A stretch of 55,083 bases of DNA, taken from positions 1 to 55,083 of IMG/VR virus record IMGVR_UViG_2923307698_000002; one strand, written 5' to 3'. The stretch comes from a virus. Taxonomy: Duplodnaviria > Heunggongvirae > Uroviricota > Caudoviricetes. The translations under genes and the position numbers were made by a program. Positions 1 through 55,083 of this stretch are shown in pieces (within the stretch, counting starts at the first letter, position 1; every line of letters begins with the position of its first letter). Below the pieces are notes generated by a model. It did not search any database and was not told the origin of the DNA. It saw only the letters and a program-made list of their open reading frames with translations.

Positions 1-927
1 TCAGCTTTTCGCCAGAACGGTGACGGCCTTATCGAGTTTTTGCCATCCGCAATAGGTGATTGCCCTGAACGCTGTAGCGTCATTCTGGAAAAGGCTAACC
101 GTCCCTGATTCGGTTTTTATTACCGCCTCATCAGTTGGGGTTATAACTGTGGCTTCAACGTTAATAATCAGCTTTTGAGCGTCTATCAGCATCATGCGAT
201 CCGCCTGTTCGCTCACAATTACCGGTATTCTCAAAAGCTCTATCTGCCAGAACTCAGCATCAGTAAGCTGTAAGGCGTTTTCTACGGGCAAGATTAGCGA
301 CGACGTGGCAAGCGTGTTACCGTTCGCTATGTGCTTTTTGAAAAGCTCTATGAAGTTTTCGGCCTCATCAGCACCATTAAGCACGCCCTCAGGGGATACG
401 CCCGCCACCTCCTGGTCACTGGAAAGAAATTTTTTATCTATTTCTTTCACCGATTCCGATGTGATCAAGTCTCTGATCGCTGAATTGGTACAAGGGGTGC
501 TAAATTTGATTAGCTCGTTATTCAGCATCACAATAGCGCCAAGTTTGCACAGTTTTAGCGCACTTTCGTTTACTTCTCCCTCTTTGACAGGGATTTCTTC
601 GGCTTCTTTAAGCCATTTACTACCCTTGCCTGATATTGACTGCAATTTTGCGCCAAACGGAAGATTCAGCGCGCTGCTGATTAGCTTGCCTGGTACAGAC
701 TGCGAAAAAATATACTCGCCAAGCTCTCTTACTATCGGCTCTGCCACCAGCGACGGCATATTATCCGTAGTCATTCCGGCAACAATGGATTTTTCAAGAA
801 ATTTCGATACTGCCGGATCATTTTTTTTCGTCATTTCAATTGCGTCTGCATGGCTGAATTTACACGATGTAAGCACGCTGGCGGCGCGAACTGCCGACAC
901 GCCTTTCATGTTTTTAGAAATCATCAT
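1..927 (-). CDS. phage major capsid-like protein (HK97 fold family), satellite-encoded
   Basis: Complete 308-aa ORF; AGGAGG 6 nt upstream of ATG at 927; C-terminal region resembles HK97-family capsid C-terminus by eye; lies directly downstream of terS with no terL or portal between. Confidence 0.5.
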   Translation of the reverse strand: MMISKNMKGVSAVRAASVLTSCKFSHADAIEMTKKNDPAVSKFLEKSIVAGMTTDNMPSLVAEPIVRELGEYIFSQSVPGKLISSALNLPFGAKLQSISGKGSKWLKEAEEIPVKEGEVNESALKLCKLGAIVMLNNELIKFSTPCTNSAIRDLITSESVKEIDKKFLSSDQEVAGVSPEGVLNGADEAENFIELFKKHIANGNTLATSSLILPVENALQLTDAEFWQIELLRIPVIVSEQADRMMLIDAQKLIINVEATVITPTDEAVIKTESGTVSLFQNDATAFRAITYCGWQKLDKAVTVLAKS

Positions 928-1086
928 CTTCTTCCTCCTGGTAACATGGGGTTAGGGTTTCGTGAAAATATGGCATCAGAACAGCGGCAGCCTGTAACCG
1001 TATTTCTGTTGGCTGCTGCTTGTCGTTCATGATTTCCGTGAGTACATCAATAGGGTCTGTGATGTATTCGCTCATAGTTCGCTACC

Positions 1087-1575
1087 TCAGTGTTTTAAGC
1101 CAGTTGGTGGCTTAGGGATGGGGAACCGATTTGAGGAGACATTAGCGGCATTGAGTTTTTTAACCTCTTTTTTCCCAATGCTGCCGATCTTGCGGTGGGT
1201 GAACTGGGCCAGCTTAAACGCGGCATCTAAAGCCAGTTTTTGATCTGTGTCCATGTTGTCAATCAGTATCCTGCCCATTGCTTTGATGGGGTCGGGTAGG
1301 CCGTTATCCATCATCTCAATGGTGTTAATTGATGCCCGTTCCGGTGTAACTTTTTCGGTAACTTTCTTTGTAACTTTTTTCGGTTTTGTAACCTGAAAAG
1401 TTACATCAGAAGTTACAGCCTTAAGATACTTTTTCACCTCCGGATCATTGGATAGCTGCCAGCCTTTAACCCTTGCAGTCTTTTCGCTGTATCCCGCATG
1501 TATCGCGGCTTCCGTTGGATTTGTGCCCTTTGATAACGCATCAGCAAACCGCTTTTTTTTGGTCGTTAATGCCAT
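1087..1575 (-). CDS. terminase small subunit (P27-like family)
   Basis: Start placed at internal ATG 1575 (MALTTKKKRFADALSKG...) with GAGG RBS; the ORF track extends to 1713 but the upstream part lacks an RBS; N-terminal HTH-like motif typical of P27-type TerS. Confidence 0.75.
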   Translation of the reverse strand: MALTTKKKRFADALSKGTNPTEAAIHAGYSEKTARVKGWQLSNDPEVKKYLKAVTSDVTFQVTKPKKVTKKVTEKVTPERASINTIEMMDNGLPDPIKAMGRILIDNMDTDQKLALDAAFKLAQFTHRKIGSIGKKEVKKLNAANVSSNRFPIPKPPTGLKH

Positions 1576-1702
1576 GCAAAAACCTCGTTTTGAGGGGGTG
1601 TAACTTTTCGTGTAACTTTTTTGAAAAGCAAAATTTTCTATGAATGAGACGGGGGGCGGTGTCCAGGGCGATCGACTTTCCGGCCGGAACACTCCCCCCC
1701 TG

Positions 1703-1864
1703 TCATTGCTCACCGAGTAACGAGATCAGGCCTTCAACTTCATCACTCAGCTTGTTTATTCGTGTCTCAAGCTCTGCGATCTTTTCCATCAATGGCGCTA
1801 TGGTGTCTCTTGTTTCCTCGCCAATGGCTTTAATGATGCTTGCCTCGCGTTCTGTGATAGCCAT
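1703..1864 (-). CDS. small coiled-coil hypothetical protein (53 aa)
   Basis: ORF below the 60-aa track cutoff, found by hand translation (MAITEREASIIKAIGEE...); ATG lies 3 nt after the upstream gene stop (TAAACAATG), suggesting coupling. Confidence 0.3.
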   Translation of the reverse strand: MAITEREASIIKAIGEETRDTIAPLMEKIAELETRINKLSDEVEGLISLLGEQ

Positions 1865-1867
1865 TGT

Positions 1868-2062
1868 TTACGCCTCACTTGTTGCAATGCCCAGGCGTTC
1901 GCGTAACAGTACGCGCGCAAGATGCCCTATTGTTGGTGTTGCCGCCCTGCCGTAGATACCTGATTCATTCATCCGGCGCACAATATCGAACTGCAACTTT
2001 TTAAGCTCGTTAAGGATTTCATGATCAATCATCACGGTAGCGCTTTGCTTTATCTCTTCCAC
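1868..2062 (-). CDS. hypothetical protein (64 aa)
   Basis: GTG start at 2062 preceded by AGGAGA at 7 nt; sits between replication and packaging modules. Confidence 0.4.
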   Translation of the reverse strand: MEEIKQSATVMIDHEILNELKKLQFDIVRRMNESGIYGRAATPTIGHLARVLLRERLGIATSEA

Positions 2063-2149
2063 TTTGTTTTCTCCTGATACTTATCATTGCATAACCAGTA
2101 TTTTCGATAGATTATCATTAATTAACCATCTTTGAAGATATATGAGATC

Positions 2150-2175
2150 GAAAAAAAGCCGGATTGCTCCGGCTA
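2150..2175 (-). terminator. rho-independent terminator after rep operon
   Basis: Hairpin GCCGG-attgct-CCGGC followed by T-run on the minus strand, downstream of the 81-aa gene. Confidence 0.45.
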
Positions 2176-2192
2176 TGTGCTCACTTCTTCGG

Positions 2193-2438
2193 TTATTCTC
2201 CAGCGCTTTTAACGTTGATGGTTGTTACCTGTTCCGCTTCGGCAATCTCCCGTTCTGTCAGCGTGGCAAAGTTTGCCGCCGCGGTGGTCATGAATGCGCT
2301 TATCAGTTCGGGATGCTCCTTCGCGTATCCTTCCCCCGCGTGGCGGTCTATCGTTCTGATTGCCACCTTTAAGGAAAGCTCTGTCATGTCTAACGCTTTA
2401 TATTTTGGCGCTGTCTTATCTCTGGTTTTTCTGTTCAT
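2193..2438 (-). CDS. hypothetical protein (81 aa), last gene of rep operon
   Basis: ORF immediately downstream of the iteron array; start uncertain (ATG 2438 or internal ATG 2387). Confidence 0.4.
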   Translation of the reverse strand: MNRKTRDKTAPKYKALDMTELSLKVAIRTIDRHAGEGYAKEHPELISAFMTTAAANFATLTEREIAEAEQVTTINVKSAGE

Positions 2439-2640
2439 TCCCCACTACTCCCCACTTTTGCTCCCCACTTTTTGAAATTACCCACCGTCTCCCCACCTCT
2501 TTTTTTTGTGATTCTAACGTTATGTTTTTCAATATGTTTTTTACTCCCCACTTTTTTGGGTATATACAGGTGGGAAAGTGGGTAATTATGTTTCAATTTT
2601 GTTAAATTCCCCACTCCCCCCACTTTTACTCCCCACTTTT
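2439..2640. repeat. iteron array, putative satellite replication origin
   Basis: At least 7 copies of TCCCCACT(TTT) in direct orientation plus an inverted copy (aggtgggaaagtggg) and an AT-rich tract, immediately 3' of the rep stop codon. Confidence 0.6.
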
Positions 2641-4040
2641 TACAGCGGGCGCACGTCATCACCGTCAATAACGATTACGCCATCATTTTCCAGCTTGTAC
2701 AGCCAGCGCCGGAAGTGCTTCATCTCATACCCCAGCTTTTTCATATCGTCGCGGAGAAGGGCGATAGTGCACGCCTCCCCGTGTGCTGTTCGTGTTCTGA
2801 TGCACTGCCATAGCGCGGCGTGATTCTCCGTCTTGTTCCCTGCCTCCTCGATGCGCTCCAGTTCAACGGGAGGGCGCGGCTTATCCACCACCACCAGCGA
2901 CGTGATTAACTCCCCGTCAGCGTCGGTAAAAAGCTCCACCACGCGTAAGTCATATGCTGCTTCTTTGAGTTCCTCCGCGTCCTTCATTTTGGTACATGAG
3001 ATAACCAGCGCTTCGCTGCCTGCGTCCTCCCTGCGTATCCGGTATTCGGCGTCCAGTGATGCACGAAATGCACTGGAACCACGCGCCCCCTTTGTTTCAT
3101 CCTTGCCGGAATGGTGAACCACCAGCACCGTTGCCCCTGTGCGCCGTTTCAGTTCGTCACACCCACGGATAAACGCCCCCATATCACGGGAATCATTTTC
3201 ATCATTGCCGCCAAAGCAGCGCGCCAGCGTATCCAGAATAATCATTCGAACCGGTTTACCCGTTTCCCGTTCCACCTGACGGGCAGCGATAACCATTTCC
3301 TCAACATCAAGCGGGGCAGCCGGAAAGATGGGACGGTTTACCAGATACAGATTTTTCACCTGCTCACCGTGCACAACCTCCCAGGCTTTTACACGACGCG
3401 GAACGCCGATACCGCCTTCACCAACCACATAGAGAACAGCGCCATGCGCCACCCTGCGGCCTCCCCACTGGCGGCCCGTGGAAACGTGACACGCCCACGA
3501 ACCCGCAAGGAACGATTTATATGAACCGCTCGCCCCGTATATGCTGCACAGCGATACCGCCGGAATAATCCCCTTAACCACGTAATCAAGTTGTGTGTCG
3601 TATCCGGCAGATCCCACGCTCATTGGTAGCGTGGTTTTTCGCTGGTGGTGTTTTTCTTCCCCTGGCTTTTTCCCCCGCTCCCGTTCCAGATATTCGCGCC
3701 AGTTCTCCCGCTTCTGGCTGTGCATCCCTTCGGGGTAATAATTCGCATCAGTTACACCCGCCGCCGCCAGCTTGTGCGCAATGGCATTAATATTTGATGG
3801 CCTGATGTGGCCTGCCTTGTACAGCCGGACACAATAGCGCCCCTCGTCGATGATTCTCAGGTCTGCCAGTTCATCCAGTTGATCATCAGCCAGCACAACG
3901 GGAGGCACATTATCGCCAGCCAGTCGCCCGTCCTGTTCCTGCCACTGTTTCGCATGTGCCCAGGCATCACTACCCGCAAAAATAATGACTTCGGTCATCT
4001 TGTCGTAAGGCTGTTTTTTTAAGTTCGGTGCGCTTTTCAT
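2640..4040 (-). CDS. replication initiator/helicase, RecA-like P-loop ATPase
   Basis: 466 aa; Walker A YGASGSYKS and Walker B-like MIILD; ATGA overlap with upstream gene; iterons directly downstream. Confidence 0.75.
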   Translation of the reverse strand: MKSAPNLKKQPYDKMTEVIIFAGSDAWAHAKQWQEQDGRLAGDNVPPVVLADDQLDELADLRIIDEGRYCVRLYKAGHIRPSNINAIAHKLAAAGVTDANYYPEGMHSQKRENWREYLERERGKKPGEEKHHQRKTTLPMSVGSAGYDTQLDYVVKGIIPAVSLCSIYGASGSYKSFLAGSWACHVSTGRQWGGRRVAHGAVLYVVGEGGIGVPRRVKAWEVVHGEQVKNLYLVNRPIFPAAPLDVEEMVIAARQVERETGKPVRMIILDTLARCFGGNDENDSRDMGAFIRGCDELKRRTGATVLVVHHSGKDETKGARGSSAFRASLDAEYRIRREDAGSEALVISCTKMKDAEELKEAAYDLRVVELFTDADGELITSLVVVDKPRPPVELERIEEAGNKTENHAALWQCIRTRTAHGEACTIALLRDDMKKLGYEMKHFRRWLYKLENDGVIVIDGDDVRPL

Positions 4041-4336
4041 TTCTTGCCCCTGAATCCGTTAATCATGGTTTTCAGCTTCTGGATGTTTGCCCGTGCCCTG
4101 GCGTTGCTGGTGGGCACGTTATGCGGCGCGGTCTGTACCAGAGAAAAATCACGCCGGAACTGATAAACAGGCATCACGCAATCATATTCGTAACCTTCAC
4201 GGCGGTAAGTTACGCACCGTCCCGCCACGCCCTTAATCATTACCGTGCCGCCGTACTGGTCGCGGTAAATATCACCGCGCGTAAATTTAGGGTGAGTGTT
4301 GCCACTGGCAGTTAAGCCAGAATATTTAAGTTTCAT
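4037..4336 (-). CDS. hypothetical protein (99 aa)
   Basis: Stop overlaps rep start (ATGA); part of minus-strand operon. Confidence 0.4.
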   Translation of the reverse strand: MKLKYSGLTASGNTHPKFTRGDIYRDQYGGTVMIKGVAGRCVTYRREGYEYDCVMPVYQFRRDFSLVQTAPHNVPTSNARARANIQKLKTMINGFRGKK

Positions 4337-4341
4337 TATTT

Positions 4342-4575
4342 TTATTCTCCGGTGTGCTGTTCGTTATATCTGTCGTGCAATAGATCTATTTCTTGCAGTT
4401 CCATTATTACAGGCTCAAGAAGCGTTATTAATGCTGTGGCAATTCTTGATTTTTGTTTGTCGCGTTCATTGTCGCCAAGTGTTTCAAGCCATATGCGCAA
4501 TATTTCGTACATACCTTCAGCGTAAGCAAGGGCACTAAATGCGCGGTCTATTGTTTCGTGGTAAATATCACGCAT
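4342..4575 (-). CDS. hypothetical protein (77 aa)
   Basis: ORF in tight operon arrangement. Confidence 0.4.
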   Translation of the reverse strand: MRDIYHETIDRAFSALAYAEGMYEILRIWLETLGDNERDKQKSRIATALITLLEPVIMELQEIDLLHDRYNEQHTGE

Positions 4576-4576
4576 A

Positions 4577-4798
4577 TTAATCCCCGTCCGTTGTTTTTCT
4601 TAAAACAGCTTCTGTCACGAAATCAGCATAGTTAGCGGCAATATCAAGAATATTTAGCCCTGTATCTCTGTGCTCATCAGTGCAAAGAAAGAAAAAAGCC
4701 ACCCGCATAATTTCAGATATTGACGAAAGCGCATCAGCCGCATCATCAGGAACGCCGGAAAATTCTTGTTTCAGGGAATTAAAACGATCATCACGCAT
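4577..4798 (-). CDS. hypothetical protein (73 aa)
   Basis: ATG at 4798 is 2 nt downstream of a G8 homopolymer on the coding strand. Confidence 0.35.
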   Translation of the reverse strand: MRDDRFNSLKQEFSGVPDDAADALSSISEIMRVAFFFLCTDEHRDTGLNILDIAANYADFVTEAVLRKTTDGD

Positions 4799-5013
4799 AA
4801 CCCCCCCCCATTTTCACAATCAGCAACAAGAATATTTTTAGCGTCATTCAGCGACCGCGTTGCGATGTATCGGATACATTCCAGGGCGAACTGTGTCCGG
4901 TCTTTCTGTTCTTCTCCCTGCGCAAGCTCTGCAGTGCATTCAATATCGATAAGCGCGTGCATCAGCGTAGTGAGCGCGGCGGCTGCTGCGTCCGGTGTGG
5001 TTTTATTGCACAT
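4771..5013 (-). CDS. hypothetical protein (80 aa)
   Basis: Start placed at ATG 5013 with AGGAGG at 6-7 nt; 3' end overlaps the next gene across the G8 tract. Confidence 0.35.
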   Translation of the reverse strand: MCNKTTPDAAAAALTTLMHALIDIECTAELAQGEEQKDRTQFALECIRYIATRSLNDAKNILVADCENGGGLCVMIVLIP

Positions 5014-5203
5014 GGCACACCTCCTGACGAATACGGGCGGCGAATACAGCAACACAACCGGACGGGCAACGGCTACGCGCTTCGCGTTCCGTCCAGGCGG
5101 TTACGTGGATGATTTGAGATTCTCCGGCACTCAGTGCCAGAAAACGCCACACAAAGGCCGTTTGTGTGTGTACAAGGTGTGGTATATGATTTACGGCAAC
5201 CAT
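5003..5203 (-). CDS. hypothetical protein (66 aa), first gene of leftward operon
   Basis: ATG 5203 with AGGAG at 5 nt. Confidence 0.3.
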   Translation of the reverse strand: MVAVNHIPHLVHTQTAFVWRFLALSAGESQIIHVTAWTEREARSRCPSGCVAVFAARIRQEVCHVQ

Positions 5204-5387
5204 AACGGCTCCTAGTTTACGTTGTTGGTTAGACGCCCCGTATGTGTTCCCGCACTGCGGGGTGTTGTTATTTGGTGCATCGCACCATCTGTTTTTAACC
5301 TATCAGCAAGTGAATCGCACTTCAAGCCTTTTTCTCTGAATTTTTTTTGTGTATACTGAATCGCACCAACTTAGAGAGGATTCTGTA
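5204..5387. promoter_or_regulatory. divergent promoter/operator region of the satellite
   Basis: Three copies of TG(A/C)ATCGCAC at 5279-5285, 5314-5320 and 5360-5366; palindrome CCGCAcTGCGG near 5251; TATACT -10-like element; between divergent operons. Confidence 0.45.
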
Positions 5388-5567
5388 ATGGCAACAGGTT
5401 CAACAAATAATAAGTCGCAACAGTTAAATGCCAGATTCCCGCATGATGTTGTTGCAGACTTAGAAAAAAATTTAGATGAAGGTGAAAGCAAAGCGCAATT
5501 TATAGTTACTGCCGTTAAAGGCGAAATCAAACGCCGCCAGCGCCGCAAGGCCAAAGAGCAGGAGTAA
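5388..5567 (+). CDS. ribbon-helix-helix (CopG-like) regulator
   Basis: ATG 5388 after AGAGAGGA; N-terminal beta-strand/helix pattern (QQLNARFPHDVVADLEK...AQFIVTAVKGEI) typical of RHH proteins; basic C-tail. Confidence 0.5.
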   Translation: MATGSTNNKSQQLNARFPHDVVADLEKNLDEGESKAQFIVTAVKGEIKRRQRRKAKEQE

Positions 5568-5609
5568 CCATCACCAGCGCCGTGGTGTGAGGTACTACGG
5601 CGCATTGCT

Positions 5610-5798
5610 ATGCAGGACAACACAATGACCGATAAAGAATTGACCAAAACATTATCACCGGCACGGAAAAGACGGCGCAGAAAGATAGAGCATGAATCAG
5701 AAAGATTCGCACCATGTGCTTTTGCCCTTGAGCAATTCCTTAAAGAGTACAGGGAAAAGCGCTCATTGCAGGTATGGCAACGAACTGAACCAGACTGA
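5610..5798 (+). CDS. hypothetical basic protein (62 aa)
   Basis: ORF downstream of the RHH gene; start may be the internal ATG at 5625. Confidence 0.3.
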   Translation: MQDNTMTDKELTKTLSPARKRRRRKIEHESERFAPCAFALEQFLKEYREKRSLQVWQRTEPD

Positions 5799-5885
5799 TT
5801 GCATTGCCCACCAGCCTGATAGCGGCTATCATCCCCGTGCTTATGTTTGGGATCACATACACATAAGGCGCAGCGGGTTAATTGT

Positions 5886-5912
5886 TCAGAAAGGCGGCTC
5901 CATATCGGGGCC
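5886..5912 (+). terminator. rho-independent terminator
   Basis: GC hairpin (gcggctcc...ggggccgc) followed by T6; lies between convergent genes. Confidence 0.4.
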
Positions 5913-5946
5913 GCTTTTTTCGTGTTTGTCATATCTGTGATACCCG

Positions 5947-6153
5947 TTAAGCAGCCGTTCCGCGTGCTTCCTCTTCGCGTTCTTTCTGCCAGGACAACAC
6001 ATCATCCTCATACCATCCGCGACGGCGTAAACCAACGCGAAAACCCTGCGGAAATTCTCCGGCGTTGATCATGCTTTGCAGCGTGCTGTCTGCCTTGATG
6101 TGGATAATTTTTTTTACTTCCTGGCGAAAGATAATTTTTCTGATTGCTTCCAT
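5947..6153 (-). CDS. alpA: AlpA-family transcriptional regulator/excision activator
   Basis: 68 aa; pattern IIRQ-EV...L...AGEFP...G.RR.GW.EDDV..W matches AlpA/Vis-type MerR-like HTH as recalled. Confidence 0.7.
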   Translation of the reverse strand: MEAIRKIIFRQEVKKIIHIKADSTLQSMINAGEFPQGFRVGLRRRGWYEDDVLSWQKEREEEARGTAA

Positions 6154-6282
6154 CGTGATTTACCTTGTGAATCCGGTGTATTCCGGTGACAAATACGGTA
6201 AATCATCGGATATGGGTAAAAACAGTTCCCACCGTTTTTAAACGGTATACACCGTTTTTTATATTGATGATTTGAAATGGAA

Positions 6283-6310
6283 TTATAAAAAAAGCGGCAT
6301 TTCTGCCGCT
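6283..6310 (-). terminator. rho-independent terminator
   Basis: 7-bp stem AGCGGCA/TGCCGCT with T-run on the minus strand, downstream of the 83-aa gene. Confidence 0.45.
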
Positions 6311-6320
6311 TCCAGGATTG

Positions 6321-6572
6321 TTACCGCCATTTTTTGGGCCTGCCTCCGATCTTCATAGATGCCGGACGTACGACCTTATCAATACTTACCGCCAGATTTC
6401 TGGAAGCGCCACGGGATACCAGAAAATCTACTACCTGTTTTTTTGATGGGGCCGTCGTTCTGTCCTCCGGATCGTAGGTTGACCAAAATTCATGCTGAAC
6501 CATCAGGGCCAGTTGCAGCCCGTCGCAATTGCATCTGATATTTTTTTGCATCTTAACGGTTTCATGTTTCAC
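6321..6572 (-). CDS. hypothetical protein (83 aa)
   Basis: ORF between alpA and int; basic C-terminus. Confidence 0.4.
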   Translation of the reverse strand: MKHETVKMQKNIRCNCDGLQLALMVQHEFWSTYDPEDRTTAPSKKQVVDFLVSRGASRNLAVSIDKVVRPASMKIGGRPKKWR

Positions 6573-6649
6573 GGCCTTGTCGTTAAATTTGATGCAATTA
6601 TACGACGGTTTTACATGGTTTTCGTAGTTTTTACTGGTTTTCTGTACAG

Positions 6650-7891
6650 CTACACGGCTCGGATACCCCTTTTACCACTGGCGAGGGTTACGCCCGTCGC
6701 CGCAGCCTCGACAAATTCGCCCCACCAGCGCATCAGCACGATGCGTTTTTCTATGTAGTTGCTCCGGTTGTATGCCCGTCTAACTTCGTTGGTGTCGACG
6801 TGGGCAAGTGCCGCCTCTATTACGTCCGGCTCGAATCCTTCCTCGTTCGCTGCTGTGCTGAATATGGCGCGTAATCCATGAGACACCAGCACGCCAGCGA
6901 ATCCCATACGCCGCAATGCTGCGTTAGCTGTCTGGCTGTTCATCGGCTGCTGTGGGTCTTTCAGACTTGGGAAAACGTAATTGCGGTGGTGGCTGATTGG
7001 TTTCATGGCCTCCAGCACCGCCATAGCCTGACCGGAAAGCGGGATAACGTGATCCCTGCGCATCTTCATGCGTCCGGCAGGTATCGTCCATTGCTTCGCG
7101 TCCAGGTTGATTTCATCCCACCGCGTTGATGACGCTTCGGCGGGACGGGTTACGGTCAGTAACTGCCATTCAATCAGTAATCTGGTCTGCCGTTCTGTTG
7201 CCGATACTGATAAAGCCTGCATAAGCTCGGGCAGCTGTTCGGGGCGGATTGTTGGCATATGTTTTTTTACAGGTGAGGGAAACGCCTTACGCACATTCAT
7301 AGCCGGATTGGCATCAATCAGCCCACTGTTGGCGGCGTAATCCATTACCTCATTAACGCGCTGTAAAACCCGCTTGAGTGTTTCCAGGTTGCCGCGCTCC
7401 TTGATGGGGGTAAGCACTTCAACGAACCTTCGGGCGGTGAGGGTATCTATTGGCGTGTTGCCGATGAACGGGAATACATATTTATCCAGCGAACGCCAGA
7501 TGTCTTTAATCGTGTTGGGGGCCAGATTCTGGCTGATTTTCACCTGGTACCATGCCGCCGCCACATTTTCGAACGTGTTCCCTTGTCTTCGGGCCTCTGT
7601 CTCTCTTTTTTGCCTCTCGTGGTCCTGTGGGTCAGTTCCGGCACTGATTAACGTCCTGTACTCGCTACGGCGTTTTCTGGCATCAGCCAGGGAAACATCT
7701 TCAAGCGATCCAAAACTCAGCAATATTCTTTTTTTGTCCGATGGTCGGTAGTAGGAAAATCTCCAGAGTTTTGATCCAGACGGTTTGACCAGGAGAAAAA
7801 GCCCTCCGCCGTCCTGCAGGGTGTACTCCTTTTGCGCTGGTCTGGCTGCTTTGATCTGCACTGTGGTTAATGGGTGTGTTTTTCTCGCCAT
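6650..7891 (-). CDS. int: tyrosine integrase, P4-like
   Basis: ATG at 7891 (MARKTHPLT...); N-terminal arm-binding-like domain and C-terminal catalytic domain with conserved R...H.LR...Y pattern; adjacent to tRNA fragment. Confidence 0.9.
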   Translation of the reverse strand: MARKTHPLTTVQIKAARPAQKEYTLQDGGGLFLLVKPSGSKLWRFSYYRPSDKKRILLSFGSLEDVSLADARKRRSEYRTLISAGTDPQDHERQKRETEARRQGNTFENVAAAWYQVKISQNLAPNTIKDIWRSLDKYVFPFIGNTPIDTLTARRFVEVLTPIKERGNLETLKRVLQRVNEVMDYAANSGLIDANPAMNVRKAFPSPVKKHMPTIRPEQLPELMQALSVSATERQTRLLIEWQLLTVTRPAEASSTRWDEINLDAKQWTIPAGRMKMRRDHVIPLSGQAMAVLEAMKPISHHRNYVFPSLKDPQQPMNSQTANAALRRMGFAGVLVSHGLRAIFSTAANEEGFEPDVIEAALAHVDTNEVRRAYNRSNYIEKRIVLMRWWGEFVEAAATGVTLASGKRGIRAV

Positions 7892-7925
7892 ATGTCTATG
7901 ATTCCACACGAAAAAACAGGGTTTT

Positions 7926-7975
7926 AGTTATACGGCTTTAGTTATACGCCAGCCCGTATAACTAAACGTATAACT
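7926..7975. promoter_or_regulatory. putative integrase arm-type binding sites
   Basis: Four copies of a 9-bp motif: AGTTATACG at 7926-7934 and 7940-7948, inverted CGTATAACT at 7955-7963 and 7967-7975, between int start and the att core. Confidence 0.4.
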
Positions 7976-8109
7976 AAAAAATCCGGCTGATAGCTTATAA
8001 ATCCGGTGATGTTCGGTGACTAAAAAACATAAAAAAACCCGCCAATCAAGTGATTAGCGGGTTATCCCTGTCTTATCCGGTGCTTTCCGGTGATATCCGG
8101 TGGGCGATT

Positions 8110-8155
8110 TGGTCGGCACGAGAGGATTTGAACCTCCGACCCCCGACACCCCATG
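8110..8155 (-). other. attachment-site core: 3' 46 nt of tRNA-Pro(GGG)-like gene (partial tRNA, no 5' half)
   Basis: Minus strand reads CATGGGGTGTCGGGGGTCGGAGGTTCAAATCCTCTCGTGCCGACCA: anticodon loop with GGG, variable loop, T-arm GGAGG/TTCAAAT/CCTCT, acceptor and CCA; upstream sequence cannot form acceptor or D arms. Confidence 0.65.
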
Positions 8156-8370
8156 TCACCGCGCCTGAAACGCTGGAGACCGCGCCATTGCTGGGCTGGC
8201 AGGGTGTTTCACTGTGTGCGCAAACAGTGCATAATTCGCAAAATTCACGCTATATACATCAATGAGTTAAGAGAGATTTTTCCCCACTCCTAAATGGTCA
8301 GTTTTTGGAGCATTACTATATTAATAGGTTCCGTCTATAGCACTTTTTGATTTGCTTCTAATATGCTTTT

Positions 8371-8397
8371 CTGTGGATAAGATTTAGTTATCCACAG
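8371..8397. promoter_or_regulatory. inverted pair of DnaA-box-like sequences
   Basis: CTGTGGATAA-gatttag-TTATCCACAG; TTATCCACA matches the DnaA box consensus; about 200 bp upstream of the 255-aa gene. Confidence 0.3.
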
Positions 8398-8593
8398 ACT
8401 TATCTCCTAAGTTTCCGAGCGGCTACATGTTTTTTGTTGATTGTTTTATGTTTGGCGTAAAGTCAACAATTACTTCGCTTTTTGACCATTTTAGCCCATT
8501 GGAAATTACGATCATCTTCATGTAACCTTCTAAAACTTACTAAGATTGCAGAAGTTAAAGCAACATAGCTCGTAGTTTCTTAAAGGTGATTTA

Positions 8594-9361
8594 ATGCCAC
8601 AGCCGGCGCTAAAAGCGAACGAAATCAGCAGTGAATTAATCGATATTCTTGCGGCTCGGAATACGATATCCGAAATGCAATATTTTCGTTATATCAGAGA
8701 TATAGAAAAGTTGCGCGACAGCGCATCTGAGGACTATCTCAAAGCGTTGGCTAATGGTGCTTTTGGGCGTAAAGATACTGCAGTTGCATTCTTTGAAGAA
8801 GCATTGAAGCATAACAACCTGATCATTGCTCAAAATTATGTAGTTTATCTCAACGATTACGGCAGCTTCCGTGAAGTTGAACAAGTGGTAAATCGATTAG
8901 TTGAACGTTATAACTCCCCTACGATGCTGTCCCATGCATGGGAAGCTAACTTGTTCTTGGGGCGTATTGACAAAGCGCTCTACTATGCTGAGAGATTGAT
9001 AAGTATGGTAGATGAAAAGGAGGCTGAATTGGTTAAGCACCTCGCAGCCACAGCACTGGCCCAATCCACGACCTTCAAAAGTGCAACTGGAATTACTGAT
9101 GAAGAACTACAGGATATTGCAAACCGCATAGTGGATATCATGGCTGACCATAAAGTTAGTCCTGTTGCTATGTCTTTCTGCTCTATCCCTGAAGAGCGTA
9201 CGTCATCATATGTCATGGCAGTTAATACTGAAGATTCTGATGTTCTCTCTGATATGAACTTGGATATAGCATTTTCTCTTGCAGAAAATGAAAGTTTGAT
9301 TGGAAAACCCTTCAGCGTATGGTTTGAAGGGCGTTTGGAGGAACCTGCGCGTGCCAGTTAA
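8594..9361 (+). CDS. hypothetical protein (255 aa), first gene of two-gene cargo operon
   Basis: ATG 8594 after AAGGTGA; AT-rich codon usage unlike the flanking phage DNA; no family recognised. Confidence 0.55.
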   Translation: MPQPALKANEISSELIDILAARNTISEMQYFRYIRDIEKLRDSASEDYLKALANGAFGRKDTAVAFFEEALKHNNLIIAQNYVVYLNDYGSFREVEQVVNRLVERYNSPTMLSHAWEANLFLGRIDKALYYAERLISMVDEKEAELVKHLAATALAQSTTFKSATGITDEELQDIANRIVDIMADHKVSPVAMSFCSIPEERTSSYVMAVNTEDSDVLSDMNLDIAFSLAENESLIGKPFSVWFEGRLEEPARAS

Positions 9362-9734
9362 TAGTTCCGATTTTATCGCTTTCGCAAAAGATTGTGAAAA
9401 GCGTAACGACGAAATTGGTTACAGAAACGCTGTCGCACGTGCGTATTATGGTGCTTATCACCACGTACTTCCGTGTTTGACCATGGGGCCGAAAGAAAGT
9501 CACCAAGGCCTCATTGACTATCTTGTTAACGATGCTTGGAAGGGTAACGAACCTTTTGAAAAAAGAGACTTAATTGGTTTGGGGTATGCTCTTCAATCGC
9601 TTAAGGATCAGAGAATAGTTTGTGATTACAGACTTAACGACACTATTACGCCAACCCAATCAAGCACCGCGATTAAGACTGCAGAGAAATTAATCCAGCG
9701 TTGCGCTAATATGACCAAGTCTAAAGCGTCCTAA
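9351..9734 (+). CDS. hypothetical protein (127 aa), possible HEPN-like fold
   Basis: Probable GTG start at 9351 after GGAGG, overlapping the upstream stop; contains R-x6-H (RAYYGAYH); assignment speculative. Confidence 0.45.
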   Translation: MPVNSSDFIAFAKDCEKRNDEIGYRNAVARAYYGAYHHVLPCLTMGPKESHQGLIDYLVNDAWKGNEPFEKRDLIGLGYALQSLKDQRIVCDYRLNDTITPTQSSTAIKTAEKLIQRCANMTKSKAS

Positions 9735-9740
9735 TCCCCA

Positions 9741-9770
9741 AAATTGGCCTCATTTGAGGCCAATTTTATT
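9741..9770 (+). terminator. rho-independent terminator
   Basis: Hairpin TTGGCCTC-attt-GAGGCCAA followed by TTTTATT. Confidence 0.5.
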
Positions 9771-9774
9771 ATGC

Positions 9775-10140
9775 ATTGTATTTAATTTCACCGTGCGGAA
9801 GCATTACCCAATCATATGGTTCCGCGTATAAATTTTCGTTGATTTCGCGTCGCTGTGGGCTATGAGCCCTTGTGGTCTACTCCCTGTTTATCAAACAAAA
9901 TGCAGCTAGTGCGCGTATTTTGTGGAATGTGGGGGCGCAGCTCCATCGTCAAATTATTACACAAGCCTAACGAATCACGGGGCAATGAAAAGTATGGCTA
10001 AGATAGGCAGGTGCGGATACCTCTTTACTGCGTTTGTTATTACGCTCGGTATACGGTGAACGATATACGGGCAGGCAACGTTATCGCGACTGTTATCAAT
10101 AATACGTTTCAGTTTGTCCTCGAACTACATCACAACCGGC
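9775..10140 (-). pseudogene. integrase 3'-end remnant (frameshifted fragment)
   Basis: Nucleotide and translated similarity to the 3' third of the intact int at 11312-11700 (e.g. ...QGLIAHSDAKSTKIYT vs ...QGRMAHSDAKSTKIYT); 1-nt indel and stops; no 5' part. Confidence 0.6.
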
Positions 10141-10217
10141 TTGAAAACTAATTACTGGATTTTGTGCCTCCATAATCATATGATTTAAAATGTTATTTTA
10201 TAAAAAAGGAGTTGTAT

Positions 10218-11174
10218 ATGACCAATTTGTATAAGTTTATGGGAGCGGATATAATTGATAAATTGATGATGGATGAAACACATATAGGAATAAAATTCTC
10301 TCATTTACATGAATATAATGATCCCTATGAGTTTTTCCTTACTATTGATTTTAATCGCGGTTCTGATGAGTTAGCATTTTACAATGAAATGATTGGCATG
10401 GTTACAAAACAACCAGCAACTTGTTTTACGAAAAGCCCTGTGATACCACCTATGTGGGCACATTATGCAGGTAATTCTTCTGGTTTTGTAATAGAGATTA
10501 ATGAGGAGAAGTTTAAAAAGTATTTGGATGAAATCGGCTTCCAGGATCATAGTTCAATAGCAGATGTTGAATATAAAGATTCTCCAGATACAGGTATTGA
10601 AGACATTCTGGCGAGAGCATTTCATATCTGTAAACCTCGTTATATCTACTGGCTACAATCCTGTATAATGACAGCCGCATATTTGACAAAACAAACTTGC
10701 TGGAGTTATGAGCAGGAACGTCGCGTAATAATTAATGAGAAAGCACTTACTAAACTGAATGACAATCTTATGCTCCTTCCGGTACCGATTAATTGTATAA
10801 CTGGAGTTATAGTTGGGCACAAATCAAATGATTTATTAAAGCAGAAAATTCAATCTTTAGCTAAAAAGGCTAAATGTAGATATTTCGAAATGGTAATAGG
10901 AAAAACAACAACTACACCATTTCTTTTATCTCAAAATCTCAAATCACACCAATTTATTAATGGCAATATAATACCTGCATCAAGGCAATGTAAAAAATGT
11001 TATGAGCCTTTAAACATGGAAAATAAAGTTTGTGGCTGGTGTGGAATTACTAATCATGATGTGAAAATGGCAGAGTACCGTAATTCATTTCGAATGATAG
11101 CCAACTATGGTGGGCTGGATAAATATATATCATCCATGAATAAGATTACTGAAGAGTATAATAAGGGTAAATAA
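10218..11174 (+). CDS. DUF2971-like protein with C-terminal zinc ribbon
   Basis: ATG 10218 after AAAGGAG; motifs LYKF...FS...NDPYEF, MWAHYA, WSYEQERR recalled as DUF2971 signature; C-x2-C-x13-C-x2-C at the C-terminus; AT-rich. Confidence 0.55.
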   Translation: MTNLYKFMGADIIDKLMMDETHIGIKFSHLHEYNDPYEFFLTIDFNRGSDELAFYNEMIGMVTKQPATCFTKSPVIPPMWAHYAGNSSGFVIEINEEKFKKYLDEIGFQDHSSIADVEYKDSPDTGIEDILARAFHICKPRYIYWLQSCIMTAAYLTKQTCWSYEQERRVIINEKALTKLNDNLMLLPVPINCITGVIVGHKSNDLLKQKIQSLAKKAKCRYFEMVIGKTTTTPFLLSQNLKSHQFINGNIIPASRQCKKCYEPLNMENKVCGWCGITNHDVKMAEYRNSFRMIANYGGLDKYISSMNKITEEYNKGK

Positions 11175-11311
11175 ATTTTATTAATAAATATTGCTTTCTG
11201 GACAAGGGAGAAGTTATGGTAAATGGGCATAGAACTGCCTTTTAAATTAAGCTTTACTCTATGCCTTAGCAACCGTTATTGTCAGTCAAAATAAAGTGGA
11301 GAATTTAATAA

Positions 11312-12496
11312 CTAACCGGTTTTAATTTCTCCATGAGGGACAACAATCCAATCTATATGATTTTTAGTATAAATTTTAGTAGATTTCGCATCGCTATGTG
11401 CCATTCGTCCCTGCGGATCAATCCCTTGTTTATCAAATAGGTGAGCTGCCAAAGCTCTTATTTCATGGAATGTAGGTCTTTGTTCCATTGCTAGATGATT
11501 GCATAGTCCGAGTTTGTCTCGCACGGAAGAGAATGACCGACTCAAATAATCTGGTGCAACTTGAGTTGGGTGCGAAACCTCTTTACTGCGTTTAACATGC
11601 CGTTCTGGGATTCTATGAACGACAAAGGGACTGGCCACATTGTCACGGCTATTGTCAATTATCCGTTTCAATTCTTCACCAATTGGTATTGCAACATGTG
11701 ATGCCTCCTTTTTTTGTACTTTTTGCCTATGGATGTATAGTGTACCATATATGCCATTTTGTGGTTGTTCGAACCAAACACATCCACATAAACCGTCTTT
11801 AGGTTCGCGAATTGAGTAACGGATTCGCGATACTTCGAGTCGTGCATGTGTAGTCTGCAATGCTAGGTCCATTGCTGTTCTTAACCATGGTGCAGCGGCC
11901 TGCCTGATAGCTATAAAATGCTCGAGTGACAGGCGCCGTCTTTTCTTCTCATCAGTCCTACGCATTTTTTTTCTGATGGCCGGGTTATCCTGCATTAGTG
12001 ATTCATCGACCGCATAAGAGAACAACTTTTTAAGAAAGCTGACCTTTCTGTTCTGCACATTTGCGGATGCGCTGGCATGATATTTGTTGATGTAGGCATT
12101 AACGTGTTCAAGTTCGATATCGCATGCCGGAACATTTACGAAAAACGCTTTTACGCGTAGAGCGTCATTTTTCCAGTCATCTAAGGTACTCTGGGAAGGT
12201 CGTTCGTCTTCGATAATTCTGGCCATTATGTGATCGACATGTTCAGCAAATGGTTTTGCTTCTCCGGTGACCCCGCCAGATTCTCTAATAAGATTATCCA
12301 CTGATGGGTATAATTCTGATCGCATCCTCAGGTTGTACTCTCTGGCGATTGCAACGGCTATTGCCCGATCCTTACCTATATTTTTCTTTTTTCCGGTAAT
12401 AAGTGTGAATTTATAAACACCTCGATCTTTATCAAAAACCAGATAATCAGGAAGATGTCTGTATTCTTTTTTACGTGGCCTTGCCGCCATGGTCAT
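11312..12496 (-). CDS. int: tyrosine integrase, lambda-type
   Basis: 394 aa; N-terminal arm-binding region and C-terminal catalytic domain; ATGA overlap with xis. Confidence 0.9.
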   Translation of the reverse strand: MTMAARPRKKEYRHLPDYLVFDKDRGVYKFTLITGKKKNIGKDRAIAVAIAREYNLRMRSELYPSVDNLIRESGGVTGEAKPFAEHVDHIMARIIEDERPSQSTLDDWKNDALRVKAFFVNVPACDIELEHVNAYINKYHASASANVQNRKVSFLKKLFSYAVDESLMQDNPAIRKKMRRTDEKKRRRLSLEHFIAIRQAAAPWLRTAMDLALQTTHARLEVSRIRYSIREPKDGLCGCVWFEQPQNGIYGTLYIHRQKVQKKEASHVAIPIGEELKRIIDNSRDNVASPFVVHRIPERHVKRSKEVSHPTQVAPDYLSRSFSSVRDKLGLCNHLAMEQRPTFHEIRALAAHLFDKQGIDPQGRMAHSDAKSTKIYTKNHIDWIVVPHGEIKTG

Positions 12497-12702
12497 CCCT
12501 CATTTATTAACTTGCGAACAGCTTGACTAACCATTGAGTCGACTCCCCATTTTTCTGTTTCGCAGACAAAAACAGAACCGTCCACGATACGCCCCATGAG
12601 CAGACCGTTCTCGACCCAGCGTTTTATCGTTCGGTTGTCAGGAATTGAGCCATTAGAGAATTCACGGCGTCCCCATTGGCTCGCTTTCATTAGTTTTGCC
12701 AT
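12493..12702 (-). CDS. xis: excisionase (Xis-like)
   Basis: Start placed at ATG 12702 with GGAGAAA RBS (69 aa); coupled upstream of int. Confidence 0.6.
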   Translation of the reverse strand: MAKLMKASQWGRREFSNGSIPDNRTIKRWVENGLLMGRIVDGSVFVCETEKWGVDSMVSQAVRKLINEG

Positions 12703-12763
12703 GGCTGTTTCTCCACTTAACCCGCTGCACACGGGCAGTAATATCAAATTTCAGTCCTGATAA

Positions 12764-12979
12764 TTAATTTTGTTCTCTGGTTGCTACCTGTTTAATTGGC
12801 CTGATGCTGTCCAGGAGCAGTCGGCGGCGCGTATTTTCTGCAAAGTGGCGGCGTCCGGTTTCTTTGTGGTAAAACTCGTTTTCTCCGACGACCCACATCC
12901 GCTTTGTCTGGTGCAGTTTTTTTACCTGCGGACCGTTTCGGGTAATAACAATTCCTGTATGAGTTTTTATCACGCTCAT
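12764..12979 (-). CDS. hypothetical protein (71 aa)
   Basis: ATG 12979 with GGAGAA RBS; early-left operon. Confidence 0.4.
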   Translation of the reverse strand: MSVIKTHTGIVITRNGPQVKKLHQTKRMWVVGENEFYHKETGRRHFAENTRRRLLLDSIRPIKQVATREQN

Positions 12980-13338
12980 TTCTTATTCTCCGGTGCTTTC
13001 GGCATTACTGCCCAGTGAGTGATATTGACGTTTTCAAGGTCCCCGACCTGAAATGTCCACTGCCATTCTCCGGTTTCTTTTTGTCCCCAGGTGTACCAGA
13101 GAGAACGCCAGCCAATTAGCCAGCCTTCTCCGTTAGCATCAAATAACAGAACACTTTCATTTGCAGGTGGCAGTTCAGCTGACACTGGTATTATTTTGTT
13201 TTCCAGTGCCGCACATTTAGCTTCAAGCGCGTCGAATTTACGTACTAGGTACTCAGCATTTGTTTCGTTCACTTTCAGATCTCGCGGTACACATTTCCCG
13301 CGAAGAAACCCTTCCATTTCGAAAACATTCATGCGCAT
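12976..13338 (-). CDS. hypothetical protein (120 aa), Trp-rich C-terminus
   Basis: ATGA-coupled ORF in the early-left operon. Confidence 0.45.
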   Translation of the reverse strand: MRMNVFEMEGFLRGKCVPRDLKVNETNAEYLVRKFDALEAKCAALENKIIPVSAELPPANESVLLFDANGEGWLIGWRSLWYTWGQKETGEWQWTFQVGDLENVNITHWAVMPKAPENKK

Positions 13339-13865
13339 TTGCGTAACTCCGATAACTCGTTAAAGCGTTCCATAAACATCCCGTAGGCATGGCCCGGTGC
13401 CAGTGGAATCACGTTGAACATCTCTGTTGCCGGGATACCTTCCAGTACAGGCCAGAAAGAGCCATCATCAAGCCCGAGATCGCGGCGTTCGGTTGCCAGC
13501 ATGATGAGATCGGCATATTTCACGGGCGTACTCATAACTGGGGGTAACCCGTATTTCTCACGGATTACGGCGTCTATTTTTTCTTCCATTTGTTTATAGT
13601 CAGGAAGAAGGCGTTTCAGTGGTGCGGGAATGTCCTGGCAATACGCTTCTGTTGCATCATGCATTAACGCTTCAAAAGCAAATTCCTGCGGCACCAACTG
13701 GCTGCAAAGAACCGCATGTTGGGCGACGCTGTAGAAGTGCGAAAGATGACCGGCAAAGCGACAGATATTTGAAAGGGAAACCGCGATATCGTTAATATCG
13801 ATGTCGTCTTTATTTATCCTGTCATAATAAAAATGCTTCCCGGAAAAAGTTTTAATAAATGACAT
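13329..13865 (-). CDS. HD-domain phosphohydrolase (YfdR-like)
   Basis: Start at ATG 13865 with GGAGAA RBS; H...HD motif (LMHDATEAY) and conserved His residues. Confidence 0.6.
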   Translation of the reverse strand: MSFIKTFSGKHFYYDRINKDDIDINDIAVSLSNICRFAGHLSHFYSVAQHAVLCSQLVPQEFAFEALMHDATEAYCQDIPAPLKRLLPDYKQMEEKIDAVIREKYGLPPVMSTPVKYADLIMLATERRDLGLDDGSFWPVLEGIPATEMFNVIPLAPGHAYGMFMERFNELSELRKCA

Positions 13866-13992
13866 TTTGTTCTCCACGTATATGCGCTGCACCGCGCTGA
13901 ATTTTGGTTAAAGAAAACCCTCGCCATCAGGCGATTATTGAGTTAATTACGTTTCCATAAATGCCCCCGCAGGGGCATTTGCAGTAATGAAA

Positions 13993-14817
13993 TCAGGCGG
14001 TGAAAGTACCAATAAAGGTTTCTACTTTGCTGTCTTTGAATTTTTCAACAAGCAGATCACGAAATTCGTTAGCCATTTCTTCCTGTACTGCTTCCAGCTG
14101 AATAATGCGCAGAACCAGTACAGGGCGATCACCAGTGATAATGCTGAGGCGTAATTTAAACGGACGTTCTTTCAGGCCTTCAAACGGAACGCATTTAAAC
14201 TCAAATGCTACTGGCATAATGTCTTTGGTTTTCGCTTCGACAGACTCCATCAGAGAGCGTTTGCCGCTGAAGTCATTGTCTTCAAAATCAGCGGTCTGGT
14301 TTGCTTCAATCGTGATTTTACGGACCGCCGCAGCCGCTTTTGTTGCCTGAATGGCGTCACCATTAGCATCAAAGCCCACAAGGTAGTCGGCCCAGTCTTC
14401 AATCCATTCTGCCAGTGACTTCTGGGAGTTACGCTCGCCGTTAACAGACAACAGGGCAGAGAACGGTGCTGTCTTTTTCAGTTTGAGAGTGGCGGTGTTA
14501 TCTGCGTGACCTGGTTCATCAATAGTACCCAGGTTAAGCACACTGACGGCTCGCATATTATCAGCATCGATAAAGCAGCGGGTGCCTTCATCTGCAAGAT
14601 CTTTAGAATAACGGGTAAAGTCATCGATGCTGGCAGTGGAAAGCGCACCACGGAAACGGAAGCGATTTAAATTAAATTTTTCCAGATCATGAATGCGGAA
14701 ATTCTCAGGCAATGCCACAGCATCGGCACCAATCTTACTGATAATTTCATTAACACCCTGAGCAGAAATAAGGGCATGGATTTGATTAATTGCGGTTGCG
14801 TCTAAGTTCTGAGACAT
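13993..14817 (-). CDS. hypothetical protein, YfdQ-like
   Basis: 274 aa; gene order HD-protein/274-aa protein resembles the CPS-53 yfdR-yfdQ pair; from recall only. Confidence 0.45.
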
Positions 14818-14882
14818 AATAAGTCCTCACTATATAAAGATATTCAGTGATGAGATAAATAATCAGTTAATTAAGAACGATA

Positions 14883-15245
14883 TTAATGACCTGCTGCGCG
14901 GAGTTTTCCGTCAGGTTCACCGGCAAGAGTCAGTAATTGTCCCTGGTCTTCCTGCAGAATAGTCAGGCGACCACCGCGATTGACATACATCGGCGTTTCG
15001 GTGGTGTCTTCTTCGGAAATTTTCCCGCGGTTAGTCGGGCGAACATATGAGAGTTTGTGTTTGATTTTCACACGGTTCTCATCAAATGGTTCGATTTCCA
15101 GGTTGAGTGAGACCTTACCTTTGGTTTTCGTGTTCATCACACCGGAAGCGACTTCACTGAGAACTGCGCCGATTTTGGTTTCAAATACGCCGCCGTCCAG
15201 CTCCCCGATAAATGCCTGCACATCAGTACTGCGTTCGCTAGCCAT
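14883..15245 (-). CDS. hypothetical protein (120 aa)
   Basis: Start at ATG 15245 with GAGGAG RBS; the longer track ORF lacks an RBS. Confidence 0.4.
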   Translation of the reverse strand: MASERSTDVQAFIGELDGGVFETKIGAVLSEVASGVMNTKTKGKVSLNLEIEPFDENRVKIKHKLSYVRPTNRGKISEEDTTETPMYVNRGGRLTILQEDQGQLLTLAGEPDGKLRAAGH

Positions 15246-15903
15246 TTTGCTGCTCCTCATCATATCGACCCTGTAAGGTCGGTTAGTTTCTCCACAAAAC
15301 AGAGAAGAACACCTGCGGTGGCAGCCGCCCGGATGGATTGGGTTATGAGCCCGTCGTCCGGTGATGCTCTTCTCTGTTTTGTAAAAAGAGCGGTACCAGC
15401 CGGAAGCAAGGGTACAAACTGGTACCGCCAAAGCAGTGGCTGTTGTGGTGGGGTTGTCACTCAGGCGTATGGTCAACCTGACAATCCGGTGTCCTCAACG
15501 GGGAAAGAGTAACCCCGCCATACTTACCGCCGCGCCATTTCGCGGATTACCACAACGCTGAGAGCACTTAGCCAGTTACAGCAACACACTTTGTCGCGGC
15601 TCCATAAATGCCCTCATCGTTGCACCCTGGTCTCTTCCCAGGCGTCAAACCGAATCGCCACGCTGGTTAGGCGTCTTATCAGCATCATCATTGACTTGCA
15701 CATTCCGGCTACCTGGTTTGTTTGCCCGAGCAAGGAGTGGATTGTCCCCTTTAACGTCCCCAGACCGCTAACGACGCATGTGCCATACGCCGTGTTACAA
15801 CCAAATTTTGTTAGTACCTTGTTTGTTTGTCTGGAAAGAAAGATAAAATGAAGTTGCGCATTATGCAAGTGTTTTTGTTGCGAGATATGCAATTTAAAGG
15901 GTA

Positions 15904-15927
15904 ATGAAAAGCCACCTTTGGGTGGCT
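15904..15927 (-). terminator. rho-independent terminator downstream of repressor gene
   Basis: Stem GCCACC/GGTGGC with T-run on the minus strand just 3' of cI-like stop. Confidence 0.5.
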
Positions 15928-15947
15928 AATTGATGAGGAGGTAAGGG

Positions 15948-16640
15948 TTAATTGTGTCGCTTAAGGGTTTGTGACTGGCTGATTAAGACCTTTCCAAAGA
16001 CCATAAACCGGTGTTCATTTTCGCTGGTAATTCCCCATTCACGGTAAATCTGGTTATCAGAAATCACCAGTAGTTTGTCAGGTATCATTTGCAGTCGTTT
16101 GACATAAATTTTATCATCAAAACCAAATACATAGATACCATCTCCATCAAACTGATTGATACTGACATCAACGAAGATGAGATCTCCTGGCTCAATGGTT
16201 GGACACATACTGTCCCCACGAACGTTGATAACTTTAATGTGATTGGCTGGCCGTCCGCCAAACATCGATACAGCATTATCAGTTCTGTATTCAATGGCAT
16301 GAATCACATCAATGACATCACCGCCCTGGATAAGGCCATTTCCCGCACTGGCACTGACATCCAGCATTTCAATACGGAATACATCCTTCACCTGCGCAAC
16401 ATCCTCACTAATACTGTTTTTACATACAGTATTACTTTTGACGTCTGAGGTAAAGAGATCTGCAATATCAACACCTAAGCTCCTGGCAATATTACTCAGG
16501 GCTTGTTCAGTGAATTGTTTCTGCTTACCTGTTTCCAGGCGTGAGATATTCGCCGCATCCACTCCTATTGCTTCAGCGAGATCGGCGATTTTCATGTTCT
16601 TCGCCTGGCGAAGTTGTCTGACTCGGTTTCCTATGTTCAT
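15948..16640 (-). CDS. CI-like repressor (HTH plus S24 LexA-type peptidase domain)
   Basis: N-terminal HTH (IADLAEAIGVDAANISRLETGK), C-terminal GDSM Ser and KRL Lys catalytic dyad. Confidence 0.85.
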   Translation of the reverse strand: MNIGNRVRQLRQAKNMKIADLAEAIGVDAANISRLETGKQKQFTEQALSNIARSLGVDIADLFTSDVKSNTVCKNSISEDVAQVKDVFRIEMLDVSASAGNGLIQGGDVIDVIHAIEYRTDNAVSMFGGRPANHIKVINVRGDSMCPTIEPGDLIFVDVSINQFDGDGIYVFGFDDKIYVKRLQMIPDKLLVISDNQIYREWGITSENEHRFMVFGKVLISQSQTLKRHN

Positions 16641-16737
16641 GCGTTTATTACATTTCTTTATTGCGTGTTAAGCAAATCAACTTGCGCAAAATATTTGCGT
16701 GAAATAATATGCTCATCACGCAATATGTGGAGGTAAT
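16641..16737. promoter_or_regulatory. immunity region operators and divergent promoters
   Basis: Repeated TTGCG(T/C)... half-sites (16660, 16682 palindrome TTGCGCAA, 16696) and inverted TCACGCAA (16715) between cI-like and cro-like genes. Confidence 0.5.
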
Positions 16738-16998
16738 ATGCAATCACCATTACGGAATGTGCGTAAGGCGCACGGATTTACTTTGCAGCATGTTGCTGCT
16801 GGCGTTCAGGTCAATCCAGCGACGCTGAGTCGTATTGAAAGACTGGAACAAGTTCCATCTATCGATCTTGCAGAACGTCTGGCCAATTTTTTTAAGGGTG
16901 AAATCAGCGAAATGCAGATTCTTTATCCGGCACGTTTTCAATCTAGCCAAAACCAGAATGGGTTTAAACCACAGGAACAGGAGGTAAGCCGTGGGTAA
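16738..16998 (+). CDS. Cro-like HTH (XRE family) regulator
   Basis: HTH motif FTLQHVAAGVQVNPATLSRIE; divergent from repressor. Confidence 0.6.
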   Translation: MQSPLRNVRKAHGFTLQHVAAGVQVNPATLSRIERLEQVPSIDLAERLANFFKGEISEMQILYPARFQSSQNQNGFKPQEQEVSRG

Positions 16999-17542
16999 TC
17001 ATCACTGGAAAGTGGAAAAACAGCCTGAGTGGTACGTGAAAGCTGTCAGAAAAACTATCGCAAAGTTGCCGGGTGGTTACGCTGAAGCAGCTGACTGGCT
17101 GGATGTAACAGAGAACGCATTATTTAACCGCCTTCGTGCCGATGGCGATCAGATTTTCCCGCTGGGATGGGCAATGATTTTGCAACGTGCTGGTGGAACT
17201 CACTTCATTGCTGACGCTGTGGCGCAGTCTGCAAATGGCGTCTTTGTGTCTCTTCCTGACGTCGAGGATGTGGACAACGCCGATATTAACCAGCGCCTGC
17301 TGGAAGTCATTGAACAGATCGGCAGTTATTCAAAACAGATTCGTTCAGCAATTGAAGACGGTGTAGTGGAACCGAATGAGAAGACAGCAATTAACGACGA
17401 GCTGTACCTCTCAATTTCGAAGCTGCAGGAGCATGCAGCACTGGTCTACAAAATTTTTTGCATTTCAGAAAGTAATGACGCCCGCGAGTGTGCAGCTCCG
17501 GGCGCCGTGGCGTGTCGTGACTGTGGAGAAACTAACGCATGA
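16991..17542 (+). CDS. CII/YdaT-like regulatory protein
   Basis: GTG start after AGGAGG; occupies the cII position after cro. Confidence 0.4.
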
Positions 17543-17901
17543 ACAGTTTAACAACACACTACCGTCGCTCGCAACTGATTGCGCTTCCTGTACCGGGTGG
17601 AAAAGCGAAGGTGGAGTATTGCTATGCAGTAAATGTACTAGGTGACAGGGAAATTGTAACCCACAGCTTTGCAGAGTGGGCTGTGGGTGATTTCAACCGG
17701 CAGAAGGAGACAGTCCTTTGCGACAAGTTAACCGCTGGTTCAAAGATCACTACGGAGTGCCCGTCAGAGTCATTCGTTGGGAGCCGGAAACACAACGGGT
17801 TATCTACCTCCGCGAAGGCTATGAGCATGAGTGCTTCAGCCCGCTCGAACAGTTTCGTCGTAAATTCAGGGAAGTAGAGGTCGGTCATGAGCACTAAATT
17901 A
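17539..17901 (+). CDS. hypothetical protein, apparent frameshift near 17700
   Basis: Track ORF 17539-17877 becomes low-complexity after about 17700, while another frame encodes a protein-like tail (...[56 protein letters not shown]) ending at 17901. Confidence 0.3.
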
Positions 17902-26402: not shown

Positions 26403-27455
26403 ATGAAAAATACTGTAAAAATAAACAGTGTTGATTTAATCAACGCTGATTGCCTGCATTTTATTCAGTCCCTGCCTGATGATTCCATTGACCTGATTGT
26501 TACCGATCCGCCTTACTTCAAGGTGAAACCCAACGGCTGGGACAATCAGTGGAAAGGGGACGAAGATTACCTTAAGTGGCTGGACCACTGTCTGGCCCAG
26601 TTCTGGCGGGTGTTGAAACCTGCCGGAAGCCTTTACCTGTTCTGTGGGCATCGCCTGGCATCTGATATTGAGATCATGATGCGTGAACGTTTCAACGTGC
26701 TTAACCATATCATCTGGGCGAAGCCGTCCGGACGTTGGAATGGGTGTAATAAAGAAAGTCTGCGCGCATATTTTCCTGCCACAGAGCGCGTTCTGTTTGC
26801 TGAACATTACCAGGGGCCATATCGCGGCAAAAGTGACGGCTATGCGGCAAAAGAAAGGGAACTCAAACAGCACATAATGGCACCGCTGATATCGTATTTC
26901 AGGGATGCTCGTGCCGAACTGGGTATAACGGCAAAACAAATTGCCGAAGCCACAGGTAAGAAAAATATGGTTTCCCACTGGTTTGGTGCCAGTCAGTGGC
27001 AGTTGCCGAATGAGGCTGACTATCGGAAGTTACAGGCACTGTTTTCCCGTATAGCGGCAGAGAAGTTTCAGGAACAACAACTGGAACAACCACACCACCA
27101 ACTGGTGGCATCTTATGATTCACTGAATCGTAAATATTCTGAATTGCTGGATGAGTTTAAATCTCTCCGGCGCTATTTCTCCGTATCAGTCTCCGTGCCT
27201 TATACCGATGTCTGGATGCATAAACCCGTTCAGTTCTACCCGGGTAAACATCCGTGTGAGAAACCGGCGGATATGCTCAGGCAAATAATCAATGCCAGTA
27301 GTCGACCTGGTGATCTGGTTGCTGATTTTTTTATGGGATCCGGTTCCACAATAAAAGCAGCAATGGCGTTGGGGCGTCGGGCCTTAGGTGTTGAGCTTGA
27401 GTCAGAGCGGTTTAACCAGACAGTGAAAGAGATAAACGAGCTGGTGGGGAAATAA
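26403..27455 (+). CDS. DNA methyltransferase (beta-class N6A/N4C amino-MTase)
   Basis: DPPY motif near N-terminus (IVTDPPYF) and SAM-binding-like FMGSGST near C-terminus. Confidence 0.75.
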
Positions 27456-27522
27456 TCTGGTGGCCACGTCAGGTGGCCTTTTTATTTCCATTACACAGCA
27501 CCCGCATCTGCGAGGTGGGGTT

Positions 27523-27738
27523 ATGAAATCCATGGATAAGTTAACAACGGGTGTCGCCTATGGCACCTCAGCAGGTAGTGCCGGGTACTGGTTTTTACAG
27601 TTGCTCGATAAAGTCACGCCCTCACAGTGGGCGGCAATTGGAGTGCTGGGTAGTCTGGTATTTGGCTTGCTGACGTATCTGACAAACCTTTATTTCAAGA
27701 TTAAAGAAGATAAGCGTAAGGCTGCGAGAGGTGAATAA
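27523..27738 (+). CDS. class II holin, S21-like pinholin with dual start
   Basis: MKSMDKL... with Met1/Met4 dual-start motif, two TM segments, charged C-tail; GAGGTGGGG RBS. Confidence 0.8.
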
Positions 27739-28235
27739 TGTCGCCATCATTACGCAAGGCTGTTGCTGCTGCTATTGGTGGTGGGGCAATTGCTATAGCA
27801 TCTGTGTTAATCACTGGCCCAAGTGGTGACGATGGTCTGGAAGGTGTTAGCCACATACCATACAAAGATATTGTTGGTGTATGGACTGTATGTTACGGAC
27901 ACACCGGAAAAGACATCATGCTAGGTAAAACGTATACCGAAGCAGAATGCAAAGCCCTCCTGAATAAAGACCTTGCCACGGTCGCCAGACAAATTAACCC
28001 GTACATCAAAGTCGATATACCGGAAACAACGCGCGGCGCTCTTTACTCGTTCGTTTACAACGTGGGTGCTGGCAATTTCAGAACATCGACGCTTCTTCGC
28101 AAAATAAACCAGGGCGATATCAAAGGCGCATGTGATCAGCTACGTCGCTGGACATATGCTGGCGGTAAGCAATGGAAAGGACTGATGACTCGTCGGGAGA
28201 TTGAGCGTGAAGTCTGTTTGTGGGGGCAGAAATGA
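27738..28235 (+). CDS. SAR endolysin (lysozyme)
   Basis: N-terminal Gly/Ala-rich signal-anchor-release segment ([18 protein letters not shown]) then lysozyme-like domain. Confidence 0.85.
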
Positions 28236-28693
28236 GCAGATTAACCGCGATTATCTCCGCTCTGGTTATCTGCATCATCGTCTGCCTGTCATGGGCTGCT
28301 AATCATTACCGTGATAACGCCATGACTTACAAAGAGCAGCGCGACAAAAACACCAGAGAACTGAAACTGGCGAACGCCACCATCAAAGACATGCAGATCC
28401 GCCAGCGTGATGTAGCGGCTCTGGATGCCAAATACACGAAGGACTTAGCTGATGCTAAAAAGCAGCTTGATGATTTGCAGCGTTGTGTTCGCACTGGCAA
28501 GTGTGGGCTGCACTTCAACGCCAGATGTCCCGCGAATGGAGCGACCAGCACCGGCAGCTTGGGCGATGTTACCAGCCCCCGACTTAATGACTCCGCTGAA
28601 CGGGATTATTTCACCCTTAGAGAGCGAATCGTCACAGTGACTAAACAGATTAGTTATCTGCAGAACTATATCGTCACCCAGTGCATTATGTAG
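28232..28693 (+). CDS. i-spanin Rz
   Basis: ATGA overlap with endolysin; N-terminal TM then coiled coil. Confidence 0.75.
28452..28640 (+). CDS. o-spanin Rz1 (lipoprotein) embedded in Rz
   Basis: +1-frame ORF inside Rz; signal peptide with lipobox-like ...ASVGC; Pro-rich mature region. Confidence 0.65.
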
Positions 28694-28732
28694 TATGTAG
28701 TATGTTGAGCTTTCTCACTAAAGGATGAAGAA

Positions 28733-28972
28733 ATGAATATATTAGATGATTTTGAAAAACATGCTGAAATCTATGGGTATCTCAAGGTATTGAAAATGGG
28801 AGCGATGCACTTAGGTGCAGACTTCAAAATTTCAGAGGCATTCTCACATGATAATGTGCTACCTCAATTGCAAGCATTCTATAAAAAAAAATATATAGAG
28901 AAAGAAGCACTTGAAGCGATAAACTGGTGGTCGTCACTGTCGCCGGAGTTACGAAACAAATTCGACAATTAG
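28733..28972 (+). CDS. hypothetical protein (79 aa), moron after lysis cassette
   Basis: AT-rich ORF with AAGGA RBS, followed by a strong terminator. Confidence 0.45.
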   Translation: MNILDDFEKHAEIYGYLKVLKMGAMHLGADFKISEAFSHDNVLPQLQAFYKKKYIEKEALEAINWWSSLSPELRNKFDN

Positions 28973-29010
28973 TATTTGAGTTTTTGATCTAACATACGTC
29001 ACACTTGAAA

Positions 29011-29034
29011 TGCCGCCTCCGGGCGGTTTTTTTA
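29011..29034 (+). terminator. rho-independent terminator
   Basis: Stem GCCGCC/GGCGG(t) with loop tccg followed by T8. Confidence 0.65.
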
Positions 29035-29454
29035 TTGCTATTACAAAGCCCACTCCCTACAGAGTGGCTTTGATAATGGCTTATACCCTACACGGGATAA
29101 CTTAACTGATATCCCTTTTAACGGATAAAGGTATTCAAGCCTGACACATCATGCGCTGTATCGTCGCCGTATTCCCGTATTAACAGAGACCGTAGCCCGA
29201 CGGGGAACTCCTTCTGCGAGAGTGTGCGGGAATAATCAAAAACGATGCACACCGGGTTTTTACCGCGTTTATGGTTCGCGGGTTTGTCCCTCATGCTCGC
29301 CAGTCCTGTGCGGGGGTGGAAGAAACAGGACACTTACACAGATTCTTGTGGGCACGATGCTATGCCTTTATGGATTATCCCGATGCCATTCATGCAAGGC
29401 GTTGTATCAGACGTTCGTCAGAGCTGTCAGGCTGACGGGTCCTCCCGGTGGGGT

Positions 29455-29490
29455 AGCCTGCCACGGGGCGGGAGCGTCGCGGAAAAAGGC
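29455..29490. promoter_or_regulatory. putative cos site (cosN-like)
   Basis: ACGGGGCGGGAGCGTCGCGG resembles the lambda cosN region and lies about 190 bp upstream of the Nu1-like gene, as in lambda. Confidence 0.4.
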
Positions 29491-29651
29491 TAGTTTTTGC
29501 ATTTTTATCGGCCACCATCATCTTTGCATCTTATTGATTGTTAATGGTTATTTATTTTTTATATGTCGAATTGAGCGGTTTTTGTTCGACATCGAACGCG
29601 TTTTCTTAAAGTTGTTCGCACGATGCATGTTTAAAGCTCTCCGGAGGAAAT

Positions 29652-30143
29652 ATGGATCATGAGTTGAAAAACTTGGTGCTGAATATTAATCAACTGGCGG
29701 CTTTATCTGGCCTGCACCGCCAGACTGTCGTGGCAAGACTGAAAAACATTCGTCCCGCTGGTGGACATGACAAACTCAAGCTATACCGGTTGACCGATAT
29801 TCTGACTGAATTTATGGGGTTACCACCGCCGGTTGCTGAGGGCGAAATGGATCCACATGAACGCAAAGCCTGGTATCAGTCTGAACGTGAGCGTCTTAAG
29901 TTCGAACAGGAAACGGCACAACTCATTCCGGCCAGTGATGTCAGACGGGAGTTTGCCATCTGGGCAAAAGCGGTCGTGCAGGTGCTGGAGACATTACCGG
30001 ATATTCTGGAACGTGACTGCGGCCTGCAGCCTGCCGCTGTGAGCCGTGTTCAGTCCATTATTGATGATCTGCGCGATCAGATAGCCCTGCGGGTGACCGA
30101 AGCAGGTGCGGATGATGAGGAGGAATTACAGCAGGAGGAGTAA
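29652..30143 (+). CDS. terminase small subunit (Nu1-like)
   Basis: N-terminal HTH-like region, acidic C-terminus; GGAGG RBS; immediately upstream of terL. Confidence 0.8.
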   Translation: MDHELKNLVLNINQLAALSGLHRQTVVARLKNIRPAGGHDKLKLYRLTDILTEFMGLPPPVAEGEMDPHERKAWYQSERERLKFEQETAQLIPASDVRREFAIWAKAVVQVLETLPDILERDCGLQPAAVSRVQSIIDDLRDQIALRVTEAGADDEEELQQEE

Positions 30144-32245
30144 TGCTGAATCAGGAAACCGCAAAGGCAGCACGAACCGATTCAGGTTATATCCTTCGCG
30201 CACCGAGACGAATGCGGGTTGCTGATGCCGTTGCTCAGTATATGCGGGTGCCCATGGGGGCCGGGAATTCAGTCCCGTGGGATCCGCTGGTGGCACCGTA
30301 TGTTATTGAGCCGATGAACTGCCTGGCTTCGCGTGAATACGACGCAGTGATATTTGTTGGCCCGGCACGAACTGGCAAGACTATCGGCCTGATTGACGGC
30401 TGGGTGATTTACAATGTGATTTGCGATCCTGCTGATATGCTGATCATTCAGATGACGGAGGAAAAAGCCCGCGAACACTCCAAAAAACGACTTGCCAGAA
30501 CGTTTCGCGTCAGCCCGGAAGTGGTCAGTCGCCTGAGTCCGAACAAAAATGACAACAACGTTTATGACAGAACATTCCTTGCTGGCAACTACCTGAAAAT
30601 CGGCTGGCCGTCAGTCAATATCATGTCCTCATCAGATTATAAATGCGTGGCGCTGACGGATTATGACCGTTTTCCGGAAGATATTGATGGCGAGGGGGAT
30701 GCCTTCTCTCTTGCCTCAAAACGTACCACCACATTTATGTCCAGTGGTATGACGCTGGTGGAGAGTTCCCCCGGCAGGGATGTGAAGGATGTGAAATGGC
30801 GACGGACTTCACCGCATGAGGCTCCACCAACCACGGGGATACTGTCGCTCTATAACCGTGGCGATCGCCGTCGCTGGTACTGGCCCTGTCCACACTGTGG
30901 TGAGTATTTTCAGCCCTGCGGCGATGTGGTTGCTGGTTTCCGTGATATTGCCGATCCCGTGCTGGCAAGTGAGGCGGCTTATATTCAGTGTCCTTCCTGT
31001 TCAGGACGGATTATGCCTGAACAAAAACGTGAGCTGAACGGACGTGGGGTCTGGTTGCGGGATGGTGAATCCATCAATGCGGATGGCAGTCGTTATGGTG
31101 ATCCCCGACGCTCACGTATTGCGTCATTCTGGATGGAGGGTCCGGCAGCTGCTTACCAGACACTCTCGCAACTCGTTTACAAACTGCTTACTGCAGAACA
31201 GGAATACGAGACAACCGGAAGTGAAGAAACACTCAAGACGGTTATCAATACCGACTGGGGATTACCTTATCTTCCCCGCGCCAGCATGGAGCAACGAAAA
31301 AGTGAACTGCTTGAGCAGCGGGCAGAGCCAGTTCCTTCCCGCAGTGTGCCGGATGGCATTAATTTCCTTGTGGCGACAGTGGATGTGCAGGCGGGACGTC
31401 ATCGCCGTTTTGTGGTTCAGGTAACGGGCTATGGCAGCCGTGGCGAACGCTGGATTATTGATCGTTACAACATTACGCAGTCATTGCGCGGTGACAGCGA
31501 CGGGGAGAGCCAGCGAATTGATCCGGCCAGCTATCCGGAAGACTGGGATGTCCTGCTGACGGATGTTTTTCATAAAAGCTGGCCGCTGGCCTCCGATCCT
31601 TCTCAACAAATGCGACTGATGGCAATGGCGGTGGACTCCGGCGGTGAAGACGGGGTCACTGATAATGCCTATAAATTCTGGCGTCGTTGCCGTCGTGATG
31701 GCCTTGGTAAACGTATTTACCTGTTTAAGGGCGACAGCATCCGGCGCGCAAAACTGATCACCCGTACATTCCCTGATAACACCGGACGAACGGGCCGACG
31801 GGCGCAGGCCGCAGGTGATGTGCCGCTCTGGCTTCTTCAGACGGATGCCCTGAAAGACCGGGTGAATAACGCGTTATGGCGTGACTCGCCAGGTCCCGGC
31901 TATGTGCATTTCCCTGACTGGCTGGGGAGCTGGTTTTACGACGAACTGACGTATGAAGAGCGGAGTAGTGACGGGAAATGGAGTAAGCCGGGTCGCGGTG
32001 CCAACGAAGCTTTTGACCTGATGGTGTATGCCGAGGCTCTGGTCATTCTGCATGGATACGAAAAGATCCGCTGGCCGGATGCACCGGAGTGGGCGAGCCG
32101 GGAAACCTGGCTGGAGTGTGTCCCGGACAGTACCGAACCGTCACCCTCACCGGAACCGGTATCCACGCCTGTTAAAAAACAAAAACGGAAGAAAACAGTA
32201 ACTGACGATGTTAACCCCTGGCTGACTTCCGGAGGATGGTTATGA
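30143..32245 (+). CDS. terminase large subunit (lambda A-like)
   Basis: 700 aa; Walker A GPARTGKT; size and position as lambda gpA. Confidence 0.9.
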   Translation: MLNQETAKAARTDSGYILRAPRRMRVADAVAQYMRVPMGAGNSVPWDPLVAPYVIEPMNCLASREYDAVIFVGPARTGKTIGLIDGWVIYNVICDPADMLIIQMTEEKAREHSKKRLARTFRVSPEVVSRLSPNKNDNNVYDRTFLAGNYLKIGWPSVNIMSSSDYKCVALTDYDRFPEDIDGEGDAFSLASKRTTTFMSSGMTLVESSPGRDVKDVKWRRTSPHEAPPTTGILSLYNRGDRRRWYWPCPHCGEYFQPCGDVVAGFRDIADPVLASEAAYIQCPSCSGRIMPEQKRELNGRGVWLRDGESINADGSRYGDPRRSRIASFWMEGPAAAYQTLSQLVYKLLTAEQEYETTGSEETLKTVINTDWGLPYLPRASMEQRKSELLEQRAEPVPSRSVPDGINFLVATVDVQAGRHRRFVVQVTGYGSRGERWIIDRYNITQSLRGDSDGESQRIDPASYPEDWDVLLTDVFHKSWPLASDPSQQMRLMAMAVDSGGEDGVTDNAYKFWRRCRRDGLGKRIYLFKGDSIRRAKLITRTFPDNTGRTGRRAQAAGDVPLWLLQTDALKDRVNNALWRDSPGPGYVHFPDWLGSWFYDELTYEERSSDGKWSKPGRGANEAFDLMVYAEALVILHGYEKIRWPDAPEWASRETWLECVPDSTEPSPSPEPVSTPVKKQKRKKTVTDDVNPWLTSGGWL

Positions 32246-32454
32246 ACCAGAATGATATCGAAGCCATGATTCAGCGTTATACGGAAGCTGAAATGGCGGT
32301 GCTGGACGGAAAATCCGTCACCTTTAATGGTCAGCAGATGACCATGGAAAACTTATCTGAGATCCGGCAGGGACGGCAGGAGTGGGAGCGCCGCCTTGCG
32401 GCTCTGATTACACGACGACGGGGGCATCCCGGGTACCGGCTGGCGAGGTTCTGA
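32242..32454 (+). CDS. head-tail joining protein W-like
   Basis: Start at ATG 32242 after GGAGG; about 70 aa between terL and portal as in lambda. Confidence 0.65.
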   Translation: MNQNDIEAMIQRYTEAEMAVLDGKSVTFNGQQMTMENLSEIRQGRQEWERRLAALITRRRGHPGYRLARF

Positions 32455-33929
32455 TGGCAATTCTTGATGATGTGATTGGCGTTTTTTCACCAGGATGGAA
32501 AGCGGCAAGGCTGCGTTCCCGTGCGGTGATCCAGGCTTATGAGGCCGTAAAAACGACACGGACACACAAAGCCCGGCGGGAAAACCGAACTGCCGACCAG
32601 TTAAGCCAGTACGGGGCCGTGTCGTTACGTGAGCAGGCCCGTTACCTTGATAACAACCACGATCTGGTCATTGGTGTATTTGACAAGCTGGAAGAACGGG
32701 TGGTGGGGAAAAACGGGATTATTGTCGAGCCACATCCGGTATTACGCAATGGGGCCATTGCCCGTGACCTGGCTGCGGAGATTCGCACCCGATGGAGTGA
32801 ATGGTCTGTCAGCCCGGAAGTCACCGGGCAGTTTACCCGTCCGATGCTGGAACGTCTGATGCTGCGTACCTGGCTGCGCGATGGTGAGGTGTTTGCCCAG
32901 ATGGTTTCCGGGCGCATAAACAGCCTGACGCCTTCTGCCGGTGTTCATTTCTGGCTGGAGGCACTCGAGCCGGACTTTATTCCCATGACCAGTGATGAGA
33001 GCAACAGGCTGAATCAGGGCGTGTTTGTTGATGACTGGGGGCGTCCCGAAAAATATCTGGTGTATAAAAGTCGTCCCGTATCCGGACGGCAGATGGAAAC
33101 CAAAGAAGTGGATGCAGAGCGAATGCTGCATCTTAAATTTGTTCGCCGTCTGCACCAGATGCGCGGGACGTCTTTGTTGTCCGGTGTGCTGATCCGCCTC
33201 AGTGCCCTGAAAGAGTATGAAGATTCTGAGCTGACTGCAGCAAGGATCGCCGCTGCTCTGGGGATGTACATCCGGAAAGGCGACGGGCAGAGCTATGAAC
33301 CGGATGGTAATGGCAGCAAGGATAAGGAACGCGAGCTTACCATTCAGCCAGGCATTATTTACGACGATCTGAAACCCGGCGAAGAAATCGGAATGGTGAA
33401 GTCGGATCGTCCCAATCCTAACCTTGAAACTTTTCGTAATGGTCAGTTGCGTGCCGTGGCGGCGGGCAGTCGTCTGAGTTTTTCCAGTACGGCACGCAAC
33501 TATAACGGCACTTACAGCGCCCAGCGTCAGGAGCTGGTTGAATCCACTGATGGCTACCTGATCCTGCAGGACTGGTTTATTGGTGCCGTCACCCGCCCGA
33601 TGTATCGTGCCTGGCTGAAACAGGCTGTGGCATCCGGTGTTATCAGGCTACCCCGCGATCTTGACCGTTCTTCACTGTATACCGCGGTGTATTCCGGACC
33701 GGTGATGCCGTGGATTGACCCTGTTAAGGAGGCTGAGGCCTGGAAAATTCAGATTCGTGGTGGAGCGGCGACAGAATCAGACTGGGTACGTGCAGGTGGT
33801 CGTAATCCGGATGATGTCAAACGTCGGCGCAAGGCCGAAATTGATGAAAACCGCAAGCTGGATCTGGTATTTGATACCGATCCGGCCAGTGATAAAGGAG
33901 GCAGCAGTGCCGCAACGAAACGACAGTAG
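32454..33929 (+). CDS. portal protein (lambda B-like)
   Basis: Start at ATG 32454 (MAILDDVIG...); about 490 aa; gene order. Confidence 0.9.
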   Translation: MAILDDVIGVFSPGWKAARLRSRAVIQAYEAVKTTRTHKARRENRTADQLSQYGAVSLREQARYLDNNHDLVIGVFDKLEERVVGKNGIIVEPHPVLRNGAIARDLAAEIRTRWSEWSVSPEVTGQFTRPMLERLMLRTWLRDGEVFAQMVSGRINSLTPSAGVHFWLEALEPDFIPMTSDESNRLNQGVFVDDWGRPEKYLVYKSRPVSGRQMETKEVDAERMLHLKFVRRLHQMRGTSLLSGVLIRLSALKEYEDSELTAARIAAALGMYIRKGDGQSYEPDGNGSKDKERELTIQPGIIYDDLKPGEEIGMVKSDRPNPNLETFRNGQLRAVAAGSRLSFSSTARNYNGTYSAQRQELVESTDGYLILQDWFIGAVTRPMYRAWLKQAVASGVIRLPRDLDRSSLYTAVYSGPVMPWIDPVKEAEAWKIQIRGGAATESDWVRAGGRNPDDVKRRRKAEIDENRKLDLVFDTDPASDKGGSSAATKRQ

Positions 33930-35934
33930 CCGCAGCACACCGACGACCAGTCCGAAGAATAATTCCTGGTTCAGGATGCAGGCTGGTCACCAGAGTGACG
34001 CGGATATTTATATTTATGACGAGATTGGTTTCTGGGGTGTTACAGCGAAGCAGTTTATCAGTGATCTGAATGCACTGGGCGATATCACCCACATTAATCT
34101 CCATATCAATTCACCGGGTGGCGATGTCTTTGAAGGCATCGCCATTTTTAATGCACTGAAAACACATGGTGCGTCCATTACCGTTTATGTCGACGGTGTG
34201 GCGGCGTCAATGGCGTCGGTCATTGCGATGGTGGGAAACCCGGTCATTATGCCGGAAAACACCTTCATGATGATTCATAAACCATTTGGCTTTACGGGCG
34301 GTGATGCGGAGGACATGCGCACCTATGCCGACCTGCTCGATAAGGTTGAGGCGGTTCTGTTACCCGCTTATGCACAGAAAACCGGGAAAACCACCGATGA
34401 AATTGCTGCCATGCTGGCGGATGAGACCTGGATGTCCGGTGCCGAATGTCTGGCACAGGGATTTGCTGATCAGGTGACGCCAGCCGTTAAGGCAATGGCA
34501 TGTATTCAGTCAAAACGTACAGAGGAATTTAAAAAGATGCCGGAATCCATTCGAAACATGATTACTCCGCCACGCAACAGTGCTCCACGCGTACAGGATG
34601 ATGAACCTGCAGCCTCCCGGACGCCAGTGCAGGCAGCAGCACCCGTGGTGGATGAAAACAGTATCCGTGCGCAGGTACTGGCAGAGCAAAAAGCGCGTGT
34701 AAACGGTATTAATGATCTGTTTGCCATGTTTGGCGGGCGTTATCAGACGCTGCAGGCTCAGTGTCTTGCCGATCCTGAATGTTCGCTGGAGCAGGCCCGC
34801 GAAAAGCTGTTGAACGAGATGGGGCGCGAGTCCACGCCATCCAATAAAAATACACCGGCTCATATTTATGCCGGTAACGGTAATTTTGTGGGGGACGGGA
34901 TCCGCCAGGCGCTGATGGCGCGTGCCGGATTTGAAAAAACCGAACGTGATAATGTCTACAACGGGATGACCCTGCGTGAATATGCCCGTATGTCACTGAC
35001 TGAACGGGGTATTGGGGTTTCCAGTTATAACCCGATGCAGATGGTCGGTGCGGCGTTCACACACAGTACGTCTGACTTCGGTAATATTCTGCTGGATGTT
35101 GCGAACAAAGCCATTCTGCAGGGCTGGGAAGATGCCCCTGAAACCTATGAACAGTGGACGCGGAAAGGTCAGTTGTCTGATTTTAAAATTGCCCATCGTG
35201 TGGGTATGGGGGGCTTCAGTGCTCTGCGTCAGGTGCGTGAAGGGGCGGAATATAAATACGTCACCACCGGAGATAAACAGGCCACTATTGCACTGGCGAC
35301 CTATGGCGAGCTGTTCAGTATCACCCGTCAGGCCATTATCAATGATGATCTGAATATGCTGACCGATGTCCCGATGAAACTGGGCCGTGCGGCGAAATCC
35401 ACTATTGCCGATCTGGTTTATGCCATTCTGACGTCTAACCCGAAAATCTCCACAGATAATGTAAGTCTGTTCGATAAAGCGAAACATGCAAACGTACTGG
35501 AGAGCGCGGCAATGGACGTGGCATCGCTGGATAAAGCCCGCCAGTTGATGCGCGTTCAGAAAGAGGGGGAGCGTCATCTGAATATTCGTCCTGCGTTCGT
35601 ACTGGTACCGACGGCGATGGAGTCTGTTGCTAACCAGGTCATTCGCTCCTCAAGTGTCAAGGGGGCCGACATTAACGCCGGTATTATTAACCCGGTGAAA
35701 GATTTTGCGACCGTTATTGCAGAGCCTCGTCTTGATGATAACAGCCAGACCACCTTCTACCTGGCTGCGTCAAAAGGCTCCGATACGATTGAAGTGGCTT
35801 ATCTCAACGGTGTGGATACGCCATATATTGATCAGATGGAGGGCTTCAGTGTGGATGGCGTGACAACGAAAGTGCGTATTGACGCCGGTGTCGCGCCAGT
35901 TGATCACCGCGGTCTGGTGAAATGTACGGCGTAA
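33907..35934 (+). CDS. head maturation protease (ClpP/S49-like) fused to major capsid protein
   Basis: GTG 33907 after AAGGAGG; N-terminal ClpP-like region (INSPGGDVFEG...MASVIAM), middle Ala/Pro-rich linker, C-terminal capsid-like domain. Confidence 0.75.
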   Translation: MPQRNDSSRSTPTTSPKNNSWFRMQAGHQSDADIYIYDEIGFWGVTAKQFISDLNALGDITHINLHINSPGGDVFEGIAIFNALKTHGASITVYVDGVAASMASVIAMVGNPVIMPENTFMMIHKPFGFTGGDAEDMRTYADLLDKVEAVLLPAYAQKTGKTTDEIAAMLADETWMSGAECLAQGFADQVTPAVKAMACIQSKRTEEFKKMPESIRNMITPPRNSAPRVQDDEPAASRTPVQAAAPVVDENSIRAQVLAEQKARVNGINDLFAMFGGRYQTLQAQCLADPECSLEQAREKLLNEMGRESTPSNKNTPAHIYAGNGNFVGDGIRQALMARAGFEKTERDNVYNGMTLREYARMSLTERGIGVSSYNPMQMVGAAFTHSTSDFGNILLDVANKAILQGWEDAPETYEQWTRKGQLSDFKIAHRVGMGGFSALRQVREGAEYKYVTTGDKQATIALATYGELFSITRQAIINDDLNMLTDVPMKLGRAAKSTIADLVYAILTSNPKISTDNVSLFDKAKHANVLESAAMDVASLDKARQLMRVQKEGERHLNIRPAFVLVPTAMESVANQVIRSSSVKGADINAGIINPVKDFATVIAEPRLDDNSQTTFYLAASKGSDTIEVAYLNGVDTPYIDQMEGFSVDGVTTKVRIDAGVAPVDHRGLVKCTA

Positions 35935-35957
35935 ACGTCGCAGACAACAACTCTGAT

Positions 35958-35978
35958 GGCCCGTAAGGGCTTTTTTTG
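35958..35978 (+). terminator. rho-independent terminator after capsid gene
   Basis: Hairpin GGCCC-gtaa-GGGC followed by T7. Confidence 0.5.
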
Positions 35979-36020
35979 TACCTGAAATCAGCCCCTGAAC
36001 GGGGCTGTGCGGAGACAGTT

Positions 36021-36344
36021 ATGGCAAAGAATTTTGTAGAAGAAGGAAAAACGGTGGCGATTGTTGCCAGTGCAGCCATCAGCAGCGGAGATCTGGTGCA
36101 GGTGGGTGATGTTTTTGCGGTGGCGCTGACCGATATTCCACAGGGTGAAACAGGCGACGGCATGACCGAAGGTGTTTTTATGCTGCCTAAGCTGAAAACG
36201 GATGATATGAAAACGGGTAAGAAGGTTTATCTGAAGTCCGGAAAAGTTCAGCTGACTAACAGCGGCTCTGATCCGCTGGTCGGGGTTGTCTGGGCAGATG
36301 CCGGAACCAGTGCAGAAGAAGTGCCGGTAAAACTCAATGTCTGA
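36021..36344 (+). CDS. DUF2190-like head protein (decoration/cement candidate)
   Basis: Start at ATG 36021 after GGAG; about 107 aa following capsid. Confidence 0.5.
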   Translation: MAKNFVEEGKTVAIVASAAISSGDLVQVGDVFAVALTDIPQGETGDGMTEGVFMLPKLKTDDMKTGKKVYLKSGKVQLTNSGSDPLVGVVWADAGTSAEEVPVKLNV

Positions 36345-36612
36345 TCCCTTTTCCCGGCTGGCAGCGCGTATGGATGCGATCACGGTCAGAAAGATGGGAA
36401 AGACAGCCTCGATTAATGATGTCGATATGACTGTGATCCCGGGAGAAACACTGGCAGAGCTGAATGCTCTGTCCGGACCTGCGGTCTCTCTGGTGGTGTT
36501 TTCTTCGGGATACCGCCCACGGCGCGGGGATCGCGTTGTTTATGACGGACAACAATGGACGGTCACACGGCATGAACGTTTTAACGGTAAGCCAATGATC
36601 TTTATTGAGTAA
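36337..36612 (+). CDS. head-tail connector/joining protein (putative)
   Basis: 91 aa; position between head and tail modules. Confidence 0.45.
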   Translation: MSDPFSRLAARMDAITVRKMGKTASINDVDMTVIPGETLAELNALSGPAVSLVVFSSGYRPRRGDRVVYDGQQWTVTRHERFNGKPMIFIE

Positions 36613-36623
36613 AGAGGTGTGGG

Positions 36624-37202
36624 ATGAAGGGGCTTGAGAATGCCATCCGTAATCTGAACAGCCTTGATACCCGTATGGTGCCACAGGCCAGCGCATGGGC
36701 GATAAACCGTGTGGCACAGAAAGCGGTCTCGGTCGCCACCCGGCAGGTTGCCGGGAATACCGTTGCGGGAGATAACCAGGTGAAAGGGATCCCCCTGAAA
36801 CTGGTACGTCAGCGTGTCCGGGTGTTTAAAGCCAGTCCGTCAGGAAAAATGACGGCCAGGATCCGCGTTAACCGGGGCAATCTGCCCGCTATTAAGCTGG
36901 GGACAGCCCGGGTCAGACTGGCCCGGCGTGGTGGAAAACTGCAGTACCGTGGCAGTGTGCTGAAGGTGGGTAAATATCTTTTCCGGGATGCGTTTATTCA
37001 GCAACTGGCGAATGGTCGCTGGCATGTGATGCGGCGTATTGATGGCAAAAATCGTTACCCCATTGATGTGGTGAAAGTCCCGCTGTCCGGACCGCTGACA
37101 CAGGCATTTGAAGATGCCCGCGACCGCATTATTGCTGCGGAAATGCCGAAACAGCTGGGGTATGCACTGAAACAACAACTGAGGTTATGGCTGACCCGAT
37201 GA
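36624..37202 (+). CDS. tail completion protein (Z-like)
   Basis: 192 aa, basic; position before U. Confidence 0.5.
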   Translation: MKGLENAIRNLNSLDTRMVPQASAWAINRVAQKAVSVATRQVAGNTVAGDNQVKGIPLKLVRQRVRVFKASPSGKMTARIRVNRGNLPAIKLGTARVRLARRGGKLQYRGSVLKVGKYLFRDAFIQQLANGRWHVMRRIDGKNRYPIDVVKVPLSGPLTQAFEDARDRIIAAEMPKQLGYALKQQLRLWLTR

Positions 37203-37600
37203 ACCGACATACACAAATCCGCCAGGCCGTACTGGCACGCCTTCGGGAACAGTGTGGAGACAGCGCCACGTTTTTTGACGGGCTTCCGGCATTTATTGAT
37301 GCGCAGGAACTGCCTGCCGTGGCGGTGTGGCTGAGTGATGCTCAGTACACCGGAAAAATGACGGATGAAGATGACTGGCAGGCTGTTCTGCATATTGCTG
37401 TCTTCATCCGGGCACAGGCACCGGATTCAGAGCTGGATATGTGGATGGAGAGCACCATTTTCCCGGCTCTGAATGATATACCGGCACTTTCCGGACTCAT
37501 CGACACCCTGATCCCTCTCGGTTTTAACTATCAACGTGATAATGAGATGGCCACCTGGGCGATGGCGGAAATCACGTACCAGATCACGTACACGAATTAA
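37187..37600 (+). CDS. tail terminator protein U
   Basis: 137 aa; position before major tail protein. Confidence 0.7.
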   Translation: MADPMNRHTQIRQAVLARLREQCGDSATFFDGLPAFIDAQELPAVAVWLSDAQYTGKMTDEDDWQAVLHIAVFIRAQAPDSELDMWMESTIFPALNDIPALSGLIDTLIPLGFNYQRDNEMATWAMAEITYQITYTN

Positions 37601-37611
37601 AGGAGGTGGCA

Positions 37612-38355
37612 ATGACCACACCAAATCCACTGGCAAAAACGAAAGGTGCGGGAACGACGTTCTGGATGTACACCGGCAAGGGCGATGCGTTTGCGAACCC
37701 TTTATCGGACACTGACTGGCTGCGTCTTGCGATGGTGAAGGATCTGCAACCTGGCGAAATGACCGCTGATGCAGAAGATGACACTTATCTCGATGATGAA
37801 GATGCAGACTGGAAAACGACAACCCAGGGGCAGAAATCCGTCGGTGATACTTCGGCGACGCTGGCCTGGCGTCCGGGTGACAGCGGGCAGAAAAAACTGG
37901 TTCAGTTGTTCGACTCCGGTGAAGTCTGCGCGTTTCGTATCAAATATCCCAACGGCACTGTTGATGTTTTCCGTGGCTGGCTGAGCTCACTGGGTAAAAC
38001 CATTGCCTCAAAAGACGTGATGACCCGCACAGTGAAAATCAGCGGTGTGGGGCGTCCGCATCTGGCAGAGGAAGGCACTGAAACAGTGAGCGTTACCGGG
38101 CTGACGGTGGCACCGGCATCTGCCAGTGTAAAAGTGGGAGCAACCACCACGCTGACCTTTACAGTAAAACCTGACGGAGCCAGTGACAAAGCGATCAGTG
38201 TGCATTCGACAGATCCACAGACTGCCACGGTGACCCTGAACGGGCTTGTGGCCACGGTGAAAGGCGTGAAGCAGGGCAGTGTCAGCATTGTGGGCATGAC
38301 CGCTGACGGGAATTTTGTGGCTGTGGCTGCGGTGACTGTCAGCGCCGCAGGTTAA
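37612..38355 (+). CDS. major tail protein V with C-terminal Ig-like domain
   Basis: ATG 37612 after AGGAGG; C-terminal Ig-like repeat region (VSVTGLTVAP...). Confidence 0.8.
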   Translation: MTTPNPLAKTKGAGTTFWMYTGKGDAFANPLSDTDWLRLAMVKDLQPGEMTADAEDDTYLDDEDADWKTTTQGQKSVGDTSATLAWRPGDSGQKKLVQLFDSGEVCAFRIKYPNGTVDVFRGWLSSLGKTIASKDVMTRTVKISGVGRPHLAEEGTETVSVTGLTVAPASASVKVGATTTLTFTVKPDGASDKAISVHSTDPQTATVTLNGLVATVKGVKQGSVSIVGMTADGNFVAVAAVTVSAAG

Positions 38356-38374
38356 CAGGACGATACTCATCATT

Positions 38375-38399
38375 TGCCCCGGTTATTCGGGGCTTTTTT
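38375..38399 (+). terminator. rho-independent terminator/attenuator after V
   Basis: Hairpin GCCCCGG-ttatt-CGGGGC followed by T6. Confidence 0.5.
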
Positions 38400-38412
38400 A
38401 CAGGTGGAGAAC

Positions 38413-38802
38413 ATGATGTTTCTGAAACAGGACACGTTTAATTATGAAAAACAGTCCGTGGTGCTCAGTGAGCTGTCCGGGCTGCAGAGAATTGAATATC
38501 TGACGTTTGTTCAGCAGCGAACGGCAAAGTTTGATGCCGGGGAGGGAGAACTGCCGGAGGCTGAACGACAGATTGCTTTTCTGCGGATGGGGATGGATAT
38601 CAATGCCTGGCTGGTTTCCCGCTCACTGTGGAATGCGGAACAGTCTCAGGATGTTGAGACGCTTTACGCATCCGTTATTACAACATGGTCGTATGATGCC
38701 CTGGGTGCGGGGGCGGAGATGGTTCTGTCGCTGAGCGGTATGGGGGCCATTGATAATGCCGGGGATTTGGAGCATGAGGTGCTGACGCCGGAAAAGTCCT
38801 GA
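38413..38802 (+). CDS. tail assembly chaperone G
   Basis: Start at ATG 38413; position before tape measure. Confidence 0.7.
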   Translation: MMFLKQDTFNYEKQSVVLSELSGLQRIEYLTFVQQRTAKFDAGEGELPEAERQIAFLRMGMDINAWLVSRSLWNAEQSQDVETLYASVITTWSYDALGAGAEMVLSLSGMGAIDNAGDLEHEVLTPEKS

Positions 38803-39140
38803 CGCGGGAAATGCAGTTTGTCATGCGGCTTGCCCGGGAGTTCCGGCGGGCAGACTGGCGGCGGATGCTGTCGGAAATGTCGGCCACTGAGCTTGGTGAG
38901 TGGGGCGATTATTTCCGGATGCAGAGCTTCAGTGATGTGTGGATGGATGCGCAGTTTGCCTCGCTGAAGGCATTGATCGTGAGAATGGTGTCCGGCAGCA
39001 GTGATGCTGCGGTGGCTGATTTCAGCCTTTTACCGGAAGAGAACGGGATACCGGAGCGAACGGACGAAGAACTGATGCATCTTGGGGAAGGTATTTCCGG
39101 AGGTGTGCGTTATGGACCAGATAGCCAACCTGGTCATTGA
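38790..39140 (+). CDS. tail assembly chaperone T segment (expressed as G-T fusion by -1 frameshift)
   Basis: -1 frame is open from the end of G through 39140; slippery-like GGAAAAG near 38790-38796. Confidence 0.5.
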   Translation, partial: GKVLTREMQFVMRLAREFRRADWRRMLSEMSATELGEWGDYFRMQSFSDVWMDAQFASLKALIVRMVSGSSDAAVADFSLLPEENGIPERTDEELMHLGEGISGGVRYGPDSQPGH

Positions 39141-42100
39141 TTTGGGGATTGATGCGGCAGAGTTTAAAAATGAAATTCCCCGTATCAAAAACCTTCTGAA
39201 TGGTGCAGCCAGCGATGCAGAACGGTCTTCTGCCCGTATGCAGCGTTTTATGGAGCGTCAGACTCAGGCCGCCCGGCAGACAACGCAGGCGGCTTCTTCG
39301 GCTGCAACAGCCGCATCCGTCCATGCGCAGACGGTGGAGAAAAACGCACAGGCTCATGAACGCATGGCCCGCGAGGTGGAGAAAACCCGCCAGCGCATGG
39401 AGGCACTGAGCCAGAAAATGCGCGAGGAACAGGCGCAGGCCATGGCTCTGGCGGAGGCTCAGGATAAAGCGGCTGCCGCGTTTTATCGTCAGATTGACAG
39501 TGTAAAACAGGCCAGTGCGGGGCTGCAGGAATTACAGCGTATTCAGCAGCAGATCCGACAGGCCAGAAACAGTGGCGGGATTGGTCAGCAGGATTATCTG
39601 GCGCTGATTTCTGAGGTTACGGCGAAAACCCGTGTTCTTACACAGGCTGAGGAAGAGGCTACCCGACAGAAAGTGGCGTTTATCCGTCAGCTTAAAGAGC
39701 AGGCAACCCGCCAGAATCTTTCTTCTTCTGAGTTGCTTCGTGCTAAGGCTGCCCTGCTGGGGGTAAGCAGTGCTGCAGAAGTGTATATCCGCAAAATGGA
39801 GCAGGCAGGAAAAGCAACGCATTCGCTGGGTCTGAAAAGTGCAGCGGCCCGTCAGGAGATAGGCGTTCTGATAGGTGAACTGGCCCGCGGCAATTTAGGT
39901 GCGCTGAGGGGATCCGGAATAACGCTGGCTAACCGTGCCGGGTGGATAGACACACTGATGTCACCGAAAGGCATGATGCTTGGCGGGGTTATTGGCGGTA
40001 TTGCCGCGGCTGTCTATGGTCTGGGTAAAGCCTGGTATGACGGTCAGAAGGAGGGGGAAGAATTTAACCGCCAGCTGTCGCTGACGGGGCATTATGCCGG
40101 AGTCACTGCCGGGCAGCTGTGGACGCTCAGTCGTGCTATTTCCGGGAATGGTATCACGCAACATGCTGCAGCCGGTGCGCTGGCTCAGGTGGTGGGGAGT
40201 GGTGCATTTCGTGGAAACGATATCGGTATGGTGGCGAGAGCTGCCGCACAGATGGAGCGATCGGTTGGCCAGTCGGTCAGCGATACCATAAATCAGTTTA
40301 AGCGGCTGAAGGATGATCCTGTAAATGCCGCGAAGGCTCTGGACAATGAGCTGCATTTTCTTACTGCCACTCAGCTTGAGCAGATACGCGTCCTTGGGGA
40401 ACAGGGGCGGTCCAGTGATGCGGCACGGATAGCCATGTCTGCACTGGCAGAGGAAACCGGTCGGCGTACTGCGGATATTGATAATAACCTCAATGCGCTG
40501 GGCAGTACGCTGAAGTATCTGTCTGATTTATGGAGTCGTTTCTGGGATGCGGCCATGAATATTGGTCGTGAAGACTCGCTGGATGAACAGATTTCCGCTT
40601 TACAGGAGAAAGTGTCGCGGGCGAAAAGACTCCCCTGGACGGCATCATCTTCTCAGGTTGAGTACGATCAGCAGCGTCTTAACGAGCTTCAGGAGAAAAA
40701 ACGCCAGAAGGATTTGCAGGATGCAAAAGAGCAGGCAGAGCGGAATTATCAGGAGCAACAGAAACGCCGTAATGCTGAAAATGCTGCACTGAACCGGATG
40801 AATGAAACGGAAGCAGCACGACATCAGCGTGAAATTGCGCGTATTAATGCCATGCAGTACGCCGATCAGGCTGTCAGGGATGCGGCGATACAACGTGAAA
40901 ATGAACGTTACGAGAAAGCCCTGGCATCCGGTAAGAAAAAAACACGCGAAACCCGTAATGATGAGGCCACCCGGTTATTGCTGCAGTACAGTCAGCAACA
41001 GGCACAGGTGGAAGGACAGATTGCTGCTGCAAGACAGTCAGCAGGCATTGCCACTGACAGGATGACAGAAGCGCATAAACAGCTTCTGGCTCTGCAGCAG
41101 CGCATCAGCGATCTGGACGGGAAAAAACTGACGGCAGATGAAAAGAGTGTGCTGGCCCGTAAAGATGAACTGATTCAGGCACTGACGCTGCTGGATGTAA
41201 AACAGCAGGAGCTTCAGAAACAGACGGCACTCAACGATCTGAAGAAAAAAACAATTCAGCTGACCAGTCAACTGGCTGAAGAAGAGCGCGCTCAGCGCCA
41301 GCAACATGACCTGGATATCGCCACGGTGGGTATGGGTGATCAGCAGCGGCAGCGATATCAGGTACAACTGAGTCTTCGCCAGAAATACCAGCAACAGCTG
41401 GAGCAGTTGAGGCGGGATAGTGAGCAGAAAGGAACATATAACACGGATGACTACAGAAAGGCCGAGCAGGCGCTGACGGAGAGCCTGAACCGACAACTGA
41501 ATGAGAATCGCCGTTACTGGCAACAGCTTGAAATTGCTCAGGGTAACTGGAAAAACGGTGCCATGCGGGCGTTTCAGAATTTCACGGCAGATGCGGATAA
41601 TGCGGCAGGAACTGCTGAGCAGATGCTTACAGCGGCATTTAACAGTGCAGGTAATGCACTGGCAACCTTCTGTACCACCGGAAAACTGAACTTCAAATCT
41701 TTTACCGCCTCGCTCCTTTCTGATCTAGCAAAAATCATGGCCAAGATGTCCATGATGCAGGCAGTTAAGGGGGTTGGTTCGGCGTTTGGCTGGGGGAGTG
41801 CAGCAACTGCCAGTGTGACGCCCAATGCTGATGGTGGTGTTTATCAGTCTGCTGATTTGAGTCGCTACAGTGGCACAGTGGTTAACCGTCCGACGTTTTT
41901 TGCTTTTGCAAAAGGTGCAGGTGTGATGGGGGAAGCTGGGCCTGAAGCCATTCTGCCACTGCGTCGTGGTGCTGACGGTAAGCTGGGGGTTGTGGCGGAT
42001 ATTGGTGGTTCAGGTATGGCGATGTTTGCCCCGCAGTACAACATTGAGATCAATAACGATGGCACGAACGGGCAGATAGGTCCGGCTGCCCTGAAGGTGG

Positions 42101-42186
42101 TTTATGACCTCGGGAAAAAAGCAGCAGCGGACTTTATGCAACAGCAGTCCCGTGATGGTGGTCTGTTCTCCGGAGGTGGACGATGA
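39112..42186 (+). CDS. tail tape measure protein H
   Basis: About 1025 aa, coiled-coil-rich, Gly-rich C-terminus; ATG 39112 after GGAGG. Confidence 0.85.
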   Translation: MDQIANLVIDLGIDAAEFKNEIPRIKNLLNGAASDAERSSARMQRFMERQTQAARQTTQAASSAATAASVHAQTVEKNAQAHERMAREVEKTRQRMEALSQKMREEQAQAMALAEAQDKAAAAFYRQIDSVKQASAGLQELQRIQQQIRQARNSGGIGQQDYLALISEVTAKTRVLTQAEEEATRQKVAFIRQLKEQATRQNLSSSELLRAKAALLGVSSAAEVYIRKMEQAGKATHSLGLKSAAARQEIGVLIGELARGNLGALRGSGITLANRAGWIDTLMSPKGMMLGGVIGGIAAAVYGLGKAWYDGQKEGEEFNRQLSLTGHYAGVTAGQLWTLSRAISGNGITQHAAAGALAQVVGSGAFRGNDIGMVARAAAQMERSVGQSVSDTINQFKRLKDDPVNAAKALDNELHFLTATQLEQIRVLGEQGRSSDAARIAMSALAEETGRRTADIDNNLNALGSTLKYLSDLWSRFWDAAMNIGREDSLDEQISALQEKVSRAKRLPWTASSSQVEYDQQRLNELQEKKRQKDLQDAKEQAERNYQEQQKRRNAENAALNRMNETEAARHQREIARINAMQYADQAVRDAAIQRENERYEKALASGKKKTRETRNDEATRLLLQYSQQQAQVEGQIAAARQSAGIATDRMTEAHKQLLALQQRISDLDGKKLTADEKSVLARKDELIQALTLLDVKQQELQKQTALNDLKKKTIQLTSQLAEEERAQRQQHDLDIATVGMGDQQRQRYQVQLSLRQKYQQQLEQLRRDSEQKGTYNTDDYRKAEQALTESLNRQLNENRRYWQQLEIAQGNWKNGAMRAFQNFTADADNAAGTAEQMLTAAFNSAGNALATFCTTGKLNFKSFTASLLSDLAKIMAKMSMMQAVKGVGSAFGWGSAATASVTPNADGGVYQSADLSRYSGTVVNRPTFFAFAKGAGVMGEAGPEAILPLRRGADGKLGVVADIGGSGMAMFAPQYNIEINNDGTNGQIGPAALKVVYDLGKKAAADFMQQQSRDGGLFSGGGR

Positions 42187-42512
42187 AAACCTTCCGCTGG
42201 AAAGTGAAACCCGGTATGGATGTGGCTTCGGCCCCTTCCGTAAGAAAGGTGCGCTTTGGTGATGGCTATTCTCAGCGTGCGCCTGCCGGGCTGAACGCTG
42301 ACCTGAAAACGTACAGCGTGACGCTTTCTGTTCCCCGCGAGGAGGCCACGGCACTGGAATCGTTTCTGGCTGAGCACGGGGGCTGGAAGGCCTTTCTGTG
42401 GACGCCGCCTTATGGCTACCGGCAGATAAAGGTGACCTGCGCAAAATGGTCGTCGCGGGTCAGTATGTTGCGTGTTGAGTTTAGCGCAGAGTTTGAACAG
42501 GTGGTGAACTGA
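42183..42512 (+). CDS. minor tail protein M
   Basis: 109 aa, ATGA-coupled after H; lambda order. Confidence 0.85.
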   Translation: MKTFRWKVKPGMDVASAPSVRKVRFGDGYSQRAPAGLNADLKTYSVTLSVPREEATALESFLAEHGGWKAFLWTPPYGYRQIKVTCAKWSSRVSMLRVEFSAEFEQVVN

Positions 42513-43210
42513 TGCAGGATATCCGACAGGACACACTGAATGAATGCACCCGTGCGGATCAGTCGGCCAGTGTGGTGCTCTGGGAAATCGATCTGACAGA
42601 GATCGGTGGAGAACGTTATTTTTTCTGTAATGAGCAGAACGAAAAAGGTGAGCCGGTCACCTGGCAGGGGAGACAATATCAGGCGTATCCCATTCAGGGG
42701 AGTGGTTTTGAACTGAATGGCAAAGGCACCAGTACGCGCCCCACGCTGGCAGTCTCTAACCTGTATGGCATGGTCACCGGGATGGCGGAAGATCTGCAGA
42801 GTCTGGTCGGCGGAACGGTGGTCAGGCGTAAGGTTTACGCCCGTTTTCTGGATGCGGTGAACTTCGTCAACGGAAACAGCGACGCCGATCCGGAGCAGGA
42901 GGTGATCAGTCGCTGGCGCATCGAGCAGTGCAGCGAACTGAGCGCGGTGAGTGCCTCTTTTGTACTGTCCACGCCGACGGAAACGGACGGCGCTGTTTTT
43001 CCGGGACGTATCATGCTGGCCAACACCTGCACTTGGACCTATCGCGGCGATGAGTGCGGTTATCACGGTCCGGCTGTCGCGGATGAATATGACCAGCCAA
43101 CGTCCGATATCACGAAGGATAAATGCAGCAAATGCCTGAGCGGTTGTAAGTTCCGCAATAACGTCGGCAACTTTGGCGGCTTCCTTTCCATTAACAAACT
43201 TTCGCAGTAA
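42512..43210 (+). CDS. minor tail protein L
   Basis: 232 aa; lambda gene order; conserved Cys cluster at C-terminus. Confidence 0.85.
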   Translation: MQDIRQDTLNECTRADQSASVVLWEIDLTEIGGERYFFCNEQNEKGEPVTWQGRQYQAYPIQGSGFELNGKGTSTRPTLAVSNLYGMVTGMAEDLQSLVGGTVVRRKVYARFLDAVNFVNGNSDADPEQEVISRWRIEQCSELSAVSASFVLSTPTETDGAVFPGRIMLANTCTWTYRGDECGYHGPAVADEYDQPTSDITKDKCSKCLSGCKFRNNVGNFGGFLSINKLSQ

Positions 43211-43215
43211 ATCCC

Positions 43216-43959
43216 ATGACACAGACAGAATCAGCGATTCTGGCGCACGCCCGGCGATGTGCGCCAGCGGAGTCGTGCGGCTTCGTGGTGAGAACGCCGG
43301 AGGAGGAAAGATATTTTCCCTGCGTGAATATCTCCGGTGAGCCGGAGGCGTATTTCCGTATGTCGCCGGAAGACTGGCTGCAGGCAGAAATGCAGGGTGA
43401 GATTGTGGCGCTGGTCCACAGCCACCCCGGTGGTCTGCCCTGGCTGAGTGAGGCCGACAGGCGGCTGCAGGTGCAGAGTGATTTGCCGTGGTGGCTGGTC
43501 TGCCGGGGAGTGATTCATAAGTTCCGCTGTGTGCCGCATCTCACCGGGCGGCGTTTTGAGCACGGGGTGACAGACTGTTATACGCTGTTCCGCGATGCCT
43601 ATCATCTTGCAGGTATCGATTTGCCGGATTTTTACCGACATGATGACTGGTGGAAATCAGGTCAGAATCTCTATCTGGATAATCTGGAGGCCATAGGGCT
43701 GTATCAGGTGCCGTTGTCATCAGCACAACCGGGCGATGTGCTGCTGTGCTGCTTTGGTTCATCGGTGCCGAATCATGCCGCCATTTACTGTGGTGACGGC
43801 GAGCTGCTGCACCATATTCCTGAACAACTGAGCAAACGAGAGAGGTATACCGACAAATGGCAGCGACGCACACACTCCCTCTGGCGTCACCAGGCATGGC
43901 ACGCATCTGCCTTTACGGGGATTTACAACGATTTGGCCGCCGCATCGATCTGCGTGTGA
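43216..43959 (+). CDS. tail assembly protein K (NlpC/P60 and JAB/MPN-like)
   Basis: HSHP motif (JAB-like) and C-terminal Cys/His peptidase-like region. Confidence 0.85.
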   Translation: MTQTESAILAHARRCAPAESCGFVVRTPEEERYFPCVNISGEPEAYFRMSPEDWLQAEMQGEIVALVHSHPGGLPWLSEADRRLQVQSDLPWWLVCRGVIHKFRCVPHLTGRRFEHGVTDCYTLFRDAYHLAGIDLPDFYRHDDWWKSGQNLYLDNLEAIGLYQVPLSSAQPGDVLLCCFGSSVPNHAAIYCGDGELLHHIPEQLSKRERYTDKWQRRTHSLWRHQAWHASAFTGIYNDLAAASICV

Positions 43960-44504
43960 AAACGGGGGCCGAAGCCATCCGGGCGCTGGCCATGCAGATC
44001 CCGGCGTTTCGTCAGAAGCTGAGCGACGGCTGGTATCAGGTACGCATTGCCGGGCGTGATACAGGTGAAACGGAATTATCAGCCCGTCTTAATGAACCGC
44101 TGGCAAATGGTGCTGTGATCCATATCGTGCCGCGTCTGGCAGGAGCCAAAAGTGGCGGTGTGTTTCAGGTGGTGCTTGGGGCGGCGCTGATTGCGGTGGC
44201 ATGGTGGAACCCTGTGGGCTGGCTGGGGGCCGCGGCTGTATCGGGCATGTATGCGGCAGGGGCCAGTATGATCCTGGGCGGAGTGGCGCAGATGCTGGCA
44301 CCGAAAGCCAGGACGCCCACGGCAGCCAGTACAGATAACGGCAAACAGAACACCTATTTCTCCTCACTGGATAACATGGTTGCCCAGGGCAATGTTCTGC
44401 CTGTTCTGTACGGTGAAATGCGCGTGGGGTCACGTGTGGTTTCTCAGGAGATCAGCACGGCAGACGAAGGGGATGGTGGTCAGGTTGTGGTGATTGGTCG
44501 CTGA
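43857..44504 (+). CDS. tail assembly protein I
   Basis: Overlaps K; hydrophobic Gly-rich middle; start may be ATG 43896. Confidence 0.75.
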   Translation: MAATHTLPLASPGMARICLYGDLQRFGRRIDLRVKTGAEAIRALAMQIPAFRQKLSDGWYQVRIAGRDTGETELSARLNEPLANGAVIHIVPRLAGAKSGGVFQVVLGAALIAVAWWNPVGWLGAAAVSGMYAAGASMILGGVAQMLAPKARTPTAASTDNGKQNTYFSSLDNMVAQGNVLPVLYGEMRVGSRVVSQEISTADEGDGGQVVVIGR

Positions 44505-44564
44505 TGCAAAATGTTTTATGTGAAACCGCCTCCGGGCGGTTTTGTCGTTTATGGAGCGTGAGGA

Positions 44565-47500
44565 ATGGGTAAAGGCAGCAGTAAGGGGCATACCCCGCGC
44601 GAAGCAAAGGACAACCTGAAGTCCACGCAGTTGCTGAGTGTGATCGATGCCATCAGCGAAGGGCCGGTTGAAGGTCCGGTGGATGGATTAAAAAGCGTGC
44701 TGCTGAACAGTACACCGGTGCTGGACAGTGAGGGGAATACTAACATCTCTGGTGTCACGGTGGTGTTCCGGGCAGGTGAGCAGGAACAGACACCGCCGGA
44801 GGGATTTGAATCATCAGGTTCCGAGACGGTACTGGGTACGGAAGTGAAATACGACACGCCGATCACCCGGACCATCACGTCGGCAAACATTGACCGTCTG
44901 CGCTTTACCTTCGGTGTGCAGGCACTGGTGGAAACCACCTCAAAGGGGGACCGGAATCCGTCGGAAGTTCGCCTGCTGGTTCAGATACAGCGTAATGGTG
45001 GCTGGGTGACGGAAAAAGACATCACCATTAAGGGCAAAACCACCTCGCAGTATCTGGCCTCGGTGGTGGTGGATAACCTGCCGCCGCGCCCGTTTAATAT
45101 CCGGATGCGCAGAATGACGCCGGACAGCACCACAGACCAGCTGCAGAACAAAACGCTCTGGTCGTCATACACCGAAATCATCGATGTGAAACAGTGCTAC
45201 CCGAACACGGCACTGGTCGGCGTACAGGTGGATTCGGAGCAGTTCGGCAGCCAGCAGGTGAGCCGTAATTATCATCTGCGCGGGCGTATTCTGCAGGTAC
45301 CGTCGAATTATAACCCGCAGACGCGGCAATACAGCGGTATCTGGGACGGAACGTTTAAACCGGCATACAGCAACAACATGGCCTGGTGTCTGTGGGATAT
45401 GCTGACCCACCCGCGCTACGGCATGGGGAAACGTCTTGGTGCGGCAGATGTGGATAAATGGGCGCTGTATGTCATCGGCCAGAATTGCGACCAGTCGGTG
45501 CCGGATGGTTTTGGCGGCACGGAGCCGCGCATCGCCTGTAATGCGTACCTGACCACACAGCGCAAGGCGTGGGATGTGCTCAGTGATTTCTGCTCGGCGA
45601 TGCGCTGTATGCCGGTATGGAACGGGCAGACGCTGACGTTCGTGCAGGACCGACCGTCGGATAAGGTGTGGACCTATAACCGCAGTAATGTGGTGATGCC
45701 GGATGATGGCGCGCCGTTCCGCTACAGCTTCAGCGCCCTGAAGGACCGCCATAATGCCGTTGAGGTGAACTGGATTGACCCGAATAACGGCTGGGAGACG
45801 GCGACAGAGCTTGTGGAGGACACGCAGGCCATTGCCCGTTACGGTCGTAACGTCACGAAGATGGATGCCTTTGGCTGTACCAGCCGGGGGCAGGCACACC
45901 GCGCCGGGCTGTGGCTGATTAAAACAGAACTGCTGGAAACGCAGACCGTGGACTTCAGCGTGGGTGCCGAAGGGCTTCGCCATGTACCGGGCGATGTCAT
46001 TGAAATCTGCGATGATGACTATGCCGGTATCCGCACCGGCGGGCGCGTGCTGGCGGTAAACAGCCAGACCCGGACGCTGACGCTCGACCGTGAAATCACG
46101 CTGCCATCTTCCGGCACCACGCTGATAAGCCTGGTTGACGGGCAGGGGAGTCCGGTCAGCGTGGAGGTTCAGTCCGTCACCGACGGCGTGAAGGTGAAAG
46201 TGAGCCGTGTTCCTGACGGCGTTGCTGAATACAGCGTATGGGGGCTGAAGCTGCCGACGTTGCGCCAGCGCCTGTTCCGCTGCGTGAGTATCCGTGAGAA
46301 CGACGACGGCACGTATGCCATCACCGCCGTGCAGCATGTACCGGAAAAAGAGGCCATCGTGGATAACGGGGCGCACTTTGACGGCGACCAGAGCGGCACG
46401 GTAAATGGTGTCACGCCGCCAGCGGTGCAGCACCTGACCGCAGAAGTCACCGCAGACAGCGGGGAATATCAGGTGCTGGCGCGCTGGGACACGCCGAAGG
46501 TGGTGAAGGGGGTGAGCTTCCTGCTTCGCCTGACCGTGGCAGCGGACGATGGCAGTGAGCGGCTGGTCAGTACGGCCAGGACGACGGAAACCACATACCG
46601 CTTCACGCAACTGGCGCTGGGGAACTACAGGCTGACTGTCCGGGCGGTAAATGCGTGGGGACAGCAGGGCGAACCGGCATCGGTATCGTTCCGGATTGCC
46701 GCACCGGCAGCGCCGTCTCGGATTGAGCTGACACCGGGCTATTTTCAGATAACCGCCACGCCGCATCTTGCGGTTTATGATCCGACGGTACAATTTGAGT
46801 TCTGGTTCTCGGAAACGCGGATTACCGATATCAGGCAGGTTGAAACCACAGCCCGCTACCTTGGCACGGGGCTGTACTGGATAGCCGCCAGTATCAATAT
46901 CAAACCGGGCCATGATTATTACTTTTATATCCGCAGTGTGAACACCGTTGGCAAATCGGCATTCGTGGAGGCTGTCGGTCAGCCGAGTGATGATGCATCA
47001 GGCTATCTGGATTTTTTCAAAGGCGAGATAGGGAAAACCCATCTGGCTCAGGAGCTGTGGACGCAGATTGATAACGGTCAGCTTGCGCCTGACCTGACTG
47101 AAATCAGGACGTCCATAACGGATGTCAGCAATGAAATAACACAGACCGTCAATAAGAAACTGGAAGACCAGAGTGCAGCGATCCAGCAGATACAGAAGGT
47201 TCAGGTTGATACAAATAATAACCTGAACAGCATGTGGGCAGTGAAGCTGCAGCAGATGCAGGACGGACGCCTTTATATTGCGGGTATCGGTGCCGGTATT
47301 GAGAACACCCCTGACGGCATGCAGAGTCAGGTGCTGCTGGCAGCAGACAGGATTGCGATGATTAATCCTGCGAATGGCAACACAAAGCCGATGTTTGTTG
47401 GTCAGGGCGATCAGATATTCATGAATGAAGTGTTCCTGAAACGCCTGACGGCCCCCACCATTACCAGCGGCGGTAATCCTCCGGCATTTTCCCTGACATC

Positions 47501-48062
47501 AGACGGGAGACTGACGGCGAAAAATGCGGATATCAGTGGCAGTGTGAATGCGAACTCAGGAACGCTCAACAATGTCACGATTAACCAGAACTGTACGATT
47601 AAGGGCATGCTGGAGGCGACCCAGGTCAGAGGAGATTTCGTTAAAGCTGTATCAAAAGCCTTCCCGAAAAAAGTCGGTACGTGGGGTAACACGGAAACAC
47701 CAAACGGTACGGTTACAGTCACCATCAGCGATGATCATAACTTTGACCGCCAGATTATTATTCCGCCCATTATTTTTAACGGTATAGCGTATGACGATCC
47801 GGGGAGCGGAAATAACCCAGGAGGCACGCGATACACGGGTTATGGTTTTGAAGTTCGCAAAAACGGCGTATTAATCGCATCCAGAGAAACTAAAGGGGCC
47901 ATTCCCGGTAGTTACAGTGCAGTTATTGATATGCCGAGTGGCAGGGGAAGCGTCACTCTGGAGTTTAAGATTTTCCAGAAAGGCAATCAGGGGGCAGGCA
48001 ATATCACCGACTGTACGGTGATTGTGACCAAAAAAGCCGCTTCCGGCATCAGTATTCGTTGA
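44565..48062 (+). CDS. central tail fibre / host specificity protein J
   Basis: 1165 aa; position and size as lambda gpJ. Confidence 0.9.
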
Positions 48063-48084
48063 AATATTTATAACCCCAATAAAG

Positions 48085-48108
48085 GGCGTCAGGAATGACG
48101 CCTTTTTT
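48085..48108 (+). terminator. rho-independent terminator after J
   Basis: Hairpin GGCGTC-aggaat-GACGCC followed by T6. Confidence 0.6.
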
Positions 48109-48132
48109 ATTGCAGAAAAGCGAGAGGTAATT

Positions 48133-55083: not shown

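What the first reader, a model, noticed from the sequence alone, without database searches (positions are those of the whole stretch)
10218..11174. DUF2971-like protein with C-terminal zinc ribbon, flanked by integrase 3'-end homologies
A 318-aa protein carrying the motifs I associate with DUF2971, plus a CxxC...CxxC ribbon, sits between a decayed integrase 3' fragment (9775-10140) and the intact lambdoid int (11312-12496). Its AT-rich composition and position next to int suggest an acquired cargo gene. Together with the frameshifted paralogue at 52883-53670, the prophage is bracketed by two diverged members of one uncharacterised family.
Basis: partly seen in the sequence, partly recalled or inferred. 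Interest (0 to 1): 0.55.

Follow-up and report, generated by a model that had tools for sequence, protein, structure and literature searches.

The report
Prophage DarT-like ADP-ribosyltransferase cargo gene
A real, conserved gene at the edge of an E. coli prophage encodes a DarT-like ADP-ribosyltransferase-fold protein with a zinc ribbon; it most likely protects the host against other phages, but its family is already annotated and has one tested antiphage member, so it is a moderately interesting new member, not a new kind of system.

Summary
Window 10218-11174 (+) encodes a 318-aa protein that passes Pfam's DUF2971 threshold. It has four invariant ribbon cysteines (C258/C261/C272/C275), is under purifying selection (dN/dS 0.10) and has 33% GC against 52% for the prophage. 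It lies inside a lambdoid prophage integrated at tRNA-Pro (proL), between attL (8110-8155) and int.

The integrase fragment (about 9781-10169) is real. Related prophages carry either attL-TPR-HEPN-int or attL-DUF2971-int, and this window is a composite of the two, with the first integrase's 3' end left behind.

The frameshifted paralogue (52883-53670) is real. It has A7 where the intact allele has A8, and it is homologous across the whole N-terminal domain (hhalign 97.8%), but it lacks the ribbon.

Homologues sit alone in cargo slots of prophages, a P4-like satellite and a restriction-modification island. The best reading is a single-gene, antitoxin-free antiphage ADP-ribosyltransferase. The C-terminal module is subfamily-specific and has no known fold relative.

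The parts
8110..8155 (-). attL core: 46-bp copy of the 3' end of tRNA-Pro (proL). The left boundary of the integrated element.
   Evidence: Matches tRNA-Pro at 100% in essentially all 5426 E. coli genomes. It is the only copy in the window. The intact tRNA-Pro lies just beyond the right end of the window.
8156..8286 (.). Phage-side attL arm shared by all proL-integrating relatives.
   Evidence: blastn: 76.7% to Klebsiella L004 7609-7788, and 78% to L022 and L024.
8594..9361 (+). TPR-like gene. First gene of the alternative cargo pair that occupies the attL-int slot in related prophages.
   Evidence: phrog_17809 E 3.7e-42. Weak TPR Pfam hits below threshold. In L018-L024 it lies attL-proximal to an intact int.
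9351..9734 (+). HEPN-like 127-aa gene. Overlaps the TPR-like gene by 11 nt.
   Evidence: phrog_5176 E 3.4e-29. Pfam HEPN only E 0.099. An RAYYGAYH (Rx6H) motif is visible in the translation. Always paired with the TPR-like gene.
9781..10169 (-). int': a decayed 3' fragment (about the last 125 codons) of a different integrase allele. A scar from an ancestral attL-TPR-HEPN-int arrangement.
   Evidence: tblastn. Collinear with L018-L020 from attL through about 340 nt of their intact int, with homology ending at ~10109-10123. RefSeq pseudogene 'recombinase'.
10206..10211 (+). Shine-Dalgarno AAGGAG, 6 nt before the ATG.
   Evidence: Read directly from the sequence.
10218..11174 (+). D1: 318-aa DUF2971 protein. 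It has a DarT/Tpt1-like ADP-ribosyltransferase-fold domain (aa 1-~225) and a C-terminal zinc-ribbon/helical module (aa 226-318).
10710..10724 (+). Codons for E165-Q-E167-R-R169 (the ExE motif III of the ART fold), invariant in both subfamilies.
   Evidence: Alignments A1 and A3 and the hhalign register. Motif definition from PMC12522546.
10989..11042 (+). Zinc ribbon C258-x2-C261 ... C272-x2-C275.
   Evidence: Invariant in 45/45 sequences. pLDDT is above 90 across this region.
11312..12496 (-). Intact lambda-type tyrosine integrase. It travels with D1 as one block (10179-12736).
   Evidence: Pfam Arm-DNA-bind_1 and Phage_integrase. The block is 76.5% identical to Klebsiella L004 7962-10480.
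12493..12705 (-). Excisionase-like small gene downstream of int.
   Evidence: ORF. Conserved next to int in all related loci.
52883..53670 (-). D2: DUF2971 paralogue without a ribbon. A pseudogene caused by a 1-nt deletion in an A8 run (A7 at 53313-53319).
53881..55083 (-). DUF4236 gene, a constant neighbour of D2 at the tail-fibre end of the prophage.
   Evidence: Pfam DUF4236 E 7e-21. The same tfa-DUF2971-DUF4236 order occurs in a prophage at another chromosomal site (L002).

Best explanation
D1 is a stand-alone accessory ('moron') gene of a lambdoid prophage integrated at proL. It encodes an ADP-ribosyltransferase-fold enzyme of the DUF2971 family whose nearest solved relatives modify nucleic acids (DarT, Tpt1/KptA). 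The most likely mechanism has four steps. The lysogen expresses it. It stays inactive without needing an antitoxin. When another phage infects, it uses NAD+ to ADP-ribosylate DNA or RNA (less likely a protein), which blocks phage transcription or replication and aborts the infection. The invariant zinc-ribbon/helical C-terminal module, found only in this subfamily, is proposed to hold the nucleic-acid substrate or to gate activity. What is shown: gene reality and purifying selection, family membership, ART fold with DarT/Tpt1 as the closest structures, invariant ExE, Tyr and Cys4 residues, solitary occurrence in cargo slots of mobile elements, and the composite origin of the locus. What is inferred: catalysis, the target, the trigger, the antiphage phenotype and the role of the ribbon. 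The flanking integrase fragment arose when an attL-TPR-HEPN-int prophage left end was joined to a DUF2971-int-xis block. That could have happened by tandem lysogeny at proL followed by deletion, or by illegitimate recombination.
Confidence: 0.55

Rival explanations
1. D1 serves the phage and not the host. It would be an ART made during lytic growth to reprogramme or disarm the host, like T4 Alt/ModA/ModB, or to counter NAD+-based defences.
For: It is phage-borne in most sampled contexts. In Morganella it sits in the nin region, co-oriented with the early-right operon. In Edwardsiella it lies between Q and the lysis genes.
Against: In E. coli and Klebsiella it sits between attL and int, transcribed convergently with int, which is a typical lysogenic-conversion slot. 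Relatives also occur on plasmids, in a P4-like satellite and next to R-M genes. The PDC-S31 family was defined from genes embedded in defence systems. Aristaios is plasmid-borne and defensive.
Confidence: 0.15
2. D1 is the toxin of a cryptic addiction or toxin-antitoxin module that stabilises the prophage, with an unrecognised small protein or RNA antitoxin and no phage sensing.
For: Its closest structural relatives, the DarT proteins, are TA toxins. The second copy, D2, is inactivated by a frameshift, as often happens to toxic genes.
Against: No partner gene or conserved flank recurs across seven different contexts. Only 39 bp upstream is shared with the Klebsiella locus. There is no macrodomain gene nearby. 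The gene is intact in 51 of 52 genomes without a partner.
Confidence: 0.1
3. The fold is used for different chemistry: Tpt1-like 2'-phosphate removal or capping of RNA ends, or plain NAD+ hydrolysis, and not ADP-ribosylation of a target base.
Against: An invariant ExE with adjacent Arg is typical of transferring ARTs (PMC12522546). I did not test for Tpt1's own catalytic residues.
Confidence: 0.12
4. D1 is an inert or decaying passenger with no current function.
For: It is present in only 52 of 5426 E. coli genomes. It sits in a mosaic, scarred region next to pseudogenes.
Against: dN/dS is 0.10, and 0.06 in the catalytic domain. About 40 residues are invariant across Enterobacterales, Pseudomonas and Rhizobium. 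It has a good Shine-Dalgarno.
Confidence: 0.05

Closest known systems
Aristaios (Lactococcus plasmid pUCCL641_199; single-gene abortive-infection system)
   Same: A single gene of almost the same length (316 vs 318 aa). Pfam DUF2971. An ADP-ribosyltransferase-like predicted fold. Carried on a mobile element.
   Different: Gram-positive plasmid versus enterobacterial prophage. Direct sequence similarity was not tested because the sequence is not held. Whether Aristaios has the Cys4 ribbon module is unknown. The mechanism of Aristaios itself is unresolved beyond an effect on phage transcription.
DarT of DarTG toxin-antitoxin / antiphage systems (PDB 7yk3, 7omv, 7omu, 8baq)
   Different: 8-13% identity. 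No profile-level sequence match. No DarG macrodomain partner in any context. Large helical inserts and an extra zinc-ribbon module.
PADLOC phage defence candidate PDC-S31
   Same: D1 hits all five PDC-S31 models (best E 4.9e-22) and D2 hits three (best E 1.2e-11).
   Different: PDC systems are predictions from 'guilt by embedding' and are untested. The matches cover the ART domain only, not the ribbon module.
Tpt1/KptA RNA 2'-phosphotransferase (PDB 7yw4, 7yw2, 9ld3)
   Different: A housekeeping RNA-processing enzyme. No sequence similarity detected. Different genomic context.
Cargo or defence hotspots of temperate phages and satellites (lambdoid morons, P2/P4 hotspots)
   Same: The attL-int slot of this proL prophage family holds alternative cargo (the TPR+HEPN pair, D1, or both). 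A D1 homologue lies in the cargo region of a P4-like satellite.
   Different: This is a comparison of location only. The hotspot concept comes from my own knowledge of the literature and was not looked up here.

Membership tests
Pfam DUF2971 (PF11185) | HMM score at or above the gathering threshold (22 bits) | tested here: met
   D1 scores 39.3 bits, E 1.8e-9, covering profile 1-89/89. The intact D2 allele scores 30.7 bits. The frameshifted D2 fragments alone give no Pfam hit.
Pfam DUF2971 (PF11185) | Conserved Tyr (motif II) and ExE (motif III), as described in PMC12522546 | tested here: met
   Y83, Y119, E165 and E167 are invariant in 45 D1-type sequences. The aligned residues are invariant or nearly so in 38 D2-type sequences. 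H29 sits at the poorly conserved motif I position; this is an inference from the alignment.
ADP-ribosyltransferase fold superfamily | ART core fold recognisable by structure comparison | tested here: met
ADP-ribosyltransferase fold superfamily | NAD+ binding and ADP-ribosyl transfer | not testable with these tools
   Needs biochemistry. I also had no access to the model coordinates for docking or superposition.
DarTG toxin-antitoxin system | Sequence-profile membership in DarT | tested here: not met
   The only PADLOC families reported for D1 at E<=0.1 were the five PDC-S31 models, and Pfam reported no DarT family. The profile search against PDB sequences found no DarT chain at E<=10.
DarTG toxin-antitoxin system | Adjacent DarG macrodomain antitoxin | tested here: not met
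   The neighbours are int' and int here. No macrodomain gene appears in seven other contexts.
Aristaios antiphage system | Single gene of ~316 aa with a DUF2971 domain and ART-like fold | tested here: met
   318 aa, DUF2971, ART fold, no conserved partner.
Aristaios antiphage system | Significant sequence similarity to the Aristaios protein or its HMM | not tested
   The sequence is not held: the paper has no supplements in text form. The PADLOC copy dates from 2023, before the 2024 paper that named Aristaios.
Aristaios antiphage system | Abortive-infection phenotype against phages | not testable with these tools
   Requires phage challenge experiments.
PADLOC PDC-S31 | Match to the PDC-S31 HMMs | tested here: met
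   PDLC04990 E 4.9e-22, PDLC04991 7.1e-18, and three more. The class itself is an untested candidate.
Zinc ribbon (Cys4) | Two CxxC knuckles, conserved, in a small beta structure | tested here: met
   C258, C261, C272 and C275 are invariant in 45/45 and in the 25-sequence module alignment. Beta hairpins precede the knuckles, with pLDDT above 90.
Zinc ribbon (Cys4) | Match to a curated zinc-ribbon family, or a known fold neighbour | tested here: inconclusive
Zinc ribbon (Cys4) | Metal binding | not testable with these tools
   Needs ICP-MS or a solved structure.

The most novel reading that the evidence does not exclude
The D1 subfamily is a self-contained, antitoxin-free DarT-like immune enzyme. 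In this reading a previously undescribed Cys4-ribbon/three-helix module, found essentially only fused to this ART domain (109 of 1.84 billion representative proteins), senses a phage cue or clamps the nucleic-acid substrate, and so replaces the DarG-type control used by DarTG. The attL-int slot of proL-integrating lambdoid prophages would then be a defence hotspot in which this gene and a TPR+HEPN pair are exchangeable or stackable cargo.
Probability: 0.35. Interest if true: 0.6.

Novelty: new member of a known kind. Interest (0 to 1): 0.33.

Why it matters
If D1 is an active antiphage ADP-ribosyltransferase, it would be the first Gram-negative, prophage-borne, experimentally tractable counterpart of Aristaios. 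It would also raise a clear question: how is a DarT-like enzyme kept harmless without an antitoxin? The invariant ribbon module is an obvious candidate switch to mutate. The locus also documents a variable cargo slot between attL and int in a family of proL prophages, which is useful for mining further accessory or defence genes. As it stands, the gene is already annotated, its family is already predicted to be an ART, and the family is already listed as a defence candidate, so the advance is incremental.

Tried and rejected
1. The A1 profile against all PDB sequences gave only chance hits to ARF GTPases (E 0.35-1.7). Their name 'ADP-ribosylation factor' is a coincidence.
3. I asked whether the module is a portable sensor fused to other effectors. 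A profile search of 1.84 billion representatives found 109 hits. All but a handful of the weakest hits are collinear DUF2971 proteins or fragments of them, so this idea was rejected.
4. I looked for an internal att site beside int' that would prove tandem lysogeny. None was found; there is a single att core in the window.
5. Promoter and terminator scans around D1 found nothing above the shuffled expectation.
6. I first read a Tyr-to-His change before the ExE motif in D2 as a second lesion. I retracted this, because His is the consensus in D2's subfamily.
7. tblastn of D1 against 50,697 GenBank phages gave one weak hit (24.8% over 200 aa, a Klebsiella phage). The TPR-like gene gave none. The relatives are in prophages and viral contigs, not in isolated phage records.
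8. NCBIfam has no model for D1 or D2.
9. The Aristaios sequence could not be obtained from supplements.
10. The idea that int' is a recent duplication of the adjacent int was rejected. It is only 72-74% identical to it, and the left block that contains it (attL through int') is 82-87% identical to, and collinear with, the TPR/HEPN-linked int of other prophages.

Full report
**1. Where the window comes from**

The window is an E. coli chromosomal segment. Positions 8500-12800 are 100% identical to several complete genomes, for example O25b:H4 NZ_CP015085 and strain 65COLEC.

The gene order there is ccm genes, narP, yejO (a pseudogene), then the island. The island ends at tRNA-Pro (proL) and yejM, just beyond the right end of the window.

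Window 8110-8155 is a perfect copy of the 3' end of tRNA-Pro. It is present at proL in essentially all 5426 genomes and occurs only once in the window. It is therefore attL of an element integrated at proL.

RefSeq annotation shows a complete lambdoid prophage running from int to the tail fibre genes.

**2. Checking the observation**

- **The gene.** The ORF is at 10218-11174 on the plus strand and encodes 318 aa. An AAGGAG Shine-Dalgarno lies 6 nt upstream of the ATG. RefSeq already names it 'DUF2971 domain-containing protein'.
- **Family.** It passes Pfam's curated threshold for DUF2971 (39.3 against 22 bits). It also hits PADLOC PDC-S31 (E 4.9e-22) and phrog_1762 (E 1.8e-33).
- **Homologues and ribbon.** A search of 5.8 billion proteins returned 48 homologues, nearly all full-length (about 276-348 aa), from Enterobacterales, Pseudomonas and Rhizobium. 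In their alignment the four ribbon cysteines (C258, C261, C272, C275) are invariant. So are NDPxE (34-38), C69-F70, PMWAHY (78-83), Y119, K139, R141, Y155, K158 and W162-x-Y164-E165-x-E167-x-R169.
- **Selection and composition.** Against the Klebsiella orthologue dN/dS is 0.10, with 0.06 for residues 1-225 and 0.25 for residues 226-318. GC content is 0.333, against 0.518 for the prophage body. This is a real, selected, horizontally acquired gene.
- **Integrase fragment.** tblastn aligns int residues 257-392 to about 9781-10169 on the minus strand, across several frames and stops. RefSeq marks a 'recombinase' pseudogene there.
- **Paralogue.** D2 lies at 52883-53670 (-). It differs from an intact 262-aa allele by one base in a homopolymer: A7 at 53313-53319 where the intact allele has A8. 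The same A7 appears in three independent assemblies.

**3. Are the two copies one family?**

Yes.
- The intact D2 allele passes Pfam DUF2971 (30.7 bits). PGAP names it accordingly.
- Pairwise BLASTP between D1 and D2 is marginal: 21% over 76 residues, E 0.005.
- Profile-profile comparison of 45 D1-type and 38 D2-type sequences gives 97.8% probability, E 1.1e-12. It covers 209 columns, D1 residues 3-236 against D2 residues 5-237.
- The shared, strongly conserved core (invariant in D1's subfamily, invariant or nearly so in D2's) is D-P-x-E, Cys, M-W-x-x-Y, Tyr, Lys and E-x-E-x-R.
- D2 ends shortly after this domain and has no ribbon.

I first took a Tyr-to-His difference before the ExE motif in D2 for a second lesion. 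His is the consensus there in D2's subfamily, so I withdrew that reading.

**4. What the protein is**

- **Model.** AlphaFold2 with the 45-sequence alignment gave a confident model: pLDDT 90.5, pTM 0.82.
- **Sequence level.** There is no detectable link to DarT or to any solved structure.
- **PADLOC.** PDC systems are untested candidates derived from genes embedded in known defence systems (bioRxiv 10.1101/2024.01.29.577857).

**5. The C-terminal module**

Residues 226-318 comprise two beta hairpins, the Cys4 ribbon and three helices.

A profile of this module, searched against 1.84 billion representative proteins, found only 109 matches at E<=1e-3. BLASTP and Pfam checks show that nearly all are collinear DUF2971 proteins or fragments of them.

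It is therefore a rare hallmark of this subfamily and not a portable domain. Its role is inferred only.

**6. Genomic contexts**

D1-type genes are solitary and sit in accessory slots of mobile elements:

| Organism | Context |
|---|---|
| Klebsiella | between attL and int |
| Morganella | nin region of a lambdoid prophage |
| Pseudomonas syringae | past the tail and lysis genes |
| Pantoea | next to the primase of a P4-like satellite (Psu, Ogr/Delta, AlpA, ASH) |
| Serratia | beside a Type III R-M system and a SMEK-domain gene |
| Edwardsiella | between Q and the lysis genes |
| Shewanella, Agrobacterium, Rhizobium | on plasmids |

No partner gene recurs, and no macrodomain gene is present. 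In E. coli the gene is rare: 52 of 5426 complete genomes carry it, and 51 of those copies are at least 99% identical to the window.

**7. Why an integrase fragment flanks it**

- In Klebsiella the order is attL, a ~130-bp arm, D1, int, xis. Window 8108-8286 and 10179-12736 match that locus at about 76.5%.
- Seven IMG/VR contigs and fragments carry attL, the TPR-like gene, the HEPN-like gene, an intact int and xis, with no D1.
- Window 8107 to about 10112 is collinear with those contigs at 82-87% and runs about 340 nt into their int gene.
- The window is therefore a composite. The left end of a TPR/HEPN-type prophage, including the 3' end of its int, is joined to a D1-int-xis block that begins 39 bp upstream of D1.
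- int' is only 72-74% identical to the neighbouring intact int, so it is not a recent duplication.
- Two routes would give this structure: tandem lysogeny at proL followed by a deletion from inside the first int to just upstream of D1, or an illegitimate crossover. No internal att survives to tell them apart.
- In E. coli the left module and D1 co-occur in about the same number of complete genomes (52 each).
- So the slot between attL and int holds alternative cargo that can be stacked.

**8. Mechanism and rivals**

The best-supported account is a single-gene, antitoxin-free antiphage ART. On infection it would ADP-ribosylate nucleic acid and abort phage development, and the ribbon module would bind the substrate or gate activity.

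The family, fold, conserved residues, selection and context are shown. The catalysis, target, trigger and phenotype are inferred, with a confidence of about 0.55.

The rivals are a phage-serving lytic-cycle ART, a cryptic toxin-antitoxin toxin, Tpt1-like or NADase chemistry, and an inert passenger. They are set out with their tests in the rivals section.

**9. Verdict**

This is a new, ribbon-bearing member of a known kind, and it is already annotated in RefSeq. Its interest is moderate to low (0.33). It would be higher if the ribbon module proves to be the switch that lets a DarT-like enzyme do without an antitoxin.

Noticed in passing
window 8594-9361 (+) and 9351-9734 (+): An overlapping gene pair: a TPR-like gene (phrog_17809) and a 127-aa HEPN-like gene (phrog_5176, Pfam HEPN only E 0.099, RAYYGAYH = Rx6H motif). 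In related proL prophages the pair fills the attL-int slot in place of DUF2971. It is a candidate two-gene defence or toxin module with no PADLOC, NCBIfam or solid Pfam assignment.
   Followed up: partly
window 24910-25773 (-): A 287-aa gene in the low-GC stretch (~0.40) near the Q and lysis genes matches PADLOC candidate PDC-S42 (E 9.8e-33). It also matches NCBIfam NF053583 'LAPAL motif-containing putative phage structural protein' (207.6 bits). The two labels conflict. Its orientation is opposite to the late operon.
   Followed up: partly
window 53313-53319 (D2, minus strand A-run): The D2 frameshift is a 1-nt contraction of an A8 homopolymer inside a KSKKK stretch, and it is shared by three assemblies. 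Intact A8 alleles are common elsewhere (cluster P0155, 480 member sequences). It could simply be decay. Slippage-prone on/off switching is also conceivable but was not examined.
   Followed up: partly
window 53881-55083 (-) and L002 7101-8303: A 400-aa DUF4236 protein (phrog_17982) always accompanies D2 directly downstream of the tail fibre assembly gene, including in a prophage at a different chromosomal site. The pair may be a unit.
   Followed up: no
window 48791-52195 (+): The tail fibre gene has a very long Ala/Ser/Thr-rich low-complexity central region. It is longer (3405 nt) than in NZ_CP015085 (3228 nt), so the repeat length varies between otherwise near-identical prophages.
   Followed up: no
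L001 (strain 65COLEC) versus the window: In 65COLEC the same proL island keeps attL, TPR/HEPN, int', D1, int and the early genes up to yfdP. It then jumps to a truncated tail fibre gene, so about 30 kb of prophage is deleted while D1 is retained intact.
   Followed up: no
H35, NZ_CP042336 (strain GZ04-0086): One of the 52 D1-carrying genomes has an IS1 element under the D1 match, which is split into two pieces. This is the only visibly disrupted region among them.
   Followed up: no

Follow-up and report, generated by a model that had tools for sequence, protein, structure and literature searches.

A phage 21-type lysis cassette with a less common spanin allele in an mEp460-like prophage of Escherichia coli

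Organization of the lysis cassette

Which lysis pathway does this prophage encode, and does its lysis cassette tell to which group of phages it belongs? The window analyzed here is the whole 55,083-nucleotide stretch of virus record IMGVR_UViG_2923307698_000002. Four tightly packed genes of its positive strand, ordered S-R-Rz/Rz1, fill positions 27523 to 28693 completely and overlap as compactly as is typical of lambdoid lysis cassettes:

27523-27738, + strand: S, long product, 71 aa (ATG at 27523, stop codon TAA at 27736-27738)
27532-27738, + strand: S, short product, 68 aa (second in-frame ATG at 27532)
27738-28235, + strand: R, SAR endolysin, 165 aa
28232-28693, + strand: Rz, i-spanin, 153 aa
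28452-28640, + strand: Rz1, precursor of the o-spanin lipoprotein, 62 aa, nested completely within Rz (+1 frame)

The stop codon of S and the start codon of R share one base (TAATG), and those of R and Rz overlap as ATGA. All four proteins passed the curated Pfam cut-offs and matched lysis families in PHROGs. In NCBIfam there was no model naming S, Rz or Rz1, and R gave only sub-threshold matches to lysozyme-family equivalogs; an Rfam scan of positions 23000 to 30500 at E ≤ 1 returned a single chance lncRNA match. Two longer GTG-started ORFs from the mechanical ORF list (beginning at 27460 for S and at 28220 for Rz) were rejected, given that phage 21 and RefSeq annotate the ATG starts; the GTG at 27460, moreover, sits at the foot of a terminator hairpin located at 27462-27478 (see below).

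The reference sequences S21, R21, Rz and Rz1 were taken from the curated phage 21 genome (OL657228.1), which was located through the R21 sequence and has the cassette at bases 39866 to 41036; the record annotates an S21-71 antiholin, an S21-68 pinholin, a SAR endolysin, an i-spanin and an o-spanin. Global alignment with these proteins, the check to which a sequence-only reading of the cassette had pointed, gave 61/71 identical positions for S (85.9%), 157/165 for R (95.2%, full length), 98/154 for Rz (63.6%) and 29/63 for Rz1 (46%). Phage 21 has the same four genes in the same order and with the same overlaps (TAATG, ATGA, and Rz1 in the +1 frame at 220 nt of Rz), and there is no difference between the two in the MKSMDK dual start, the SAR segment or the catalytic triad. 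At the DNA level the cassettes were 85.7% identical over positions 27522 to 28624. No lambda-S-type holin family matched S and R has an N-terminal SAR-like segment, so the cassette is of the pinholin/SAR-endolysin kind and not of the lambda S/R kind, as the same reading had proposed and as the S21 and R21 alignments and the family matches support. Very probably it represents the late lysis genes of a lambdoid E. coli prophage, mEp460-like and apparently complete, and works through the phage 21 pathway of pinholin, SAR endolysin and two-component spanin.

The holin gene S

S matched the Pfam family PF04971, 'Bacteriophage P21 holin S', with E = 2e-35 and 121 bits against a cut-off of 26. Its first codons, ATG-AAA-TCC-ATG, encode Met1-Lys2-Ser3-Met4, so two products are possible, of which the one of 71 aa carries the extra Lys2. 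The MKSMDK dual start expected from inspection of the letters was thus present, with ATG codons at 27523 and 27532, and the second of them lies at the position matching the annotated S21-68 of phage 21. In the phage 21 record S21-71 is labeled 'antiholin, S21-71 product of dual start' and S21-68 pinholin; the 71-aa and 68-aa products of S are likewise predicted to be the antiholin and the pinholin of a dual-start pair.

Two putative transmembrane domains were found in S. TMD1 (about residues 8 to 27) is weakly hydrophobic, with 60% Gly, Ala, Ser or Thr, and TMD2 (about residues 36 to 58) is strongly hydrophobic; the hydropathy threshold was exceeded at residues 31 to 60 only. This layout, a weak first domain and a true second one, fits the description of S21-68. 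S and S21 differ at 10 of 71 positions, only two of them in TMD2 and both conservative, while one change, W27L, lies within the aromatic patch of TMD1. Mutagenesis of S21-68 has shown the N-terminal Asp-Lys, the loop between TMD1 and TMD2 and the Lys after TMD2 to be functionally important (bioRxiv 10.1101/2021.04.20.440580), and all of these are conserved or conservatively replaced in S. The substitutions, W27L included, could shift the timing of lysis. The pinholin mechanism and the dual-start antiholin with its extra basic residue have been summarized (PMC9636201; for the mechanism also bioRxiv 10.1101/2021.04.20.440580). Judged solely by its 86% identity to S21, S would be expected to form heptameric channels of nanometre scale that do not release a soluble endolysin. 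Holins 100% identical to S occur in phages cdtI, ev243 and others, and an E. coli O25b:H4 locus (see below) has the same protein, annotated as EssD (WP_000839596.1).

We also searched the dual start for an RNA structure resembling sdi. Positions 27500 to 27560 folded no better than shuffled sequences (z = +0.6), and the equivalent region of phage 21 had a marginal fold (z = -1.8). Control of the S71:S68 ratio by such a structure is therefore unsupported in the window.

The endolysin gene R

R has a GH24 lysozyme domain, matching PF00959 (phage lysozyme) with E = 7e-47, and it aligned with the phage 21 lysozyme structures 3HDE and 3HDF (E = 6e-107) and with DLP12 RrrD (4ZPU, E = 8e-108), in both cases over the full length and at 95% identity. 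Residues 3 to 30 are the same in R and R21. A Glu-X8-Asp/Cys-X5-Thr triad defines the T4-type lysozymes, R21 included (PMC3556154, PMC9239132), and in the translation of R it reads E35-X8-D44-X5-T50, that is, the catalytic triad is intact.

The N-terminal segment of R, approximately residues 8 to 26, follows Arg6-Lys7 and contains Gly, Ala, Ser or Thr at 12 of its 19 positions (63%, counted by eye), in agreement with the Gly/Ala-rich SAR segment that had been noticed before any alignment was made. In the published description, a SAR domain has one or two basic residues and then a weakly hydrophobic stretch of about 20 residues with much Gly and Ala (PMC9239132), and the N-terminus of R matches it.

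In the P1 SAR endolysin Lyz, which is regulated by disulfide caging, the activating thiol is that of a Cys in the SAR segment. The Cys residues of R are at positions 52, 71, 132 and 160 only, and the SAR segment has none. Lyz and R are alike in having an N-terminal SAR segment and a T4-type lysozyme fold (R gave a weak match to the structures 1XJT and 1XJU; PMC3556154), but the middle residue of the Lyz triad is a Cys, held in a disulfide until activation (PMC3556154), whereas that of R is Asp44. Asp44 and the Cys-free SAR segment place R in the R21 type and not in the disulfide-caged type of P1 Lyz. The release of the enzyme by a pinholin has been called 'the definitive test' of a SAR endolysin (PMC9239132); from its sequence we infer that R would be exported by Sec, tethered to the membrane and released on depolarization.

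The spanin genes Rz and Rz1

Rz matched PF03245 (E = 1.3e-39) and phrog_13, 'Rz-like spanin' (E = 5e-68). It has an N-terminal TMD at about residues 4 to 24, within a hydrophobic stretch of residues 1 to 27, followed by a periplasmic domain with Cys at 85, 91, 99 and 151. The lipoprotein that the sequence-only reading had placed inside Rz in the +1 frame was found at 28452-28640: it has a signal peptide ending in ...LASVG-C20 and matched PF06085, 'Lipoprotein Rz1 precursor' (E = 1.5e-13), and phrog_3198 (E = 2e-19). The Rz1 start is preceded, at a distance of 7 nt, by the end of a Shine-Dalgarno sequence, AAGGA, and its offset of 220 nt in Rz is common to this cassette and phage 21. Rz1 occupies nucleotides 221 to 409 of the 462 of Rz, i.e., 0.48 to 0.89 of its length, which is close to the usual arrangement of embedded o-spanins, starting at 0.4-0.5 L and ending at 0.9-1 L of the i-spanin gene (PMC6139136).

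The identity with phage 21 was uneven along the cassette. At the DNA level S showed about 73-83% and R 90-100%. Rz began with 90-98% in its first ~130 nt, had dropped to about 75% by 28363 and remained at 61-77% for the rest of the gene, the divergence of Rz/Rz1 being concentrated from about 28360 onward. This variation makes the cassette a mosaic: the holin and the endolysin are of the phage 21 type, and the C-terminal half of Rz together with all of Rz1, which form the spanin interaction region, are another allele. Most isolated phages matched only to about 28459 and continue with a different allele of the Rz C-terminal half and Rz1. Among phage records no Rz exceeded 80% protein identity, the best (69%) belonging to Klebsiella phages. 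At the DNA level the spanin allele was present in 83 of 5,426 complete E. coli genomes (~1.5%), in 24 of them with at least 99% identity.

Five diverged E. coli copies of the allele were compared with the one in the window. In all five the embedded Rz1 ORF was intact and its C-terminal 35 residues were almost invariant, which supports a real Rz1 gene with selection acting in both frames; one copy is annotated as 'Rz1 family lipoprotein'. The diverged copies follow differing lysis genes, either a class II holin and a lysozyme or a lambda-family holin and a GH24 enzyme. Judging from these neighborhoods, the spanin genes are exchanged as a separate module that has its own evolutionary history and recombines freely with other holin and endolysin types.

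The mature Rz1 is rich in Pro and has no Cys beyond C20 of the lipobox. In this lipobox, S-V-G-C20, positions -2, -1 and +1 fit the consensus [LVI][ASTVI][GAS]C and the Ser at -3 does not; the Rz1 of phage 21, which is lambda-like, has VVGC. LASVGC was also found in three further spanin alleles, and LANVGC and LAVSGC in two others; off-consensus spanin lipoboxes have been documented, one of them functional (PMC6139136).

With lambda, the Rz/Rz1 pair shares the embedded +1 architecture, the N-terminal TMD of Rz, the lipoprotein signal, a Pro-rich mature Rz1, the conserved motif PLNGIISP and the equivalents of Rz Cys99 and Cys152. It differs from lambda in that Rz is about 66% identical and that Rz1 lacks the Cys29 forming one of the lambda disulfides. 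Compared with phage 21, Rz1 here also lacks Cys29, and Rz has two Cys more (four versus two). Cys99 and Cys151 align with the conserved Cys of phage 21 Rz, so periplasmic Cys residues for a homotypic disulfide are available. In lambda, one of Rz C152 or Rz1 C29 is enough for spanin function, and Cys in one subunit only is common among spanins (PMC6139136); for both reasons the allele fits the known mechanism. The mature Rz1 was free of Cys in 6/6 alleles examined, and the pair C85/C91 of Rz was present in 4/6.

Genomic context and classification of the prophage

The prophage extends from an integrase to the tail fibres. Upstream of the cassette we found, in this order, a Q-family antiterminator gene, two genes in the negative strand, a 75-aa ORF, a DNA methyltransferase gene and a terminator-like hairpin:

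23850-24215, upstream of the cassette: Q-family antiterminator (PF06530, E = 4e-53)
26403-27455, upstream of the cassette: DNA methyltransferase
27462-27478, + strand: terminator-like hairpin GGCCAC-GTCAG-GTGGCC, then TTTTTATTT (pattern scan)

The hairpin, between the methyltransferase gene and S, had a folding energy of -12.2 kcal/mol (z = -2.5 against shuffled sequences), and we propose that it would block read-through into the lysis genes unless the RNA polymerase is modified by Q. In the record of phage Ayreon, the match covering the methylase, holin and lysin genes also includes an annotated 'terminator'. Downstream of the cassette there are a 79-aa ORF that belongs to no known family, a second terminator-like hairpin and about 600 bp of non-coding DNA, within which, at about 29627, the genome record of mEp460 starts. 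Beyond this non-coding stretch lie a DUF1441 small terminase gene and then a complete head and tail module. Both flanks differ from those of phage 21, which has pR', a terminator and two tRNA genes upstream of its cassette and bor on the opposite strand downstream; the methyltransferase-S-R arrangement is common to cdtI and Ayreon.

The closest whole phages were mEp460, Ayreon and cdtI. Over most of its length, in the structural and early regions, the prophage was ~96% identical to these isolated, viable phages and their relatives. The genus of mEp460 is Limmatquaivirus and that of phage 21 is Jouyvirus. A phage 21-like character of the whole prophage was rejected, as BLASTn against the full phage 21 genome aligned only 8,435 of the 41,501 bases of the prophage (~20%). 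The aligned DNA comprises the lysis cassette, the genes of the tail tip from M to J, at 93% identity, and a few further fragments. The remainder of the genome is mostly unrelated to phage 21 at the DNA level. The suggestion that the cassette is useful for classifying the phage thus failed, on the mEp460-like prophage, on the fraction aligned and on the spanin half, which is a different allele: the cassette does not classify the phage. It is a mobile module and gives no basis for placing the whole phage, or a presumed 'helper' function, in the phage 21 group. The word 'helper' in the sequence-only reading probably referred to a second element at positions 1 to 8100 of the window, which encodes an integrase, a primase/helicase-like protein, a small terminase and a capsid-family protein and looks like a phage satellite.

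The E. coli O25b:H4 genome NZ_CP015085.1 carries, next to narP, a prophage nearly identical to the window. The element at 1-8100 is absent from that locus. Absent as well from the O25b:H4 copy is an IS-type transposase inserted at 19300-20600, upstream of Q, which truncates only the 3' end of a yfdN/PerC-like gene; the insertion might reduce late-gene expression in this lysogen.

Predicted lysis pathway and alternative readings

The following steps are drawn from the identity with the phage 21 proteins and from published work on that phage, and nothing contradicting the pinholin/SAR-endolysin reading was found. On induction, Q-modified RNA polymerase would pass the terminators, the hairpin at 27462-27478 among them, and transcribe S-R-Rz/Rz1. 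Two points weigh on this step: no late promoter was located, and two negative-strand genes separate Q from the lysis genes. S would be translated from its two starts and both products would accumulate in the inner membrane, S68 as the pinholin and S71 as the antiholin, the extra Lys2 of the latter keeping TMD1 in the membrane for longer. R, exported by Sec, would meanwhile be tethered to the inner membrane by its weakly hydrophobic SAR segment in an inactive state. At a critical concentration, TMD1 of S68 would exit the bilayer and TMD2 would assemble into heptameric pinholes of ~2 nm, collapsing the proton motive force. Depolarization would then free the SAR segment of R, which would refold into an active muramidase (E35/D44/T50) and degrade the murein, after which the complex of Rz in the inner membrane and the lipoprotein Rz1 in the outer membrane would disrupt the latter. 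These mechanisms have been described for the known systems (PMC9636201, PMC9239132, PMC6139136).

The same genes could be read in other ways. The cassette might be a silent relic like essD-rrrD-rzpD/rzoD of the defective prophage DLP12 of E. coli K-12, the prophage being defective or its late transcription blocked. The NCBI pipeline does name the genes essD and rrrD after the DLP12 copies, the cassette has matches in 5,088 of 5,426 E. coli genomes, many of them surely in remnants, and an IS-type transposase stands upstream of Q in this copy and not in that of O25b:H4. We nevertheless consider a relic very unlikely: all four genes are unbroken and have the same sequence as in the O25b:H4 prophage, the head and tail module is complete in a prophage that spans integrase to tail fibres and is ~96% identical to isolated plaque-forming phages, and the damage done by the IS is confined to the 3' end of the yfdN/PerC-like gene. 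Even less probable, and in our judgement hardly to be entertained, is that S is not a pinholin but a canonical large-hole holin, or a generic depolarizing holin working with a SAR endolysin as LydA of P1 does with Lyz. Ten substitutions separate S from S21, one of them in the aromatic patch of TMD1, and a sequence cannot give the size of a hole; yet S is 86% identical to the type pinholin with only two conservative differences in TMD2, it has the length and the two-TMD layout of S21 and is paired, as in phage 21, with an R21-type SAR endolysin, and no lambda-type or other holin family matches it better.

A last alternative to the phage 21 pathway concerns the spanins only, and we regard it as unlikely: the diverged C-terminal half of Rz and Rz1 could have another covalent architecture, with disulfides in the i-spanin only and an extra link through Cys85 and Cys91. 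In its favor, the mature Rz1 has no Cys, the periplasmic part of Rz has four where lambda and phage 21 have two, and the Cys-less Rz1 (6/6 alleles) and C85/C91 (4/6) recur among the alleles. Against it, lambda needs only Rz C152 or Rz1 C29, many spanins have Cys in one subunit (PMC6139136), and the equivalents of Cys99 and Cys151/152 are conserved. Given the conserved Cys99 and Cys151 and the one-Cys requirement of lambda, such an architecture would be a minor variation within the known mechanism. The stronger claim, that a Cys-free o-spanin with SVGC and an additional Cys85-X5-Cys91 disulfide, intra- or intermolecular, would amount to a covalent architecture unlike that of lambda or phage 21, is in our view quite improbable.

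Annotation of the locus in public genomes

The cassette is intact and already known, public genomes have it annotated, and its only mildly unusual aspect is the less common spanin allele. The O25b:H4 prophage has annotated genes for S, R and Rz as well as for the methyltransferase upstream and the 79-aa ORF downstream, all with the same protein sequence as in the window; the first three are named essD (WP_000839596.1), rrrD (WP_021535405.1) and 'lysis protein' (WP_000088939.1, which corresponds to Rz). The Rz1 ORF is identical too, yet it carries no annotation there. When the identical locus is annotated automatically in public genomes, the embedded Rz1, which is a real gene, is usually left out. 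The main value of the present analysis is a correct annotation, according to which the prophage, judged by sequence, would lyse its host by the pinholin/SAR-endolysin route. A small difference between the two copies lies just after the stop codon of Rz, where TAGTATG heptamers occur three times in O25b:H4 and twice in the window.

The Rz/Rz1 allele in other E. coli prophages

The allele comprising the C-terminal half of Rz and the embedded Rz1 was found in other E. coli prophages paired with other holins. Copies in three prophage loci, named L005, L007 and L008, were located as follows:

Copies of the Rz C-terminal half/Rz1 allele
L005, 987-1448
L007, 960-1400
L008, 918-1388

In L005 and L007 the allele was accompanied by lambda-family holins and GH24 endolysins, and in L008 by a 'phage holin family protein' and a lysozyme. 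The RefSeq annotation of all three loci showed the Rz frame only, as 'lysis protein'; therefore, the Rz1 gene inside Rz usually goes unannotated.

Sequences flanking the lysis cassette

Directly upstream of S, the region 26403-27478 contained a gene for a DNA methyltransferase (PF01555; type II MTase in PADLOC, E=3e-152) with a strong terminator-like hairpin 3' of it, and the same methylase-S arrangement was present in the related phages cdtI and Ayreon. At the other end of the cassette, a TAGTATG heptamer was repeated in tandem from the Rz stop codon (28691-28704), with two copies in the window versus three in the E. coli O25b:H4 genome (NZ_CP015085.1), i.e., the difference is a small copy-number polymorphism. 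Two features followed:

28733-28972, 79-aa ORF with a good ribosome-binding site
29012-29027, terminator-like hairpin after the 79-aa ORF

The 79-aa ORF had no match among Pfam, PHROGs, NCBIfam and PADLOC, and the position that it holds is occupied in phage 21 (OL657228.1) by bor, on the opposite strand. A non-coding stretch separated the lysis module from the terminase gene. Within it, 139 bp (29152-29290) were 93% identical to bases 41542-41680 of phage 21, and the genome records of the isolated phages mEp460 and Ayreon started at the equivalent of position ~29627, which is probably the cos site.

The region around the antiterminator gene Q

Compared with the O25b:H4 prophage, the window had about 1.3 kb of extra DNA inserted upstream of Q (19300-20600), carrying this ORF:

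19332-20219, minus strand, IS-type transposase (phrog_157, E=2e-140)

The insertion truncated a yfdN/PerC-like gene at its 3' end and could affect the expression of the late genes, hence of the lysis genes, in this lysogen.

Q was separated from the late genes by two or three genes in the minus strand (24234-25773), among them:

24910-25773, minus strand, 287-aa protein (PDC-S42, a candidate anti-phage defence family, E=1e-32; phrog_3243)

This gene was adjoined by that of a 143-aa protein, in whose translation a hydrophobic stretch was seen by eye and for which a family match was sought and none found, and by an 87-aa ORF. Together, the genes of this region possibly represent a prophage-encoded defence moron.

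A second integrase-bearing element

Adjoining the prophage, a second element with its own integrase occupied positions 1-8100 in the minus strand:

1-927, minus strand, capsid-family protein, gene cut by the window edge
1087-1713, minus strand, small terminase
2640-4040, minus strand, AAA_25 primase/helicase-like protein
6650-7909, minus strand, integrase

The element resembles a phage satellite of the capsid-encoding kind, situated beside the prophage. In the locus comparison, the otherwise near-identical O25b:H4 locus lacked this element.
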